Source of the DNA: an uncultured Alphaproteobacteria bacterium | GTDB lineage: Bacteria > Pseudomonadota > Alphaproteobacteria > RF32 > CAG-239 | Direction: 5' to 3' | Assembly: GCA_934271715.1 (NCBI GenBank) | Contig: CAKQRZ010000001.1 | Location: 18,819-82,818, forward strand | DNA: 64,000 nt | Shown: positions 1 to 64,000 of the stretch, piece after piece | Position numbering within the stretch: position 1 is the first letter of the stretch | Layout of the letters: each line of letters begins with the position of its first letter | Translations under genes and position numbers: made by a program | Notes under the pieces: model-generated | Databases searched by the model: none | What the model was told of the DNA's origin: nothing | Seen by the model: the letters and a program-made list of their open reading frames with translations, nothing else

Positions 1-162
1 ATAAAACTGGCTACAACTAAAGTTAATCATCTTCAAAACCTGTTAGTTAACGGCGGCAGTATAGGCAGTTATAATGAAGAAGTAACCTTGACCAAAGCAG
101 CAGACGCATGTAATAAAGGTTTAAATAATAAAGTTAATTTCAGTATTAAAGGTTTTTAATAA
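1..162 (+). CDS. Partial CDS (3' end only) of a hypothetical protein. The frame is open from the window edge to a TAA stop at 160-162.
   Basis: Frame 1 is open (IKLATTKVNHLQNLLVNGGSIGSYNEEVTLTKAADACNKGLNNKVNFSIKGF*). It lies immediately upstream of pilin gene 179..778. Confidence 0.3.
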
Positions 163-178
163 GTTAGGAGATTTTGAA

Positions 179-778
179 ATGAATACGGCAAATGAAAATG
201 GTCGCAGTATGATAGAAATGCTGGGCGTTCTGGCAATTATCGGCGTGCTGAGCGTCGGCGGTTTCAGCATGGTTAATAAAATGCAGACTTCTTATGAAAT
301 CAATCAGGTTTTAGACGCCGCCGGCGAGCTGGCAACCCGCACCCGCAATGTGATGCGCAACTATGATTTGGATGATGACAACAGCTCCAAAAACACTTCT
401 ATGAATGAATATCTGCTAAAAGCCAAAGCGGTGCCGGATGTATTTCTAAATTCGGGCGAATTTGAAGTCGGCGATGTAACCTATAACGTGCAGTATTTGG
501 GCGACAGCGTTACCTTTGTGGTGCAGGTGCAGAATCTGACCGAAGAAATGTGCATGCAAATGGTAACAACCAACTGGGGCGGACCAGGCACCAGCGGATT
601 TTTAGGCATGTCGGTTGACGATAGCGCAAATTCGGTTAATGAGGCTATAAAAAACAAAAGTTCGGGTTCTGCCACCGTTGCTCTTATCGGCAGCGCAGAC
701 CATCCGGCGCCTATGGGCATCGGTTCGGCAGCCACGGCTTGCGGCGATGGAAAAACTGTTAACCTGTCATTTAGATAA
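179..778 (+). CDS. Type IV pilin / pseudopilin-like protein with a canonical short leader (MNTANENG|RSMIEML)
   Basis: RBS aggag lies 7 nt upstream of the ATG. The N-terminus has a prepilin cleavage/methylation motif: Gly at -1, Glu at +5, then a hydrophobic helix LGVLAIIGVLSVGG that is shared with seven other genes in the window. Confidence 0.8.
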   Translation: MNTANENGRSMIEMLGVLAIIGVLSVGGFSMVNKMQTSYEINQVLDAAGELATRTRNVMRNYDLDDDNSSKNTSMNEYLLKAKAVPDVFLNSGEFEVGDVTYNVQYLGDSVTFVVQVQNLTEEMCMQMVTTNWGGPGTSGFLGMSVDDSANSVNEAIKNKSSGSATVALIGSADHPAPMGIGSAATACGDGKTVNLSFR

Positions 779-797
779 TCTAACAAAGTGAGGCTGC

Positions 798-2282
798 ATG
801 CTAAAGTTAAAACATATACCGGTTCAGTCTTTCGGCGAAAATATTGCCTATATACATAAAAACTGCGCGCTGTACAAGGTTGACGACCTGAAAAAGGCCA
901 CTCGTCTGGAAATTCATAAAGGCAGCAAAACTATTTATGCGTTTTTGCAGATTGTTGCCGAAGACGGAGTGCTGGCAGATGATGAAATCGGGCTTAATGA
1001 CGAAGCTTTTTCCGCGCTCAATATGTCGGAGGGAACAGAAGTTCATGTCAGCTTAGCGGCGCCGTCCGAAAGCACAAAAGCTCTGCACCGCAAGATATCC
1101 GGTGATGTCTTGACTTCCGGCGAATATGCGACAATTATCGGCGATATTGCGGCCGGACGCTATTCTAAGGCTGATATAGCCGCCTTTTTAGTGGCTTGCT
1201 CGTCTTCAATGAGTGCTACGGAGCTGGTTTCTTTTACCGAAGCTCTGGTTACTAAAAAAGTTTTGCATTGGGATGAAAAAAGCATGGTCGTAGACCAGCA
1301 TTGCTTGGGCGGCGTGCCTGCCGATAAGACTGATTTAGTGGTTTTGGCAATTACGGCGGCGTATGGTTTGCCTATGGCTAAGCCAAGCATCCGCTCGCTG
1401 ACCTCCTGCGCCGGCGTGGCTGATACTATGGGTGTTTTGACCGAGGTTGACTATAACGCGGCAAAATTTCAGAAATTTGTGCGGGCTAACAACGGAGCAA
1501 TCGTAAACTATGACGCTATGGAAGAAACAAAAGTCAACCACTTGCTGCATGATGTGCGCAGCCAGCTGGGCATCAACCAAAATGAGCTGGTTATAGCCTC
1601 TATTCTGGCGATGATGATTTCTGCCGGAGTCAGCCATTTAGTGCTGGATATTCCGGTCGGCGCTAATGCGCGGGTGCGTTCGGCTAATGAGGCAATCCGT
1701 ATCCGCAAGCAGGTTGAATATGTCGGCGATATGCTGGGAATTTCGGTTGACGCGGTGGTTACCGACGGCAGCGAGCCGGTCGGCAGCGGTATTGGGGCGG
1801 TTTTAGAAGCCCGCGATGTACTGAAAATTTTGCAAAACGCGGCAGATGCTCCGATAGACCTCCGCGAAAAGTCTCTGTTTTTGGCGGGGCGGGTGCTTGA
1901 ATTTGATCCGCAGCTGAGGGGCGGGCAGGGCTATGCCGTTGCCAAAGAAATTTTGGAAAGCGGTCGCGCTTTTGAAGCCTTTCAAAAAATTATTTCCGCT
2001 CAAGGGGCAAAGCAAATGCCGGAGCTGGGGCAGTATGTGCGCGAAGTTGTGGCGCCGTATGACGGTGTTGTCAGCGCCATAAACAATGTGACAATCAATA
2101 AAATAGGCGTATATGCCGGCGCCACTCAATGTCTGGGTTCCGGTTTGGACTTAAAAAAGAAAACCGGCGACCGTGTAAAAGCCGGCGAAGTTCTTTACAC
2201 CATCTATTCCTGCAATGCTGCGGATTTTGACGTTGTTTCGCAGCTGGTGGAAGTGGATAGCGGCTATTCTATAGACATATAG
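798..2282 (+). CDS. Thymidine phosphorylase family protein (long roughly 500-aa form, AMP/pyrimidine-nucleoside phosphorylase-like)
   Basis: 494 aa. Its architecture parallels deoA at 62665..63975: a glycosyltransferase-family-3-like core (HCLGGVPADKTDLVVLAITAAYGLPMAKPSIRSLTSCAGVADTMG) followed by a C-terminal PYNP-like domain. Confidence 0.55.
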   Translation: MLKLKHIPVQSFGENIAYIHKNCALYKVDDLKKATRLEIHKGSKTIYAFLQIVAEDGVLADDEIGLNDEAFSALNMSEGTEVHVSLAAPSESTKALHRKISGDVLTSGEYATIIGDIAAGRYSKADIAAFLVACSSSMSATELVSFTEALVTKKVLHWDEKSMVVDQHCLGGVPADKTDLVVLAITAAYGLPMAKPSIRSLTSCAGVADTMGVLTEVDYNAAKFQKFVRANNGAIVNYDAMEETKVNHLLHDVRSQLGINQNELVIASILAMMISAGVSHLVLDIPVGANARVRSANEAIRIRKQVEYVGDMLGISVDAVVTDGSEPVGSGIGAVLEARDVLKILQNAADAPIDLREKSLFLAGRVLEFDPQLRGGQGYAVAKEILESGRAFEAFQKIISAQGAKQMPELGQYVREVVAPYDGVVSAINNVTINKIGVYAGATQCLGSGLDLKKKTGDRVKAGEVLYTIYSCNAADFDVVSQLVEVDSGYSIDI

Positions 2283-2426
2283 CTTAGCGCAACATGTCTA
2301 ACGGCACATCTAAAGGCAACTTACGTTCATTCAGAAAATTCATGTACTATTATGTGCACTAGGATTTTCTCTGCGTTGGAGATAGATTTTATTTATCTGA
2401 TTTCTATGCAGTAGATAAAAATATAT

Positions 2427-2846
2427 CTATAGTGTATAAAATTTTTTTTCGGCAGGAGAAAATGTTTTTGAAGAACAGATTGAATATTTTACTTTTGTCT
2501 GAATAGCTTCAGGCAGAGTGCCAATTATTTTAAATTTTCCATTATTATACAACTCGTTAATTTGTTGCTTTTCAATTTTTTGCATACCGCTTTTACCGCA
2601 ATGAATGCAGCAATTTTTAGTTAATTCTTCAGGCCAATCTTTTGTTGATAACTCTACAACTGAGGCTGCATCATATCTTGCGCGCAGTTTTACTTTTTCT
2701 ACTTTTGAAGTAATGTATAAATATTCCATTGTTTCGGCGTTTACCATTATAATTAAGCGATGCTCTTTATCGCTGCCTATGGGGAAGAGCGCCTTGTAAA
2801 CTTTCCATCTGTCCAATGGAATCATCTTAAATGGCAAATCAATCAA
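2427..2846 (-). CDS. Hypothetical protein. It is the downstream partner of a Panacea-domain gene, overlapping it by 8 nt, and is a candidate toxin.
   Basis: 139-aa ORF that overlaps 2839..3441 by 8 nt in the same orientation. I recognise no family. Confidence 0.4.
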   Translation of the reverse strand: MIDLPFKMIPLDRWKVYKALFPIGSDKEHRLIIMVNAETMEYLYITSKVEKVKLRARYDAASVVELSTKDWPEELTKNCCIHCGKSGMQKIEKQQINELYNNGKFKIIGTLPEAIQTKVKYSICSSKTFSPAEKKFYTL

Positions 2847-3441
2847 TTTTATCTCTTAACGCATTTAAAAAATCTTCGTCCATGGTAAATACATCGTCAT
2901 GCAAGCCTTTTGTTTTAGATTTTTCTAAAGTATCAGGGTTTAGTAAAAAGTCTTTTTCATCCATTAAAAAACGATTTCCATCAACACCCAATTTTTTCTC
3001 AAATTTTTTCCATTCTGGGTAATCATGTGAAATATCACTCAAATCAAATTGGCAGAACTTTCCAAAATTTGAAATAGAAAAATCCAAAGCTTCTTTAAAA
3101 CTTTCTGAAAGTTCATCATCACTTTGTGGTTTAATATAAACAGAATATTCATCAAGACTTTCAACGTCTTTTAATAAATTTGCATCCGAAACTGCTGCAC
3201 ACTCAGGCAATTTATTATTCATAATGTCTTTAGCAGCAGAGGCAACAGGTCCGTTTTTCATTGCGTAATAAGAATCATCAGAAGCTAAGCATCCATAATG
3301 CCGCATATGATAACGATCTGCAAAGAATAAAATTTTTAAAAAATACATAACAGTTTGCTTGCTGTTGTTTGTAGCAGGAGCATGGTTTTGAATATAAAAA
3401 AGCGCTTGCAAAATTTTGCGCATAGAAATTGTATAAGACAT
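2839..3441 (-). CDS. Panacea-domain (DUF4065, SocA-like) antitoxin-like protein
   Basis: The N-terminus KILQALFYIQNHAPATNNSKQTVMYFLKILFFADRYHMRHYGCLASDDSYYAMKNGPVASAAKDIM resembles the DUF4065/Panacea signature (KLQKLLYYAQ...GPV). The C-terminus is acidic. Confidence 0.5.
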   Translation of the reverse strand: MSYTISMRKILQALFYIQNHAPATNNSKQTVMYFLKILFFADRYHMRHYGCLASDDSYYAMKNGPVASAAKDIMNNKLPECAAVSDANLLKDVESLDEYSVYIKPQSDDELSESFKEALDFSISNFGKFCQFDLSDISHDYPEWKKFEKKLGVDGNRFLMDEKDFLLNPDTLEKSKTKGLHDDVFTMDEDFLNALRDKID

Positions 3442-3522
3442 TTTTCTTCCTTTTCTTTTTTTATTATATATTATTTTTATATAAAAATCAATATGTTTTG
3501 TATTTGCTTGTTTTTTACATCA

Positions 3523-4308
3523 TTATTCCATTTCTACAGTAACTGAGCAGCTTTCGGTTGCGCCTGTGCATTTTTTGCAAACTTCATTGATTTGCTGAGG
3601 GGTAATGCTTGTTAAACACTGTTTATTAGAATCCTTGCAATATTTGTCGCCATACCAATAATTTGCGGAGTCATTATTACCTTTGCCGGAGCGCCATACA
3701 CCGGTAAATCTGATAAAGCTGTGCAATGGCGTAAAAACATTAGCCATGATTTCTTCGCAGAATTTTGAAGAAAATGCCGGAGTTGTGGCAGCTCCGTCTG
3801 CGTCATAGTTTGCACCGCCTATTTCTATGCTGAATACAACTCTGTTCCAGCGGGAAAATAAAGCGCTGTTGTTGCCGTAAGCATCTAAAAAAGATGTGTT
3901 GTGATATGCGGCGGCGTTTTGTTCTATAGGCCAATTATCAGGGACTAAGCCTAAGGCTTGTATGGTATCAGCTATGCCGTATACATCGCCTCCGGAATTT
4001 AGTTTTTTAAAGTCTGAAAGATGTTCTACTAACCCCTGCACAAGCTGGTTATATTCTCCGACTGCCTTGGTTAGCTTAAATTTTTCCATGGCTTTGGAAT
4101 AACCTGCGATTCCGCCGACTGATAATACGCCGATAATCGCCAGAACGCCGAGCATTTCTATCATACTCCGCCCGGATTGAGAATAAGCACTTACTCTGCG
4201 TCCCCGGCACCAGTCATTCTTGGGTTTATCCCAAGAATCTTCTCTCAACCAACACTTATGCAATAATAAGGCTAATTTATTGACTAGGTTAGGGACTCGC
4301 TGCAACAA
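3523..4308 (-). CDS. Type IV pilin-like protein with an A-module 5' region. The pilin frame is open upstream to 4506, and the ATG at 4515-4517 is 2 nt out of frame.
   Basis: Mature N-terminus ...SQSG|RSMIEMLGVLAIIGVLSVGGIAGYSKAMEKFK. The C-terminal Cys-rich tail is CKKCTGATESCSVTVEME. The annotated start at 4308 is a TTG artefact of the ORF track. Confidence 0.75.
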   Translation of the reverse strand: MLQRVPNLVNKLALLLHKCWLREDSWDKPKNDWCRGRRVSAYSQSGRSMIEMLGVLAIIGVLSVGGIAGYSKAMEKFKLTKAVGEYNQLVQGLVEHLSDFKKLNSGGDVYGIADTIQALGLVPDNWPIEQNAAAYHNTSFLDAYGNNSALFSRWNRVVFSIEIGGANYDADGAATTPAFSSKFCEEIMANVFTPLHSFIRFTGVWRSGKGNNDSANYWYGDKYCKDSNKQCLTSITPQQINEVCKKCTGATESCSVTVEME

Positions 4309-4480
4309 GATTCTAGGTACAAGACCTAGAATGACTGGTGCTTGAGGCGCTAGCTTAGTGCCGTCTGTTATTTTAGTTTTTACTGTATTATTTCCGAAAG
4401 TGTTATTTTTTCTACCAAACCCTGCAAAAATGTGCTGAACAGCAGAAAAAGTGCCTTTAATCAGATGTTTAGGGTTTGCA

Positions 4481-4494
4481 GAGAGAGAGAGAGA
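4481..4494. repeat. (GA)7/(CT)7 dinucleotide tract between the A-module ATG and the pilin reading frame
   Basis: Direct reading: gca gagagagagagaga cc. The ATG frame reads MKNKLFKGLSLSLQTLNI* and the pilin frame is shifted by +2. Confidence 0.9.
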
Positions 4495-4553
4495 CCTTTG
4501 AATAGCTTATTTTTCATATTTCTTTCCTCTTAAATTATGTTGTTTACACTCCA

Positions 4554-4584
4554 ATTCTATAACAGGCACGCTCAATATGTCAAT
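4554..4584 (-). promoter_or_regulatory. Sigma70-like promoter of A-module (TTGACA-N18-TAGAAT)
   Basis: On the minus strand: TTGACAtattgagcgtgcctgttaTAGAAT, then about 35 nt, the RBS aagaggaaag and the ATG at 4517. The promoter is conserved in module copies at 26.6 kb, 39.1 kb and 55.07 kb. Confidence 0.55.
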
Positions 4585-4603
4585 CTTAAATATTGGCGGA
4601 ATA

Positions 4604-5479
4604 TTAAATTCCGCAGCCTTCTTTTTTACGGTCTTCGCGTTTGCGCAAAATTTCCAAATCTCGGTCGGTGGCAATTTTATTCAAAATTGTTTTCACAACG
4701 CAGTCAATTTCTTTGCCCTCGCGGTAGTCGGCGGCCAAAGCAAAGTTTACGCGGTTGTCTTTCAGCAGCTTAACGGCCTTTTCTTTGTGATGGCTGCGGG
4801 GTTTATAAACCGCAATCGCCGTGCCGTTATGTTCTTTTACCATGCGCATTGACGGAATATCGGTCAGCCCGTCGCCGAAATAAATAATGCGGCTGAACGG
4901 GATGCGGCGCTTATCGTCCGGAGTGTAGTCATTTACGGCCTTGTCTTCAAATTTGCCCAAACCTTTATTGATTTTAGAAAGATACTGCACCTTGCCGGAA
5001 TAATTAACCACGCGCGCCGGCCAAACCGGCAAGCCCTCATCGTTATAGGCAAAAGCGCAGCCGTAGACGTCTTTGAAAAACTTGCGGATGCTGCAGCCCT
5101 CAATAATTTCTTCATAGCCGGAAGAAATTATATAATGCTCAATATCCAGCCCCAGAGTTTTACCGTAGGCGTTGATACGCTCAAACCACTCGTTCACGCC
5201 TTTGAAAAAAACAATAAACTCGCCGCAGCAGAACATATTTTCTTTGGTCAGTTTCAGGCCGGTTTCTTCCGCCGTTTTTTTAAAGTAATACATGCTTCCG
5301 GTCACTTGATCCACGCCGTTTGCCTCTGACCAAGCGTTAGCCTCTTTCCAAAAATTTTCCGGTTTCATTCCCAATTCAGGAATCAAAAAATAATCCTGCA
5401 TATAAGTTGTACTTAGCGTTTCATCAAAATCATAAGCAAACGCCACTTTTGTTCTCTTCATCTTTAATCCCTCTTGCAT
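4604..5479 (-). CDS. HAD-superfamily hydrolase
   Basis: Motif I is AYDFDETLS (DxDxT) and motif IV is FGDGLTD. Confidence 0.6.
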
Positions 5480-5545
5480 TTTCTAAAATTATACAGTAAA
5501 ACAAACTTATTAAAAAACATTAAAGAGAAAGAAGGATTTAAAATT

Positions 5546-6904
5546 ATGGTAGCAACTTCTATGGACCAGCTGGTTTCTTTGTGCAAAAGAAGAGGTTTTA
5601 TTTTTCAAAACGCCGATATTTACGGCGGTATGCAAGGCGTTTATGATTACGGTCCGCTCGGTGTGGAACTCAAAAATAACCTAAAAGCCGCTTGGTGGCG
5701 CGCTATGGTTTATGAACGCGACGACGTAGAGGGTTTGGACGCCGCTATTTTAACTAACCGCAAAGTTTTGAAATATTCCGGTCACGAAGATACTTTTTCT
5801 GACCCGATGGTTGATTGCAAAAAGTGCAAAGGCCGTTTTCGTGCAGACCAAATCGGCGGCAAATGTCCTGTTTGCGGTTCAACCGATTTAACCGAGCCGC
5901 GTCCGTTTAACCTGATGTTTAAAACTCAGGTCGGGCCGGTGGAAAGCGATGAAAATATTGCCTATCTGCGTCCGGAAACTGCTCAGGCTATTTTTACGCA
6001 GTTCAAAAATGTGGTAGATTCCACTTCTCGCAAACTGCCTTTCGGTATTGCGCAAATCGGCAAGTCTTTTCGCAATGAGATTACTCCGCGTAACTTTATT
6101 TTCCGCGTGCGTGAGTTTGAGCAAGCCGAATTGGAATATTTTGTTGCGCCGGGTACCGATATGGAATGGCATGAAAAGTGGAAAGAAACCCGTATTCAAT
6201 GGTGGCTGGATCAAGGCTTGGTTAAAGAGCACATGAATATCTATAAAACTCCGGATGACGATTTAGCACACTACGCCAAAGCCTGCTATGATATTGAATA
6301 TCAATTCCCGCATGGTATGGAAGAGCTGGAGGGTATTGCCAACCGCCGCGACTATGATTTGGGGAATCACACCAAAAATCAAGGCGAGTTTCAGCTTGAG
6401 GCTCATTGTCACGCTAATCCGGATTCTACCACAAAATTGTGCATTCAAGATGAAAACGGTAAATGGGTGATTCCATTTGTGATTGAACCTTCTATGGGCG
6501 TTGACCGCGGTGTTCTGGCAGTGTTGACAGAGGCTTATACCGAAGAAGATTTGGGCGATGGCAACAGCCGTGTTGTTTTGAAGCTCAAAAAGCATTTGGC
6601 TCCGATTAAAGTGGCGATTATTCCGCTGAAAAAGAATAACGAGCAAATTATGGCTAAATGCCATGAGCTGAAAAAACAGCTGATGAAACTGGGTATCGGC
6701 CGCGTGGCTTTGGAAAACACCGGCAACATCGGCAAGGCTTACCGCCGCCATGATGAAGTAGGTACGCCGCTGTGCTTGACTGTTGACTTTGAAACTATTG
6801 AACAGCAGCCGGAAAGCGTAACTTTGCGCGACCGCGACACCATGGAGCAAATCCGTGTTAATACCGCTGATTTAGCTGATTATCTGCGCAACTACTTTTT
6901 ATAA
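5546..6904 (+). CDS. glyQS: Glycine--tRNA ligase (class II homodimeric type)
   Basis: N-terminus [51 protein letters not shown]. The start at 5546 has a GGA RBS. The ORF-track start at 5474 is an upstream extension. Confidence 0.85.
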
Positions 6905-7008
6905 GCGATAGGCAGATTTAAGCAAAAGGTTTGGAGCAAAATCCAAGCCTTTTTTATTGCTTTAAATTGGGGCGGCAATGACTATCTTTGAATAAAAAGG
7001 AGGTCAAA

Positions 7009-7320
7009 ATGCGTTTTATTAAGCCGATAAACTTAAATGAAAAGTCGTTTATTTTGGATGTGCGTTTGCCGGAAGAGCGAGCGGTGGAAGAGCTGGGGCT
7101 GCCGCATGTAAATCAGGATTTAGAAAATCTGAATCCGCTGGAATTTATCAAAGAAAATAACATTAAAAAAGACCAGATTATCAATATTTTGTGTTCGTCG
7201 GGCGGCAGGGCGTCGCAGGCAGCGGAAATGTTTGAAAAAGCCGGCTTTAAAAATGTGGCGGTTATTATCGGCGGGCTGGTGGAAGCTGAATACGAGGGGC
7301 TGCCGATTATCCGCCATTAA
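7009..7320 (+). CDS. Rhodanese-like domain protein
   Basis: RBS aaaaaggagg precedes the ATG at 7009. The active-site-like motif CSSGGRASQAAE (Cx4R) is present. Confidence 0.6.
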   Translation: MRFIKPINLNEKSFILDVRLPEERAVEELGLPHVNQDLENLNPLEFIKENNIKKDQIINILCSSGGRASQAAEMFEKAGFKNVAVIIGGLVEAEYEGLPIIRH

Positions 7321-7370
7321 GGCTTGCGTTTTGCGCGGCTTGTGCTATAGTTCCGGCAAAGGAGAAAATT

Positions 7371-8000
7371 ATGCCGGATTGGAAAATTGAAGACGGACAC
7401 CGCGGTTTGATTTGCGGAATTGACGAGGCGGGGCGAGGCCCTTGGGCGGGGCCGGTGGTGGCCGGAGCGGCGGTGTTTTTAACGCGTGAAGTCAGCCCGG
7501 AACTGTTAGCGCAGCTTAATGATTCTAAAAAACTTTCAGCTAAAAAAAGAGAATATTTGTATGAACTTTTGCGGCAGGAAGAGCAAGCCGGACATATTTT
7601 GTGCGGCATAGGCGAGGCGAGTGCGGCGGAGATAGACGAGCTGAATATTTTGCAGGCGACATTTATGGCAATGCGCCGCGCGGTGGAAAATTTGCCGCAA
7701 AAACCGGATATCGCGCTGATAGACGGCAACCGGTTGCCTAAGGATTTTCCGTGTGCTAATGAATGTTTTATCGGCGGCGACGGGCGCTCATATTCTATTG
7801 CCGCGGCCAGTATTTTAGCCAAAGTTTACCGTGACCGGCTGATGAGCGAGATGGCAAAGCAGTATCCGCATTACGGCTTTGAAAAAAACGCCGGTTACGG
7901 CACTAAAGCGCATATAGAAGGCTTGCGGCAATATGGAGTGACGCCGCAGCATCGGCGCAGCTATCGCCCGATTAAAGAGTTTTTAGCAACCGGAAAATAA
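7371..8000 (+). CDS. rnhB: Ribonuclease HII
   Basis: GIDEAGRGPWAGPVVAGA and IDGNRLP motifs. Confidence 0.85.
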   Translation: MPDWKIEDGHRGLICGIDEAGRGPWAGPVVAGAAVFLTREVSPELLAQLNDSKKLSAKKREYLYELLRQEEQAGHILCGIGEASAAEIDELNILQATFMAMRRAVENLPQKPDIALIDGNRLPKDFPCANECFIGGDGRSYSIAAASILAKVYRDRLMSEMAKQYPHYGFEKNAGYGTKAHIEGLRQYGVTPQHRRSYRPIKEFLATGK

Positions 8001-8124
8001 ATCCGGCTTGCATTTTGCAATAAAGTGCAGTATAAAGCTTTTTGTGTGAAATGGAGTTGTACACAAGTTGTACACTAACTGATTGGAAAATTATTAAGTC
8101 ATTGTTTTTACTAACAATATTGTT

Positions 8125-8201
8125 GCAGGCGTAGCTCATCAGGATAGAGCGACTTCCTCCTAAGAAGTAGGCAGGCGGTTCGAGTCCGCCCGCTTGTACC
8201 A
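8125..8201 (+). tRNA. tRNA-Arg (anticodon CCT)
   Basis: Cloverleaf: D-stem GCTC/GAGC, anticodon stem ACTTC/GAAGT with loop ctCCTaa, T-arm GGCGG-TTCGAGT-CCGCC, and a 3' ACCA. The acceptor stem has two G-U pairs. Confidence 0.75.
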
Positions 8202-8365
8202 TTTAGCTTTTCCGCCCTTTCATTTAGTTGAGTTGTATATATTACCATACCATGGTTACCATGCAGTGGCTTTTTCCATTAAGGCATTTTTTATAAGCTT
8301 CATCAATTTCCGTCAATGTCATATTTATAAAATATGCAAAATCAAAGCATAGGAAAAGCCGGAAA

Positions 8366-8541
8366 TGTGTAAAAAAAACGACCGTTTAAAAGGGACAGTT
8401 TTTAGGCTGTTTTTAGTAATGTATCACGGTTTGCTGCAAAATGCAATAACATAATAATTTTGCGTTATTTTTTTCATAATTTTGCAACATTTCAGCAGCT
8501 TGTTTTGAGTGTGTAAAAATAACGGTCGTTTTTTTTACACA
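8366..8541 (+). repeat. B-module element bounded by 21-bp perfect inverted repeats (tgtgtaaaaaaaacgaccgtt ... aacggtcgttttttttacaca), copy 1
   Basis: Inverted repeats at 8366-8386 and 8521-8541. It is followed by taataggaggaataagATG and the conserved 18 codons. Similar copies lie at 26687-26862 and 55125-55300; the inverted repeats are identical in all three, while the internal segment diverges. Confidence 0.8.
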
Positions 8542-8557
8542 TAATAGGAGGAATAAG

Positions 8558-10195
8558 ATGTTGAAGAGTATGAATTTTTTAAGAGGAAAGAGCAGGGAAA
8601 GAGTAAGTGGAGGCGGCACTTCCGTTTGCAGCGTCATTCTTCGCCGGTACTCCCAGCTGGAAGTACCATGGCGGAGAATCCATAACGTCATTGCGCATGC
8701 AATGTCAGTATGCGTTGCCGTTGGCAACAAAGTCATGGATACTCGTCTGCCACAGCCTGCGGGGTGTGGCGACAAGTATGACGTTTCGGGTCGGTGCCGG
8801 GGACGAGGGGTTAGTGCATTTAGCACCTTTACTATTAAAGCAATGTCAATATTAGCATTTCTTTGCTTATTCGCAACCGCGGCGGAGGCGAAGATTTGCT
8901 TTTTGCCGGACGGCAGCTGCGGCACTAGTAAAACAACCGGATTTAAGCAGAATCCAAACGGAAGCGGATGTATGTATAAATCGGAAGCTGAAGCCCGAAA
9001 CGGCTTAGGCGCCTGCGAAACCACATATAAGCAAAACATGTGCTATTATCGGCGCTGCAAGACTGAAGACAATAATATATTTGCAGACGAGGCAAGCTGC
9101 AAAAAGAAAGCCAAAGCAGATAATTTAATCTGCGTAAGCTGCGGCGGCTGCTATAAAGTTACGCCGAAAACATGCCCGAGTGGGTACACGGCAGGCTTAA
9201 CCGCCTGCGCAGAAAAAGCAGGCTATACGGCAAGTTATTCAAGCAACGGCTATGTAGGATATAGCGTCTGCGGCAAGTGCAAATATACCATAAAATCATG
9301 TGAAAGCGGCTATACTGTGGGCTTGGCCAGCTGTCCGGAAAAACAAGGTTATACTTCTAACTATTCCAGAAACGGAGTTTCCGGCGAGCAGGTCTGCGGC
9401 AAGTGCGACTACACGGCAAAGAGCTGTGCCGGAGGTTATACAGCGGGTCTGACAAGCTGCAGCGAGCGCCAAGGCTACACAGCAAGTTTAGTCAGCAATG
9501 GCTATGCCGGGGAGTTGGCTTGCGGAAAATGCAGTTATACGGCAAAAAGCTGTGCCGGAGGTTATACAGCAGGTCTGACAAGCTGCAGCGAACGGCGCGG
9601 CTATAATGCAAGCTATGCCAGCAACGGGTATGCCGGTGAGAAAATTTGCGGAAAATGCGACTATACGGCAAGAACTTGCCCAGATGGATATTCTACAAGA
9701 TATAGCAGCGTCAGCGCCTGCGGAAAAACAGGAAGTAACGGCTGGAATTATTATACTAATGGCTATTCAGGGGAAGCTGTGTGCGGGCAATGTAAAAGTA
9801 AAGCCTGTCCTAATGGGTATACTTGTACGTATTCTAGTAATATCAAGGCTCCTTGTAATAAAAGTATGGGATGTCCAGGCGATAGTGGGTATTATATTTA
9901 TGGTGGTATATTGGAACTAGGCTGGAGTAATGGATGTTTTGAGCGAGGGTATTATGTATATGTTATCTCTAATCGTTGCGGAGACGGGGTATGTGTCAGC
10001 AAATATGCAGCACGCACATGTCCTAGTGGTACAATGTTAAGAGATAGTGTAGATAATATTTATATATATTGCCAAAATAAAAATGCTACATCTTTTTGGG
10101 ATAAATATAATTGGTCGGCAAGGGCTGCAAAAGATGCAAACGGAGATACAGTTTGTTCAGGTTCAGAAATATGTATGGAATGCTATAAAAAATAA
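8558..10195 (+). CDS. Cys-rich tandem-repeat secreted protein with a B-module N-terminal extension. The signal-peptide-like MSILAFLCLFATAAEA starts at 8822.
   Basis: The ATG at 8558 (RBS aggagg) reads the conserved MLKSMNFLRGKSRERVSGGG and runs in frame, with no stop, into a signal peptide and five roughly 42-aa repeats of the form K.C..GYTAGLTSC.E..GYTAS..SNGYAGE..CGKC.YTA. At DNA level the repeats have a 126-bp period (9416-9541 and 9542-9667 are near-identical). Confidence 0.6.
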   Translation: MLKSMNFLRGKSRERVSGGGTSVCSVILRRYSQLEVPWRRIHNVIAHAMSVCVAVGNKVMDTRLPQPAGCGDKYDVSGRCRGRGVSAFSTFTIKAMSILAFLCLFATAAEAKICFLPDGSCGTSKTTGFKQNPNGSGCMYKSEAEARNGLGACETTYKQNMCYYRRCKTEDNNIFADEASCKKKAKADNLICVSCGGCYKVTPKTCPSGYTAGLTACAEKAGYTASYSSNGYVGYSVCGKCKYTIKSCESGYTVGLASCPEKQGYTSNYSRNGVSGEQVCGKCDYTAKSCAGGYTAGLTSCSERQGYTASLVSNGYAGELACGKCSYTAKSCAGGYTAGLTSCSERRGYNASYASNGYAGEKICGKCDYTARTCPDGYSTRYSSVSACGKTGSNGWNYYTNGYSGEAVCGQCKSKACPNGYTCTYSSNIKAPCNKSMGCPGDSGYYIYGGILELGWSNGCFERGYYVYVISNRCGDGVCVSKYAARTCPSGTMLRDSVDNIYIYCQNKNATSFWDKYNWSARAAKDANGDTVCSGSEICMECYKK

Positions 10196-10250
10196 TCCTT
10201 ATAAGGAGGTGATGGAAAACATAAAATAAATAAAAAAATCCTAATTATAT

Positions 10251-10285
10251 CTGCACTCTGCCGCACCCCAATGCGGCGGAGTGTT
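10251..10285 (+). terminator. Rho-independent terminator
   Basis: cactctgccgca-cccca-atgcggcggagtg followed by ttttgg. Confidence 0.6.
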
Positions 10286-10331
10286 TTGGTTGGGGAAGGG
10301 GATAAATAAAATGTTAGGCTTTCTGCGGGCA

Positions 10332-10368
10332 AAAAAGAAACCGCCTTAAAAAATAAGACGGTTTCTAA
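10332..10368 (-). terminator. Rho-independent terminator of pepF
   Basis: Stem agaaaccg/cggtttct with a T-run on the minus strand. Confidence 0.55.
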
Positions 10369-10373
10369 TTAGT

Positions 10374-12146
10374 TTATCTTTCTTTTGAGATTTGTGCATA
10401 AAGCTGCTCAAGTTCAGAAAGATATTCAGCCCCCAGATTCAAGCCTTTCTGCCAAAAATCCGGTTTTGAAGCGTCAACGCCGAAATGCGCCAAGGCTTCG
10501 CGGTAGTTTTCTACACCGCCGCGGCGCAGCATCTGCATATACTTTTCCGCGAATCCGTCTACTGTTCCCTTGAGATAAATCTCATACAGCGTATTGACTA
10601 CGCAGCAGGCAAAGCAATAGGAATAGACATAGAACGGATATTGGAAAAAGTGCAGAATTCCCGCCCACATCGGTGCTAAATCGGAAGTGTCAATGCCGTC
10701 TCCCAGATAGGCTTTCATATCCTGAAGCCACCATTTTTCAAGCTGGTCGGCCGAAACTTCTCCTTTGAGGCGTTTCTCGGCGGCATAGCTTTCAAAACAA
10801 TGAAAAGCAATCTGCCGGTAAGCGGTGGCAATCATATCTTCAAGATGTGCTGCCAGCAGGCAAAAGCGCTCTTTCGGAGTTTTGGCCTTTTTCAGCAGCA
10901 AGTTGAACACCAGCTGTTCGGCAAAAATAGAAGCCGTCTCGGCCTGAGCGCAGGCTTTGCGGCGTCCGAGTTCGCCTTGTTCTTTGCTCAAATACTCATG
11001 CACCGCGTGTCCAAGCTCGTGCGCCATAGTGATGACGCTGCCGGTAGTTCCCGTAAAGTTAAGGAAAACCATCGGCATGGCATCGCCGGCCATTTCTATG
11101 CAGTAAGCCCCGCTGTCTTTACCCTTGTAAGGATAGTAGTCAATCAAATTTTCATCAAAGAATCTTTGAGCGATGCGGGCAAATTCCGGAGAAAAAGCCG
11201 TAAATGCTTCAAGCACCAAGTCTTTGGCTTGTTCTATGGTGTAGGTTTGAGTTTCAGCCTCTGCGGCAAACGGATATGGCGCAACTCGGTCCCAGTAGGA
11301 AATCTGCTCAGCTCCGAAAGCCTTGGCTTTCAGCTTGTAATAGCGCTGTGAAACGGCGATGTTGTTGGCAAGCACCGTGTCAACCAGATTATTCAAATCG
11401 GCAGCCACAATGTTATTTTCTAACACGGATTGTTCTTCCGGATAGTCGTAGTTATGCCATTGAGAGTCAATCTGGCGTCCGCGAAGCAAAGCGTTGTAAA
11501 TCAGCGTAAAAACTGAGCGCTTTTCAGCGTATTTCTTAGACAGAGCCGCACCGGCTAAATGTCGTATATCGGCATCGGCAGAACTCAGCAGAGCCAAAGC
11601 GCCGCCCTCGGTGTATTTTTTGCCGCGGACTTTGAATGTCATCGCCGCGCGGGTTTCGTCATAAAGGCGAATCCAATACTGCGTTACGCTGTTCTCATCT
11701 TCAAACAGCTGCTGGAGCTTGGTTTCAATGGTGTGCTTCTTGAAACGGCGGATTTGCTTGAGCCAAGCAAAAGTACCGGCCGGTAGAACTGTCTGCAATT
11801 CCGTCAAATTGATATTTTCGCCGGTTTTGAGCCAGTTAACAAAAAACACCAGCTGTTTTTCCAAAGCGCCGGTTTGGTCGCAGACATTCTGATAAAACGC
11901 CGAAATTTTGCCGTCGTTCAGACTGGTGGAATGCAAAAGATAAGCATAGTCATTTACTCTGCCGGCGTCAATCTGCAGCTGAATATAGCGCTTTAAGGCT
12001 GTATCAATAGCCGGTGCAGAAAGTTCGCGCAGGCGGTATTCGTAAAAAACACGAAAATCTTTTACATCCTGCATAACTAGTTCCATAGTTTTTTCGGCCA
12101 TAGACTGAGATGCGAAAACCACATTTAAATTCCAATTTTTATTCAT
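10374..12146 (-). CDS. pepF: Oligoendopeptidase F (M3B family), paralog 1
   Basis: HELGHAVH zinc motif. Length is 590 aa. Confidence 0.8.
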   Translation of the reverse strand: MNKNWNLNVVFASQSMAEKTMELVMQDVKDFRVFYEYRLRELSAPAIDTALKRYIQLQIDAGRVNDYAYLLHSTSLNDGKISAFYQNVCDQTGALEKQLVFFVNWLKTGENINLTELQTVLPAGTFAWLKQIRRFKKHTIETKLQQLFEDENSVTQYWIRLYDETRAAMTFKVRGKKYTEGGALALLSSADADIRHLAGAALSKKYAEKRSVFTLIYNALLRGRQIDSQWHNYDYPEEQSVLENNIVAADLNNLVDTVLANNIAVSQRYYKLKAKAFGAEQISYWDRVAPYPFAAEAETQTYTIEQAKDLVLEAFTAFSPEFARIAQRFFDENLIDYYPYKGKDSGAYCIEMAGDAMPMVFLNFTGTTGSVITMAHELGHAVHEYLSKEQGELGRRKACAQAETASIFAEQLVFNLLLKKAKTPKERFCLLAAHLEDMIATAYRQIAFHCFESYAAEKRLKGEVSADQLEKWWLQDMKAYLGDGIDTSDLAPMWAGILHFFQYPFYVYSYCFACCVVNTLYEIYLKGTVDGFAEKYMQMLRRGGVENYREALAHFGVDASKPDFWQKGLNLGAEYLSELEQLYAQISKER

Positions 12147-12572
12147 AATCGTAAAAGTTAAAAATAAAACATAAAAAAATTCTTACAAAAGGCAGAGTAG
12201 TGCATTTTTTGTCTAAAGTCAAGTTTTATAAGCAAAAATGTCATAGCAAATATTAAACTTGACTTGAAGATATTTATTTTCTACTATTTACATAGCTTGA
12301 AATAAAGTTCAAGTCAGCGCCTTATGTGGTGCGGAGTTTCAAAGGCTCTTTTTTACATCACGGTGTTAGGATATAACATCGTTAAATTGTCAGCTGCGCA
12401 AAACAGCTCGCAATAAATATATCCCCGATTGTAGCAATATGGTCGGGGAGCTTTTAGCGTATGTTCAGGGCTTTGCTCAAAGGCTAAAAGAATCATTTTG
12501 ATGTAGTGATCTTTGTACTCTCCGACCACCTTTTTCAGGTGGTTTAATTTTATTTTCAGGAAAGGAAAAATT

Positions 12573-13151
12573 ATGTCACTAAAACATAACATATTATATA
12601 GTTCGCTGTTGCTTCTTGGTGCTTGCGGTACAATTTTCAGCGGCTCATCACAAACAATCACATTTGATTCTAACATAAAAGAAAATATAGACATTTATGC
12701 AAACGGAGCTTTAGTCTGCACAAAAACTCCTTGCGTTGTAGATATTGACAGAGGCTCCGCGCCTTTGACAATTATCGCCAAAGCCAAAGGCTATGAAGAT
12801 TCTGTAATGCAAGATAAAGCCAAAATCAATACGGTCTCTTGGGGAAATTTGCTGAGTGTTTATAGCTGGACTACAGATTTTGCCACCAGTTCAATGTGGA
12901 AATATTCCGAAAGCGGCGTTTACATCAATATGCGCAAAAAAGATATGACCACGGCTGAACTGAATAAGTATAACCATGACGCCAAAATCAAAGCTTTTGC
13001 TTTATATAATTTTGCTGAACTTAAGTTGGAAAATCCGGAATATACTGAAGCTTTGCAAGTTTTGGCTTCTAAAAATCAACATGATTTAAATAATGTTATT
13101 CAACGCTCTGATACAGAGGTTGAATTGGCAAATAATTTGACTAATTCTTAA
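12573..13151 (+). CDS. Lipoprotein, function unknown
   Basis: RBS aggaaaggaaaaatt precedes the ATG. Signal peptide and lipobox: MSLKHNILYSSLLLLGAC. Confidence 0.55.
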   Translation: MSLKHNILYSSLLLLGACGTIFSGSSQTITFDSNIKENIDIYANGALVCTKTPCVVDIDRGSAPLTIIAKAKGYEDSVMQDKAKINTVSWGNLLSVYSWTTDFATSSMWKYSESGVYINMRKKDMTTAELNKYNHDAKIKAFALYNFAELKLENPEYTEALQVLASKNQHDLNNVIQRSDTEVELANNLTNS

Positions 13152-13166
13152 AATATGCTTTATACA

Positions 13167-13205
13167 AAAAGAGAGAAAGTCCGTTTAGAATTTTCTCTCT
13201 TTTTT
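13167..13205. terminator. Bidirectional rho-independent terminator
   Basis: aaaagagagaaagtccgtttagaattttctctctttttt. It lies between convergent genes. Confidence 0.65.
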
Positions 13206-13220
13206 CATTGCTGCTAAAAT

Positions 13221-14360
13221 TTATTTAAACAAGTCTTTTATGCGGTCAAAAAAGCTTTTCAGCTCCGGCTGGCACGAATCGTCTTTATTTTCGGCGCGGA
13301 AAGCCTCAATCAATTCTTTCTGTTTAGCGTTAAGCTTGGTCGGAATAATTACTTTCGTGCTGACATACAAATCGCCGCGGCGTTCCGAATCATAAAGGTG
13401 CATGCCTTGACCTTTGACTTTTATCAGGGTGTCGTTTTGAGTGCCGGCCGGAACTTCTACTTTAACTTTTGTCCCGTCAATCGCCGGAATTTCCACCGTG
13501 CCGCCCAAAATAGCGCAGCTGACAGAGATTGGAATCGCCGTGTATAAATCATCACCGTGACGTTCATAGAGTTTATGCGGCTCAACCACGATACCAACAT
13601 ACAAGTCACCGTTTTCACCGCCATGCACACCGGCCATGCCCTCGCCGGCAACGCGGATACGCATATTACTTTCAATACCGGCTTTAATATTTATTTTCAG
13701 CTTTTTATTGATTTTAACCTGACCGGCGCCGCGGCAATCCGGACAAGGCTCTTTAATCACACGCCCTGTGCCTTTGCAGTTTGGACATGTGGTTTCAAAA
13801 ACAAAAAATCCGCCTTGCTGAGTGCGGACTTTGCCGCTGCCTTTGCAAGTCGGGCAAACTTCCGGCTCTTTGCCGTCTTTAGTGCCGTGGCCGTGACAGG
13901 TTTCACATTCTTTGGTAGTCGGAATAACAATTTCTTTTTCCACGCCGTTAAAAGCTTCTTCCAGCGTGATATTCAGATTATAGCGCAGGTCGCTGCCGCG
14001 CTGGCTGTAGGAGCGCTGACGTCCGGCGTTTCCGCCCATAAACTCCGAGAAAATATCGTTAAACACATCGGCAAACCCGCCGCCGCTAAAGTCAAATCCG
14101 CCGCCAAACGGATTGCCTCCGCCCATTCCGCCGCCGGTAAATGCGTTTTTGCCGTATTGATCATAAGCCGCGCGTTTTTGCTCGTCTTTCAAAACCTCAT
14201 ACGCTTCATTTATTTGTTTAAACTTTTGTTCAGCCTCTTTATTATCAGGATTTCTATCCGGATGATATTTCATCGCTTGTTTTCTAAATGCTTTTTTAAT
14301 TTCATCAGCGCTGGCTGTCGTACTCACTTCCAGCAGGTCATAATATTCTGTTTCAACCAT
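13221..14360 (-). CDS. dnaJ: Chaperone DnaJ
   Basis: J-domain (YYDLLEV...HPDRNP), a G/F-rich region, and four CxxCxGxG zinc-finger repeats. Confidence 0.9.
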
Positions 14361-14496
14361 TTTTCTCGTCCAAAAATTTCATATACCATCTACTTAGTTT
14401 TTTTATTTGCCGAATGCAAGACTAAAACAAAATCTTACACGATTTTAAAGCAAAAACAGCTCTGAAAATCAATTTCAGAACTGTTTTTTGCAATTA

Positions 14497-15204
14497 TCAC
14501 TCAGAATCCGCCTCACGCAAATCAGCTGCAATCTGATTATCAATTTTTATCTTTTCCAACCCATCCAGAAACTGCCCCTTCTTTTCAGGAAGTTTCATAG
14601 CTAAGACCGGATAGACAAATTTTTCCTCTATTGTATTGTCACCAAACAAGGCGTCATCTGTCATCCAATAGGGACTTGCTTCTTTCCAAAAGTCCAGCCA
14701 AACATAATAGAGACAATCCGCAGTGCTGAACGCATCGCTGCGAACTGTTTTATGCAGTTTTATGCAGGCGTCATCAATTTTTTTCTGCGACTTTGCCACC
14801 TTTAAATGCTGAAAACTGTCATACATGCAAATTTTTGAGTTAGGTTTTATTGTGTAATTATTCTTATACTCGATAAATTCAGCAATAAAACTCTCGGTTT
14901 GCCGAAACGTAAAAATTTTCACCATCTTATCATATAAGACCTGCCGCACCAAAGAATCCGGCATCTGGCAAAACTCGTTAAAGAATTTGATATATTTCAA
15001 AGCCTCTGAATAGAGCATTCTTTTTGCCTGAACAAAAATGTCGCCATAAACAACACCTAAGCTCGTATCCACCAACTCAACGACGGCTTTAACTTTTTTA
15101 TCTGCAATTAAATCAGCTGAAAAAGTATCGTCGTCATACCAAAACATACCGGCTTTAATTTTCGGGATGTTTTTCTGCGAAAATTTAATAATATTGTTTG
15201 TCAT
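14497..15204 (-). CDS. Hypothetical protein located between dnaK and dnaJ
   Basis: 235-aa ORF in the same orientation. I recognise no motifs. Confidence 0.4.
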   Translation of the reverse strand: MTNNIIKFSQKNIPKIKAGMFWYDDDTFSADLIADKKVKAVVELVDTSLGVVYGDIFVQAKRMLYSEALKYIKFFNEFCQMPDSLVRQVLYDKMVKIFTFRQTESFIAEFIEYKNNYTIKPNSKICMYDSFQHLKVAKSQKKIDDACIKLHKTVRSDAFSTADCLYYVWLDFWKEASPYWMTDDALFGDNTIEEKFVYPVLAMKLPEKKGQFLDGLEKIKIDNQIAADLREADSE

Positions 15205-15325
15205 AAAAATTAAGAATTAAAAATTTAACATCTAACTTGAGTATATGTTTTTCAGGATAAATGTCAATAAGCAAAAAAATATCCGTTTCATTACTGAAAC
15301 GGATATTTTCTTTGACAAAGCAACG

Positions 15326-17242
15326 TTATTTAACTTCTTCAAAATCAGCATCAACCACGTTGTCATCTTTCTTTGGCTGTTCGCCAGAAGCCGCACCGGT
15401 ATCAGCACCCTGTGCCGCACCTTGAGCGCCTTGAGCCTGCTGTGTTTTATACATAGCTTCGCCCAGTTTCATAGAAGCCTGCATCAAAGCGTCGGTCTTA
15501 GACTTCAAGTCTTCAAGGTCTTCTTTTTCCATGCTGGCTTTTACGGCATCAACAGCGGCTGTAATGCTGTTTTTATCAGCTTCGGCAACCTTGTCGCCAA
15601 ATTCCTTCAAGTTCTTTTCAACTTCATGAACCAGACTTTCGGCACGGTTTTTAGCATCTACCAATTCTTTTTGCTTTTTATCTGCTTCGGCATTGGCTTC
15701 GGCGTCTTTAACCATTTGGTCAATTTCGGCATCGCTCAAACCGCCGGAAGCTTGAATACGAATGGCTTGCTCTTTGTTGGTAGCCTTATCTTTGGCCGAT
15801 ACGTTTACAATACCATTGGCGTCAATATCAAAAGTTACCTCAATTTGCGGCATACCACGCGGTGCAGGCGGAATACCTACCAAATCAAACTGACCAAGCA
15901 ATTTGTTGTGTGCGGCAATTTCACGCTCGCCCTGGAACACTCTGATTGTCACAGCGGTTTGCCCATCTTCGGCCGTAGAGAATACTTGAGATTTTCTGGT
16001 CGGAATAGTAGTGTTACGGTCAATCAAACGAGTAAACACGCCGCCCAAAGTTTCAATACCCAAAGACAATGGGGTAACATCCAACAGCAACACGTCTTTG
16101 ACATCGCCCATCAAAACACCGCCTTGAATAGCAGCACCGACAGCCACAACTTCATCAGGGTTTACGCCTTTATGAGGCTCACGTCCGAAAATTTCTTTAA
16201 CTTTTTCTTGAACTTTCGGCATACGAGTCATACCGCCGACCAAAATAACTTCGCTGATGTCGCTGGCTTTTAATCCGGCGTCTGCCAAAGCTTTCTGGCA
16301 AGGAATAGCGGTTTTTTCAATCAAATCGTCAACCAAAGATTCCAATTTAGCGCGGGTCAATTTGATGTTCAAGTGTTTAGGACCTGTTGAATCCGCAGTA
16401 ATAAACGGCAAGTTGATTTCAGTTTGAGTTGTTGAAGACAATTCAATTTTAGCTTTTTCGGCAGCCTCTTTCAAACGTTGTAAAGCAAGTCTGTCGCCGC
16501 GCAGGTCAATGCCGTTTTCTTTTTTGAACTCATCAGCCAAATAGTTGACAATACGTTGGTCAAAGTCTTCACCGCCCAAGAACGTATCGCCGTTTGTGGC
16601 TTTAACTTCAAACACGCCGTCGCCGATTTCCAAAATGGAAACATCAAATGTACCGCCGCCGAGGTCATAAACCACGATTGTGCCGGAAGCTTTTTTATCC
16701 ATACCATAAGCCAAAGCAGCAGCTGTCGGCTCGTTGATGATACGCAGAACTTCCAATCCGGCAATTTTACCGGCATCCTTAGTAGCCTGACGCTGTGAGT
16801 CATTGAAGTAAGCCGGAACCGTAATAACAGCTTTTTCTACTTTCTCGCCCAAATAGCTCTCGGCATATTCTTTAATTTTTTGCAAAACGATAGCAGAAAT
16901 TTGAGACGGAGCATATTTTTGTCCTTTAACTTCTACCCAAGCATCGCCGTTGTCGCCCGGAATAATTTTAAACGGACAATGTTCCTTAAATTTTTCTACT
17001 TCCGGCGAATCATAACGACGGCCAATCAATCTTTTAATAGCAAACAAGGTATTTTCCGGATTGGTAACAGCCTGACGCTTTGCCGGATAGCCGACCAAAC
17101 GTTCTGTATCTGTAAAAGCAACCATAGACGGCGTTGTGCGCGCGCCTTCGGAGTTTTCCAAAACTTTTGCGTCTTTGCCTTCCATAACGGCAAAGCAAGA
17201 GTTTGTTGTACCGAGGTCAATACCTATAACTTTATTACTCAT
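15326..17242 (-). CDS. dnaK: Chaperone DnaK (Hsp70)
   Basis: N-terminus [19 protein letters not shown]. An RBS ggagga precedes the start at 17242. The ORF-track start at 17305 is an upstream extension. Confidence 0.9.
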
Positions 17243-17402
17243 AATTTTAAATCCTCCTTTTTCATTTCTAAAAATGTATATAGGGAGCGATTTTTGCCTA
17301 TGCAAGAGCGGGCAGTATTTTTTTGAAAAAATTTTAATAAAGCCGTTTTAAAAATAAAAAGACACCCTTTCTGCCAAAACAGAGAGGGTGCCTGATAAAA
17401 GA

Positions 17403-18500
17403 TTACTTAACGGTGCGTTTGAGAACTTCAAGCAGCAGACAGGTGTTAAAGCTTGCGTCGGTGCTGTGGTTTTTCAAATACATTTCCACATAGTCAAAGC
17501 GGCAATTATTAACCCATTGCATCAGCACAGAATTTTTGAGTTTCTGATACTGAGCCAAAAGCTGCATTTCTTCATGGACATTGCGCTTAAACAAAGCCTC
17601 AACAACTTCATCGCTCAAAGAGTTCTGCTGCTTTATAAGGCGCTTAATTTCGTCCATATCGCCTTTAGCAACAACCGCCAGCTGAGCTTGTTCGCAAAGT
17701 TCGCTGTTGTTTTCAAGCAAACTCATCACGGCGCTGTGGCTGAAATTCTTGATGATTTCCAGCTGGAGCTTATCAGGAATATCATTGTTATAGATATAGT
17801 CATCCAGCATGTCTATGTCATCAGCATAGCGGTGCAGATATTTCCAAGCTAACTCATCGTGCAAACGATTATTTTCGGCCAGATAGCTGCTGGCTTTTTC
17901 ATAGCCGCTGATGATAATCGTTTCAAGGATGGAGTTTGGAACAGCAATATTATGATTCTGCAGCTGCAGCATCATGGCGATTTCATCGTCATTGACGCGG
18001 TTGATAAGCAGACGCATCTGTGCTTCAGTAAGCCTAAGGCTGTTCACATTCAGAACTTCCATCATTTGAAAATGGGTGAAATTCAGCAAAATATAGTTCA
18101 TATCTTCCTCAGATATTTCACCTTTTTGCAGCAAACTTAAAAGAGCTTTAAAGTGTCCTTGCCGAATAATATCTGCAGCCGGAACATCATGGTTGTTTTG
18201 GCACAGCAGAGATATTTCATAGCTCTGATTGCGGTCAATTATAAGCTGTTTCAGCTTGCGGGTGGCGATAACTTTGTTTTTAAGCAAAGCCTCAATTTCC
18301 TTGGCGTCTCCTCTTTTTATCAAAGCTTCCTGCGCCTTGGCCGGAAAATCAAAACGGTATTCGGTTTTCAATCGCTCCATGATGTGTTCATGATTGCCGT
18401 TCAAGACAAGATAATAGCCGTTTACCTCAAGGCGGGTCAGGATAAAAGTAAAGAATTTTACCAGAAACGCCCAGAATCTTTTAAATAAATTTGTAACCAT
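17403..18500 (-). CDS. Hypothetical alpha-helical repeat protein, paralog of 18623..19849
   Basis: Contains about 8 degenerate repeats of roughly 28 aa with the core (I/L)(I/V).(R/K)G...E(I/M)..LL. The family is not recognised. Confidence 0.45.
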   Translation of the reverse strand: MVTNLFKRFWAFLVKFFTFILTRLEVNGYYLVLNGNHEHIMERLKTEYRFDFPAKAQEALIKRGDAKEIEALLKNKVIATRKLKQLIIDRNQSYEISLLCQNNHDVPAADIIRQGHFKALLSLLQKGEISEEDMNYILLNFTHFQMMEVLNVNSLRLTEAQMRLLINRVNDDEIAMMLQLQNHNIAVPNSILETIIISGYEKASSYLAENNRLHDELAWKYLHRYADDIDMLDDYIYNNDIPDKLQLEIIKNFSHSAVMSLLENNSELCEQAQLAVVAKGDMDEIKRLIKQQNSLSDEVVEALFKRNVHEEMQLLAQYQKLKNSVLMQWVNNCRFDYVEMYLKNHSTDASFNTCLLLEVLKRTVK

Positions 18501-18622
18501 AAATATAAGTATTAAAGTTAATAATAAAATTTCAGCCTAAACTATACATTAAAAGGTAAATTTTGTCAATAATATAAAAAAACTTCCGCCGCATAAAATC
18601 GGAGGAAGTTTTTTTGCTTAGT

Positions 18623-19849
18623 TCAGCGATGGGCTTTCATATACTTTGTCAGCAAATAGAAAGTCGGATTGTTCGGCACGCAGCGGGCGTAATTTTCCAG
18701 CAAATCATAGCGCTGTAAGTCTATCAGCTTATAGATATGGGCGTCGCTGATGTTTTTGCCGTCAATCAAAGCCTTGATTTCCTGCCCGACGTTGCGGCGC
18801 AAGATTTCGTCAACCGTATAGTCCGAAACCTTATAAATCCGCGCCAGACTGGAAATCTCATCTTTAGAGCCGCGGGTAAGAATTTGTTTTTCAAACCATT
18901 CCTGCTTATTCCAATGTTTCAGCAGATGAGGCAGCTGGCCGGTGTGGCGCAGCAAAGCGAGAACTAATAATTCATCGCCTTTTTCCAGAACAGCCGCAAC
19001 GACTTTTTCCGTAATCGGAGAGTAGCCGCGGCAATCAAGGTTAATAAACTTTGCGGCGCAAGAGTACAATTCAAGGTCAATCAAATGAACAATACCTTTT
19101 TCGGTGGCCAGAAAATCATTTTCTATAAACGCTTTAATCTCTTCCAGATTTCCGCGGAAAATAATTTTGTCACGGTCTTCAGGACTCAAATGAACCGGCG
19201 AGTTGCATTTTATTGACTGCATCAGAGCCATAATTGCCTCATGATGTCCGCAATCAATTATTTGAGAAACGCTTTCCTGCCTTTGCAAGCCGGACTTAAT
19301 TGCCAAAGTTTGTTCAGCAGCTTTGCCGCGGGCAACGAGTGATTGTTCCAGCTCTTTAGAAACAGTAATATTCTTTGTTAGGAGAATTTCTATCTCGTCC
19401 TCAACACCTCTTTCAACAATGATGTTAGCAATCTCGGCAGAAATGCTTTGACAAAGGAGCAATGCTTTTATTTCATCGCTGATGTTTCGCTTAACAATCA
19501 TATTCTTCAGTTTCTCAGAAACTTTCTGGTTATACAGCAATAATCTGATACAGTCGCTGTTGCCTTGCTGCACAATCATTTCCGCAGCTTTGCCGCAAAC
19601 AGACTGATGTGAAATCATATCTAAAGTCTCGGCAGGCAGCTGTTCTATTAAAAGAACTTGGTTTGCGTCGCTCAGGGTGCGTTTTCTGACAAAATAGCCT
19701 CTTAACTCAGCTTCATTATAGCGTAAAATAAGAGCCTTCTGCATTTTTTCCGAAAAATCATAGTCAGAATCCAGCAGCTGAAAAACTTCATCTACAGTAC
19801 CTTTTTGCACTAGCTTTGCAAAGCGGTTATTAAAATAATTCCAAAACAT
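18623..19849 (-). CDS. Hypothetical alpha-helical repeat protein, paralog of 17403..18500
   Basis: Same repeat core, for example MIVKRNISDEIKALLL, IIVERGVEDEIEILL, QILTRGSKDEISSLA and EILRRNVGQEIKALI. Confidence 0.45.
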   Translation of the reverse strand: MFWNYFNNRFAKLVQKGTVDEVFQLLDSDYDFSEKMQKALILRYNEAELRGYFVRKRTLSDANQVLLIEQLPAETLDMISHQSVCGKAAEMIVQQGNSDCIRLLLYNQKVSEKLKNMIVKRNISDEIKALLLCQSISAEIANIIVERGVEDEIEILLTKNITVSKELEQSLVARGKAAEQTLAIKSGLQRQESVSQIIDCGHHEAIMALMQSIKCNSPVHLSPEDRDKIIFRGNLEEIKAFIENDFLATEKGIVHLIDLELYSCAAKFINLDCRGYSPITEKVVAAVLEKGDELLVLALLRHTGQLPHLLKHWNKQEWFEKQILTRGSKDEISSLARIYKVSDYTVDEILRRNVGQEIKALIDGKNISDAHIYKLIDLQRYDLLENYARCVPNNPTFYLLTKYMKAHR

Positions 19850-19935
19850 AATGATAAAATTTTAGTGAAACAATAATAAAAAAAACACAGCCATTATATA
19901 TCATGACTGTGCTTTTTTGTCAAGCTAATGTTTGT

Positions 19936-22080
19936 CTAAATTATGCCGATAAGATTTTGCTTTATGTTTTCGGCAGCGTCCAAGCGGTAATAGTTTTTGT
20001 TAGAGACATTCTGCGGATAGTATTCAGAAATGCCCAAAGCAAAAATATTGGCCTGCTGGTTGATAAAATCACGGCTCAGGTTGATGGCGTCGGCGCTGGA
20101 AATCAGATATTCCTTAAAGCTGCCGATAGAATCTTTAGCCTCGTTTACAAAATTGTTGTGCTGGTTAAAGATAAACGAAAACTTGAAGATTGTGGCTATC
20201 ATGGCAATCAGCAAAAACGAGGTTATGCCGCCGATGTAAATGCTGCAAAAAAGCCAAACAAAAAACAGCGCGGCTAAGGCAAACAGCTTAAACGGCAGAC
20301 CGACAAGCATATGCTTGAATCTGTGGCACAAAATCCAGATATAAAAAGCAAAAAGCAAACTGCAGGAAAGCATGATAATCAGGCTTTGCGCCATGTTGGT
20401 GCTGATATTGGCAATAAAAATTTCGGTCAGAATCAGCATAGCGGTGCTGAACAGAACATAGCTGATGTTTTGCAAAAGACGGTATTTTTTTATTTGTTTT
20501 TTAATGCCTTTTTCAAAAATACGCTTAGCTTTTTTCAGTTTCAGATTGTTGGACGCATTAACTTCAAGCTGTGTTGTTTTTTTAGAAAACAGCTGACCCA
20601 GCGCCTTTTTTTCTATTTTAGTAAGCTTGCTGTTTTTGAGGCTTTTGGCGGCCAAAAAGCAGCGTCCGCCGTCGCAAACCAGGTCTATGGCGTTTTTGCG
20701 GTACAAATCCAAAAGCTGCGCTACATAGGCGATACGGTCAAATTTGCCGATAGCAATGCTGCGGGCAAGCGCGCCGCTGTATGACGGCTTGTATTTGTTT
20801 CTGCGTTCTTTTTTCAGCCCGAAAAGCGATAGGATAAAGGAAATTAAAATCGCGGCAAAACCGGCTCCGGCATAAATAATATTGCCCCAGTCGGTTAAAA
20901 ATAAGGTAATGTTTTTGTCGTAATCTTTTATAAATACGCTGCGGCTCATCACGGTAATCACATCCATTTTTTCGCCGTTCAGCAAAGGCGTAACGTTTGA
21001 AAACGCCAAAACGTTTTTAGCCAGATTAAACACATTGGTTCTTTGATTGGTTGCATTATCGCTGCTGCCGACCAGCGGCATGGCGTCGCGGAAAGAATGT
21101 CCCTCCGGCAGCGTAACAATGGCGTTGGCCGAAGTTATAAAGGCGTTGAGCGGACGTCCGGTCAGGCTCCAGTCCATAAATACTTTATTTCCGGCGGTTT
21201 GCAGCTTGTTGTTAACCATATAGCTGAATTTATAGGTATAAACCCCGGGTTCCAGCTGCTGGTTATATTTAGGCTTCAGCAAAATATTGCTGCCGTTTTC
21301 TTCTGCGGTGTAGGGAACTTTGGTGTTGTTTACAGTCACCTCATCCAAAATAAGCTCTATGCGGTGGCCGCGTTTGCCCTGATAATAGGTGTATTTAGGA
21401 AAAACGCGCTCCAAGCCTTTGGCAAATTTTTTGCCGTTGGCGACAATGGTTATAGTGTCTTCAACTTTGATATAGCCGTTAGACTGAATATCTATATAGC
21501 TCAAAAAATATGGAATATGTTCCAGTGCCGGAGCCAAAATTTTACGTCCGTTCGGCAGGGTTACGCTCACGGTTGGAATACGCTCTTCCTGCGGCATGGC
21601 TTGAGTCTGTTGCTGAGCTTTTACAAAAAAGCGCGTGGCCGAGCGGGCGGCTTGCTCTTCCTGTGAAGCGGCGCTGTTTTCGGCCTGCGGCTCGTCTTTT
21701 TTGTCATTTTGGTGCAGAGCTTTTAAGGTTTCTTCATAAATTTTTTCAAAAGTGCTTTTACTTTCTTCTTTTTGGCGGTCATAAAATTCCGGAGGCGGCA
21801 CCACGCTGGAAGAGGACGCTTTATCCCATTGCGTGCTTTCATCCATTTTCATTTTAGCGGTTTCTTCAAATCTTTTTTTAAAGAATTCGCGGACGGCTTC
21901 TTCATCATTCGGGTCCGGCATTCCGGGCGGCAAAGCCAGCGGGTCTTTCGGCTGTTCGTGATTTTTTGCCTGCTGCGCCTCAAATTCCGGCAGTCCGGCC
22001 AGCGGAATTACCGAAGCGGCGGCAGATTCTGCCAGACAGCCTAACGCCAAAATAAAAGCAAATGAAAAAAATCTATTCAT
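19936..22080 (-). CDS. Membrane protein: signal peptide, a large extracytoplasmic domain, then a C-terminal multi-TM region (DUF2207-like architecture)
   Basis: N-terminal MNRFFSFAFILALGCLAESAAA. Hydrophobic segments lie around aa 400-420 and aa 540-660. Confidence 0.4.
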   Translation of the reverse strand: MNRFFSFAFILALGCLAESAAASVIPLAGLPEFEAQQAKNHEQPKDPLALPPGMPDPNDEEAVREFFKKRFEETAKMKMDESTQWDKASSSSVVPPPEFYDRQKEESKSTFEKIYEETLKALHQNDKKDEPQAENSAASQEEQAARSATRFFVKAQQQTQAMPQEERIPTVSVTLPNGRKILAPALEHIPYFLSYIDIQSNGYIKVEDTITIVANGKKFAKGLERVFPKYTYYQGKRGHRIELILDEVTVNNTKVPYTAEENGSNILLKPKYNQQLEPGVYTYKFSYMVNNKLQTAGNKVFMDWSLTGRPLNAFITSANAIVTLPEGHSFRDAMPLVGSSDNATNQRTNVFNLAKNVLAFSNVTPLLNGEKMDVITVMSRSVFIKDYDKNITLFLTDWGNIIYAGAGFAAILISFILSLFGLKKERRNKYKPSYSGALARSIAIGKFDRIAYVAQLLDLYRKNAIDLVCDGGRCFLAAKSLKNSKLTKIEKKALGQLFSKKTTQLEVNASNNLKLKKAKRIFEKGIKKQIKKYRLLQNISYVLFSTAMLILTEIFIANISTNMAQSLIIMLSCSLLFAFYIWILCHRFKHMLVGLPFKLFALAALFFVWLFCSIYIGGITSFLLIAMIATIFKFSFIFNQHNNFVNEAKDSIGSFKEYLISSADAINLSRDFINQQANIFALGISEYYPQNVSNKNYYRLDAAENIKQNLIGII

Positions 22081-22164
22081 AAAATGCGTCCTTCGTGTTT
22101 ACAAATTAAATAGTTTTGTTTAATATAACGGCTAAAGATTAAAAAAGTTATAAGGAGACATCCC

Positions 22165-22890
22165 ATGAAACAAAAAGTTGCAGCAGTTATTTTGGGCGCC
22201 GGAAAAGGCACCCGCATGCATTCGGATAAACCGAAAGTTTTGATGCCGGTTTGCGGAAAATCTATGATTAAGCGTATTATTGATACGCTGGAAAGCATTC
22301 CGGTTGATGAAATTGTTACGGTAATTTCTCCGGACGGCAAAGACGTGGCTAAAGAGGTTGCGCCGTATCCTACCTGCGTGCAGGAATTGCAGCTCGGCAC
22401 CGGACACGCCGTAAACTGCGCCAAGGATTTCTTGAAAGATTTTGACGGCACGGTTTTAGTGATTTTCGGCGATACTCCGCTGATTACCCGCCGCACTTAT
22501 GAACGCGCCATAGAAAAAGTTGAAAGCGGCTATGCCGTTGTGGTGCTGGGTTTCCGCCCGAAAGACGCCGCCCGCTACGGACGCTTGGTTATGGACGGCG
22601 ACGAGCTTGACCGCATTGTGGAATTTAAAGACGCCACAGACGCCGAAAAAGCTATTGATTTTTGCAATTCAGGGTTTATGTCTTTCAGCGGCAGGCACCT
22701 GTTTTCTATTCTGTCAAAAATCGGCAATAAAAACGCTTCCGGCGAATTTTATTTGACAGACGCGGTTGCGGTTGCCAAGCAAATGGGGCTGAAATGCACG
22801 GCGTTTGAGAGCGATGCCGAAGAAGTTGCCAGCGCCAACACCTTAGAAGAATTGGCTCAGTTGGAAGAATTTTGCCGAAAGAACAGTTAA
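22165..22890 (+). CDS. Sugar-phosphate nucleotidyltransferase (GlmU N-terminal-like domain only)
   Basis: N-terminus AAVILGAGKGTRMHSDKPKVL and the motif LVIFGDTPLI. There is no LbH acetyltransferase domain. Confidence 0.55.
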   Translation: MKQKVAAVILGAGKGTRMHSDKPKVLMPVCGKSMIKRIIDTLESIPVDEIVTVISPDGKDVAKEVAPYPTCVQELQLGTGHAVNCAKDFLKDFDGTVLVIFGDTPLITRRTYERAIEKVESGYAVVVLGFRPKDAARYGRLVMDGDELDRIVEFKDATDAEKAIDFCNSGFMSFSGRHLFSILSKIGNKNASGEFYLTDAVAVAKQMGLKCTAFESDAEEVASANTLEELAQLEEFCRKNS

Positions 22891-23582
22891 TGGAACGCTT
22901 TTTTAAGTTATTGTACTATTATTGCTTGGGACTGCTGGTGTTTGTCACGGTTTATATGGTGGCAATGCTGGCGGCTGCGCCGAAAAACGACGCCTTAAAC
23001 CGCGGCTTTATTCCCTGCACGCGTGATTTTGTAACCAAGGTTTCGGACTGCGGACGCGGCGAACTGAGCTGTATGGCAGCCGGAATCTGGCAAGATACAA
23101 AATGCAATCTGTATGTTATTTTTGACGGGGCAGGGGCTTGGCTGCGCGGCAAACAGCCGACGCCGTGGGCAAACTATTTGTTTGAACCAAAAAGCGAAGC
23201 CGAAATTGATACCGAAAATCAATATATCGGCGTGATCAGTCAGGATGTCGGAGTTTTGGAAGCGCAGCGGCAGTTCATGGAAAATCGCCAGAAAGAGCTG
23301 GAAGAGGCTAAGCACCGCAGCTTGAATCTGGATAAAAATGTTCTGCCGGCCGATGACGCGGAGCCAAACGGCAAGTATGATACAAAAGAAGAAGCGGAAC
23401 CGGCTCAGCCGGATGAAAATTCTGATATTGACGAGGAAGCGTTTTTAGAGGATTTTGAACCGGAGGCGGAAAATGCTCAGAAAGCTGAAACTCCGGTTTC
23501 GGAAAATGAAAAAACTAAGGCTTTGCTGAAACAAAATGCTCAAAAAAGCACAGAGAAAAAAGGAGAAATAAATGACAAATAA
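22890..23582 (+). CDS. Hypothetical membrane-anchored protein with an acidic C-terminal tail
   Basis: N-terminal TM segment (LLYYYCLGLLVFVTVYMVAMLAAA) and a D/E-rich C-terminus. Confidence 0.35.
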   Translation: MERFFKLLYYYCLGLLVFVTVYMVAMLAAAPKNDALNRGFIPCTRDFVTKVSDCGRGELSCMAAGIWQDTKCNLYVIFDGAGAWLRGKQPTPWANYLFEPKSEAEIDTENQYIGVISQDVGVLEAQRQFMENRQKELEEAKHRSLNLDKNVLPADDAEPNGKYDTKEEAEPAQPDENSDIDEEAFLEDFEPEAENAQKAETPVSENEKTKALLKQNAQKSTEKKGEINDK

Positions 23583-25353
23583 AATGCCGGCCTGGGACTT
23601 AAGCGACTACTATACAAGTATTGAAGACCCGAAAATTGCTGCAGATTTGGAAGAATACCGCCAAGGCACGGAAGAATTTGCCAAACGCTATAAAGGCAGA
23701 TTGGCGGAATTGTCAGCTGAAGAATTTTTGACAGCGGCAAAAGATATTGAACGCCGCTCCAAAATCGCCAGTCGTTTGGGCGGGTTTGCCTACCTTAATA
23801 TGGTTACGCAGATGAAAAATGTGGAAGCCGTGGCGTTTTATCAGGATATTCAGGAAAAACTGACGGATTACTGCAAGCCGGCAATTTTCTTTTCGCTGGA
23901 ATTTAACGCTTTGCCGGATGCAAAAATAGACGAATGGCTGCAAAATAAAGATGTGGCGTTCTATAAATATTGGATAAAGCGTATGCGCAAGTTTAAAGAT
24001 TATGAGCTTTCGGAGCCTGTGGAAGAAATTTTGGTTGAAAAATCTTTGACTTCTTCCGAAGCTTGGGTGCGTTTGTATGAAGAAACATCTTCCCGCTTGG
24101 TGTATACGGTTGACGGTCAAGAATATAACGATGCCGAACTTTCTAAACTGATGCTGGATAAAGACCCGAAAATCCGCGAAAAAGCCGGTAAAGAGCTGAA
24201 CCGTGTTTTGAAAGAAAACGGACATCTCATGACCTTTATTTATAATATGGTGATGAAAGATAAAGCCATTGAAGATGAAAAACGTGGCTTTAAAACTCCG
24301 GTTTCTTCCCGCAACTTAAGCGAGGATGTCAGCGATGAAACAGTTGAAGTTTTGGCGCAGACCGTGAAAAAGCACTATAAAGATATTTCTGAGCGTTTTT
24401 ATAAGCTTAAGGCAAAATGGCTCGGAGTTGAAAAAATTGCCTATTGGGACCGAAACGCTCCTCTGCCGTTTGCCGATGACACCACATACAGCTGGGACGA
24501 GGCGGTGCAGATTGTGCTGAATGCCTATAAAGAATTTTCGCCGAAGCTGTACAATATCGCTAAAGATTTCTTTGACCACAACTGGATAGACGTTCCGCCT
24601 CGTGACGGCAAGCGCAGCGGCGCTTTCTGCAGCGGACCGATTAGCGATGAGCACCCTTATTTGATGCTGAATTTTGTGGGCAAGCAGAATGATGTTTTGA
24701 CTTTGGCGCATGAGCTGGGACACGGCTGCCATCATCAGCTGCGTTTGAAAAACGGCGAGCTGAATGAGCATTCGCGCATGACTTCAGAGGAAGTGGCTTC
24801 GGTGTTTGGGGAAATGATGGTGTTCCAGTCCATGCTGCGCAATTTGAAAGACGACAAAGCTAAACTGTGCCTCATTGCTTCTAAAGTCGGCGATATGATT
24901 AACACCGCCATTCGTCAGATTGCTTTTCACTTTTTTGAAACCCGCGCCCATGATGAGCGTAAAAACGGCGAGGTTTCGGAAGAGCGTCTGTGCGAAATCT
25001 GGCTGGAAGAAATGCGCGACAGTTTGGGCGAATATGTGGAAGTAACCGATGACAGCAAGCATATTTGGTCTATGGTCGGACACTTCTTCTTCCTGCCATT
25101 CTATGTTTACGCCTATTCATTTGCCGATTGTTTTGTAAACTCGTTGTATCAGGTCAGCCAATCCGGCAAGGTGGAAAATTTTGCCGACAAATATTTGGAT
25201 ATGCTTTCTAAAACTGCATTGGAAGACTATGACAAGATTTTGGCTCCGTTTGGTTTAAATCCGAACAGTCCGGATTTTTGGGAATATGGTCTATCCCTGA
25301 TTTCATCGTATATTGATATGTTGGAAGAGCTGGATAGAAAAATAGACTGGTAA
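23572..25353 (+). CDS. pepF: Oligoendopeptidase F (M3B family), paralog 2
   Basis: HELGHGCHH motif. Collinear similarity to 10374..12146. Confidence 0.8.
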   Translation: MTNKMPAWDLSDYYTSIEDPKIAADLEEYRQGTEEFAKRYKGRLAELSAEEFLTAAKDIERRSKIASRLGGFAYLNMVTQMKNVEAVAFYQDIQEKLTDYCKPAIFFSLEFNALPDAKIDEWLQNKDVAFYKYWIKRMRKFKDYELSEPVEEILVEKSLTSSEAWVRLYEETSSRLVYTVDGQEYNDAELSKLMLDKDPKIREKAGKELNRVLKENGHLMTFIYNMVMKDKAIEDEKRGFKTPVSSRNLSEDVSDETVEVLAQTVKKHYKDISERFYKLKAKWLGVEKIAYWDRNAPLPFADDTTYSWDEAVQIVLNAYKEFSPKLYNIAKDFFDHNWIDVPPRDGKRSGAFCSGPISDEHPYLMLNFVGKQNDVLTLAHELGHGCHHQLRLKNGELNEHSRMTSEEVASVFGEMMVFQSMLRNLKDDKAKLCLIASKVGDMINTAIRQIAFHFFETRAHDERKNGEVSEERLCEIWLEEMRDSLGEYVEVTDDSKHIWSMVGHFFFLPFYVYAYSFADCFVNSLYQVSQSGKVENFADKYLDMLSKTALEDYDKILAPFGLNPNSPDFWEYGLSLISSYIDMLEELDRKIDW

Positions 25354-25610
25354 ACTCGTCTAATGCAGAAACTCGCCTAATGGCTTTCTGCTGGTAAGAT
25401 TTTTTCTTATGTACTAGTTTGTACACCGCGAAAAAATCTTACTTCGCATTAAGCTCATTATCCGAGTTTCTGCATGCTTGTACCGGTTGTGCTTGTGTAC
25501 CTCGTTGTATACTGCGAAAAAATCTTCGTATTAGCCTCATTATCCGCATTGCTTGACAGAGTGTGCTATTTAAAACCACGCCCCGTAAGGAGGTAAATAA
25601 TATTAGCCAA

Positions 25611-26339
25611 TTAAAATGTCAATACAACGGCACAGGCATCATCTTTAGCACATCCGGAACAATATTTGTTTATATCAGATAAAGATAATTGATTAAAACA
25701 TTTTTTATCGGCACCGTTGCAATAACTATCCCCATAAAAAGCGACAGCTATAGGAAATATCAAAACATATTTTAAGGATGAGTGTAAAGGAGTTGCTATA
25801 TTTTGCACAAACTTTTCACATAAGCTATGAGAAAAATTTGCAGATACAGATTTTCCATCCTCATTTGTTACCCAGCCGCCTAGGTACATATCAAATACTA
25901 AGTCATTGCTGCGAAGGTAAATATTGAAATAATTGCCTAAATTGTCGTGTAAATATGGCCATTCAGGCGGAAGCAGATTTATATTTCTAAAAAATTCATT
26001 AAAATGTGTGCCATTTTTTTGTTTTTTTATGTATTGCAGGTGTTCTGTTATGCCAAAAAGTATATGAGAATAACCATCAATAGCTTTATTGATTTTGTAT
26101 TGCTCCATAGCTTTGGAATATCCGGCAATCCCGCCCACGCTCAACACGCCGATAATGGCCAGCACGCCAAGCATTTCTATCATACTGCGGCCGGATTGAG
26201 AAAAAGTACCATACCTGCGTCCCCAGCACCCATCATTCTTTGGTTTATCCCAAGAATCTTGTGTGAACCAGCTTTTATTTAATAATAAGGCTAATTTGTT
26301 GACTAGGTTAGAGACTCGTTGCCACAAGATTCTAGGCAC
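25611..26339 (-). CDS. Type IV pilin-like protein with an A-module 5' region. The frame is open upstream to about 26576, and the ATG at 26585-26587 is out of frame.
   Basis: ...YGTFSQSG|RSMIEMLGVLAIIGVLSVGGIAGYSKAMEQYK. The C-terminal tail is CSGCAKDDACAVVLTF. Confidence 0.75.
   Translation of the reverse strand: MPRILWQRVSNLVNKLALLLNKSWFTQDSWDKPKNDGCWGRRYGTFSQSGRSMIEMLGVLAIIGVLSVGGIAGYSKAMEQYKINKAIDGYSHILFGITEHLQYIKKQKNGTHFNEFFRNINLLPPEWPYLHDNLGNYFNIYLRSNDLVFDMYLGGWVTNEDGKSVSANFSHSLCEKFVQNIATPLHSSLKYVLIFPIAVAFYGDSYCNGADKKCFNQLSLSDINKYCSGCAKDDACAVVLTF
26164..26291. repeat. 128-bp inverted repeat, left arm. It is 127/128 identical to 27023-27150 in inverse orientation.
   Basis: The reverse complement of 26164-26291 equals 27023-27150 except for one C/T difference. 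The arm covers the pilin leader/N-terminus coding region of both divergent genes. Confidence 0.9.
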
Positions 26340-26550
26340 AAGGCCTAGAATGACAGGTACTAGAGGCGCAGACTTAGTGTTGGTTAATAGATTGCTTCGC
26401 TTTGCTCGCAGTGACGGCAGAGCAAGAGGCGAGCCTGTTAGTTTTGTTCTTAATGCGTTATTACCGAAAGTATCATTTTTTCTGCCAAATCCTGTAAAAA
26501 CGTGCTGAACGGCAGAAAAAGCGCCTTTAATCAGATGTTCAGGATTTGCA

Positions 26551-26564
26551 GAGAGAGAGAGAGA
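26551..26564. repeat. (GA)7/(CT)7 tract of the A-module
   Basis: Direct reading. The ATG frame reads MKNKQSKGLSLSLQILNI*. Confidence 0.9.
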
Positions 26565-26624
26565 CCTTTGGATTGCTTATTTTTCATCTTTCTTTCCTCT
26601 ATATTTAAGTTATTTTATACCTTT

Positions 26625-26654
26625 ATTCTACAACAGCCTCACTCCATAAGTCAA
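26625..26654 (-). promoter_or_regulatory. Sigma70-like promoter of the A-module (TTGACT-N18-TAGAAT)
   Basis: Minus strand: TTGACTtatggagtgaggctgttgTAGAAT. Confidence 0.55.
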
Positions 26655-26686
26655 CCGTAAAATCAAAGCATTGGAAGAATCGGAAG

Positions 26687-26862
26687 TGTGTAAAAAAAAC
26701 GACCGTTTAAAATGGACAGTTTTTAGGCTGTTTTTAGTAATGTAGCAGAGGTTGTTAAAATTTGCAATAACTTTTTATATTTGCGATGTTTTTTGCGGTT
26801 TTATAAAAATTTACAGCGTCTTGTTTTGAGTGTGTAAAAATAACGGTCGTTTTTTTTACACA
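26687..26862 (+). repeat. B-module IR-bounded element, copy 2
   Basis: Inverted repeats at 26687-26707 and 26842-26862, followed by taataggaggaataagATG at 26879. Confidence 0.8.
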
Positions 26863-26878
26863 TAATAGGAGGAATAAG

Positions 26879-27760
26879 ATGTTTAAGAGTATAGAATTTT
26901 TAAGAGGAAAGAGCAGGGGGAGAGTAGGTGGATGCGGTGGACTCTCGCCTCTAGCACCAGTCATTCTAGGTCTTGTACATAGAATCCTATTGCAACAAAT
27001 CTCTAACCCAGTCAATAAATTTGCCTTATTATTAAATAAAAGCTGGTTCACACAAGATTCTTGGGATAAACCAAAGAATGATGGGTGTTGGGGACGCAGG
27101 TATGGTACTTTTTCTCAATCCGGCCGCAGTATGATAGAAATGCTTGGCGTATTAGCTATAGTAGCTGTTCTCTCAGTCGGCGGGATTGCTGGATATTCCA
27201 AAGCTATGGAAAAGTGGAAAGAAAATAAAGTCATCGGCGAATACAGTTACTTAATACAGGGAATTATAGAGCATTTGAGCGACTTTGAAAAACTGAAAGA
27301 CGAGGAAGTCCGCTATGATTTATTGCCGACCTTAGCGGCAATGAATTTGCTCCCCGGCAACTGGAAAAATACAGACGAATATGAAGGGCATAAAAATGTA
27401 TCAGATACCTTAGGCAATACTTTGTCTGTTTTCAGCCGCAGCGACAGAGTGGTTATGACTATATTGTTTGGCGCTAGTTCGGTTTCCGAAAGCGGAGATA
27501 CCGTTTCGCAAACTTTTTCCGGACAATTATGCAAAGCATTTTGGCAAAATATTTTAGTTCCCTTACATAATCAAATTTATTATGCAGGAGTTTATCGCAG
27601 TAAATATTATGAGCGTGCAAATTATTATTTTAATGATAAATATTGCGGCGGCAAAAATCAATGCTTCAGTGAAATCAAATTGAATGATATAGAAAGAATA
27701 TGCAGCGCCTGCGCTTCCGGGGAAGAATATTGCGTGCTTACTTGGGAGTTTGATTATTAG
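26879..27760 (+). CDS. Type IV pilin-like protein with a B-module N-terminal extension, in frame
   Basis: MFKSIEFLRGKSRGRVGG...(81 aa)...SQSG|RSMIEMLGVLAIVAVLSVGGIAGYSKAMEKWK. The C-terminal tail is CSACASGEEYCVLTWEFDY. Confidence 0.75.
   Translation: MFKSIEFLRGKSRGRVGGCGGLSPLAPVILGLVHRILLQQISNPVNKFALLLNKSWFTQDSWDKPKNDGCWGRRYGTFSQSGRSMIEMLGVLAIVAVLSVGGIAGYSKAMEKWKENKVIGEYSYLIQGIIEHLSDFEKLKDEEVRYDLLPTLAAMNLLPGNWKNTDEYEGHKNVSDTLGNTLSVFSRSDRVVMTILFGASSVSESGDTVSQTFSGQLCKAFWQNILVPLHNQIYYAGVYRSKYYERANYYFNDKYCGGKNQCFSEIKLNDIERICSACASGEEYCVLTWEFDY
27023..27150. repeat. 128-bp inverted repeat, right arm
   Basis: See 26164-26291. Confidence 0.9.
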
Positions 27761-27990
27761 AATGTAAAAAAGCCGGATTCAAATTAATGAAACCGGCACT
27801 TACTCTCGGAAACTCGGATAATGAGGCTAATACGCATTAACTTTTTTGCGCCGTGTACAAACTAGTACACAATAGACTAGCAGAAACTCGTATAGCGGGC
27901 GTAGATGCGACGGAATTTTTAAGCGACGTGTACACAATAGTACACAAGCGCAAAAATCCCTAGCAGATACCAGCTAGACGAGTTTCTTCA

Positions 27991-28533
27991 CTAATAAAAA
28001 TAGTAGCGGGCGCCGATTGTAAATTCCTTGCTGTTGTTATAGGCGTCGCCGTCAGCCAAAGAATAGCGGTACATTGCGCGGAAACCCCATTCCGGAGTCG
28101 GGTTAATTTCTCCGCCGATACCCAGACGCAGGGCGTTTGCCGTATCTTTGTCGTTTTTGCCGTTGTATTTTAAGTTAGAAGTAATACGTCCGTAACCGAC
28201 AGAACCTAAAATCGTAGCGTCAGAAACATTGTACATATCAACCAAAACATCGGCGCCATAGCCATAAAAACGGCTGCGGGCTACGTTTGAACCTAAAACT
28301 TTCTTTTCTTGTGCAGAGCGTTCGGTAAAAAATTCTATTGAGCCATAATCAACAAATTTTACACCGGCGGTCAGGCTGCCCAAATCATAGTTATCAGCGT
28401 GAGTATTTTCATATCTGCCTTTTAAATTCGGTGTCATATTAACATAATCAAAGCCGACATACGGGCGGAATTCTCCGGCATTGGCGGAAACAGCGGCCAG
28501 CAGACCGGCGGCAATCAACAAATATTTTTTCAT
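27991..28533 (-). CDS. Outer-membrane beta-barrel protein (OmpW/Opa-like small porin family)
   Basis: Signal peptide MKKYLLIAAGLLAAVSANA. Alternating amphipathic strands and a C-terminal ...YYFY. Confidence 0.55.
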   Translation of the reverse strand: MKKYLLIAAGLLAAVSANAGEFRPYVGFDYVNMTPNLKGRYENTHADNYDLGSLTAGVKFVDYGSIEFFTERSAQEKKVLGSNVARSRFYGYGADVLVDMYNVSDATILGSVGYGRITSNLKYNGKNDKDTANALRLGIGGEINPTPEWGFRAMYRYSLADGDAYNNSKEFTIGARYYFY

Positions 28534-28616
28534 TTTGCATTCTCCTTTTAATCTATTATCGCTTTTATACGACACAATTTATGACTGAAAGGTTAATACA
28601 TACTTTTTTTGTTATT

Positions 28617-31325
28617 TTAGTGTGCGGAAGCCCAAGTGTCGCCGATACCGGTTTCCACCACCATTTTTACGGCGGTATTGGCGACATCTTCCATAATTTT
28701 CTGCAGCAAAGCCGCGGTTTGTCCGGCGTGTTCGGCCTTGACTTCAAGCACCAGTTCATCATGTACTTGCAGCAATAGACGCCCATCCAGCTGATGTTCC
28801 TGCATGGCTTGATAAACCTTTTGCATCGCCAGTTTTACGATGTCCGCCGCACCGCCCTGTATCGGCGCGTTAATCGCTGCCCGCTCGGCAAACGAAACAA
28901 TGCGGTGATTTTTGTCGTTGATTCCCAGCACGGCGCATTTACGCCCCAGCGGCGTCAGCACATAGCCGTGGCTGCGGGCAAAAGCTATGGTCTTTTCCAT
29001 ATAGGTTTTGACTTCCGGCATCGCGGCAAAATACGAATCTATATATTGCTTGGCAATTTCTTTAGTGGTGCCGATTTGCTTGGCTAAGCCAAACTGAGAG
29101 ATTCCGTAAACAATTCCGAAATTTATGGCCTTGGCGCGGTTGCGGTGTTCTCGGTCAACTTCTTCCGGCTTCAGCCCAAACACCCGGGCAGCTGTAGCGG
29201 CGTGAATATCCACACCGGCGGCAAAGGCTTCTTTGAGGGCTTTAACATCGGCAACCGACGCCAGCAGACGCAGCTCCATCTGGCTATAGTCCGCCGCCAC
29301 AATTTTATAGCCCTTGCGCGCCACAAAGCAGGCGCGGATTTTACGCCCGATTTCCGAGCGGTTCGGAATATTCTGCAAATTCGGATTAGATGACGCCAAA
29401 CGCCCCGTATTCACTACCGTTTGCGAAAAAGTGGTATGCACGCGGTTGTTTTGGTCTTTTACTTCCAGCAGGGCGGTGGTGTAGGTAGATTTGAGCTTGG
29501 CATAGCTGCGCCATTCCAAAATATTGGCGGCGATTTCGTGTTCTTCCGCCAGCTGTTCCAAAACTTCGGCGCTGGTGTTATAGTTGCCTGTTCCCGCCGT
29601 TTTTTTCGCCCCGCTGAAACCCAGCTTGTCAAAAAGAACTTCGCCGATTTGCTTGGGCGAACTTAGGTTGAAAGTTGTGCCGGCCAGCGCAAAAATCTCG
29701 TTTTCACATTGGCTCATCTGGCGGGCAAACTCATCGTTTAGTTCTGCCATGCAGTTTTCGTCAATAACAATCCCTTCATCTTCCATTTTCAGCAGCACCT
29801 GAATCAGGCGGCGGTCAAGCATTTCATAAACATACATTTTGCGCTCGTGAAACAGGCTGTCTTTCAAAATGTGATAAAGCCGCAAAGCATAGTCTGCGCT
29901 TTCATAAACATAATTGCCGTATTCTTCATTAAAAAAGTCTATTTTTTTGATTTTCTGCGTCAGTTTCGGCAGGGCGATTTTTTTATCCAGCAGCATATCG
30001 CTCAAAACCTGCAATGTATGTTCGTGCAGCGAGCTGTCCACATCATACGACATAACAGCGGCATCGTGATACGGCCACAAATCCAGCTGTTTGCCGCAAA
30101 TTTTATCTAAATAATGCCATTGTGTTTTTAAGTCTAGGGCAATTTTAAGGATATTTTTGTTTTCCATAACTGAAAGCAAAAATTTTTTAACCGTTTCATT
30201 ATCCAGCTGCGAATATTCGTGATGGGCAAACAAATCAGCTTCGCCCGCTACTTGCGGAATCGGTAGATAGCAGGTGCTGTTTTCGGCGGTGCAGATGCTC
30301 AGGGCTTCCGGTTCAACACCGTTATGCAGAACCTGAAAACTGAATTGCTGCGCGGTGCAGATTTCCTGATACAACGCCTTTAAATCATCGCGGTTTTGAA
30401 TTTTAAAGTAGCGCGCCGGTTCTTCTTTTTTAGCCGCTGCCGGAGCGCCGCCCAAGGCGCAGCAGCGCTCTTCAATCCATTTCTGCAGCTTAGGCAGAAT
30501 GCTCTTAAAGCCAAGCTCGTTGACAAAGTTAATTAAGGTTGCGGCATCCGGCGCCTGACACTTAAAATCTTCAAGCGGATGTTCAACCGGAACGTCATCT
30601 TTAAGCGTTACTAATTTCAGCGAAAGCTCGGCCGATTCCTTATTTTGCATTACCAGTTCGCGGCGTTTGGTCTGTTTGATGTTTTCGGCATTATCCAGCA
30701 CGCCCTGCAGCGAGCCGTACAAATTAACCAGCTCCGCCGCCGTTTTGGGACCAATTCCCGGAATCCCCGGAATATTATCTATTTTATCGCCGGAAAGCGC
30801 CTGCACGTCAATAACCTTATCCGGATAAACGCCGAATTTTTCATGCACGTCATCCGGCGTAAAAAAGCGGTCTTTCATACCGTCATAAAATTCCACATGC
30901 GGGCGAATAAGCTGCATAAGGTCTTTATCCGCCGACACCACAACAGCGTCATGGCCGGCTTCTACCGCCTGTTTGGCATAGGTGGCAATCAGGTCGTCCG
31001 CTTCATAGCCCTCTTGCAGAATGCACGGCAGATTCAGCTTTTCTACAGTTTTATAAATCAGTTCAAACTGCGGAATTAAAAGTTCCGGAATCTCGGCGCG
31101 CGTTGCTTTGTAATCGGCAAAAAAATTGTTGCGGAAGTTTTTGCGCTTGGCGTCAAACAGCACTACGCAGTAATCGCAGGGAATAGCCTTTATCAGCCGC
31201 ATGAACATTGTCAAAAAGCCGTATACAGCGTTGACCGGCGTGCCGTCCGGCGCCGTCATGGTCGGCAAGGCGTAAAATGCTCTGAAAATATATCCTGAAC
31301 CGTCAATCAAACAAACTTTTGCCAT
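28617..31325 (-). CDS. polA: DNA polymerase I
   Basis: 5'-3' exonuclease N-terminus (MAKVCLIDGSGYIFRAFYALP), a 3'-5' exonuclease-like middle region, and the polymerase motifs DYSQIELR and QVHDELVLE. Confidence 0.9.
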   Translation of the reverse strand: MAKVCLIDGSGYIFRAFYALPTMTAPDGTPVNAVYGFLTMFMRLIKAIPCDYCVVLFDAKRKNFRNNFFADYKATRAEIPELLIPQFELIYKTVEKLNLPCILQEGYEADDLIATYAKQAVEAGHDAVVVSADKDLMQLIRPHVEFYDGMKDRFFTPDDVHEKFGVYPDKVIDVQALSGDKIDNIPGIPGIGPKTAAELVNLYGSLQGVLDNAENIKQTKRRELVMQNKESAELSLKLVTLKDDVPVEHPLEDFKCQAPDAATLINFVNELGFKSILPKLQKWIEERCCALGGAPAAAKKEEPARYFKIQNRDDLKALYQEICTAQQFSFQVLHNGVEPEALSICTAENSTCYLPIPQVAGEADLFAHHEYSQLDNETVKKFLLSVMENKNILKIALDLKTQWHYLDKICGKQLDLWPYHDAAVMSYDVDSSLHEHTLQVLSDMLLDKKIALPKLTQKIKKIDFFNEEYGNYVYESADYALRLYHILKDSLFHERKMYVYEMLDRRLIQVLLKMEDEGIVIDENCMAELNDEFARQMSQCENEIFALAGTTFNLSSPKQIGEVLFDKLGFSGAKKTAGTGNYNTSAEVLEQLAEEHEIAANILEWRSYAKLKSTYTTALLEVKDQNNRVHTTFSQTVVNTGRLASSNPNLQNIPNRSEIGRKIRACFVARKGYKIVAADYSQMELRLLASVADVKALKEAFAAGVDIHAATAARVFGLKPEEVDREHRNRAKAINFGIVYGISQFGLAKQIGTTKEIAKQYIDSYFAAMPEVKTYMEKTIAFARSHGYVLTPLGRKCAVLGINDKNHRIVSFAERAAINAPIQGGAADIVKLAMQKVYQAMQEHQLDGRLLLQVHDELVLEVKAEHAGQTAALLQKIMEDVANTAVKMVVETGIGDTWASAH

Positions 31326-31479
31326 TTTTATTTTCTCCTTGTCCGTCAATATAGCGGCTTTTTAAGCATTCGCCAAGCATTAAAAATTTTTCTTTGCGCT
31401 TTTGTTTATAAAAACTTCTTTAACTTATTTTATATATAGTGCAGGCTAAGAGATTTTGGACTGAAAATGAGAGAATAAA

Positions 31480-33549
31480 ATGCCGCAAAACGTAAAACAA
31501 AAAATCCGCCGCAAACTCAAAAAAGGTTTGGTAATTTTAGAAGATACCGTGCGCAAAACCAAAGCGAAAAGCGCTGCCAAAAAGAAATCGGCGCCTAAGA
31601 AAAAACGCTCGTCAAAAAAGAAAAAAGGCGGTTCTTCGCTATGGAAAGTTTTGTTTATTCTCGGCTTGTGGCTGGGACTGTTTTTGTTTATTGCTGTCGG
31701 CTCTTATGTGGCGTATTGCTACTTTACCATGCCGGATATTGCCAAGGCCGTGGCGCAGACACGCCAGCCGTCAACCACGATTATGGCAGAAAACGGCAGT
31801 GATATCGCTTCATTCGGCAATGTCTATGCTGAAGTGATATATCCGGATAATCTGCCGAAAAATTTGACCAACGCCATTATTGCCACCGAAGACCGCCGCT
31901 TTTACAAACACTTCGGCTTTGATGTCTGGGGCTTTGGGCGCGCCATGGTTACCAATCTGTTCCGCGGCCGCTATGCTCAAGGCGCCTCCACTATTACGCA
32001 GCAGGTGGCGAAAAACATCTTTTTAACGCCGAACAAAAATATTAAACGTAAAGTTCAGGAGCTGCTGCTGGCATTTTGGCTGGAAAATAAGCTGACGAAA
32101 AATCAGATTATGGCGCTGTATTTGAACCGTGTATACTTTGGCTCCGGCACCTATGGCGCGGAAGCGGCCGCCAACTGGTATTTCAATAAAAGCGCCGGCG
32201 ATTTAAACCTGCGCGAGGCGGCGATTTTGGCGGGCATGCTTAAAGCCCCGAACAGCTACAACCCGATTTTAAACCGTGAAAAATCGCTGGAACGCGCCAA
32301 TGTGGTTCTGCACAATATGCTGGAATGCGATTATATAAATCAAAAGCAATACGCTTCCGCCAAAACTTTGCCTGTCAGCAACGGCCAGCAATACCGCGTC
32401 AGCGGCGGCAAGCACTTTGCTCAATATGTTTATGACGAAGTCAACAGCTATATCGGCGAACGTTCGGTTGATATAAATGTTATGACAACTCTGGACCAAA
32501 AACTGCAGGAAAGCGCCGAAAAAATCCTGCGTTCGCATATTTGGGGCGCTAAAGGCAAAAACGTCAGCGAGGGCGCGGTTGTGGTTATAGACTACAGCGG
32601 TGCTATTAAAGCCATGGTCGGCGGCATGGATTATAACCGCAGCCAATTTAACCGCGCGGTGCAGGCTATCCGCCAATCAGGCTCGGCGTTCAAGCCTTTT
32701 GTTTATCTCACGGCTTTGCAATACGGCTTTGCGCTGGATAGTATGGTTAATGACGCACCGCTCAAAATCGGCAAATGGCAGCCGTCAAATTACAGCAAGC
32801 GCTATTACGGCAATGTTACTTTGGATTTTGCCCTCACCCATTCACTAAACGTGGCGACAGCGGCGCTTTCTAAGGAACTGTATCTAAAGGATATTGCCGC
32901 CAACGCCCGCAAAATGGGTATCAGCACCAAGCTAAACTTGACTCCGTCCATGGTTTTGGGAACAAACGGCGTTAAAGTATTAGATATGGCGGCAGCATAC
33001 GCCGTGCTGGCTAACGGAGGCTATGCGGTTTGGCCGCATGCAATTAACGAGATTTCCAGCAAAGACGGCCATCAGCTTTATGTGCGCCAGCCTGACAAGC
33101 AAAAGCAGATTATCGCCGGCAATATTGTTAAGCAAATGGCGCAGATGCTAAGTCACGTTATTACCCGCGGTACCGGTAAAAAAGCGCAGCTTCCGTATTT
33201 TGCCGCCGGAAAAACCGGAACCACGCAAAACTACCGCGACGCTTGGTTTGTGGGCTGGGCCGGCGGCTATGTGGCGGCGGTTTGGGTCGGCAACGACAAC
33301 GAAAAGCCGATGAATAAAGTCGGCGGCGGCACTATTCCGGCGGAAATTTGGCACGATGTAATGCTGGCGGCGCACAATATCAGACCGCTTTCCGATGAAA
33401 CTGACGACATCGGCGCGCTGATTGATGACAATGCTTCAGCTGACAGTATCGGCGACTTGATAGAGGAAGAAGATTTAGCCGACGAACCGAAGGTAAAAAC
33501 TAAGTCATCTCCCTCTACTTTAGAGGGCTTGCTGGACAGCATTTTTTAG
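31480..33549 (+). CDS. Penicillin-binding protein 1A family (bifunctional transglycosylase/transpeptidase)
   Basis: N-terminal TM segment. GT51 motifs EDRRFYKH and GASTITQQ. Transpeptidase motifs SGSAFKP and KTGTT. Confidence 0.85.
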   Translation: MPQNVKQKIRRKLKKGLVILEDTVRKTKAKSAAKKKSAPKKKRSSKKKKGGSSLWKVLFILGLWLGLFLFIAVGSYVAYCYFTMPDIAKAVAQTRQPSTTIMAENGSDIASFGNVYAEVIYPDNLPKNLTNAIIATEDRRFYKHFGFDVWGFGRAMVTNLFRGRYAQGASTITQQVAKNIFLTPNKNIKRKVQELLLAFWLENKLTKNQIMALYLNRVYFGSGTYGAEAAANWYFNKSAGDLNLREAAILAGMLKAPNSYNPILNREKSLERANVVLHNMLECDYINQKQYASAKTLPVSNGQQYRVSGGKHFAQYVYDEVNSYIGERSVDINVMTTLDQKLQESAEKILRSHIWGAKGKNVSEGAVVVIDYSGAIKAMVGGMDYNRSQFNRAVQAIRQSGSAFKPFVYLTALQYGFALDSMVNDAPLKIGKWQPSNYSKRYYGNVTLDFALTHSLNVATAALSKELYLKDIAANARKMGISTKLNLTPSMVLGTNGVKVLDMAAAYAVLANGGYAVWPHAINEISSKDGHQLYVRQPDKQKQIIAGNIVKQMAQMLSHVITRGTGKKAQLPYFAAGKTGTTQNYRDAWFVGWAGGYVAAVWVGNDNEKPMNKVGGGTIPAEIWHDVMLAAHNIRPLSDETDDIGALIDDNASADSIGDLIEEEDLADEPKVKTKSSPSTLEGLLDSIF

Positions 33550-33612
33550 TTTGCTATTGTGCAAAATTTTTTATAATATTGCTAAAAGTATTATTTATGA
33601 AGAGAAATAAAA

Positions 33613-34200
33613 ATGAAAAAATATATTTTGGCTATTGCCCTGTTTATATCAGCCTGCTTACCGGCTTATGCCGACAGCACTGCTAAAATGGGCGAAGACT
33701 GGCAGAAAATTTCAATTTACGATGTGAAAAATCCGGCTGTTTTGTTTGGCGAAGATTGGGCAGCCTTGGCTTCCGGTAATAAAGACAGCCTGAACGCTAT
33801 GACTATCGGCTGGGGACAATTCGGTATGCTGTGGGGGCGTCCTATTGTTACGGTTTATGTGGCACCGGAAAGATATACCAATGAATTTATGCAGAAAAAT
33901 GAATATTTTACGGTTATCGGTTTTCCTAAAGCTAAAAAAGAAGCTTTAACCTATATCGGTTCCCATTCCGGACGCGACGGCGATAAACTGAAAGCGGCTG
34001 GCTTGACTCCTGAATTTACAGATTTAGGCAACCCGATTTTCAAAGAGGGAAATCTAGCCATTGAATGCAAAATAATTTATAAAGAAAGTTTTAAGCCGGA
34101 ACTTATGGATGAAAAAGCCAAAGCTTTTTATGAAAGAACCAAACTTTCTCCGCATGTTGCTTATATCGGCGAAGTCATCAACGTTTGGCAAAAGAAGTAA
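33613..34200 (+). CDS. Flavin reductase-like (FMN-binding split-barrel) lipoprotein
   Basis: Signal/lipobox ALFISAC. Motif NAMTIGWGQFGMLWGRPIV. Confidence 0.5.
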   Translation: MKKYILAIALFISACLPAYADSTAKMGEDWQKISIYDVKNPAVLFGEDWAALASGNKDSLNAMTIGWGQFGMLWGRPIVTVYVAPERYTNEFMQKNEYFTVIGFPKAKKEALTYIGSHSGRDGDKLKAAGLTPEFTDLGNPIFKEGNLAIECKIIYKESFKPELMDEKAKAFYERTKLSPHVAYIGEVINVWQKK

Positions 34201-34263
34201 TGGAGAGCAGCTAAACACCCCGTGTCAACCGAAAATGACTTGCGTTTTAGAATATGTATCCGG

Positions 34264-34524
34264 TTACAAAGTATGTGTGTGCGTGCCGGTTGCAGCTAGC
34301 AAAACTATTTTATTATCCTTAATTTGATAAATTAAAATCCAGTCCGGTTCAATATGCAAATCGCGGTAGCCTTGCCAATTATGTTTCAGCGGGTGGTCTT
34401 TATATTGCGGAGGTATTGCTTCTTCAGTTTCTAACATTTTTAATATGGTGTGCAATTTACCCATATTTTTACCTTGTTTTTTACATAATTTATAATCTCG
34501 TAAAAAAACGATTGGAATATTCAA
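34264..34524 (-). CDS. yafQ: Type II toxin YafQ (RelE/ParE superfamily)
   Basis: HPLKHNWQGYRDLHIEPDWILIYQIKDNKIVLLAATGTHTHTL closely matches the YafQ consensus. Confidence 0.75.
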   Translation of the reverse strand: MNIPIVFLRDYKLCKKQGKNMGKLHTILKMLETEEAIPPQYKDHPLKHNWQGYRDLHIEPDWILIYQIKDNKIVLLAATGTHTHTL

Positions 34525-34534
34525 ATGTCCGCAC

Positions 34535-34834
34535 TTAATTATCCTTTTCTAAGTCAGCTATTAACTCTTCTGCACTATTGAACGGACCGTGAATGCGTCC
34601 GGCTTTTATGTCATCTTCAGAATCAGCAACTGCTTGGGCAATAAATTCATCTTCTGCCGGAAGTTTAGGCTGAAAAGGCAAAGCGCGGCTGTGAATAATT
34701 TGATTTACCATCATTCTTACGGCGTCATTAAGTGTTATGCCAAGCTGCTTTAAAATTTCTTCAGCCTGTTTTTTGCTTTTTGCGTCTACGCGCGCTTGAA
34801 TCATTGCATTCATATCTTTTGTTCCTCTGCTCAT
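34535..34834 (-). CDS. dinJ: Antitoxin DinJ (RelB family)
   Basis: NAMIQARVDAKSKKQAEEILKQLGITLNDAVRMMVNQIIHSRALPF. It lies immediately upstream of yafQ. Confidence 0.7.
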   Translation of the reverse strand: MSRGTKDMNAMIQARVDAKSKKQAEEILKQLGITLNDAVRMMVNQIIHSRALPFQPKLPAEDEFIAQAVADSEDDIKAGRIHGPFNSAEELIADLEKDN

Positions 34835-34974
34835 TTTACTGCCTCTATATTATTATAAAATTATTTATAAGTCAATAATAATATAATAATATAAGACGAG
34901 ATAACAACTTTAAATAAAACAAAAAATACCGGCTGATATTTTTAACAGCCGGTATTTTTTAGAGGTTCTGCGTA

Positions 34975-36213
34975 CTAGAATTTGTACTGATACTGCAGGG
35001 CGTACATGTTGCTGTAGCTTTTGTATTTTGCGTTAGCGTCATGTTCCGGAGAATTCCAAACTTTGCCGTGCATCATAAACAGATGAGCATAGCCTAAGTC
35101 AAACTGATGATTTCCGGTTGCATAGCTTACGCCGAAAGATGTCCACAAACGGTCGGTATCAGGAATACGGTTTGTACGGTAGGTGTTGTTTGGAACCGGA
35201 GATTGATCCCAAGCGATACCGGCGCGCAAAGTCCAGTTGTCATTCAGGTAATAGTCTTGTCCTAAAGCAAAATTCCAAGCGTCTTTCCAGCGATAGTCAA
35301 CATCAAGATTGCCGTTTTTAATCGGAGCAGTCGTGCTGGCCGGAAATACATAAAAACGATGCCATTGCGTATATTTAACGGTTGCGGTTGTACCCCATTT
35401 TTCACCAAACTTGTGATAACCGGATAAAATCCAGCTTGCCGGAAGTTCCGGGTCAGAAACAGAATCATAACGGCCGAATATATTTCCTAACGGGGTGTAA
35501 TAAGTCACATCGTGGTCGCCTGTGGTGCGCTGAGTGCTCTTAAAACGATAGGATAAACCGATTCTGGTGTTTTCGTTAAATTCGTACATTGCACCCAAAT
35601 TCATTGTTCCCGCCCAGCCGGAAACCTTAAAATCACTGTAACCGATGCGGCTGCCGGTAAGAGGATTATTTAAATTTGAAGTAAGTTTACCTTTAATATA
35701 GCGTAAAATTCCGCTTATGCCTAAAGATAAATGATTGTCCAATTTATAAGCGGCGGAAAGATTGGTGTCAATCACTTCCAGTTCCGAACGGCGGACACCG
35801 GTTGCTCCGTTGGCCACAAAGCCGTCATGATTGTAACGGGTAGCCAAACCAAACGGCACATAGACGCCTGCGCCTAAAAACAGTTTGTCGTTGACATTAT
35901 ATTGCCCAAACATACTCGGCAGCGGAATCATAAAATCCATATCTGTTTTTTTACCGGCCGTATTGCCAACACCGCGGATTTTAGAAGCAACCTCGGTCAT
36001 TGTCAAACCGGCTTGCATACCTGAGCGTTTCATTAAAGTCATACCGGCAGGATTGTACCCCAAAGCCGAATAATCATCTCCGGCGACACCGATTCCGGCG
36101 AAAGAACGCCCCAAATTGGTTACGGAAAATTCATTTAATTGATAGCCTGCGGCATTAGCGTTACCAGCGCTTGCCAATAATGCCACAGCAGCAGCTACGG
36201 ATATTTTTTTCAT
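34975..36213 (-). CDS. fadL: Outer-membrane long-chain fatty acid / hydrophobic compound transporter (FadL/OmpP1 family)
   Basis: Signal peptide. N-terminal AAGYQLNEFSVTNLGRSFAG. C-terminal aromatic ...YQYKF. Confidence 0.7.
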   Translation of the reverse strand: MKKISVAAAVALLASAGNANAAGYQLNEFSVTNLGRSFAGIGVAGDDYSALGYNPAGMTLMKRSGMQAGLTMTEVASKIRGVGNTAGKKTDMDFMIPLPSMFGQYNVNDKLFLGAGVYVPFGLATRYNHDGFVANGATGVRRSELEVIDTNLSAAYKLDNHLSLGISGILRYIKGKLTSNLNNPLTGSRIGYSDFKVSGWAGTMNLGAMYEFNENTRIGLSYRFKSTQRTTGDHDVTYYTPLGNIFGRYDSVSDPELPASWILSGYHKFGEKWGTTATVKYTQWHRFYVFPASTTAPIKNGNLDVDYRWKDAWNFALGQDYYLNDNWTLRAGIAWDQSPVPNNTYRTNRIPDTDRLWTSFGVSYATGNHQFDLGYAHLFMMHGKVWNSPEHDANAKYKSYSNMYALQYQYKF

Positions 36214-36468
36214 AACAGTTCCTTTATAAAATTTGATTACTGCCTATACGTTTACCATATTATGACAGTATCGTAAACCCTTGCAACCCGACAATTTATA
36301 GTTTCTCTCAAGATACTAATATATATTTTGGGGGATATAGCTAAAAAATATCTTGATTTAACTGTGGATAACTGAAATATTTATCCTGAAGCTATAGGTT
36401 TAACAAAAATTTAAGATAAAACATACTATGTCTTAAAGTATTAACAATTTAGTGATTGAGGAAAGAAA

Positions 36469-37422
36469 ATGGCAACAGTAAATGATACAGAATTTTCGGA
36501 TATTTATATTATTCCGGATGGCACGGCCTACATTTGGGGGCGTCAGACACCAAGCGGATTGATTCAGGTTCAACCGGATGATTATGATGAATTTTTGCAA
36601 CAAGTTATGAATACATATGACGGTCATAATCCAAGTTATCAAGTAAAATTTAAAGGTTTGAACTACCGTGTTGAAAGAACCGTAACGCTGGAAGGACAGC
36701 AATACTGCGCCCGTAAAATGCCTCACTCTGTGCCGGATATTAACAAACTTGGTATAGAAGAACATTTGCTCAAATACTTAAAATCACTAAGCGGCGCTCC
36801 CGGACTTATTTTGCTTGCCGGTACAACCGGTTCCGGTAAAACCACCACTCTATCAGCTTTGCTGCGTGAATTTTTGATTCGCGACGGCGGCTATGCTTTT
36901 ACGCTGGAAGACCCGGTGGAAATGCCGCTGGACGGCACTTATCATACGGTAAACGGCGAGCTTGGCATTTGCAAACAGATGACGCCTCCGGGAGGTTCTT
37001 GGGAAGCCGGTCTGAAATCAATGCTGCGTTCTAAGCCGCGTTATGTATATCTGGGTGAGATTCGTGACCCTGAAATTGCCTCTGAAGCTTTGCGTGCAGC
37101 TATTTCAGGCCACCTTGTTATGTCCACAATTCACGCCAGCACCGTTACTGATGCTATTCAGTCTATTGTAAAATACGCCGCGGCAACCGGTATTTCCGAA
37201 GAAATGGCCTATGACTTGGTGGGCAACGGTATTTTGGCGGTGCTGCACCAAAGCTTGGTCGGCGTTCCTAAGCGCGCTAAAATTGAATATGTGTTTGCTA
37301 ATCCGGACGGCTCTAAAGGCGACCAAGTGCGCGGTATTATCAAAAGCGGCAAGATGAACTTGTCTACCACGATTGAAACTCAGCGCATTCGTTTGTCACG
37401 CGGCGTGCCGTTGTTTGAATAA
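36469..37422 (+). CDS. PilT/PilU-family secretion ATPase (type IV pilus retraction ATPase-like), short form
   Basis: Walker A GTTGSGKTTT, Asp box TLEDPVE, Walker B YVYLGEIRD and His box HLVMSTIHA. At 317 aa it is shorter than canonical PilT. Confidence 0.65.
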   Translation: MATVNDTEFSDIYIIPDGTAYIWGRQTPSGLIQVQPDDYDEFLQQVMNTYDGHNPSYQVKFKGLNYRVERTVTLEGQQYCARKMPHSVPDINKLGIEEHLLKYLKSLSGAPGLILLAGTTGSGKTTTLSALLREFLIRDGGYAFTLEDPVEMPLDGTYHTVNGELGICKQMTPPGGSWEAGLKSMLRSKPRYVYLGEIRDPEIASEALRAAISGHLVMSTIHASTVTDAIQSIVKYAAATGISEEMAYDLVGNGILAVLHQSLVGVPKRAKIEYVFANPDGSKGDQVRGIIKSGKMNLSTTIETQRIRLSRGVPLFE

Positions 37423-37550
37423 GCAATCCGCAGGAATTATGCAAAAAGCTGCTCTTTTCAGGGCAGTTTTTTTATAATATTTACTTTTTTTCAATATATT
37501 TTCGGTATCTTAGCAAAAAATGTTGGTTTTATTGTTAGAGGATTAAAAAA

Positions 37551-38144
37551 ATGACAGAGCAAACACCGCAAACCGATGAATTGAATCCGGAAAGCCTGCT
37601 GGAAAAAGCAAAAACCGTTGGGGCTTTAGTTAAAGAAAAAAAATATTTCAGAGCCGTTAAAGAAATTTTTGTTCTTTTGATTGCCGTTTATAAAAAATAT
37701 ATTAAAGGCAAATATGTTTCCGTAAAAGGCAAAAAAGTTCCTTTGATTGCCGTTATTTTGGTGGTATTGGCCGGCGGCTGGGCTGCAATTCCGTCGGATA
37801 ACACAGCAGCGGTAGAAGATAAAGCTCCGGTTGCCGAAGAAGCTAAAAAAGCCGAAGATGTTAAGGAAAAAGAAGATGTTAACACTTATGATAAAGACGG
37901 TGTCAAAGTTTATGGCTTAGTAAAATGCGAAAACGCAATTTGCGGCTATTTGGAAAACGACAGCGAAAATGATATTTCGCGCATTTTGATTTCGGTAACC
38001 TTTAATGATAAGTCCGGCGCGGTTATTTATGAGGGCGGTGCAGAGGCTACGGCCATGGTTGCCAAAAGCCGCAGCCGTTTTCAAATTCCGGCAGACGGCG
38101 AATTTGACAGTTTTCATTTAACCGATGTCACAGTAGAAAGATAG
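37551..38144 (+). CDS. Hypothetical membrane protein
   Basis: TM segment VPLIAVILVVLAGGWAAIP. An RBS is present. Confidence 0.4.
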   Translation: MTEQTPQTDELNPESLLEKAKTVGALVKEKKYFRAVKEIFVLLIAVYKKYIKGKYVSVKGKKVPLIAVILVVLAGGWAAIPSDNTAAVEDKAPVAEEAKKAEDVKEKEDVNTYDKDGVKVYGLVKCENAICGYLENDSENDISRILISVTFNDKSGAVIYEGGAEATAMVAKSRSRFQIPADGEFDSFHLTDVTVER

Positions 38145-38166
38145 TTTTATCTGCTTATTAAAAAAA

Positions 38167-38197
38167 ATCCCTGAAGCTGTTGTTTCAGGGATTTTTT
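38167..38197. terminator. Bidirectional rho-independent terminator
   Basis: atccctgaagctgttgtttcagggat followed by ttttt. Confidence 0.65.
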
Positions 38198-38209
38198 AGT
38201 TTATAAAGC

Positions 38210-38890
38210 CTAAGGCCAGAGATGAATGGAATAGTGCGCCGCACCGCTGCTTTTAGACAATATGTGGCAGCGTTTTTGAATATCGCTCAGTTTGGCGTCG
38301 GCTAAATCTGTATAGTTAAATAGTATAGCATCATTCACCCCTTCTCCAAAATTTTGCCTAAAATTTGATTTCTTAATTTCCAGTGCTACCGGTTGGATTG
38401 CTAAGACTAAATTGCGGCAAAATTCTTCATTATCCTGCGGCAGATAGGCGTCTTTATTAGCCATAAAATATATTTCCATAACATAATATTTACAGTCTTT
38501 CATATTATATTTATGGATTTCTATATGGTTTCCGCTTTTATCATAAATGGCGTTATTTTCAAAAGTTGTTCCCTCCGGCAGATATCCAAGGTCATTAACT
38601 AAATATGTGATATTTTGAAAGTCTCCTAAATTGCTGCCGAGTTTGGGCTTGATTTCTATCATTGCATGAATAAGTTCTGTAATCATATTGCGCTGAATGT
38701 TTGATTTCCACATATTCATAGCTTTAGAATATCCGGCAATCCCTCCAACAGACAGAACAGCTATTATCGCCAATACACCCAGCATTTCTATCATACTTCT
38801 TCCAAAAAAATTTGCGCCTCTGCCGCCAGTCATCCTAGGCCGTGACGCACGGTCTGTGCCTAGGATCTTGTCGCACCAAGGGCGGTGCAA
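38210..38890 (-). CDS. Type IV pilin-like protein with an A-module 5' region. The frame is open upstream to about 39056, and there is an internal in-frame ATG (leader MTGGRGANFFG).
   Basis: ...RPRMTGGRGANFFG|RSMIEMLGVLAIIAVLSVGGIAGYSKAMNMWK. The C-terminus contains Cys. Confidence 0.75.
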   Translation of the reverse strand: MHRPWCDKILGTDRASRPRMTGGRGANFFGRSMIEMLGVLAIIAVLSVGGIAGYSKAMNMWKSNIQRNMITELIHAMIEIKPKLGSNLGDFQNITYLVNDLGYLPEGTTFENNAIYDKSGNHIEIHKYNMKDCKYYVMEIYFMANKDAYLPQDNEEFCRNLVLAIQPVALEIKKSNFRQNFGEGVNDAILFNYTDLADAKLSDIQKRCHILSKSSGAAHYSIHLWP

Positions 38891-39029
38891 ACCCTCTCCC
38901 TCAAGGGGCGAGGTTGTTAGTTTACTTCTTAATGCGTTATTACCGAAAGTGTTATTTTTTCTGCCAAACTCTGTAAAAACGTACTGAACGGCAGAAAAAG
39001 CGCCTTTAATCAGATGTTCAGGATTTGCA

Positions 39030-39045
39030 GAGAGAGAGATAGAGA
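39030..39045. repeat. Interrupted CT/GA tract of an A-module: (GA)5-TA-GAGA, 16 nt
   Basis: gca gagagagagatagaga cc. It is 2 nt longer than the other four copies and is still out of frame. Confidence 0.9.
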
Positions 39046-39105
39046 CCTTTGGATTGCTTATTTTTCATCTTTCTTTCCTCTTATTTTAAGTTATTTTACA
39101 TTTTT

Positions 39106-39135
39106 ATTCTATACCAGCCGCACTCCATAAGTCAA
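39106..39135 (-). promoter_or_regulatory. Sigma70-like promoter of an A-module (TTGACT-N16/18-TAGAAT)
   Basis: Minus strand: TTGACTtatggagtgcggctggtaTAGAAT. Confidence 0.5.
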
Positions 39136-39145
39136 CCATAAAAAA

Positions 39146-39176
39146 GCAAGGATTTTGTCCTTGCTTTTTTTGATAA
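39146..39176. terminator. Bidirectional terminator hairpin
   Basis: aaaagcaaggattttgtccttgctttttt. Confidence 0.6.
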
Positions 39177-39188
39177 AACAGTCTGATT

Positions 39189-39797
39189 CTATTTTCTGCG
39201 GCTGGCAGATGAAGAGCTTGCCTTTTCAGACTTCTTATTAAATTTAAATAAGTTCTCGCTTAATTTTTTATCTTGTTCCGCATCAAATAAAGAAATTGTA
39301 ACTTCAATATTTTGCTGGTCAATAACTTTCCATTGCTTTAAGCGGAACGGCGCATTGTCAAAAATTAAAGTAATCGGCTTAACTCCCGGAGAGTTCGGCA
39401 TTTCTACCGTAACAGAAGTTTGACCGCTGTCTTTATAAAAATCGGTAACTTTCAGATTTTTGCCGTCAAATTTGATTTTGTTGCTCAAAATCATGGTCGC
39501 CGGAATATCTTTATAGTCTATGTTGGTAATTTGATCCAGCTCTTTATCATTATAAATGATATATTCGCCGTTGCCGACAATCAAAAGCGGATCCGGAGCA
39601 GTATATTCCATACGGATTTTGCTTGGCTTTTCAATATAGATTTTGCCTTCGGCCGAACCGCCGTTGCTGGACATCTGCACAAAATTTGCTTCTAAGGTGC
39701 TGATGTTGTTCAAATAGCTTTCAATTTTGCCGAGGTCGGCATTTTCAGCATGAGCAGAACCGGCAATCAGCAGAGCAGCGAACAAAAGTTTTTTCAT
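39189..39797 (-). CDS. lolA: Outer-membrane lipoprotein carrier protein LolA
   Basis: Signal peptide, then LEANFVQMSSNGG...GKIYIEKPSKIRMEY. Confidence 0.7.
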   Translation of the reverse strand: MKKLLFAALLIAGSAHAENADLGKIESYLNNISTLEANFVQMSSNGGSAEGKIYIEKPSKIRMEYTAPDPLLIVGNGEYIIYNDKELDQITNIDYKDIPATMILSNKIKFDGKNLKVTDFYKDSGQTSVTVEMPNSPGVKPITLIFDNAPFRLKQWKVIDQQNIEVTISLFDAEQDKKLSENLFKFNKKSEKASSSSASRRK

Positions 39798-39826
39798 TTT
39801 ACAATTCCTTTACCAAAAAGGGAAAA

Positions 39827-40366
39827 CTACCATTTTTCCCAATGAACTTTTTGCGGGTTATAGCGGCTGGCTGCAGGCTGTTTAGGCTCTTCGGCCGGCA
39901 CGCCCATCGGAATAATGGCAACCGGGCGCATGTTAGCCGGAATATGCAGTTTTTCCTGCAGATTCTCAATAATTACCGGCATTGGAGCAGCGCCGCAAAA
40001 ACATGCGCCGTAGCCCAAAGCATGAGCCGCCAGCAGCACGCCGTAAGCGGCAATAGTGCCGTCAACATCGGCATACGACCATTTTTCATTTTCTTTATCG
40101 CGGTGAAAGGCTTCATCGGTGTTGCTGCAGACAATGATGGCGCAGGAGGCGTTTTTAGCAAACGATGTCCACGGCTGAATTGTGCGCAGAGAAGCTAATT
40201 TTTCAGCATCTTCAATTACTAAAAATTCCCACGGCTGCTTATTGTGGGCAGACGGCGAATATGAAACGGCATCTAAAATTTTTTCTATATCTTCATGCGG
40301 AATTTTTTTGGTTGTGTCATATAAACGAACCGAACGGCGGGTTTTCAGACCTTCTAACAATTCCAT
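39827..40366 (-). CDS. Nitroreductase family protein
   Basis: LKTRRSVRLYD...SPSAHNKQPWEFLVI. Confidence 0.7.
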   Translation of the reverse strand: MELLEGLKTRRSVRLYDTTKKIPHEDIEKILDAVSYSPSAHNKQPWEFLVIEDAEKLASLRTIQPWTSFAKNASCAIIVCSNTDEAFHRDKENEKWSYADVDGTIAAYGVLLAAHALGYGACFCGAAPMPVIIENLQEKLHIPANMRPVAIIPMGVPAEEPKQPAASRYNPQKVHWEKW

Positions 40367-40382
40367 TTTTTTCTCCTTAATA

Positions 40383-40982
40383 TTAGTTAACAACGCGGCG
40401 CAGGCTGTCAATATGCGGTAAAACATAGTGTTCTATCAGCATATTGATTGATTTAGCCGCCATTTTATCACATTGAATAATTGCGTCAAAAACATTTTTA
40501 TTGCTTTTTTCGGGGCTGATTTTGCCGACCAGCGAGCGGTATACCTCAGCCAGCTGAGTCAGAGAATCTATCACTTCGGCAATATAAGCCGGCACTTTGA
40601 TATCTTCTTTGCCGCCCCAAAAGCCCTCTACAAAACCGAGCTCCAGCTCATTGTAGCGGTCTTCGCAGACGGTTATAAGGTCGTCTGCCGGCTCTATGCG
40701 CGGCAAAACAATGCTGTTGGCCGAAACCAGCTCAAACATTTCATCCCATAACCCCATGAAAAATTTAAAGAACAGTTCGGCTTCGTTTTTAGTTTCCAGA
40801 CGCGGCGCCAGATTATTCTGCCAAAAAGAGGCTATTACGTCGGTCGGGCGCAGCTCGCTGTTGGGGCTGCAGACAGCACCGGCAAAACGCAGCTTTACTA
40901 CCTCTAAGGGAGTAGGGCAATTATAGTGTTCCAAAAATTTTTTGAACTTATCATCACCAATATATTTATTTTCGCTTTTCAT
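40383..40982 (-). CDS. Hypothetical protein
   Basis: 199-aa ORF with no recognised motif. Confidence 0.35.
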   Translation of the reverse strand: MKSENKYIGDDKFKKFLEHYNCPTPLEVVKLRFAGAVCSPNSELRPTDVIASFWQNNLAPRLETKNEAELFFKFFMGLWDEMFELVSANSIVLPRIEPADDLITVCEDRYNELELGFVEGFWGGKEDIKVPAYIAEVIDSLTQLAEVYRSLVGKISPEKSNKNVFDAIIQCDKMAAKSINMLIEHYVLPHIDSLRRVVN

Positions 40983-41028
40983 TTTAATATTCTTTGTATA
41001 TTATACCTTTTACTGAAAGTATAATTTA

Positions 41029-41397
41029 ATGGAGTTTTTTAAATTGTCTAGTCTAAAATTTGCAATAAGCACGATATTTATGCTGAGTTTGTGCGGATGC
41101 AGTCTTTTAAATCCCTATATTGACCGCCGCCGCAACCCCGGAGTTCAGGATGCGGCCTTGCTGTACAGCGGTCCCTCAAAGCCGGAAGCCCCTGTGGTCT
41201 GCTATAACGGTTTATGGAGCAGCGATGAGGAATTACAAGAACTTGCCACGGCAGAGTGTATTAAACAAGGGACAGGAGACTATGCGGAATTTTTGCAAAA
41301 AACTCATCTGGACGGCAAATTGCTGCTGCCAAGCCATGCTTATTATAAATGTGTAAATAAAAAAGGAATAAAAAATGAATCTTCAACCGGAAAATAA
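41029..41397 (+). CDS. Small lipoprotein
   Basis: Lipobox MLSLCGCSL. Confidence 0.4.
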   Translation: MEFFKLSSLKFAISTIFMLSLCGCSLLNPYIDRRRNPGVQDAALLYSGPSKPEAPVVCYNGLWSSDEELQELATAECIKQGTGDYAEFLQKTHLDGKLLLPSHAYYKCVNKKGIKNESSTGK

Positions 41398-43126
41398 ATT
41401 AAATGCTGACTTAACAAAGATTTTTGAAAAATTGGGCTTAGACACCCGTTTTGCGGCCGTAAAAGTCTCCGACCGCGCCGATTTAAGCGATTTTCAATGC
41501 AACGGTGCATTGGCGCTGGCGAAAATTGCCCATAAAAATCCGCGGGAAATAGCTCAGGCGATTGCTGATGAGTTGAAAAACTGTCCGGAAATTATCGCTG
41601 TTTCGGTTGACGGACCGGGCTTTATCAATATTAAACTGACTAATGATTTTATTGCCGAAACTATGGATAAAATGGCGGCGGATGAGCGTCTGGGCTGCGG
41701 CATGATTGAGAATCCGCATAAGGTGGTTTTGGATTTCGGCGGTCCGAATGTGGCTAAGGAAATGCACGTCGGACACCTGCGTTCCGGTGTTATCGGCGAG
41801 AGTATTCAGCGCATAGAGCGTTTTGCCGGCAATGAAGTTGTTTCGGATGTTCACTTGGGCGACTGGGGAACGCCGATGGGAATGATTTTGGCGGAAATTA
41901 TTCATCAGGACGGCGATTTATCCAAAGTAAACAGCTATAATATTGAAGAAATTACAGTTTTTTATAAAAAAGCCAATATCCGCTGCAAAGAAGATGAAGC
42001 CGCCAAAGAAACCGCGCGCAAAATTACCGCCGCTTTGCAAGAGGGCAATCCGGAATATCGCAAGGCTTGGCAGCATTTGCGCAGCGAATCGGTAAACGCC
42101 ATTAAAAAGAACTATGAGCAGCTGGATGTGCATTTTGATTTGTGGTGGGGCGAAAGCGACGCTCATGAAACTTGCGGCGAGATTGTAAAGCTTGCCCGCG
42201 AAAAAGGTATTTCTGAGGTTGACAACGGGGCGGAAATTATCCGTCTGGAAGAGGGCAATAAGCCGAAACCGCCAGTAATTTTGATTAAGTCCGACGGCGG
42301 CTACACTTATCACACTACCGACATTGCCACCATTAAAATGCGGGTTGACCAGCTGCAGGCGCAAGAAATTGTTTATTTTACCGACAGCCGCCAAGCCCTG
42401 CACTTTGAACAGGTTTTTGAGGGTGTGGCTAAACTGGGTATTGCGCCGAATGTTGAGCTGGAGCATATCGTATTCGGCACGGTCAACGGCGCGGACGGCA
42501 AGCCGTTCAAAACCCGCGACGGCGGCGTGATGAATCTGGAAACTTTAATTGAAATGTCAAAGGATAAAGTGCGTCAATCTCTGCCGAAAGCCGGAGAAGT
42601 TGCCGGTTACGGCGAAGCAGAAATTGAAAAGCTGGTTTCGCAGATTGCCGTTGCCGCCATTAAGTTCCAAGATTTGAAAAATACCATTGCTTCCGGCTAT
42701 GTGTTTGAGCTGGAAGACTTTGCTAAGTTTGAGGGCAAAACCGGCCCGTATATTCAATACGCCGTCGCCCGCATTAACTCTATTTTGCGCAAGGCCAAGG
42801 CTAATAATCTGACTGCCGGCAAAGTTATTTTGCAAGCTAACGAAGAGCGGGTTTTGGCTTTGAAATTGGCGCAGGTGCATAGTGTGGTAATGCGCGCATT
42901 AAAAGACAAAGAACCGAGCATTATCGCCGACTATGCCTACACTTTGGCGCAAACATTCAGCACATTTTACAACGCTTGCCCGATTATGACTGCCAAAACG
43001 CAAGAGCTGGCGGCCTCTCGTTTGAAAATGGCTAAGCTGGTGCGCGACGTGCTGACCTTAATGCTGTATTTATTGGGTATTGAAGCACCGGAAGTTATGC
43101 TGAAAGCCGCAAATCAAGGAGAATAA
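41375..43126 (+). CDS. argS: Arginine--tRNA ligase
   Basis: 583 aa. HIGH-like HVGHLRSG. Class I tRNA-synthetase architecture with a DALR-like C-terminus. Confidence 0.85.
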   Translation: MNLQPENKLNADLTKIFEKLGLDTRFAAVKVSDRADLSDFQCNGALALAKIAHKNPREIAQAIADELKNCPEIIAVSVDGPGFINIKLTNDFIAETMDKMAADERLGCGMIENPHKVVLDFGGPNVAKEMHVGHLRSGVIGESIQRIERFAGNEVVSDVHLGDWGTPMGMILAEIIHQDGDLSKVNSYNIEEITVFYKKANIRCKEDEAAKETARKITAALQEGNPEYRKAWQHLRSESVNAIKKNYEQLDVHFDLWWGESDAHETCGEIVKLAREKGISEVDNGAEIIRLEEGNKPKPPVILIKSDGGYTYHTTDIATIKMRVDQLQAQEIVYFTDSRQALHFEQVFEGVAKLGIAPNVELEHIVFGTVNGADGKPFKTRDGGVMNLETLIEMSKDKVRQSLPKAGEVAGYGEAEIEKLVSQIAVAAIKFQDLKNTIASGYVFELEDFAKFEGKTGPYIQYAVARINSILRKAKANNLTAGKVILQANEERVLALKLAQVHSVVMRALKDKEPSIIADYAYTLAQTFSTFYNACPIMTAKTQELAASRLKMAKLVRDVLTLMLYLLGIEAPEVMLKAANQGE

Positions 43127-43127
43127 A

Positions 43128-44345
43128 ATGGAAAAAACATCAACACAAACGCCGGAAAAATTGCACGATGAAAATTATTGGCTGATGATTTTAGCCTATT
43201 TTTCCGCTTTTTTAATCGGCTTGGGAATTATCGCTTTGGTTGCCGCCAACTGGGAACAAATTCCAAACAATGTAAAACTTGGCGGCGCAATAGTTTTGAT
43301 GATAGCCAACGCTTCTGCGGTGATACTATCTATAAAATTCAAAAAAAACATACTGACTCAAGTGCTGTGCGGAGTGTTCGCCGCTTTGATTATGGCGGTA
43401 ATCGGACTGATTGGGCAAATATTCCAACTGCGTTCAGATGTCAGCGGAGCTTGCCTGTTGTGGGCGGTATGCGCTTGGCCGCTGTTTTTAATCACGCCGC
43501 GTCTGCTCTGGCTTTGGATACCACTGCTTTTTGTCGGCACAAAATCATTCACGCTCTATAACACTTTTGCTGAAGATATATTGATAATTGACAGAGGCTG
43601 GAGCTACACTACAGCAAACTGTATCTGCAGCCTGACTGTTTTTTATGGTCTAATATTTGCCTATGAACTTTGGATGATTTACGCCAAACCGGCAAATAAA
43701 ACCGTAGAACGTCCGCTGCGTTTTTATTGCGGAACTTTGCTGCTGTCGGCCGCTCCGCTAAGCTGCCGTCCCTTGTTTACCAATGTTGCTTTTGCGGATA
43801 TTCCGTGGTCAACTATTGCTCTGTCTTCTTACGGATATATTTTAGCGGCGTTTCTTATTTATGCCTTAAACCGCAAACACCGCAGAGTTAGCTTTATGCC
43901 TTTGTTTTTACTAGGATTTGTGGTTGAAAGCGTACTGCTAAAACTGGGAATTCTTCAAGACAATGTGGAATCTGTTTTGGCGCTGACTAGCTTGTTGCTG
44001 ATGTGGGGCTACGCTTATTATCACAAAATGCCGCGTTTCAGATATTTGACTTTGTTCGCGCTGTTGGTGTGGTTCTTTGCCACTTTCAGCTGGGATGTAT
44101 TCAATCTTGTTCCGTCTTTGCTTATTTGCGCGGCTTTGGCTGTTTACGCCTATCTGAACAACAGCCGCCGCTTGTTTAATGTTGCGGTGTTGGCGGCGGT
44201 TATCCGTCTGCTTTACTATTATGCCGACGCAAGCAATTTAACCTATTTAGGAATATATCTTATTGGCTCCGGCTTACTGCTGCTGGCAACGATTTTTGCT
44301 CTGGTTAAATATGGTAAGTTATTGTGGGAGAAAAAACATGACTAA
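43128..44345 (+). CDS. Multi-pass membrane protein (DUF2157-like)
   Basis: About 11 predicted TM helices. It overlaps the GDYXXLXY gene by 8 nt. Confidence 0.45.
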   Translation: MEKTSTQTPEKLHDENYWLMILAYFSAFLIGLGIIALVAANWEQIPNNVKLGGAIVLMIANASAVILSIKFKKNILTQVLCGVFAALIMAVIGLIGQIFQLRSDVSGACLLWAVCAWPLFLITPRLLWLWIPLLFVGTKSFTLYNTFAEDILIIDRGWSYTTANCICSLTVFYGLIFAYELWMIYAKPANKTVERPLRFYCGTLLLSAAPLSCRPLFTNVAFADIPWSTIALSSYGYILAAFLIYALNRKHRRVSFMPLFLLGFVVESVLLKLGILQDNVESVLALTSLLLMWGYAYYHKMPRFRYLTLFALLVWFFATFSWDVFNLVPSLLICAALAVYAYLNNSRRLFNVAVLAAVIRLLYYYADASNLTYLGIYLIGSGLLLLATIFALVKYGKLLWEKKHD

Positions 44346-44742
44346 ATTTGCTAAAATCTGCGCTGTTTTATTGTTTGTGCCGGTTGTAATTTTGTCGGTG
44401 TATATGCTGCGGCTGACATATTTAACCCATTTTGAAAAAGTGGAAATTGCGGTAAAAGGCTATGACCCCAAAGACTTTTTTTCCGGTTATTATGTCGCTC
44501 TGCAGCCGAATTGGCAAAAAACCGATTGTTCACAATTTGTCGGCAATACTTGCCCTAAAAAAGAATTTGCCGAAGTTTATTCTTTTTATGTAAAAGAAGA
44601 CAATGCCAGAAAGTTGGAAAAAGCCATTGCTGCTAAAAATGTGGTGCTGGAATTTTCATATCAATCCGGTTATCAGCCATTGATTACAAACTTAAAAATA
44701 GACGGCGTGTCTTATAAAGATTATCTGAAAGAAGAAAACTGA
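44338..44742 (+). CDS. GDYXXLXY domain protein
   Basis: KGYDPKDFFSGYYVAL matches the GDYxxLxY signature. An N-terminal TM segment is present. Confidence 0.55.
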   Translation: MTKFAKICAVLLFVPVVILSVYMLRLTYLTHFEKVEIAVKGYDPKDFFSGYYVALQPNWQKTDCSQFVGNTCPKKEFAEVYSFYVKEDNARKLEKAIAAKNVVLEFSYQSGYQPLITNLKIDGVSYKDYLKEEN

Positions 44743-44824
44743 AAATATTTCTGGACAAATATGGAATTTTAGACTAAATTAAAAGGCATAGAATTATATT
44801 TATGTCTTTTAATTTTTATGCCTT

Positions 44825-45037
44825 ATGAAAAAGTTTTTATTCTTTTTGTTTGCTGCTATCGGTATTTGTACTTTGAGCAGCTGCGGCAGTATTGGTATTG
44901 AGTGGATTGATACTGATTATTATAACGGATATTACAATAATCCTTACGGCACGGTAATCTACTACAACTCTCCGGTTGTGACAAGATACACATATCCGTT
45001 GCCGCCGCCACCGCCGCCAAGATACCGCTATCGTTGA
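44825..45037 (+). CDS. Small lipoprotein with a C-terminal PPPPPP tract
   Basis: MKKFLFFLFAAIGICTLSSCGS. Contains a Y/N-rich region. Confidence 0.45.
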   Translation: MKKFLFFLFAAIGICTLSSCGSIGIEWIDTDYYNGYYNNPYGTVIYYNSPVVTRYTYPLPPPPPPRYRYR

Positions 45038-45043
45038 AGTAAA

Positions 45044-45075
45044 AAAACGCTTTCTTAATTAAGAAGGCGTTTTTC
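45044..45075. terminator. Palindromic terminator
   Basis: aaacgctttcttaattaagaaggcgttttt. Confidence 0.6.
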
Positions 45076-45095
45076 TTATATAAGTATGGCTATGT

Positions 45096-45929
45096 TTAAA
45101 AAGTCATAACAATATGGCACCACGGAGATTTATCTGTACAAGATTTACACATCTCATCAATTTTATTTAAGGTAAGTTCGTTAAGACATTTATTTTCTCC
45201 GCCGCAATAATTGTCTCCATAATATGCGTAGTCCGAAGCCACCGTATGACGATAAAAACTGACATAATATAGGGCGCTATGCAAAGGTTTCATTACATTA
45301 TTGTATAGAGCTCGGCAATATTCAAGATTAGTTTTGTCCGGCAGAATTATACCCTTTTGTTGGTCAATAATACCTATTTCAAAAACCAAATGGCCGTTGC
45401 GAACAAAAGGCCAAACCCAATGATTTTGGGAATCAATAAGCGTAAGTCCCGAATTAGACCATGTTGTTGGAGTTAAATTTGCAGCAATGGCAAATTCAGT
45501 TAAATAGAGCTGAGAACCGTTTGAATTTAATTTTTCATAGTCTGGCAGATGCTCAATCAATCCGGTAATAAAATAAGTGTATTCTTCTATAATTTTATTG
45601 ACCTTAAATTTTTCCATTGCTTTGGAATATCCGGCGATGCCGCCGACTGATAGAACACCAATAATCGCCAGAACGCCCAGCATTTCAATCATTGACCGAC
45701 CGGCTGAAACCGCGTATAGCGGCGCATCTAAAGCAGTTTTACGCTGTCTCAAAAAATTCATGTACCTCCAATGTACACTAGGATTTTTTTCGCAGCTAGA
45801 AACCACTTTATCTACACCACTCTCCGCAGTTTCGAGGAGTTTTGAGGTGTATTGACGCACGACATCCAAACCCTTAAATGTGATGTTGTTTCTTTCGGCG
45901 TCATTGCGAGGAGTGTAACGACGAAGCAA
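45096..45929 (-). CDS. Type IV pilin-like protein with an A-module 5' region. The frame is open upstream to 46082, and the ATG at 46091-46093 is out of frame.
   Basis: ...YAVSAG|RSMIEMLGVLAIIGVLSVGGIAGYSKAMEKFK. An internal in-frame M would give a 21-aa leader. The C-terminal tail is CKSCTDKSPWCHIVMTF. Confidence 0.75.
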   Translation of the reverse strand: MLRRYTPRNDAERNNITFKGLDVVRQYTSKLLETAESGVDKVVSSCEKNPSVHWRYMNFLRQRKTALDAPLYAVSAGRSMIEMLGVLAIIGVLSVGGIAGYSKAMEKFKVNKIIEEYTYFITGLIEHLPDYEKLNSNGSQLYLTEFAIAANLTPTTWSNSGLTLIDSQNHWVWPFVRNGHLVFEIGIIDQQKGIILPDKTNLEYCRALYNNVMKPLHSALYYVSFYRHTVASDYAYYGDNYCGGENKCLNELTLNKIDEMCKSCTDKSPWCHIVMTF

Positions 45930-46056
45930 TCCAGAACCCTTTATAGAGTAGCTACTGAATGTGTTTTTTCCGAATGTGTGATTTTTTGCGCCGAACTCTG
46001 CAGAAACACGCTGAGCGGCGAAAAATGCGCCTTTAATCAGATGTTTAGGATTTGCA

Positions 46057-46070
46057 GAGAGAGAGAGAGA
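46057..46070. repeat. (GA)7/(CT)7 tract of an A-module
   Basis: Direct reading. The ATG frame reads MKNKLFKGLSLSLQILNI*. The pilin frame reads ...SLSLSANPKHLIKGAFFAAQRVSAEFG... Confidence 0.9.
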
Positions 46071-46251
46071 CCTTTGAATAGCTTATTTTTCATCTTTCTT
46101 TCCTCTTATTTTAAGTTAACTACGACATTTATTTTAACTAAATAAAACCGGAAAGTAAAGATAATTTTGGTATCGTCATGCGTTGTTTTAAGTGTCAGTA
46201 AAAACAGTAAAAGCCTGTCTTTTATAAGACAGGCTTTTAAAAAGGATTTGT

Positions 46252-47148
46252 TTAGATAGCTACATCCAAAGCATTGCTTAAGCAGGTTGCATAGCGTTCG
46301 CGTTCGGCAAAACGCTCAAATTCGCGGGGATAGTCGTTAACCACAGCCTTGAACTGATTTTCCATTAACGCTATAGTGCCGAAACAATCTTCCTGCATCA
46401 AGAAATCCAGCCCCAGCGGATGAATCGCAAAAATACGGAAGTTTGCCGTATCGTCTGGAGATTCTGCCGTAGAGTTCAGATATTCCTGCATGTCTTTGGC
46501 CGGAATCAGCGCTGCCCAGCGGCAAATAACGTTTTTCACTTTCGGAGCAGCTGTGCTCATGTCAAACTTATTAAGAAAATGAATGACATAGTAGCTTTTT
46601 CCTTCATCAACCAGCGTTTCAATTTCGCCGCAATGCAAAAGAGTTTCGTCAGACGCATCGCGGCGCAGCTGCTGTATCGGGAAAATTCCTTTCCAAGATT
46701 CGGCTGTCAGCACCGTAGACTTGCGGGCGATGTCAAAGGCGCTCAGCTTGTCCGGATGCTGGGCTGCAAAGCAGCGCCACCAATCGTAAAGCAGTTTGTC
46801 TGCACCGTCATCAGTATCAGCCTCCGTTTTGCCGGATAACTGCATAAAACAGCGCAAAAGCTGATTCCACTCACGCACATCATCTGCCGAAGCCAGCTGC
46901 TGCGGGATGGCGTTATGCTGAAAAATCAGATTTTCAACACAAGCAGCGGCAGCCGGAACCGGGTGTTGCTTCTTCATGCGCTTGTACATGCCAACCAACA
47001 CTTTGAGCGCCGGAACAGTCAATTTTTGCTCACAAGAACAAAAATCTGCGAGTACCTGCCATTTACGGGTGCAGCTGATAGACTTAAGGTGTGCCAAAGA
47101 TGCATCGTTAACCTTAGATTTGCTAAAAACTTTTGAATCCATACACAA
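46252..47148 (-). CDS. Hypothetical protein
   Basis: 298-aa ORF. Confidence 0.35.
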   Translation of the reverse strand: MCMDSKVFSKSKVNDASLAHLKSISCTRKWQVLADFCSCEQKLTVPALKVLVGMYKRMKKQHPVPAAAACVENLIFQHNAIPQQLASADDVREWNQLLRCFMQLSGKTEADTDDGADKLLYDWWRCFAAQHPDKLSAFDIARKSTVLTAESWKGIFPIQQLRRDASDETLLHCGEIETLVDEGKSYYVIHFLNKFDMSTAAPKVKNVICRWAALIPAKDMQEYLNSTAESPDDTANFRIFAIHPLGLDFLMQEDCFGTIALMENQFKAVVNDYPREFERFAERERYATCLSNALDVAI

Positions 47149-47227
47149 AAATATTAAATGAGTGAATAATTAAAATTTGCCTCAATATAATATATTTTGT
47201 ATTTTCTGTCAACTTTATAATAAAAAA

Positions 47228-47542
47228 TTATTCATCGTCCAAAATGATAAACTCATCATCGCCGATAACGTTTAAAACGGCGCGGGCGCGCTCGTCCAGC
47301 AAGTCTAAATCCAGATTAGAAGAGGAGAGAAGCTTTACTTTCTGCTCCCAGTTTTGGCGCTGCTTATCATAATTTTCATTAACTTTTTCGGCCTCTGCCA
47401 CTTTATCCATTAAATACATATAACGGAAAAAGCCGCGGTCGCCTTTAATGGCAAAATATGTGAAATATGAAAATAAGGCCATTAGCAGCACAATAAAGCC
47501 GGAGCTTTTACATTTGGCAACTATATATGACCAGAATCCCAT
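47228..47542 (-). CDS. Septum formation initiator (FtsB/DivIC-like)
   Basis: N-terminal TM segment followed by a coiled coil. Length is 104 aa. Confidence 0.5.
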   Translation of the reverse strand: MGFWSYIVAKCKSSGFIVLLMALFSYFTYFAIKGDRGFFRYMYLMDKVAEAEKVNENYDKQRQNWEQKVKLLSSSNLDLDLLDERARAVLNVIGDDEFIILDDE

Positions 47543-47625
47543 TTTTTCCTCGTTTCACTATTATAGATTTCGCTGTTTTTGTAATTAGAACCTATCTTAG
47601 TTAAAAAAAAGTTAGTTTCAGCAGC

Positions 47626-48345
47626 TTAATAAAAATTTTCTGTAGTCTTTAGAAAACGGCTGTTTTTGTTGTCTATCAGCTTTCCGTCTTTCAGGCTGAC
47701 GACTCTGTCCATTTTGTTCGCTAAATCAATATTATGCGTGGCAATCAGCGCCGAAAGTCCGGTTTCTTTCACCACTTCCAGCAAAGTTAAAAAAACATTG
47801 TCTGAAGTGTTGGGGTCAAGATTCCCGGTCGGTTCATCCGCCAAAAGCAGCTTCGGAGTGTTTGCCAGCGCGCGGGCAATCGCGACTCGCTGCTGTTCGC
47901 CGCCGGAAAGCTCTGCCGGACGGTGATGCTCCCGCTCGTTCAGCCCCAAACGCTGCAGCAGCCACATGGCTTTGTCGCGGGCTTCTTTATACTTAACTCC
48001 GGCAATCAGCTGCGGAATAATCACATTTTCGGCTGCGTCAAAATCCGGCAGCAGGTTATGATACTGATAAACAAAGCCTAAATAGTCGCGGCGCAGGGCT
48101 GTGCGGACATTATCGGAATTTCCGGTGCAGTTTTCGCCGTCAATATAAACTTCTCCCTCGGTCGGATTTTCAAGCAAGCCGGCAATCTGCAGCAGGGTGG
48201 ATTTTCCAGAGCCGGACGGACCGATTAAAGCCACTACTTCTTTAGGGCGGATTTCTAAGTTTACATCTTTCAAAACTTCAAGAATTTCATTGCCCTGTCT
48301 GAAAGTTTTGTTAATATTTTTTAGGGTTAAGGTTGTATTATTCAT
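47626..48345 (-). CDS. lolD: Lipoprotein-releasing ABC transporter ATP-binding protein
   Basis: Walker A GPSGSGKST, signature LSGGEQQRVAIARAL, Walker B LLLADEPTGNLD. Confidence 0.8.
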   Translation of the reverse strand: MNNTTLTLKNINKTFRQGNEILEVLKDVNLEIRPKEVVALIGPSGSGKSTLLQIAGLLENPTEGEVYIDGENCTGNSDNVRTALRRDYLGFVYQYHNLLPDFDAAENVIIPQLIAGVKYKEARDKAMWLLQRLGLNEREHHRPAELSGGEQQRVAIARALANTPKLLLADEPTGNLDPNTSDNVFLTLLEVVKETGLSALIATHNIDLANKMDRVVSLKDGKLIDNKNSRFLKTTENFY

Positions 48346-49582
48346 AGCGCAAAGCCTCCGACGGGTCTAATTTTGCAGCGCGGTAAGCCGGATATAAGGT
48401 TGCTAAAAACGACAGCACCAGCGTCAGCACTACCACCAAAGTTACTTCCATAGCGTCTACTTTTGCCGGCAGCTGCGATAAAAAGTAAATTTCGGCCGAA
48501 AACAAATCGCGTCCGGAAATTGTCTGCAGAAATTGGCGGATATTTTCTATATTATCGCAAAACAGCAAGCCCAAGGCAACGCCGATGCCCGTCCCGACAA
48601 AGCCGATAAACGCGCCGTCCAGACAGAATATGCGCATAATCATGCCGCGGGTTGCCCCCATGGTGCGCAGCACCGCCACATCGCGGCTTTTGTCTTTTAC
48701 CAGCATGATTAAGCCGGTGATAATATTAAACGCCGCCACTAAAATAATCAGCGTTAAAATCAAAAACATCACATTGCGTTCCACGTCAAGCGCGTTGAAA
48801 AACGCCGAATTTGATTGTTTCCAATCATAAACATAGGCGTCCAGACTCACGCTTTTTTCAATGACCGCCCGCAGCTTCGGCAGTTCGTTTTCATTATGCA
48901 GGCTGACATCTATCACGGTTGCCGAATCTTTAAGCCCGAAATATTTCTGTGCAGCTTCCAGCGGCATAAAAATGTAGTTGGCGTCATATTCATACATGCC
49001 CATGCTGAAAGTGCCGATAACCGGATAAGATTTGATTCTCGGAACGGAGCCGAAAGCCGTAACTTTGCCGTTCGGCGATATAAGCGTGATTTCATCGCCC
49101 ACAAAAACTCCAAGCTTATTAGCCAGCTTGTCGCCCAAAACCACGACATCGCCCTCAAAACCCTCTATATCCATGTGGGCAAAGCCGTCGCGCATAACTT
49201 TCTTTTTTAAGATATCATTTTTTTCTATACCGCGGACCATGGCGCCCTCGGCTCCGCGCGGAGATGACACCAGCAGCTGTTTTTCTATCAGCGGCAGCGC
49301 AATATCTATGCCGTCTATGCTTTCCAGCGCCGTGACGGCTTTTTTGTAGTTGTTAAACGGAAAACCCGCCGAAGCCACAATGGAAATATGTCCGTTAATG
49401 CCCAAAATACGGTTTAAAAGCTCGGCCTTAAAACCGTTCATTACCGACATAACAATAATCAAAGTCGCCACGCCTAAAGCGATTCCCGTAAAAGCAAAGC
49501 CGGTAATTACCGAAATAAAGCCCTCTTTGCGCTTTGCCCGCAGATACCGCCAAGCAGCTAAACGTTCAAATTTAGAAAACAA
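48338..49582 (-). CDS. Lipoprotein-releasing system permease (LolC/LolE, FtsX-like)
   Basis: A likely TTG start at 49582 sits 6 nt after aaggag. The protein has 4 TM segments plus a periplasmic domain, and its stop overlaps the lolD start. Confidence 0.7.
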   Translation of the reverse strand: MFSKFERLAAWRYLRAKRKEGFISVITGFAFTGIALGVATLIIVMSVMNGFKAELLNRILGINGHISIVASAGFPFNNYKKAVTALESIDGIDIALPLIEKQLLVSSPRGAEGAMVRGIEKNDILKKKVMRDGFAHMDIEGFEGDVVVLGDKLANKLGVFVGDEITLISPNGKVTAFGSVPRIKSYPVIGTFSMGMYEYDANYIFMPLEAAQKYFGLKDSATVIDVSLHNENELPKLRAVIEKSVSLDAYVYDWKQSNSAFFNALDVERNVMFLILTLIILVAAFNIITGLIMLVKDKSRDVAVLRTMGATRGMIMRIFCLDGAFIGFVGTGIGVALGLLFCDNIENIRQFLQTISGRDLFSAEIYFLSQLPAKVDAMEVTLVVVLTLVLSFLATLYPAYRAAKLDPSEALRYE

Positions 49583-49673
49583 AATACATCTCCTTATATT
49601 TTTGTTGAATGTAGCCAAAAGCAATGAGTTTTGCAACTTTTTCAAAAGGATATGCACAAGGATAATCGGCGGG

Positions 49674-50666
49674 CTATAATCCGGTTTTTTGATTTAATTT
49701 CAGAATATCAACTACCGAAAAAACAGTATAAAACTGCTCAAAAACCCGAAAAATTTTCTTTTTGTTGACATTGCTGCGGAAAAATGAACAAGCTTCAAAC
49801 ATATCTTGGCCGGTCGGAATCGCCAGCAGCAGCTGATTGTTGTTAAAGCTGAACTGAATAGATTTTCCGCCGTAAAGCTCAGACAGTTTCAGCATCCGTT
49901 CCATAAACGCCGTTGTCAGCAAATAGCGGGCTTCTATTTGGTCGGAAGAATAAACCTCAAACAAATCTTCAAAATACATATCCTCCAGCTTGACGCGCTC
50001 CAAGCCGGAAATATGCTTAAACATATTGAAAATGCCGCGGTCTTTCAGCACCACGGTGCGTCCTTTGAAGTTTTTGTTCATAGTCAGCAAAATGCAAATA
50101 CCCTTAAATATGTTTTTTTTGCGGCTGCGGCTTGATGAGGCAGCATTGCCGAATTTTTCATCAAACTCGGTGTACACAATTTTTTTTTGCAGCAGTTCTT
50201 CCGAAATAGTAACAGCTACGTCTTTATAACTGCCGCAAAAATAATCATCGCCTTTATGAATATTAAATTTGCCGAATAAATCAGAGTTACGCAGCAAATC
50301 ATCGGGCAAATGCTGTTCGTTATGATAAGAAAAAGTGCCGAAAAATCCGGCAAAATCCGCCATGATTGTGTTTTTAGCTTTCTTTTTATATAGATAAATC
50401 GGTCCGCGCAGCGTCAAAATAACAAAGCCGGAAGCGCACAGAATCGCACCGATATCTACAGTATTGTCATCAGGCAGCGTTAAAATAGCCCAGATGACCA
50501 GCGGATAAAAGATAAGCGCCAGCAAAAGCAATATGACAAACATCAAAAAATAGCGGCGGCGGATTTTGTCGTTTTCCTGCAGCTTAGGCAGCAGCACGCT
50601 TTCATAATAGGCTTCAAAAGTTGCCTTTTGCTTGATAAAATTTTCATCTTCCGCCGGCTTAAACAT
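49674..50666 (-). CDS. DUF3137-like membrane protein, paralog 1
   Basis: Two N-terminal TM helices. Paralogous to 50667..51578. It lies downstream of lemA. Confidence 0.4.
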   Translation of the reverse strand: MFKPAEDENFIKQKATFEAYYESVLLPKLQENDKIRRRYFLMFVILLLLALIFYPLVIWAILTLPDDNTVDIGAILCASGFVILTLRGPIYLYKKKAKNTIMADFAGFFGTFSYHNEQHLPDDLLRNSDLFGKFNIHKGDDYFCGSYKDVAVTISEELLQKKIVYTEFDEKFGNAASSSRSRKKNIFKGICILLTMNKNFKGRTVVLKDRGIFNMFKHISGLERVKLEDMYFEDLFEVYSSDQIEARYLLTTAFMERMLKLSELYGGKSIQFSFNNNQLLLAIPTGQDMFEACSFFRSNVNKKKIFRVFEQFYTVFSVVDILKLNQKTGL

Positions 50667-51578
50667 TTATCTTGCCGCCTCTGTCAAAGCCTCGGCCACT
50701 CCCAGCATATTAAACAGTTTTTCAATTTGCTGATGAGTTTGCTCAAACTGTTTTTCCGTACCGGCCGACTTCCACATGTTGTCATTCGGCTCATAGAAAA
50801 AATGACCGTTCTGCAAGAAAATATACAGCTGATTCTGCGATATTTTCAAATAAACTTTGCTGGCTTTAAATTCATCGCGCAGGTTTAAGACATTTTCAAA
50901 CAAAGCGGCGCAGATTACATAGTTTTTAGCGGCGTCGTTGTCGGAAAATGTATAAAAATAGTTGGCGGCCGGAATAGAGGACTGATATTTATCTAAATCC
51001 ATGTATTTTTTTTGCTTAAAAAATCCGCCTTTTTCAAACATCATAACCATGCCGTTCAGCGTATGCTGCAAAGTATAGCTAATCAGCAGGCCGCCTCCGG
51101 TTCTGCGCTTTTTATTTTTGCCGCTGTTTTTTAAAAAAACGAGATTCTGCAGCTCTAAATTTCCGTTGCTGCCGGTTATATCAAACTGCTGGACGGTTTC
51201 GTCATACTCAGGCAGAAAATCCGCCTTAATATTTGCAGTTTCGTTATGGCAGTTTTGCCAATTGCCGTAAAATTTGATAAATTCATCTAAAATAAACAGA
51301 TGCTTGCTTTTGGCGCGGCGGGCTAAAAAATATAAAACAGCTGCCGACATCAGCACCAAAATGGTTAGCTGTTCCCAAGAAAACGGCTTGCCGTTTATTA
51401 AATGGTTAAACAGCACAATCAAAATATTGGCGCAGTTGGCAAAAAGCAAAATCCCGAAATAAAGCCAGAATTTGCTTCTGAAAGTTTGGCGGCGCTTGTT
51501 TTCTTCTTGCAGCAGCGGACTGATGTTTTGCTTTAAAAAGTTCTGCAATTCTTCTTGCTTATTATTTTCTTCTGTCAT
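50667..51578 (-). CDS. DUF3137-like membrane protein, paralog 2
   Basis: Same architecture. Its stop abuts the start of the next gene. Confidence 0.4.
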   Translation of the reverse strand: MTEENNKQEELQNFLKQNISPLLQEENKRRQTFRSKFWLYFGILLFANCANILIVLFNHLINGKPFSWEQLTILVLMSAAVLYFLARRAKSKHLFILDEFIKFYGNWQNCHNETANIKADFLPEYDETVQQFDITGSNGNLELQNLVFLKNSGKNKKRRTGGGLLISYTLQHTLNGMVMMFEKGGFFKQKKYMDLDKYQSSIPAANYFYTFSDNDAAKNYVICAALFENVLNLRDEFKASKVYLKISQNQLYIFLQNGHFFYEPNDNMWKSAGTEKQFEQTHQQIEKLFNMLGVAEALTEAAR

Positions 51579-51587
51579 AACAAACCT

Positions 51588-52169
51588 TTATTTAAAATAG
51601 TCGCTGCTGTTAACCGGCTTTCTTTCTGCCTCGCTGATTTCAAAAAACGGCGTATCTTTATAGTTTACGCCAACCATGGCGGCAACAATATTTCCCGGAA
51701 AAATCTCGGCAGCGTTTTTCAGGCGGTTAACATTGGAGTTGTAAAAGCGGCGGGCGGCCGAAATATGCTCCTCCACCTCATTCATGCTCTGCATGGCGGC
51801 TATCATGGTTTGGTTAGACTTTAAGTCCGGATAATTTTCCAGCGATACTTTGAAGTCATTAAGCTTTTGATTAAGCAGACTTTCTAGCTCCATTTTTTCT
51901 TTAGGAGCGCCGGCAAAAGTATTAGCCATGGCTTTGGTGCGCAGTTCCGTCAGCTCTGTCATCAAAGATTTTTCGTGTTCCATAAATTTTGCCGCCATCT
52001 GCAGCATATTCGGAATCAGGTCATAGCGTTTTTTCAGCTGCACATCAATATCCGCCGCCGATTCTTTGACTTTGTTGCGGACCGAAATCAAGCGCACATA
52101 CTGGGCGTAAAACAAAATAACGACAGCGATTCCGCCGATTATCCACGGATTAGACCAATCTATTTCCAT
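51588..52169 (-). CDS. lemA: LemA family protein
   Basis: N-terminal TM segment, then ...YVRLISVRNKVKESAADIDVQLKKRYDLIPNM. Confidence 0.7.
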   Translation of the reverse strand: MEIDWSNPWIIGGIAVVILFYAQYVRLISVRNKVKESAADIDVQLKKRYDLIPNMLQMAAKFMEHEKSLMTELTELRTKAMANTFAGAPKEKMELESLLNQKLNDFKVSLENYPDLKSNQTMIAAMQSMNEVEEHISAARRFYNSNVNRLKNAAEIFPGNIVAAMVGVNYKDTPFFEISEAERKPVNSSDYFK

Positions 52170-52298
52170 AATTTTCTCCTGTTTATTGTTTTTTATAGAT
52201 CTTAACGCCTTAATCTTAAAAAATCCCTAAAAATTTTGATTGCAGCTCTTGCAGAGCCAGCGATTTTGTGATATCTTTATAAATAAGGAGAAAATGTT

Positions 52299-52655
52299 AT
52301 GGAAAATTCGCAAAGAAATCCGATGTTTGAACGCCGCATTCAAAAACTGCTGAAAAAGATGAACCGCCTCAACAAGATTTACCGCCAGCAGATGCATGAG
52401 CAGAAAGCTCAGGAAAATAACCGGCAAAATACAGAGCAGAAACACTATCAGCCTAAGGCTAAAAGAGAAATCAGCCGCGCCGATTTGCTGAACGGTCTGC
52501 GTATGGGGCAGTCTTATGCCATGCAGCGCAAATTGCTGGAGCGTTTGAGCAATACCCGCAGCGAGCGCCAGCTTCCGCCGAAAGAACGCGAGCGTATGCG
52601 CGAACGTACCCGCGAGCGTCTGCGTCAGCGCGAAAGAGACGGCTATACTCGCTGA
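52299..52655 (+). CDS. Hypothetical Arg/Glu-rich protein
   Basis: ERERMRERTRERLRQRERD at the C-terminus. Its status as a real gene is uncertain. Confidence 0.3.
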   Translation: MENSQRNPMFERRIQKLLKKMNRLNKIYRQQMHEQKAQENNRQNTEQKHYQPKAKREISRADLLNGLRMGQSYAMQRKLLERLSNTRSERQLPPKERERMRERTRERLRQRERDGYTR

Positions 52656-52739
52656 TTTTTCAGTTTTCAATACTTGACAAAATTTATTTTTTTTTATACA
52701 AAGACAGTTAAATCATAATTATTATTTAAATTTTTTTGT

Positions 52740-53234
52740 ATGGATAATATTTTTCATTTGATTCATGTTAATGCGTTTGATGAGTTAAACGAGATTGTGT
52801 TTAACAAAAAATTGTCAGCGAACTGTTTCAGAGGCTATGCCTCTTGTTTGAGCAGCGAAGAAGAAAAATTTCTGATTCAGAAATTTTTAGAGACTAAAGG
52901 CGAGGATTGGTTTGCTTTTATCAAAAAGTACATCGGTCATTTTCCGCTTTCATCTGACGCGGTATTGCTTTTGCTTGAAAATTCTGCAAACAGCGAGATT
53001 AAAACGCTTTTGGCAGAAGAGTGGAAAAAGTACGGTGCTTGCGAAAAAGAAAGCTTGGCTTTTTGTGACAGACTTCATGGTCAAAATGAGATTGATGAGA
53101 ACTTGCTGGCTGTTTTCTGCGACAGCGCCCGTCTGGCTTATGATGATGCAGCTTATAAGCTTTCGCTTATAGACAGCAAATGGAGTGAACGTTACATAAA
53201 CGCTTCTAAGCGCTACATGCAAAACACGCATTAA
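52740..53234 (+). CDS. Hypothetical protein
   Basis: 164-aa ORF. Confidence 0.3.
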   Translation: MDNIFHLIHVNAFDELNEIVFNKKLSANCFRGYASCLSSEEEKFLIQKFLETKGEDWFAFIKKYIGHFPLSSDAVLLLLENSANSEIKTLLAEEWKKYGACEKESLAFCDRLHGQNEIDENLLAVFCDSARLAYDDAAYKLSLIDSKWSERYINASKRYMQNTH

Positions 53235-53370
53235 GTAAGAAAATGCCCTGACTGTTAGATGGTCAAGGGCATTTTTGTTGCAGAATTATGACATTTTGGC
53301 CTCATTTTATAAAAATATTTGCACTTTTTTTAATTCAATGATACTTTTAGTAATTAAAGCGGAGGCTGAA

Positions 53371-53811
53371 ATGCGAAATTTATATAATGCAGTTCCTTTA
53401 ACCGATGAACAAAAAATTTCATACATTCGCGTGCTGGCATATTTAGCCAAAGCCGACCGCAATCCGGCGTATATTGAACGCGATTTTATGGGCAAAATGT
53501 TTGACCGGATGAAACTTTCCGTCGATGTTTTGAAAAAAATTTATATTCCGCGCAATAATGAAGAGCTTTACCGCGCCCTGATGCCGATTTGCACGCGGGC
53601 GATTGCCATAGATTTGCTGCATTGCCTGTGGTTTGCCGCATCGGTTAACACCATTATCTCGGATGAAGAAATCATGATTATCCGCAAAATAGCCCAGATT
53701 CTCCGCATTGATAATGATACTTTGCTGAATATTCATCACTTTGTGACCGATGAAATTATGTTTTTGCAGCATGCCCGCGAGGTTTTGGAAGCAGATGACA
53801 TCCGCTGCTGA
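53371..53811 (+). CDS. TerB-like (tellurite-resistance TerB / DjlA N-domain-like) protein
   Basis: RBS ggagg. Motif SYIRVLAYLAKADRNPAYIERDFM...LLHCLWFAASVNTIISDEE. Confidence 0.45.
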   Translation: MRNLYNAVPLTDEQKISYIRVLAYLAKADRNPAYIERDFMGKMFDRMKLSVDVLKKIYIPRNNEELYRALMPICTRAIAIDLLHCLWFAASVNTIISDEEIMIIRKIAQILRIDNDTLLNIHHFVTDEIMFLQHAREVLEADDIRC

Positions 53812-53918
53812 TTTATGAATATAATAAAAAGGCTCTAAATATAAATTTTCGCACAAAAAGAAAAAAAGTTGTTGCAAATAAAAATATTATGTTTTATACA
53901 ATACCTACATTGTTGATA

Positions 53919-53995
53919 TGCGTGCGTAGCTCAGTTGGCTAGAGCAACTGACTCTTAATCAGTGGGTCCAGGGTTCAAATCCCTGCGCGCGTACC
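53919..53995 (+). tRNA. tRNA-Lys (anticodon CTT)
   Basis: D-stem GCTC/GAGC, anticodon stem ACTGA/TCAGT with loop ctCTTaa, T-arm CAGGG-TTCAAAT-CCCTG, and a 3' ACCA. Confidence 0.75.
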
Positions 53996-54012
53996 AATAA
54001 CAAAGTAACAAA

Positions 54013-54037
54013 GAAACTCCCTTATGGGAGTTTTTTT
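54013..54037 (+). terminator. Terminator hairpin after tRNA-Lys
   Basis: aaactcccttatgggagttt followed by ttttt. Confidence 0.6.
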
Positions 54038-54177
54038 GTTATATGCGCAGTAATGGAAAGAATCCAGAGAAAAGGGGGCAACAATGACGAGAGGCGGACG
54101 GGAGTACGCCGGTAAGCGTCTGCGAGTAAGGACGCAGCGGCGAGAGAAATGAAGCCAATCCCTGCGCGAAACATAAA

Positions 54178-54804
54178 TCATACATTATTATCAAAAAGGA
54201 TTTGAATTAAACAGTAATCGTCTTTGCAGATTTTACAAGCTTCGCTGACTTCCGGCAAATTATAATCTTCTCTTACGCATTCAGCAACAGCATAATCTGC
54301 CGGTCTGGCATTTCCGCAGATTCTATAATCCCAACTGCTGCATGTTCCGCTGCACAATACTATAGTCCAAATAATATCAGTATAAACCGGCAATAAATGG
54401 AATAATTCGCGGCAGTTATATTCGGCTATACTGTTTGGCAATATTTCAAATTGTAAATTTAAACGAGTGTAAATATCATAAGGTTTCATAGTAACAGATA
54501 CTCTGTTTCTAAACAAATCTCTGTTATCATCATCTAACAAGCCTTGAGGCACAATGCCGATTTCTTTTAAGGTGGGCAGAATGTCTTCACTGCGTTTTCC
54601 ATATTGTTTTTCTAATTTATATGTATCTTTGATGTTAAAAATCAGCTCTTCTACTTGCTGAATCCATTTATCTTGCTTCCACTTCTCCATAACCTTGGAA
54701 TAACCGGCGATTCCACCTACTGATAATATACCAACAATCGCCAGAACTCCGAGCATTTCAATCATGCTTCTCCCTAAGAAATTTGCGCTTCTAGCACTCG
54801 TCAT
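54178..54804 (-). CDS. Type IV pilin-like protein with an A-module 5' region. The frame is open upstream to about 55014, and an in-frame ATG gives the short leader MTSARSANFLG.
   Basis: MTSARSANFLG|RSMIEMLGVLAIVGILSVGGIAGYSKVMEKWK. The C-terminal tail is CKICKDDYCLIQILFDNNV. Confidence 0.75.
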   Translation of the reverse strand: MTSARSANFLGRSMIEMLGVLAIVGILSVGGIAGYSKVMEKWKQDKWIQQVEELIFNIKDTYKLEKQYGKRSEDILPTLKEIGIVPQGLLDDDNRDLFRNRVSVTMKPYDIYTRLNLQFEILPNSIAEYNCRELFHLLPVYTDIIWTIVLCSGTCSSWDYRICGNARPADYAVAECVREDYNLPEVSEACKICKDDYCLIQILFDNNV

Positions 54805-54988
54805 ACTAGGCCCTGTGCCTAGTATCTTGTGGCACCAAGGGCGGTGTAATCCATCGCCCCGTGAGGGAGAGGTTATTATTTTTGTTCTTAATGCGTTATT
54901 TCCGAAAGTATCATTTTTTCTGCCAAACCCTGCAAAAACGTGCTGAACAGCAGAAAAAGTGCCTTTAATCAGATGTTCAGGATTTGCA

Positions 54989-55002
54989 GAGAGAGAGAGA
55001 GA
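54989..55002. repeat. (GA)7/(CT)7 tract of an A-module
   Basis: Direct reading. Confidence 0.9.
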
Positions 55003-55062
55003 CCTTTGCTTAGCTTATTTTTCATCTTTCTTTCCTCTTATTTTAAGTTAATTTACATCTTT

Positions 55063-55092
55063 ATTCTACACCAGCCATACTCCATAAGTCAA
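55063..55092 (-). promoter_or_regulatory. Sigma70-like promoter of an A-module (TTGACT-N18-TAGAAT)
   Basis: Minus strand: TTGACTtatggagtatggctggtgTAGAAT. Confidence 0.55.
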
Positions 55093-55124
55093 CCGTAAAA
55101 TCAAAGCGTTGGAAGAGGCGGAAG

Positions 55125-55300
55125 TGTGTAAAAAAAACGACCGTTTAAAAGGGACAGTTTTTAGGCTGTTTTTAGTAATGTAACAGAGGTTGCTAAAATT
55201 TGCAATAACTTTTTATATTTGCGATGTTTTTTGCAGATTTGTGAGACTTTTCAGCGTCTTGTTTATAGTGTGTAAAAATAACGGTCGTTTTTTTTACACA
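55125..55300 (+). repeat. B-module IR-bounded element, copy 3
   Basis: Inverted repeats at 55125-55145 and 55280-55300. An internal putative promoter TTGCTA-N18-TATATT lies at 55209-55238. Confidence 0.8.
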
Positions 55301-55316
55301 TAATAGGAGGAATAAG

Positions 55317-56084
55317 ATGTTGAAGAGTATAGAATTTTTAAGAGGAAAGAGCAGGGGAAGAGTAGGTGGATTGCTTCGCTGCACTCGCAATGACGGTGCA
55401 GGTAACGGCGAGGGATTGCACCGCCCTGGGTGCGACAAGATCCTAGGCACAGACTGTGCGTCACGGCCTAGGATGACTGGTGGCAGAGGCGCAAATTACT
55501 TTGGCCGCAGTATGATAGAAATGCTGGGAGTTCTCGCAATTATCGGAGTGCTGAGTGTCGGCGGAATTGCCGGATATTCTAAAGCTATGATGATGTGGAA
55601 AGTTGATAAATGGAGTGCCGGGTTAATTCAAATGATGCAGGAAGCGCAAACTCTGTATTTGAATCAAAAATCATTCGGCGATACTGTGAAAATTATCACT
55701 CCTCAGCTGGTAGATACCGGAGTTATTCCGCAGGGAATGCTGGATGAAAATTACCGCGATATGTTCGGCAATCGGCTTACTGTTTTAACTCGTTATTGGG
55801 ATGTGTTTGGACTTCGCCTGAATGTTTATCATGAAATGCCTGCCGGTAAAGACGCGGTGGAATGCTGTAAAAAGCTATATGAGATGGGACAGCAGTTTCC
55901 CAGCAACTGGGTAGTAGTAACTGAAAATTTCGGCTATTCAGTCTGCGGCAGAGCGGCGCCGGATAGTTATGTGCAGGCGATGGGCTGTCAGCCTTATAGT
56001 TTAGCTAAGGTCGCAGAACTGTGCAAAAATTGCGAAACCAATAACTGCAATATAATATTTTTATTGGATAATACTAAATATTAA
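55317..56084 (+). CDS. Type IV pilin-like protein with a B-module N-terminal extension
   Basis: MLKSIEFLRGKSRGRVGG...RPRMTGGRGANYFG|RSMIEMLGVLAIIGVLSVGGIAGYSKAMMMWK. The C-terminal tail is CKNCETNNCNIIFLLDNTKY. Confidence 0.75.
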   Translation: MLKSIEFLRGKSRGRVGGLLRCTRNDGAGNGEGLHRPGCDKILGTDCASRPRMTGGRGANYFGRSMIEMLGVLAIIGVLSVGGIAGYSKAMMMWKVDKWSAGLIQMMQEAQTLYLNQKSFGDTVKIITPQLVDTGVIPQGMLDENYRDMFGNRLTVLTRYWDVFGLRLNVYHEMPAGKDAVECCKKLYEMGQQFPSNWVVVTENFGYSVCGRAAPDSYVQAMGCQPYSLAKVAELCKNCETNNCNIIFLLDNTKY

Positions 56085-56098
56085 AAAGATAAAGAAAA

Positions 56099-56120
56099 AC
56101 GCCCTGAAAAGGGCGTTTAA
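56099..56120. terminator. Bidirectional terminator
   Basis: aaacgccctgaaaagggcgttt. Confidence 0.65.
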
Positions 56121-56138
56121 AATTTATAGCGGCAAATA

Positions 56139-57029
56139 TTAAATATCCATTGTGTCCAGCAGTTCGCGGGTATAAGCGCGTAGCTCGCCGCTGTTCATCA
56201 GACTCAGTTTAATATTGGAACGCTGCAGGTCGGCATTAGTTCCGCAGTCAAAGCGCATGCCTTTGCACAATACGCCGTAAATCGGCATTCCGCGCAAGGC
56301 TGCCAAGTTCAGCGCATCGGTCAGATTGATTTCTCCGTTTGTGCCTTTGGTAACTTCCGGCAGAATATCCAAAACTTCATTAGGGATAATGTACGGTCCC
56401 ATAGAAGCGTAGTTGGACGGCACTTCTTCAAGTTTCGGCTTTTCTATTAAACCGGTGGCTCTGACAACATTGCCGTCGCGCTTAGCGCCGACTAAAGCGC
56501 CGTAACGCACCATGTCTTGACGCGGACATTCCATAATGTTTTCTACAATGCCGCCTTTCTGCTCATAGACTTCGCTCAGCTGCTTCAAAACGCCGTCGCC
56601 GTGCAGATTGATATAAACATCATCAACCCACATTACGGCAAAATCGCGCTTGCCGATAATGTCTTTAGCCATTAAAATCGCATGGCCGTTGCCTTTAGGC
56701 TCGCTTTGGCAGGCAAAAGAAAACTTCATCCCCGCCGGAATAATCTTGCGGACGGTTTCCAATAAATCAAGCTTATTTTTTTCTTTCAGATGCGCTTCCA
56801 ATTCCGGAGCCGGAGCATAATATTTTTCAAACATATGCTTGCAGGCGTCATCACTGTAAATAAAAACAATTTCTTTAATTCCGGCTTCGGCGCAGCTGTC
56901 TACGGCGTATTGAATTACCGGAATGTTATCCAAGGTCATAAAGCCTTTATGCAAAACTTTGGTTGTCGGCAAATTGCGGGTAGACAAACCGGCGACCGGC
57001 AACACGCAAACTTCTGGTTTTCTGTTCAT
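56139..57029 (-). CDS. galU: UTP--glucose-1-phosphate uridylyltransferase
   Basis: N-terminus VLPVAGLSTRNLPTTKVLHKGFMTL... Length is 296 aa. Confidence 0.8.
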   Translation of the reverse strand: MNRKPEVCVLPVAGLSTRNLPTTKVLHKGFMTLDNIPVIQYAVDSCAEAGIKEIVFIYSDDACKHMFEKYYAPAPELEAHLKEKNKLDLLETVRKIIPAGMKFSFACQSEPKGNGHAILMAKDIIGKRDFAVMWVDDVYINLHGDGVLKQLSEVYEQKGGIVENIMECPRQDMVRYGALVGAKRDGNVVRATGLIEKPKLEEVPSNYASMGPYIIPNEVLDILPEVTKGTNGEINLTDALNLAALRGMPIYGVLCKGMRFDCGTNADLQRSNIKLSLMNSGELRAYTRELLDTMDI

Positions 57030-57099
57030 TTTACATCTCCATAATTATTATATACGGCTAATGTAGCACATTAAAAATATTTAACAAGCCTTGATTTTT

Positions 57100-60000
57100 T
57101 TATTTCACAACTATTGTGCCGGACGGTTTCTGCATGGCTCCCTCGGCTTCTTTCAGCAGACCGCCGGAAGTTTGAGCGCCGCTCTGAACCTTTTCTTCAT
57201 AAGATTTTTTTATGGTTCCGCTGACGCTGCCGCCGGATGTTTCTTCGGTAATTTTACGCAGAGTAGGGCGGTTATTCCCCTGCGGCTGGATTTTTACCGT
57301 TTGCTCCAGAGCGCCGTCGTCAATGTGGTTTTGCTTTACGTCCACAACCGGCAAAGCCTGCTCATTCGGCTGAGTTTCGGCAGCCGGAACCGGTGCTTGC
57401 GGATTATCTTTTGCTTTATCGGTATTTTCATCAGAATCCGGAAACTCGCCGTTTTCAAGCATTTCTTGTTCTTTTTGCTTTCTCTTTTTCTCTTCATAAA
57501 TTTTTTGCTGTTCGCTGATGATATCGTCAAGCAGAGCGGATGTTGATTTATAAAGGCCTTTCATGGTTTTATTATTGTCAGCATAAGCCTGCAGCAGCCG
57601 GCGCAGCTCGGCGGTTTTCTGCTCTAAAACCGGAATATTATCCTGCAGGGCTTTAGCTTCATCAATTTTTTGGCTGATAACGTCATACTGAGCATTTTGT
57701 GCGTCGTTCTGCTCGTTGAGGCTGGTTTGATAATTTTTTATATCTTCATTTTGCATCATGAATTGCGTGGCTTCAATTTTCAGCAGAGAATCAAATTTTT
57801 CCTGCAGCATTTTTTGATAGTCAGCAACCAGTTCGGCGCGTTTTTTATCATAATTTTCCACATCCTCGCCAATGCGGGCAAAACGGGCTGTTACATCTGT
57901 TTTATAATCGTTGTCTATATCATCCTGCCAGTTTTGCAGCTCTTGCTCAACTTCGGCGCAATATGTGTTTATGCCGCTGACATCATCCGCCGTAAAGTCC
58001 GGCAGGTGGGCTTTGCCTTTCATATTATCCAAAGTCTTGTTAATTTCGGCAATTCTATCCAGTTTTTGCTGATATTTGGCAGTATAAATCTCATCATCGC
58101 TGTTTTTCTGATGTTCTTCCAGCTGCGGAATATAGCCGTTAACCGAGGATGAAACCGAGGTTACATAGTTCTGCGCTTCCGCCATATTCTGGTTCAAAAT
58201 TCGGGTTTGCTCGGCTTTGCGGGCTTGTTCGGCAGCTTCTAGCTCTTCCCAATGCGCATCATATTTACGGGCGACGCTTTCAACATTGATATCCAACGCC
58301 GGTTTGTTGATTAAGCCGGATAGGCTGAATGTAAACGGCGGAATATTTTCCGGCTCCGACAATGTTACTGTAAAGTCGCTGTTCATTTTCCAATCAGAGA
58401 AGTTTACAAGACCGTTGACATCAAGCTGCGCGCTGTCATTCTGCATAACAAAATTTTCAAATTTCCAGCTGCCGCGTTCGGCATTGATTTTGCCTGAAAA
58501 TTCCGGAAATTTGGTTTCGCCGGACTGCAGGTTGTCGCGGATAACCTGAAACAGTCCTTTAGAATACTGGCGTTTGGCTAAATCTTCTTCAATAGCGGCA
58601 AAGTTAAAGCCGTAGACTTTAACATCATCTGCCTTAAAGCTGATGCTGCCGGTATAATTATTGACAAAGTCACTGACCGAAGCCGCCGGCATTTCAAAGT
58701 TGCCGGTTAAGGTCATGGTACCGGAGGCAAAGCCGTAAACGCTGCCGCCGGCATTGGCTAAATCTATATCGGACACCTGCAGGTTGCCTTTGACAATAGT
58801 GTCTTGAATGTAGTTAATCAGCAGATTGCCGTTGATTTTTTGATTATCCGCCGTCATGTTCAAATTATTCAGCTGCATGACGTTTTCGGAATTTAGGATT
58901 TTTACGCTCAAATCTTTAAAGGAATTGCCCTGATATGAAACTTTTGCCGCAGTTAAATTTATATCCAGATACAAATTGCGGTAAATATCAAAAATAAAGG
59001 TGTCGGCGTTCAGGTTAGGGCGCTGCAAAAAGTTATTTTCTTGCTGTCGGTTAATGGCCGGAACATTCTTAGAAGTTTGAATTTCCAGCAAGTTTTCCAG
59101 ATTTAAGTCATCGGCGCTTAGGTCTGCCGCTACTTTATAGGTATTTTTGCCGACCGTTACTTCGCCGCTGCCCTGATAGGTTACAATGCCCCACAGGCAG
59201 GAGGTTTGGTCAAACTTCCAGTTTTGGCTGTCTCCGCTTAAAAAGCCGTTGCAGTTGAGGGCACCGCGGGTGGCCGGAGTAAGCTTAAAACTGCCGCCGA
59301 CATTGTTGGCAAATTCGCCGAAGTTTGTAGTTTTAATATCTAATTTGCCGTCAAAGCCGAAATTTTCATCTTGCTTGACAAGTCCGTCGTATTCCAGCTT
59401 TACCTCATCGGCAATGCCTTTGGCTTTCAGCGTTCCCTCATGCAGATTGCCGTTATAGGTTCCGGAGGCTTCAAAATCGGCAGCCTTAAAAATTTTCCAA
59501 TCCGGCCACGGCAGTTTCAGCGAGTTTTTGACTTCGCTCATATTGGAAGAGCGGATATCAAAATTTAAATCCTTAAATCCGATATCCAAACTGCCTAAAT
59601 TGTTTACTTCAGTATTCAGCTTAAAATTGGTATTCAGCAGGTCTTCGCCGGAAAGTTCCGTAACATGCACAATTCCGTTTTTGGCTTCGGCCTTTAAAGT
59701 AACATTGTTAAGGCTGTTTTTGCGGAAAGTCAGGTTGTCGCTATGCAAATCGGCGTTGATGTTCAGCCACTTTAAAAAGCTCAGGCTTTGGATATCGCTT
59801 TTCAGATTGCCCATAAAGTTCTGTTCTTTTTCATTTTCCGGCAGATAGTTGTCCAAGTTCAGCTTGTCGCTGTTCAGATGCAGTTCATAAAAATTGCCTT
59901 TATCGTTAAAAGTGACACCGGCCACACCGCCGATATTCATTTTATCCATGGCAAATTTTATGTCGTTTACCGAAACTGCGTTGTTGTTGCCGCTCAGGTT

Positions 60001-61365
60001 GAATGAAGCCGCCGCATTGCGGTAGGTTGCCTGCGTGTAGGACTGCAGCTTAAGCCCTAAGCTGTTCAAAAACGGCAGAAAATCTTTGCTGTCTACCGAA
60101 ACTTTTACAAAATACTGCGGCGATTTTTTCTCTTCTACCAAGCTGCCTTCCATGGTTAAAACCGTGTTTCCGGCGCAGGCGGCATAAAATTCGTCCAGCG
60201 AAAGCGTGTTGTCTATCCAGCTGCCTTTCAGGCTGACGCTTTCCAAAGCGCCGGTGTCGCTGTTGTTTAACACCACGCGTTCCGAACTGATGTCGGCGTC
60301 TATATTGATATTCAGGTCAGGCTTATAAACGCTGCCTTTGGCTTTAAAGTTTTTGTATTCGGCTTTCAAAATAGAAAGCAGCGGGCGCAAATCCAGATTA
60401 ACCAGCTGATATTTCAGGCTGACGGTGCGGTTTTTGCCTTGTTCGGCATGCAATGGAATAACCATATTGCCCGAACCCTCCATTAAATTATCATATTTAA
60501 TGATAAAGCTGGAAAGTTTTATTTGCTTGTCGTCAGTTTCTATGCCGACGGAAAACTGCAGCGGAACATTATAAACATTGTCCAGAATCTGCATATCGGT
60601 CAAAACATTGGCAAAGTCGGCCGTCTGTTTGGAACCGCCGCTGAAATCGCCTTTATAATATTGCTCGTTCGGCATATACACGCCGTCAAAACGCAGAAAA
60701 CTTTCAGATTTCGGGTGGGTAATGGCAAAGTTTACCGGAACATCCGACAAACCGGAAAAGCTGCCCAGACTCAGCGCCAAGCCGAAATGGTCTTGATTTT
60801 TGATAAAGTTGCCGTCCAAACGATATGGTCCGGCCAAGGTTTCAGCCTGGATATCGGCATTAAACTGCGAAAGGTCAAATTTTATATTTTCCGTCGGATT
60901 TTCAAAGTGAACCAGCGCATTTTGAATATTCAGGCTCTGCAGGCGGGTGTTTTTATCCGAATCGCTGAAAGAAGTTTTGCTATAGTTTTTCCAGTTAACA
61001 GCTCCTTGGTCGTCCACATTTACCCAAACTTCGGCGCCGATAAGCGAAAGCGAGCGGATGTCCGGCGCGCCTTTCAGCAGCGACTGCAAAGAAACTTCGG
61101 TATTTAAATTGTCTATGGTTGCCAGCACCTCTGAAGAGCGGTTAGGGTTGATAATTTTGACATTTTTCGCGCTTAAAGTCGGCTGCGGCAGCAGCTCAAC
61201 GCTTATCGGACCGGAAAATTCAATTTTTTTGCCGGTGATTTCCGAAAATTTATCGGCAATTTCTTGGCGGTGCGTGTTCCAGTCCATCATTGAAACATAG
61301 GCTGTCAAACCGCCGCCAGCTACTAAGCAAATTCCCAAAAATATCAAAATTATTTTTTTAAACAA
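57100..61365 (-). CDS. AsmA/TamB-like giant envelope protein (1421 aa)
   Basis: N-terminal TM anchor (IILIFLGICLVAGGGLTAYV) followed by a long beta-rich body. The C-terminal third is a coiled-coil, Q/E-rich region. Confidence 0.5.
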   Translation of the reverse strand: MFKKIILIFLGICLVAGGGLTAYVSMMDWNTHRQEIADKFSEITGKKIEFSGPISVELLPQPTLSAKNVKIINPNRSSEVLATIDNLNTEVSLQSLLKGAPDIRSLSLIGAEVWVNVDDQGAVNWKNYSKTSFSDSDKNTRLQSLNIQNALVHFENPTENIKFDLSQFNADIQAETLAGPYRLDGNFIKNQDHFGLALSLGSFSGLSDVPVNFAITHPKSESFLRFDGVYMPNEQYYKGDFSGGSKQTADFANVLTDMQILDNVYNVPLQFSVGIETDDKQIKLSSFIIKYDNLMEGSGNMVIPLHAEQGKNRTVSLKYQLVNLDLRPLLSILKAEYKNFKAKGSVYKPDLNINIDADISSERVVLNNSDTGALESVSLKGSWIDNTLSLDEFYAACAGNTVLTMEGSLVEEKKSPQYFVKVSVDSKDFLPFLNSLGLKLQSYTQATYRNAAASFNLSGNNNAVSVNDIKFAMDKMNIGGVAGVTFNDKGNFYELHLNSDKLNLDNYLPENEKEQNFMGNLKSDIQSLSFLKWLNINADLHSDNLTFRKNSLNNVTLKAEAKNGIVHVTELSGEDLLNTNFKLNTEVNNLGSLDIGFKDLNFDIRSSNMSEVKNSLKLPWPDWKIFKAADFEASGTYNGNLHEGTLKAKGIADEVKLEYDGLVKQDENFGFDGKLDIKTTNFGEFANNVGGSFKLTPATRGALNCNGFLSGDSQNWKFDQTSCLWGIVTYQGSGEVTVGKNTYKVAADLSADDLNLENLLEIQTSKNVPAINRQQENNFLQRPNLNADTFIFDIYRNLYLDINLTAAKVSYQGNSFKDLSVKILNSENVMQLNNLNMTADNQKINGNLLINYIQDTIVKGNLQVSDIDLANAGGSVYGFASGTMTLTGNFEMPAASVSDFVNNYTGSISFKADDVKVYGFNFAAIEEDLAKRQYSKGLFQVIRDNLQSGETKFPEFSGKINAERGSWKFENFVMQNDSAQLDVNGLVNFSDWKMNSDFTVTLSEPENIPPFTFSLSGLINKPALDINVESVARKYDAHWEELEAAEQARKAEQTRILNQNMAEAQNYVTSVSSSVNGYIPQLEEHQKNSDDEIYTAKYQQKLDRIAEINKTLDNMKGKAHLPDFTADDVSGINTYCAEVEQELQNWQDDIDNDYKTDVTARFARIGEDVENYDKKRAELVADYQKMLQEKFDSLLKIEATQFMMQNEDIKNYQTSLNEQNDAQNAQYDVISQKIDEAKALQDNIPVLEQKTAELRRLLQAYADNNKTMKGLYKSTSALLDDIISEQQKIYEEKKRKQKEQEMLENGEFPDSDENTDKAKDNPQAPVPAAETQPNEQALPVVDVKQNHIDDGALEQTVKIQPQGNNRPTLRKITEETSGGSVSGTIKKSYEEKVQSGAQTSGGLLKEAEGAMQKPSGTIVVK

Positions 61366-61460
61366 CGTTTTTCTCCCACCGGATATAAAGATAAACTTGA
61401 CTTTTAGTGTATATTATCCCTACAATAAATCAATATTTTTTTATTATACGGGGTAAAACT

Positions 61461-61865
61461 ATGGAAAACACCAAAAAACTGTTAGAATCCGCGGCTTCCT
61501 GCCGCCTTAAGGCCTATGCGCCATATTCGCATTTTCTGGTCGGAGCGGCGATTTTAAGCGCTAACGGCAAAATTTTTTGCGGCTGCAATGTGGAAAATGC
61601 TTCTTATCCCTGCGGAACCTGCGCCGAAGCCGGTGCAATTTCTGCCATGGTTGCCGGTGGAGAAACTAAAATAAGCCGGATTTTGGTGATAGCCGACACA
61701 AAGCAGATTCTGCCTTGCGGCAACTGCCTGCAAAAAATTCTGGAGTTCGGCGATGAAAATACTTTAGTTATCAGCGCTGATTTATCCGGCATAGTTAAAA
61801 CCTACAAGCTTTATGAGCTTTTGCCGAATTTTTTCAAAGCTGGAGATATGAATAATGCTGAATAA
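61461..61865 (+). CDS. cdd: Cytidine deaminase
   Basis: Zinc-binding motif CAE...PCGTCAEAGAI..(PCGNC). Confidence 0.8.
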   Translation: MENTKKLLESAASCRLKAYAPYSHFLVGAAILSANGKIFCGCNVENASYPCGTCAEAGAISAMVAGGETKISRILVIADTKQILPCGNCLQKILEFGDENTLVISADLSGIVKTYKLYELLPNFFKAGDMNNAE

Positions 61866-62652
61866 CTCGTTAAATTATATAAAACAGCAGCTTAACGGGT
61901 TTATCCCAGATACTGCTTTAATTTTAGGCTCCGGACTGGACGGCGTCAGCCAAGCGATAGAAAATCCGCTGTATATAAATTATGCTGATATTCCGGATTT
62001 TCCACGGACGACGGTTGCCGGCCATAAAGGTCGTTTTGCCATCGGAAAAATCGGAAAACACCATGTTATTTGCATGGAGGGGCGTTTTCATTTGTATGAG
62101 GGAATCGCTCCGCAGCTGATTGATGAAGTTATTTCTCTGCTGGCGGCTTTGGAAGTTAAGCAGCTGATTATTACCAATGCCGCCGGTTCGCTGGATGTTA
62201 ATATGCCGGCGGGCAGCCTGATGCTGATAAAAGACCACATCAATTTCAGCGGGCGCAACCCGTTGACCGGACCGCATGAAGAACCGTATTTTCCGGATAT
62301 GAGCAATGCCTATGACGCCGAAACCCGTGAAATTATTAAAAATTTGGCGGCAGAACAGCAGACCGAGCTGTTTGAGGGCGTGTATCTGATTGCCATGGGA
62401 CCGAACTATGAAACTCCGAGCGAAGTTAAAATGTTTAGAATGTTCGGCGCTGATGCGGTCGGCATGTCTACGGTGCCGGAGGTTATATCGGCTGTGCATA
62501 AGGGCTTAAAGGTTTTGGCCTTTTCGGTTATTTCCAACTTGGGAACCGGACTTACCGCGGAAGTGCAAAATCATCAGGAAGTGCTGGCTCAGGTGGAAAA
62601 ATCATCGCAGAAGCTGGAAAAATTACTCAAAACTTATTTACAACAATATTAA
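61855..62652 (+). CDS. Purine nucleoside phosphorylase (PNP/MTAP family, inosine/guanosine type)
   Basis: GSGLDG...HKGRFAIGKIGKHHVICMEGRFHLYEG...MGPNYETPSE...GADAVGMSTVPE. Confidence 0.8.
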   Translation: MLNNSLNYIKQQLNGFIPDTALILGSGLDGVSQAIENPLYINYADIPDFPRTTVAGHKGRFAIGKIGKHHVICMEGRFHLYEGIAPQLIDEVISLLAALEVKQLIITNAAGSLDVNMPAGSLMLIKDHINFSGRNPLTGPHEEPYFPDMSNAYDAETREIIKNLAAEQQTELFEGVYLIAMGPNYETPSEVKMFRMFGADAVGMSTVPEVISAVHKGLKVLAFSVISNLGTGLTAEVQNHQEVLAQVEKSSQKLEKLLKTYLQQY

Positions 62653-62664
62653 GGAGATTGTCGC

Positions 62665-63975
62665 ATGATACCTCAGGAAATTATCCGCCGCAAGCGCAAT
62701 AAAGAAACTTTGGCACCGGAAGAAATCCGGAGCTTTATTAACGGCATGGCGCATAAAGAAGTGGCGGATATACAAGTTGCAGCGCTGACTATGGCGATTT
62801 TTTTGAACGGATTCAATGCCGCCGAAACTACGGCTTTGACTTTGGCTATGCGCGATTCCGGAGATATTCTGAACTGGGACGGCTACGACAAGCCGATAGT
62901 GGATAAGCATTCCAGCGGCGGCGTCGGCGACAAAGTGAGCCTTATGCTGGCTCCGCTTTTGGCGGTCTGCGATGTTTATGTGCCGATGATTGCCGGACGC
63001 GGCTTGGGGCATACTGGCGGCACGATTGATAAGCTGGAGGCGATTTCCGGCTATAATACTCAGGCGGATATAGATTTATTTAAAAAGACTGTAAAAAATG
63101 TGGGCTGCGCCATTATCGGGCAAACTGCAAATTTAGCTCCGGCCGATAAAAAAATTTACGCTATCCGCGATGTCTGCAGCACCGTGGAATCCATTCCTTT
63201 AATTACCGCTTCCATACTTTCTAAAAAACTGGCTGCCGGCTTGCAGTATCTGGTAATGGATTTAAAGTGCGGCAACGGTGCTTTTATGGGCAATTTTGAC
63301 GATGCAAAAGCGTTGGCGCAGTCTATTGTAGATGTGGCAAATCAGGCCGGTACCAAAACCCGCGCTGTTTTGACGGATATGAATCAGGTTTTGGGTTGGT
63401 CGGCGGGCAACGCGGTGGAAATCCGCGAAGCTTTGGATTATTTGAAAAATCAAAATATCAATATTCGTTTGGATATAATCACTAAAGAGCTGGGGGCGGA
63501 GCTGCTGCTGCAATGCGGGCGCTGCAAAACTTTTAACGAAGCTTTAGAACTGCTGAATAAAGCACAGGCTTCCGGCGCGGCTTTGGAAAAATTCGGACAG
63601 ATGGTTACAGCCTTGGGCGGTTCGCCGGAGTTTGCGGAAAATCCGGAAAAATATCTGCCGCAGGCAAAATATCAAAAGCCGGTATACGCCGAAACCGACG
63701 GCTATGTCTGCGGAATGGATACCCGTGCAGTCGGCGTCAGCATTATAAAGCTGCACGGCGGACGTACGGTTCCGGATCAAAAGCTGAATCTGGCTACCGG
63801 ATATACGGAATTTGCCCAAATCGGCGATGCAGCAGAGGCCGGACGCACTCCGCTGGCGGTTGTGCATTATGACGATGAAGCGGAGTATGAAGCCGCCAAG
63901 CAAGATTTGCTGGCCGCTATTGAAATCCGTGAGAAGCAGCCGCCGGTGCATAATCCGATTCTGATGAAAATCTAG
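62665..63975 (+). CDS. deoA: Thymidine / pyrimidine-nucleoside phosphorylase
   Basis: DKHSSGGVGDKVSLMLAPLLAVCDVYVPMIAGRGLGHTGGTIDKLE...SIPLITASILSKKLA. Confidence 0.85.
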   Translation: MIPQEIIRRKRNKETLAPEEIRSFINGMAHKEVADIQVAALTMAIFLNGFNAAETTALTLAMRDSGDILNWDGYDKPIVDKHSSGGVGDKVSLMLAPLLAVCDVYVPMIAGRGLGHTGGTIDKLEAISGYNTQADIDLFKKTVKNVGCAIIGQTANLAPADKKIYAIRDVCSTVESIPLITASILSKKLAAGLQYLVMDLKCGNGAFMGNFDDAKALAQSIVDVANQAGTKTRAVLTDMNQVLGWSAGNAVEIREALDYLKNQNINIRLDIITKELGAELLLQCGRCKTFNEALELLNKAQASGAALEKFGQMVTALGGSPEFAENPEKYLPQAKYQKPVYAETDGYVCGMDTRAVGVSIIKLHGGRTVPDQKLNLATGYTEFAQIGDAAEAGRTPLAVVHYDDEAEYEAAKQDLLAAIEIREKQPPVHNPILMKI

Positions 63976-64000
63976 CCTGCTCAGGTATGCACATAGTCGC

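Follow-up and report, generated by a model that had tools for sequence, protein, structure and literature searches.

The closest known counterparts of the locus described here are hopZ, oipA (hopH), and babA/babB of Helicobacter pylori, which likewise carry a CT unit in the 5ʹ region coding for the signal peptide or leader, a few codons past the ATG. The slipped-strand frame logic of these hop genes is also the one that we predict for the gut pilin cassette, and short tracts in H. pylori CT genes are known to give stable expression states (PMC12915409). The cargo differs, being a beta-barrel adhesin in H. pylori and a type IVb-like pilin here. The architecture differs as well: here a portable, conserved cassette is common to up to ~25 genes per genome and is followed by a leader of 60–130 amino acids. 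Finally, the host in our case is an uncultured gut alphaproteobacterium, and the switch is predicted from sequence.

The opa genes of Neisseria form a multigene family with a conserved 5ʹ end, in which CTCTT pentamer repeats lie in the region coding for the leader peptide. The paralogs are independently ON or OFF (mostly OFF), and their switching has been shown experimentally. The gut genes resemble them in forming a multigene family, mostly OFF, whose conserved 5ʹ end has a pyrimidine repeat in the leader, but the unit is a dinucleotide instead of a pentamer and the products are pilins instead of Opa beta-barrels. In Streptococcus gallolyticus pil1, GCAGA repeats in a short upstream frame govern pilus expression, with hairpins downstream (PMC3894217). 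There a separate leader ORF acts on a terminator, whereas the ON frame of the gut cassette runs on into the pilin.

Two further comparisons concern the interrupting base and the encoded protein. Phase-locked repeats have been engineered in Campylobacter jejuni, where base substitution stops replicative slippage and fixes the gene ON or OFF (PMC8437040). Those tracts are designed, multiply interrupted poly-G, whereas the tract considered here has one natural substitution that leaves a (CT)5 run. The pilin-like proteins share 5–13 per cent sequence identity with TcpA (Vibrio cholerae), CofA (ETEC CFA/III), and PilS (Salmonella Typhi). Compared with these three, their predicted leader is several times longer, and their genes are scattered among housekeeping genes, with no pilus operon.

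An interrupted CT tract upstream of a pilin-like gene

The DNA analysed here, called the window throughout, is a stretch of 64,000 nt (64 kb) from an uncultured human-gut alphaproteobacterium. It contains five sites with (GA)5 or longer (at 4481, 26551, 39030, 46057, and 54989), and 100 dinucleotide-preserving shuffles gave 0 such matches. The original prediction described an interrupted repeat on the + strand at 39030–39045, and direct reading of the sequence, gagagagagatagaga, bears this out. On the minus (coding) strand, the tract begins 24 nt downstream of the ATG at 39068 and has the form (CT)2AT(CT)5, in which C has become A in the third unit. At the interrupting position, 39040, the coding strand has A and the + strand T; orthologs have C. 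The features of this copy, in order of transcription, are:

39106..39135, minus strand: promoter-like site TTGACT, 18-nt spacer, TAGAAT; 10/12 matches, conserved in the aligned modules
39066..39080, minus strand: Shine–Dalgarno sequence GAGG (39080–39077) and start codon ATG (39068–39066); invariant in 5/5 window copies
39044–39029 (16 nt), minus (coding) strand: interrupted repeat tract CTCTATCTCTCTCTCT; from the sequence and the module alignment
39018..39068, minus strand: OFF-state reading MKNKQSKGLYLSLCKS and TGA stop (39020–39018); by translation from the ATG at 39068
38801..39028, minus strand: ON-frame leader, consisting of the conserved A-module part ANPEHLIKGAFSAVQYVFTEFGRKNNTFGNN and then the variable linker to the Gly of the predicted cleavage site, G/RSMIE; stop-free and in frame with the pilin

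Comparison of the modules places the other four sites in paralogs with shorter tracts:

4480..4493, minus strand: paralog tract (CT)7, OFF, module ATG at 4517
26550..26563, minus strand: paralog tract (CT)7, OFF, module ATG at 26587
46056..46069, minus strand: paralog tract (CT)7, OFF, module ATG at 46093
54988..55001, minus strand: paralog tract (CT)7, OFF, module ATG at 55025

The tract had been said to be 2 nt longer than those of its four paralogs, and the alignment of the five modules agrees: the copy at 39029–39044 differs from the (CT)7 paralogs by +2 nt and by one C-to-A change.

The order of parts is the same in all five copies, with the promoter followed by GAGG, the ATG (8 nt after GAGG), seven codons, the CT tract, a conserved part of ~100 nt, 100–300 nt of highly variable linker, and GRSMIEMLGVLAIIGVLSVGG. 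The promoter-like site is sigma-70-like and here lies just downstream of the terminator-like hairpin of LolA. Distances from the ATG to the pilin motif are 353, 404, 274, 401, and 260 nt in the five copies, and the pilin is in frame 2 for the four 14-nt copies and in frame 1 for the 16-nt copy. In each of the five, the frame that follows the tract (GCA AAT CCT ...) stays open into the GRSMIEML pilin-like gene, and it is for this reason that we interpret the tract as a translational frame switch. The ON lengths are 12 and 18 nt, whereas at 14 or 16 nt (OFF) a stop follows 18 or 16 codons, respectively. With the observed tract, reading from the ATG at 39068 runs for 16 codons and then meets a stop, so this copy is indeed OFF and out of frame with the pilin, as originally described. 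In silico, the same copy encodes 286 amino acids with one unit more and 284 with two units fewer, compared with 16 as observed.

All seventy-two distinct post-tract segments (72/72) are open in the pilin frame and closed in the other two. Variability at the three codon positions of the conserved leader (0.10, 0.16, and 0.16) weakly favours the third position. Constraint on the leader peptide thus appears weak, and in calling the leader coding we rely on its open frame and its frame relation to the pilin and leave substitution patterns aside. An Rfam scan of the window returned two tRNAs and nothing else, so no known riboswitch or leader RNA accounts for the conserved module.

From these parts we propose the following mechanism. 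The cassette would be a portable 5ʹ unit (promoter, Shine–Dalgarno sequence, ATG, seven codons, (CT)n, and conserved leader) fused in frame to type IVb-like pilin genes. Slipped-strand mispairing would alter the number of CT units. With a tract of 12 or 18 nt, translation from the ATG would read through the 60–130-amino-acid leader into the pilin, and with 14 or 16 nt it would end after 16–18 codons. Switching would then take place within populations, and the long leader would be translated and afterwards removed.

The short frame could instead be a leader peptide whose length is set by the repeat and which attenuates transcription downstream, in the manner of S. gallolyticus pil1 and with no translational fusion. 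The arrangement is exactly that of S. gallolyticus, where a leader ORF containing a repeat precedes a pilus gene and a hairpin lies downstream (PMC3894217); strong hairpins also lie between our tract and the pilin. Attenuation, however, needs neither a pilin in the post-tract frame, as found in 52 of the 53 public copies in which the pilin motif was located, nor heterogeneous linkers that never contain a stop. Most copies also have no start codon preceded by a Shine–Dalgarno sequence before the pilin, the scan of 38700–39250 found 0 terminator-like sites, and the ON frame is continuous with the pilin where an attenuator would have a separate leader ORF and an intrinsic terminator. We therefore regard attenuation as quite improbable and retain the frame switch, to whose effect polarity in the OFF state could add.

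The downstream protein

The post-tract frame leads into a predicted product that was annotated from its sequence and predicted fold:

38210..38800, minus strand: predicted mature type IVb-like pilin (RSMIEMLGVLAIIAVLSVGG...), stop codon included

Searches of Pfam and NCBIfam with this protein gave no match above threshold; matches to the Pfam N_methyl model fell below it (E 0.01–0.04). Foldseek returned nothing significant from the PDB. Database relatives number more than 7000, and those with a named source come from Alphaproteobacteria metagenome-assembled genomes (MAGs). Among 92 homologs, G30, E35, and the stretch MLGVLAI are invariant, as are C158 and C208, a candidate disulfide pair in the C-terminal part. 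The hallmarks of a class III signal are present: a Gly at −1, a Glu at +5, and ~20 N-terminal residues that form a hydrophobic helix. Its predicted structure is a pilin fold, in which an antiparallel sheet packs against a long alpha-1 helix. With moderate confidence, we class it as type IVb-like.

The only assembly-type gene seen in the window encodes a T2SSE/PilT-like ATPase (36469–37422). A leader of 60–130 amino acids is far longer than those known from type IV prepilins. Paralogs whose 5ʹ module is a different, repeat-free one and contains a strong AGGAGG nevertheless encode the long leader and the pilin in a single ORF. A literature search found no description of this pilin-like gene family.

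The internal ATG and the palindromic linker element

The original prediction also noted an internal in-frame ATG with a short leader and suggested that the copy may be expressed independently of the switch. The ATG is present at 38833–38831, in frame, and would give the 11-amino-acid leader MTGGRGANFFG/RSMIEML. If it were used, the pilin (38210–38833) would be made irrespective of the tract and the switch would be irrelevant for this copy. A leader of 11 amino acids ending in Gly is of normal prepilin length. Moreover, the window gene at 179–778 has a classical short leader (MNTANENG/RSMIEML) with AGGAGA 7 nt upstream, so short leaders do occur in the pilin-like family. That gene, with its conventional 8-amino-acid leader, has neither the A-module nor module B, the second cassette described below.

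The internal ATG itself is not preceded by a Shine–Dalgarno sequence; AGG directly abuts the ATG, in contrast to the AGGAGA of gene 179–778 and the GAGG of the A-module. Folding also places it in a hairpin:

38832..38866, minus strand: hairpin of the palindromic linker element, arms ATCCTAGGC (38866–38858) and GCCTAGGAT (38840–38832)

The minimum free energy is −54.4 kcal/mol (z −2.45 for 156 nt), and the A and T of the internal ATG are paired in the 3ʹ arm of the 9-bp stem. The hairpin belongs to a palindromic element (..AAGATCCTAGGC..GCCTAGGATGACTGG..GGCGCA) that occurs eight times in the window, in pilin linkers only and in both orientations:

38813–38838, 4197–4222, 4326–4351, 26216–26241: palindromic element copies
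26345–26370, 26944–26969, 54784–54809, 55468–55493: palindromic element copies, continued

In the copies with module ATGs at 4517 and 26587, the ATG of the element is out of frame, and the paralog at 55317 contains this element too, but its translation begins far upstream, at an ATG preceded by a strong AGGAGG. What stands of the earlier suggestion is therefore the existence and frame of the internal ATG. Expression independent of the switch does not fit the missing Shine–Dalgarno sequence, the stem, and the repeat element, and we consider it unlikely.

Linkers are built from the palindromic element in either orientation, yet the reading frame is always open. The palindromes recall the in-frame palindromic elements of Rickettsia.

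Orthologs of the locus and origin of the interruption

Gene callers start the product of this locus at a TTG and give it 226 amino acids. In an exact-protein look-up this product was matched, whereas the ATG-started product of 207 amino acids had no match. The 226-amino-acid product is on 8 contigs, and alleles at 94–98 per cent identity (P0002–P0005) are on ~14 further contigs. All of the ~20 contigs with the locus encode the 226-amino-acid product, from which it follows that all are OFF.

Comparison with orthologous loci had been proposed as a check on the history of the tract. We aligned nine sequences that share the neighbours nitroreductase, LolA, module, pilin, 197-amino-acid ORF, and PilT-like ATPase. 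At this same locus, four sequences carry an uninterrupted (CT)8 (L079, L080, L081, L083) and three carry (CT)7 (L082, L084, L085); the interrupted tract is found in the remaining two, the window and L078. L078 is a contig from a Hadza metagenome (coverage 12.8, listed for 2 samples) and represents the same strain as the window, to which it is 100 per cent identical over 6681 nt. The interrupted tract is accordingly known from two assemblies and one strain, with one of the 8 contigs of the 226-amino-acid product compared. The other aligned orthologs belong to further strains of the species and are 94–98.4 per cent identical to the window. Because these sister strains carry an uninterrupted (CT)8 or (CT)7, we interpret the interrupted tract as a C-to-A change in a (CT)8 allele. 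The simplest history would be a (CT)8 allele followed by C-to-A in the third unit in one strain, and the proposed sequence of events, one unit gained and then a point interruption, fits the four (CT)8 and three (CT)7 contigs.

An error of sequencing or assembly had been named as what would refute the original prediction, and in a tract of such low complexity either the TA interruption or the extra 2 nt could in principle have arisen in this way. Dinucleotide tracts are liable to length errors, and two assemblies that share a strain are possibly not fully independent. The identical tract was nonetheless recovered in L078, which comes from a separate metagenome assembly, and the 16-nt length is common to four orthologous contigs of other strains. 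The interruption is, moreover, a substitution, whereas errors in repeats would be errors of length, and interrupted tracts are also found in L039 and L072. An artefact is thus extremely improbable.

The orthologous alleles vary at two other places in the module. One is a 1-nt G indel in the promoter spacer, which is 18 or 17 nt long (alignment column 91, window ~39114). The other is a block in codons 5–6 that reads AATCC or TAAGC (columns 151–154, window ~39055–39051) and matches other paralogs, which suggests gene conversion between modules.

That ~20 of ~20 contigs of the locus are OFF would also be expected if the copy at 39029–39044 were decaying, either as a first step of pseudogenization or as a silent donor for recombination; the mosaic of AATCC and TAAGC codons among orthologs, with its hint of gene conversion, would suit a donor. 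Apart from the tract, however, nothing breaks the frame of 284–286 amino acids in strains down to 94 per cent identity. The promoter, Shine–Dalgarno sequence, and ATG are fully conserved, and each copy has its own expression signals, unlike silent cassettes. We judge decay unlikely. The tract at 39029–39044 is instead probably the switch element of a pilin cassette, descended from a (CT)8 OFF allele via C-to-A.

Tract lengths in public genomes and metagenomes

A pattern search with the module found 36 stretches of species-representative genomes and 41 contigs of a metagenome collection. Except for one bin labelled Bacteroidaceae, the species-representative matches are all from human-gut Alphaproteobacteria MAGs. 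For the metagenome collection, this general module pattern was substituted for a locus-anchored one (LolA terminator and tract), which had given 0 matches there. The census of 85 copies includes the window, and the collections were not de-duplicated against each other. Tract classes and their states were:

(CT)7: 61/85 copies, OFF
(CT)8: 15/85 copies, OFF
(CT)6: 5/85 copies, ON
interrupted or degenerate: 4/85 copies, OFF

A perfect (CT)6–8 tract, 24 nt past the ATG, is present in 81/85 copies, and ~94 per cent of copies (80/85) are in the OFF state. Other interrupted or degenerate tracts are those of L039 (CTCTCTTTCTCTCT), L072 (CTCTCTCTATCTCT), and L019 (CTCTCTCC). In L052 (7951–8016), the frame that follows the tract is not that of the pilin.

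Contigs L079 and L082 have 0 mismatches over 2686 nt, and the single gap between them is one CT unit. L043 and L057, which have tracts of 14 and 16 nt, are 99.86 per cent identical over 10,427 nt (12 mismatches and 2 gaps). Near-identical contigs that differ at the tract are the signature of a hypermutable repeat. The counterpart of the 46093 copy in another species-level MAG, CAKQDU (L034), has (CT)6 and is ON. The locus thus has three of the four defining features of a simple-sequence-repeat contingency locus: a tandem repeat in the 5ʹ coding region, a frame that changes with unit number, and a tract that varies faster than its flanks. The fourth, frequent and reversible switching in a clonal population, is predicted.

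Public proteins add to the ON alleles. P0036 and P0048 (with GLSLSANP) start at the module ATG and represent the ON state. In a third ON-state protein, P0073, the sequence GLSLSLSLSANP implies (CT)12; this is double the usual ON length and indicates that tracts can outgrow the 6–8 units of the DNA matches. A search with the leader only gave four truncated ON fragments (P0121–P0124), too few for a census of ON alleles. The ON alleles observed are mostly of 6 units, with one of 12. A (CT)9 allele, the ON length one unit above (CT)8, was found neither among the 85 copies nor among the ON-state proteins.

The predominance of (CT)7 (61/85) and the out-of-frame position of all five window copies could also mean that the tract is not a switch at all, with (CT)7 as the functional form and the pilin reached by programmed ribosomal frameshifting or by transcriptional slippage on the CU run. 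Each of the three coexisting length classes would then call for a shift of its own, −1 at 14 nt, +1 at 16 nt, and none at 12 nt, and programmed frameshifting was rejected on this ground. There is no slippery heptamer, in-frame alleles exist, and near-identical strains differ in tract length, which is unexpected for a conserved recoding site. Recoding is therefore very improbable.

Predicted effect of the interruption on slippage

If the tract is a frame switch, as we think, the interruption should act as a partial lock. The substitution shortens the longest perfect run from 8 to 5 units, and that it should lower the slippage rate is a sound prediction. Interrupting a repeat is a standard experimental way to stop slippage and lock phase states (PMC8437040). 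In H. pylori, oipA copies are reported to stay expressed when they have no more than three CT units, in contrast to those with five or more (PMC12915409). It is on repeat-locking practice and on the short oipA tracts that the predicted reduction in switching rate is based. The lock would be at most partial, as a single gain in the (CT)5 run brings the pilin back into frame (286 amino acids). Since (CT)9 was seen nowhere, a lineage at (CT)8 may already stand at a greater distance from (CT)6, the usual ON state. The C-to-A substitution thus keeps the gene OFF and probably makes it harder to turn ON.

The wider set of pilin-like genes

Five A-module copies and three other pilin-like copies are present in the window, and one MAG has ~25 A-modules. 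One pilin copy (3523–4517) is adjoined by a gene for a SocA/Panacea antitoxin-domain protein (2839–3441). The second cassette, module B, consists of perfect inverted repeats of 21–22 nt (TGTGTAAAAAAAACGACCGTT / AACGGTCGTTTTTTTTACACA) around exactly 134 nt and ends ~17 nt before an AGGAGG-ATG:

26687–26862 and 55125–55300, + strand: module B, preceding pilin-like genes with ATG at 26879 and 55317
8365–8542: module B, preceding the gene for a 545-amino-acid Cys-rich repeat protein with ATG at 8558

From its sequence, module B looks like an invertible promoter. Its 12/12 sites in the window and the fetched loci share one orientation, and no recombinase was seen in the window. At two places, A and B modules stand back to back ~290 nt apart (26587/26879 and 55025/55317), driving divergent pilin-like genes.

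The assembly CAVKTH01 (L002, L006, L007, L012, and others) is labelled ‘Bacteroidaceae bacterium’ and has at least 14 contigs with the alphaproteobacterial module, which suggests a mislabelled or mixed bin. Many of its contigs end exactly at the module, which shows assemblies being fragmented by the repeated cassettes.

These gut Alphaproteobacteria may possess a large type IVb-like pilin repertoire on two portable 5ʹ cassettes with long, palindrome-built leaders. Nearly all of its members would be OFF, one or a few pilins would be displayed per cell, and the interrupted allele would be a member that has left the switching pool. We find this picture plausible and put it forward tentatively.

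Taken alone, the interruption is a small strain-specific mutation and an ordinary variant of a well-known type of switch; the gene family around it is more interesting. The interrupted tract is one data point in an apparently large, undescribed family of contingency genes in human-gut Alphaproteobacteria of a common but uncultured lineage. Over evolutionary time, all three states to be expected of a repeat switch are displayed there: tract lengths that change between clones, alleles that are ON or OFF, and a repeat in decay. If the switching is true, the CT-repeat trick of the H. pylori adhesins is used here to vary a pilus repertoire, which would be relevant to the ways in which gut commensals escape immunity or phage. 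In metagenomes, the tract would then also be a handy marker of within-host population dynamics.

Follow-up and report, generated by a model that had tools for sequence, protein, structure and literature searches.

What is known of phase-variable surface structures in the gut comes chiefly from Bacteroidales and from pathogens. In Bacteroides fragilis, invertible promoters under the control of the global serine invertase Mpi have capsule operons as their targets, and in the opa genes of Neisseria (CTCTT)n repeats are located within the region coding for the signal peptide. As far as pili are concerned, Piv of Moraxella bovis and M. lacunata and the PilV shufflon of R64 and Salmonella Typhi, the latter driven by the tyrosine recombinase Rci, invert coding segments and exchange the C-termini of pilins, and fimS of E. 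coli is a single locus with 9-bp repeats at which the tyrosine recombinases FimB and FimE control a chaperone-usher pilus. The general context of invertible promoters can be found in PMC10403206 and PMC11602134, and phase variation in general is reviewed in PMC11868660. Our literature search brought up catalogues of invertons without any account of a system such as the one described below.

The locus studied here belongs to a 64-kb stretch of DNA (hereafter the window) from an uncultured alphaproteobacterium of the human gut and consists of two divergent paralogous genes for type IVb-like prepilins separated by a 512-bp intergenic region. A first-pass annotation of the sequence had placed the two open reading frames at 54178..54804 (minus strand, 208 aa) and 55317..56084 (plus strand, 255 aa), both of which are present in the ORF list, and had read between them the order that we indeed find, namely pilin A, (CT)7 tract, ATG, promoter-like site, inverted repeat, ATG and pilin B. 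The architecture is common to another pair situated near 26 kb (A26 and B26), the alignment of both pairs showing a core of about 500 bp that is 93% identical over 497 nt. The intergenic DNA had been regarded as a switch region and deserves this name twice over: its inverted-repeat element is built like an invertible promoter and its CT tract sets a reading frame. We consider it probable that two different phase-variation cassettes stand back to back at this locus, each of them being a repeated module that is also found alone in this genome and in its relatives. The window as a whole contains eight pilin paralogs, three invertons and five CT cassettes; its scan against Rfam returned two tRNAs and nothing else, leaving the leader hairpins described below outside every known RNA family.

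The gene product on the minus strand (A55, 54178..54804) is a type IVb-like prepilin of 208 aa from an internal ATG, with the leader MTSARSANFLG, then RSMIEML and a predicted mature part from 54771; on the plus strand, the pilin B55 (55317..56084) counts 255 aa from the cassette ATG, of which a 63-aa leader (55317-55505) precedes the predicted mature type IVb-like pilin from 55506. The internal in-frame ATGs with short leaders previously pointed out exist in both genes, that of B55 giving MTGGRGANYFG. The motif G↓RSMIEMLGVLAI(V/I)G.LSVGGIAGY (the arrow marks the predicted cleavage position) is present in 8/8 paralogs of the window, its columns are invariant or nearly so among 46 homologs, and the class III signal can be recognized by a leader ending in Gly, a hydrophobic N-terminal helix and Glu at +5 (G↓RSMIEMLGVLA). 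The profile TIGR02532 matches this motif in 9/9 pilin-like ORFs scanned, at 10.3-16.0 bits and hence below its cutoff of 16.3, Pfam N_methyl matches one paralog (E = 0.0099) without reaching the threshold of the curated model, and PF08805 (PilS_N) is carried by a few distant homologs. The AlphaFold model of B55 (pLDDT 86.7) shows an alpha/beta domain preceded by an N-terminal helix of 50 residues, and the predicted fold is that of a type IVb pilin, with its long N-terminal alpha-helix lying against a beta-sheet domain; A55 belongs to the same family as B55. A Foldseek search gave no significant match. Pilus machinery is represented in the window by a T2SSE-family ATPase (36469..37422) alone. 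The idea of an A-module and a B-module as two types of pilins does not withstand the comparison of the globular domains, which are 20% identical between A55 and A26, 24% between B55 and B26 and 33% between A55 and B55. "A" and "B" are the names of the upstream cassettes, not of the proteins.

The inverted homology that the first-pass annotation had seen between the two leader regions is real and extends over 46 nt at 89% identity (54813-54858 / 55407-55452) and 153 nt at 73% (54663-54815 / 55462-55614), the 26-kb pair having an inverted homology of 285 nt at 86%. Inverted homologies of such length might lead one to suppose that homologous recombination in the leader and N-terminal homology (153-285 nt) turns the entire intergenic region around, so swapping the pairing of pilins and cassettes. 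This can hardly be the case, since every assembly of the locus has A55 behind the CT cassette and B55 behind the switch, and the homology between the window and strains that have a different B gene stops at about 55370, where the conserved B cassette ends, and not at the leader homology. Rather, the leader homology, which is not the recombination site, is shared paralogy, made up of a conserved pilin N-terminus and a repeated hairpin module. The latter is found on the plus strand at 55407..55452, where it encodes ...GLHRPGCDKILGT... and is the inverted homolog of 54813-54858, and a further copy at 38854-38887 precedes gene 38210..38890; the leader 34-mer quoted in the annotation occurs three times in the window versus zero expected. 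On the A side, the long leader-coding stretch (54805..54987, minus strand) holds the pilin frame open from the CT tract and consists partly of repeated hairpin modules. To our knowledge, known prepilin leaders are far shorter than the 63 to more than 130 aa met with here, and such length is unprecedented. Orthologs have canonical leaders of 6-8 aa, and an ortholog of B55 (89%) found elsewhere lacks a cassette and has a short leader of the canonical kind. The long leaders would be removed at the prepilin cleavage site.

The A cassette, read on the minus strand, has a fixed sigma-70-like promoter (TTGACT-18-TAGAAT, 55063..55092) that lies outside the invertible segment, is the best promoter match of the region (10/12) and is kept in A cassettes without a switch. 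It is followed by the purine-rich ribosome-binding site (RBS) AGAGGAAAGAAAG and an ATG at 55025-55023 (together 55023..55040), both kept in the five window copies, and by the (CT)7 tract (54988..55001), which lies in codons 9-13 of the cassette ORF. With seven units the ATG yields an 18-aa peptide (MKNKLSKGLSLSLQILNI, then a stop), so that A55 is translationally OFF in the window; with six or nine units the ATG is joined to the pilin, and the leader in frame would read MKNK...LSLSANPEHLIKG. Tract length and pilin frame go together among the 32 cassettes compared: the frame is +2 in 18/18 cassettes with (CT)7, +1 in 5/6 with (CT)8 and 0 in 2/2 with (CT)6. Loss of one CT in silico puts both A55 and A26 in frame as full prepilins, and such prepilins are encoded by the natural (CT)6 alleles L118 and L143. 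An exact-protein look-up disclosed a difference at the A55 locus itself, where L179 has (CT)5 and four other assemblies have (CT)7 between flanks that are 98.6% identical, and one contig breaks off within the CT tract; a BLAST search of 24 A cassettes against one another, meant to find orthologous pairs differing in CT number, gave partial matches only.

It could be objected that the CT tract is no phase-variation device and that the 18-aa MKNK..LQILNI is a regulatory upstream ORF, the pilins being translated from internal starts such as that of MTSARSANFLG, which gives A55 a canonical short prepilin leader. The clear predominance of (CT)7 over the other lengths (20/32), with every copy giving one and the same 18-aa peptide, would suit such a function; yet A26 and several others lack a start codon in the stretch from tract to pilin and nevertheless keep the pilin frame open from tract to motif, as do 26/26 testable A cassettes over 58-211 codons, and a stop closes this frame directly upstream of the tract. 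Moreover, lengths of 5, 6, 7 and 8 units occur across loci, including the 5 versus 7 at the A55 locus, and the (CT)6 alleles are precisely in frame. We thus hold a purely regulatory ORF to be quite improbable and return to the frame switch, which has the properties of a slipped-strand contingency locus, namely a 5'-coding repeat that sets the frame and a polymorphism of repeat number between populations. Slipped-strand mispairing would change the CT number and in this way switch A. As ON alleles are rare and the OFF length (CT)7 dominates, switching may be slow. The resemblance to opa lies in a surface multigene family with a pyrimidine repeat after the start codon and inside the leader, the number of which sets the frame and leaves most copies out of it; unlike opa, the unit is a CT dinucleotide, the gene products are pilins bearing a class III signal, and 58-211 codons separate the repeat from the mature protein.

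The B cassette is a 176-bp segment with perfect 21-bp inverted repeats and a 134-nt interior. Its left arm (TGTGTAAAAAAAACGACCGTT, 55125..55145, plus strand), or Q end, takes in the outer half-site and the central AC and reaches into an imperfect inner half-site; the inner segment (55146..55279) bears promoter-like sites on both strands; and the right arm (55280..55300, minus strand), or P site, gives with the adjoining 55269-55279 a nearly perfect palindrome of 32 bp centred on GT. The predicted recombinase sites are dyad-symmetric over about 32 bp, with 15-nt half-sites around AC/GT. Beyond the right arm, 5-16 nt outside the segment, come the RBS AGGAGG and the ATG (55305..55319, plus strand; ATG at 55317, 16 nt past the arm), which are kept at 125 switch flanks. 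The B pilin would be translated from this ATG via the 63-aa leader, and the cassette ATG is in frame with the pilin in 88/89 pilin genes that follow a switch. The 21-mer repeat has nine matches in the window at three or fewer mismatches versus 0.02 expected, and there are three copies of the perfect inverted repeat, the other two pairs being at 26687/26842 and 8366/8521. More than 170 loci with the repeat were found in MAGs of gut Alphaproteobacteria and in metagenomes, with at least 20 per genome. The genes behind the switches are mainly type IVb-like pilin paralogs and also include Cys-rich secreted proteins and an acyltransferase.

A short element (about 176 bp) of high copy number with 21-bp terminal inverted repeats brings to mind a Correia-like MITE, carrying an outward promoter, inserted before many genes and not inverting. 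We find this explanation very improbable: conservation runs past the repeats on both sides, for about 27 nt at one end and for about 50 nt at the other, where it reaches into the RBS, the ATG and the first 18 codons, which argues against membership of such a family; the orientation relative to the gene is nearly invariant; hybrid sites (see below) join at the central core; and at a sister switch, locus X, both orientations occur between the same flanks. There, with identical arms, L083, L001, L115 and L160 are opposite to L165, the right flank being 99% identical and the inner segment 98.5% identical as reverse complement only, and this switch has inverted between identical repeats. Opposite orientations were also observed for the switch of L031 in comparison with L056 and L062, and for those of L077 and L030 in comparison with L017. 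The B cassette is probably an invertible switch, and a site-specific recombinase would flip its promoter-bearing segment and thereby switch the transcription of B.

Further dyads exist and the switch family is heterogeneous in orientation, two observations on which the first-pass annotation had staked its reading of the pairs. At the A55 locus, the window, L171, L172 and L179-L181 are all in one orientation. L108, an ortholog of this locus, alone has an inverted junction, which we had taken as proof of inversion here and now downgrade, as the 101 nt of its inner fragment match switches of another species at 100% and the contig may be chimeric. Inversion at the 55-kb locus may take place as it does at locus X. 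The junctions diagnostic of the inverted state would be GGCGGAAG + arm + ATTTTTACACAC and CTGTCCCTTTTA + arm + TAATAGGAGG; scanning metagenomes for the Q end next to the RBS gave 0 matches, and about 103/104 gene-side junctions have one orientation, both of which speak against inversion.

The direction of transcription within the segment is more delicate, since candidates lie on both strands. A candidate promoter facing B (TTGCTA-18-TATATT, 55190..55219, plus strand, 9/12 match) has a conserved -10 and a -35 that is weak across lineages; we dropped it as the settled direction, the promoter of the opposite strand being better conserved across lineages. This candidate (TTGCAA-17(TGT)-TACATT, 55177..55205, minus strand) exits the left (Q) end, so that in the orientation of the window it faces the A cassette and has its back to B, and among 86 unique inner segments with 45 different spacer sequences it keeps the 17-nt spacer in 83, the TG in 78 and TAnnnT in all 86. 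Since the better-conserved candidate promoter exits at the A-facing end, B55 is probably OFF in the window orientation, in which the switch promoter would add to A's own promoter.

A promoter that exits towards A as observed and towards B after inversion invites the view that the dyad is an obligate toggle, in which one invertible promoter drives A or B alternately and the two pilins exclude each other. Such a view would be in keeping with the opposite junction at the A55 flank in L108 and with the 20/32 A cassettes that adjoin a switch among fetched loci, a count biased by the fact that these loci were fetched through the repeat. However, the A cassette has a good promoter of its own and occurs without a switch in 3/5 window copies, one of these lone cassettes, at gene 38210, having a terminator-like hairpin directly upstream; the CT tract is a further gate on A, and A55 and A26, the two A genes of the window next to switches, are out of frame; about 105/125 switches have no A cassette; the third switch of the window drives a non-pilin gene; and one and the same A55 protein has three different partners among the B genes, depending on the strain. 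An obligate toggle is accordingly unlikely. The recurrence of the pairs had been put forward as a sign that the dyad is a functional unit: the back-to-back arrangement does recur in several genomes, but the unit is not obligate, as both cassettes occur alone.

No recombinase gene is encoded within the 64-kb window. Our best candidate for the enzyme acting on the pilin switches would be a Pin/Hin-type serine invertase encoded outside it (P0136), a 203-aa serine recombinase with a PF00239 domain and an HTH (PF02796), 66-95% identical among the homologs listed, for which one source gives the label "Pin-like DNA invertase". Its gene has its own upstream inverton, which shares the core of the pilin switches, carries the promoter TTGACT-17-TATGCT and is found in both states (L121 and L184 versus L185 and L190). 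In L121, a hybrid site leads from the A55-side flank and a pilin-switch half-site, via AC, into the interior of the recombinase inverton, the junction falling within the shared 12-nt core AAACGACCGTTT; in the sole contig where the recombinase gene adjoins a pilin-switch half-site, the gene contains an in-frame stop, which speaks against the assignment. It is possible that a tyrosine recombinase acts instead. The 355-aa tyrosine recombinase beside locus X was rejected as the invertase, since its homologs occupy a conserved, tRNA-associated island of about 5 kb that lacks switch repeats, which makes it an island integrase; the serine recombinases of L073 lie 2-6 kb away from a normal switch, within an island of low GC, a link that did not convince us.

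Taken with this candidate, the B cassette is comparable to the Mpi system by its many scattered promoter segments of about 150-200 bp sharing one inverted-repeat consensus and dedicated to surface structures of a gut commensal, and presumably also by one serine recombinase, encoded elsewhere, that would serve all segments. It differs from Mpi in its alphaproteobacterial host, in targets that are mainly pilin paralogs instead of capsule operons, in the RBS, ATG and first 18 codons that form part of the repeated cassette, and in a candidate recombinase with its own inverton. Hin/hix (Salmonella fljBA), Gin/gix, Pin and Cin resemble it in the candidate recombinase of about 200 aa with PF00239 and HTH and in a promoter within the invertible segment, and the sites are, like those of Hin and Gin, imperfect palindromes with A-rich half-sites and a 2-bp asymmetric core, which may resemble hix and gix in sequence as well. 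Unlike Hin and Gin, dozens of target segments exist here instead of one, each measures only 176 bp and the candidate recombinase gene lies outside the pilin switches; no enhancer or Fis site was identified for the latter. In common with Piv and the PilV shufflon, which itself belongs to a type IVb pilus, site-specific inversion would vary type IV pilus proteins, with the difference that a promoter segment is inverted here and coding sequences stay fixed. Lastly, a short invertible promoter element giving ON/OFF control of a fimbrial subunit gene is also what fimS is, which has one locus and 9-bp repeats as against the many loci, 21-bp repeats and type IVb-like pilins of the present system.

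The fact that both devices recur across these genomes makes the surface pili look individually switchable. It is tempting to hypothesize, as a tentative reading to which we give less than even credence, that each genome holds a self-regulated serine-invertase regulon of at least 20-30 promoter invertons, through which a large and mostly silent library of type IVb-like pilin genes stays switchable gene by gene. As parts of this reading, a few other surface genes would be switchable too; CT-repeat frame switching would be a second, independent layer acting on further paralogs; the recombinase would join sites of different loci, giving hybrid sites and rearranged flanks (L121, L138 and L004); and the exceptionally long leaders would stem from translated repeat (REP-like) modules and be cut at the prepilin site. 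Such a regulon lends itself to testing, as it involves one 21-bp site and one candidate invertase, and the switch sequences are directly usable for an ON/OFF readout in existing metagenomes; the switch sites also account for assembly breaks in these genomes. A biochemical question is raised at the same time, that of the removal of leaders of 60-200 residues by prepilin peptidase. Finally, an abundant uncultured lineage of non-industrialised human guts appears to give much of its genome to switchable pilins and to combine two classical mechanisms at single loci.

The paired arrangement of divergent pilin genes that the first-pass annotation had described at 55 kb is confirmed, and its interpretation as a functional unit is partly right. 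Both ORFs of the ORF list and the proposed order of features were recovered: the minus-strand gene A55 (54178..54804) and the plus-strand gene B55 (55317..56084) diverge from a region that holds, from A to B, a (CT)7 tract read on the minus strand (54988-55001), a minus-strand ATG (55025-55023), a promoter-like site on the same strand found by promoter scan (55092..55063), a perfect 21-bp inverted repeat (55125-55145 and 55280-55300) enclosing 134 nt, and an AGGAGG ribosome-binding site (RBS) followed by the plus-strand ATG 55317. The pair at 26 kb (A26/B26) has the same layout, its central region of about 500 bp aligning over 497 nt at 93% identity, and the 21-mer recurs in the window far above chance expectation. 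The inverted leader homology of the 55-kb pair is also present (46 nt at 89% and 153 nt at 73%) and consists of the conserved pilin N-terminus and a repeated hairpin module, found also in front of gene 38210. Leaders are built of such hairpin-forming (REP-like) modules kept in frame (38854-38887, 54813-54846, 55419-55452, 26215-26371, 27043-27099) and translated, among others, as HRPWCDKILGT, SWDKPKNDG and LLRCTRNDG; the modules also occur untranslated, reversed and intergenic in another strain (L191, 1050-1200). An 82-nt inverted repeat (25407-25488 and 27791-27872, 78%, with a perfect 20-mer), made of tandem 82-86-nt direct repeats (25401-25553, 27839-27947), encloses the entire 26-kb pair, which suggests that the pair arose by inverted duplication or is part of a larger invertible or mobile unit.

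The A cassette comprises a promoter (TTGACT-18-TAGAAT), an RBS, an ATG, a (CT)n tract and some 130 nt beyond it. The window has five copies, of which only two adjoin a switch, the inverted-repeat-bounded segment. The three switch-less cassettes all lie on the minus strand 5' of pilin paralogs, at 4493 (gene 3523..4308), 39038 (gene 38210..38890; tract interrupted as CTCTAT(CT)5) and 46069 (gene 45096..45929). With (CT)7, translation from ATG 55025 gives MKNKLSKGLSLSLQILNI and a stop. The A55 pilin frame has a stop just 5' of the tract, and from the tract it then runs without a stop for about 76 codons into the pilin; that of A26 likewise has a stop just 5' of its tract, then about 124 open codons with no start codon between tract and pilin. 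When tract length was compared with frame across 32 A cassettes, (CT)7 placed the pilin in frame +2 (18/18), (CT)8 in frame +1 (5/6) and (CT)6 in frame 0 (2/2), and in 26 of 26 testable cassettes no stop lay between tract and pilin in the pilin frame. Both natural (CT)6 alleles specify complete prepilins, and in silico deletion of one CT has this effect in both window A genes; as they stand, the two are translationally OFF. The A55 locus carries (CT)5 in a Hadza strain (L179) versus (CT)7 in four other assemblies, with flanks 98.6% identical, and one contig terminates within the tract. The CT cassette has the anatomy and the population signature of a slipped-strand contingency locus, in which changes of CT number would join the ATG to the pilin frame or cut it off.

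In the B cassette, the 21-bp arms belong to dyad-symmetric sites of about 32 bp, in which 15-nt A-rich half-sites flank a central dinucleotide, AC in the left site and GT in the right; the latter (P end) is a near-perfect palindrome and the former (Q end) has a poor inner half. Sequence conservation extends past the right arm through the RBS, the ATG and 18 codons (MLKSIEFLRGKSRGRVGG). Behind switches, 88 of 89 pilin genes are in frame and open from the cassette ATG, with leaders of 27-204 residues and a mode of 31-33, near type IVb leader lengths. Other switch-driven products are Cys-rich secreted proteins, an acyltransferase and a membrane protein. The inverted repeat occurs a third time (8366/8521), upstream of a Cys-rich, non-pilin ORF; this cassette (8366-8541) adjoins tRNA-Arg (8125-8201), and its gene (8558-10195) encodes a 545-aa Cys-rich repeat protein with a signal peptide (MSILAFLCLFATAAEA/KICFLPD) about 95 residues inside the ORF from the cassette ATG, while relatives begin right at the cassette ATG.

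Evidence for inversion comes from locus X, a sister switch abutting the start of the acyltransferase gene: with identical arms and the same interior type, four assemblies show one orientation and L165 the other, the right flank being 99% identical and the interior 98.5% identical only as reverse complement. Paralogous loci of related lineages are also opposite (L031 versus L056 and L062; L077 and L030 versus L017). Rearranged flanks are further evidence: switches flanked by distal sequence on both sides (L138, 1315-1490) or by gene-side, RBS-type sequence on both sides (L004, 1470-1645) are as expected if arms of different switches also recombine; the L044/L025 junction is also listed among switches with one flank type on both sides. 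At the 55-kb locus itself, inversion is a candidate suggested by these sister loci and by L108, in which gene A matches at 99% identity and the P end follows the A-side flank and arm, giving the inverted junction; L108 is only suggestive because its interior of 101 nt also occurs, without a mismatch, in switches of another species. Five further assemblies are oriented like the window at this locus, gene-side junctions are in one orientation in 103 of 104 cases across all data, and a junction-specific metagenome scan returned no opposite gene-side junction. Contigs L108, L144 and L178 break at the switch, and many other metagenome and MAG contigs (L172, L014, L111, L125 and L146 among them) end exactly at a switch arm or within the CT tract; in this lineage the elements systematically break assemblies.

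The 64-kb window encodes no recombinase gene. A 355-aa tyrosine recombinase beside locus X was considered as the invertase and rejected, as it is the integrase of a tRNA-associated island. This conserved island of about 5 kb, inserted beside tRNA genes (L001, 765-4849; L173, L174, L176), encodes tyrosine recombinases of 355 and roughly 200 aa and four small ORFs, and adjoins the acyltransferase switch in one species. More convincing as a candidate is a 203-aa serine recombinase (PF00239 and HTH; 'Pin-like DNA invertase' in one source); its listed homologs, which include named Alphaproteobacteria MAG proteins, are 66-95% identical. The recombinase has an inverton of its own directly upstream, whose sites are CTCTCCAyAAAyG-AC/GT-CrTTT and whose promoter is TTGACT-17-TATGCT; both orientations are seen (L121 and L184 versus L185 and L190). 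In L121, the recombinase-inverton interior follows on an A55-type flank with the outer half-site of a pilin switch (TGTGTAAAAAAAACG-AC-); the parents have just the 12-nt core AAACGACCGTTT in common, which is not long enough to produce an assembly artefact at k = 55, the value assumed for SPAdes-style contigs, and the junction is what a crossover at the core would give. We infer that the serine recombinase is the likely switch enzyme, a tyrosine recombinase being the alternative. The candidate gene in L121 (5245-5850; ERZ1034855 NODE-1508), the sole contig where it adjoins a pilin-switch half-site, is interrupted at codon 49 by an in-frame TAG, which may reflect a locked strain or a sequencing error.

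As to the dyad, its geometry lets the switch promoter serve A or B according to state, but an obligate unit is contradicted by lone cassettes and swapped partners: the A cassette has its own promoter and stands alone elsewhere, and most switches lack an A cassette. The partner of one and the same A55 protein is B55, an ortholog of gene 45096 (itself behind a CT cassette in the window) or a third pilin; in strains with another partner, homology to the window stops at about 55370, the end of the conserved cassette. In another strain the 38-kb locus carries a B55 ortholog at 89%, which has the canonical leader MKLNQSG and lacks a cassette. Pilin genes have thus been reshuffled between expression cassettes.

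Pfam profiles gave no match to the pair's pilin genes; the NCBIfam prepilin domain aligns to the motif G/RSMIEMLGVLA in 9 of 9 pilin-like ORFs scanned, always just under threshold. The family is very large and unannotated, with PilS_N present in a few members, and many orthologs have canonical prepilin leaders of 6-8 residues. A division into A-class and B-class proteins was rejected: paired genes are near-closest paralogs of each other, 33-36% identical in the globular domain. The window's one recognised pilus-machinery gene, roughly 0.8 kb away from pilin gene 38210..38890, encodes a 317-aa T2SSE-family (PilT/PilB-like) ATPase (36469-37422). The window matches a Hadza gut metagenome contig at 99.985% identity over 6.8 kb, and among its matches the 21-mer is restricted to uncultured-Alphaproteobacteria MAGs, some evidently misnamed bins and human-gut metagenome contigs. 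Public bins labelled Bacteroidaceae, [Ruminococcus] gnavus or Eubacteriales (L001, L005, L006, L008, L017 and others) hold these switches and pilins and are likely mislabelled or contaminated.

Both mechanisms, inverton and repeat slippage, are of known kinds. The switch regulon is nearest to the Mpi-controlled invertons of Bacteroides fragilis and the Hin/Gin/Pin invertases, the CT cassette to the Neisseria opa repeat in the leader-coding region, and pilin variation by inversion to Moraxella Piv and the PilV shufflon, although those systems invert coding DNA. What is new here is the host lineage, pilins as main target, the scale, the two mechanisms back to back, the start codon inside the cassette and the very long translated leaders; our literature searches returned general inverton catalogues and no account of this system.

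The question arises as to which way the switch promoter points. Promoter scan of the interior gave TTGCTA-18-TATATT facing B. Across 86 unique interiors from all lineages, the other strand is better conserved (TTGCnn-17-(TGn)-TAnnnT), with a 17-nt spacer in 83, TG in 78 and TAnnnT in all 86; 45 different spacers and 16 different -10 hexamers occur. Between the end of its -10 and the Q end lie 29-32 nt. An A/T-rich stretch is found upstream, and the region upstream of this promoter is the least conserved part of the interior; the recombinase inverton shares the geometry. We lean, by a modest margin, towards this Q-exiting candidate over the B-facing one as the functional promoter. If it is, B would be OFF in the window orientation and the promoter would read into the A cassette; pilin switches, being almost all oriented alike, would represent a mostly silent repertoire, and the non-pilin targets would be ON for the most part, as at locus X in 4 of 5 assemblies and in L004.
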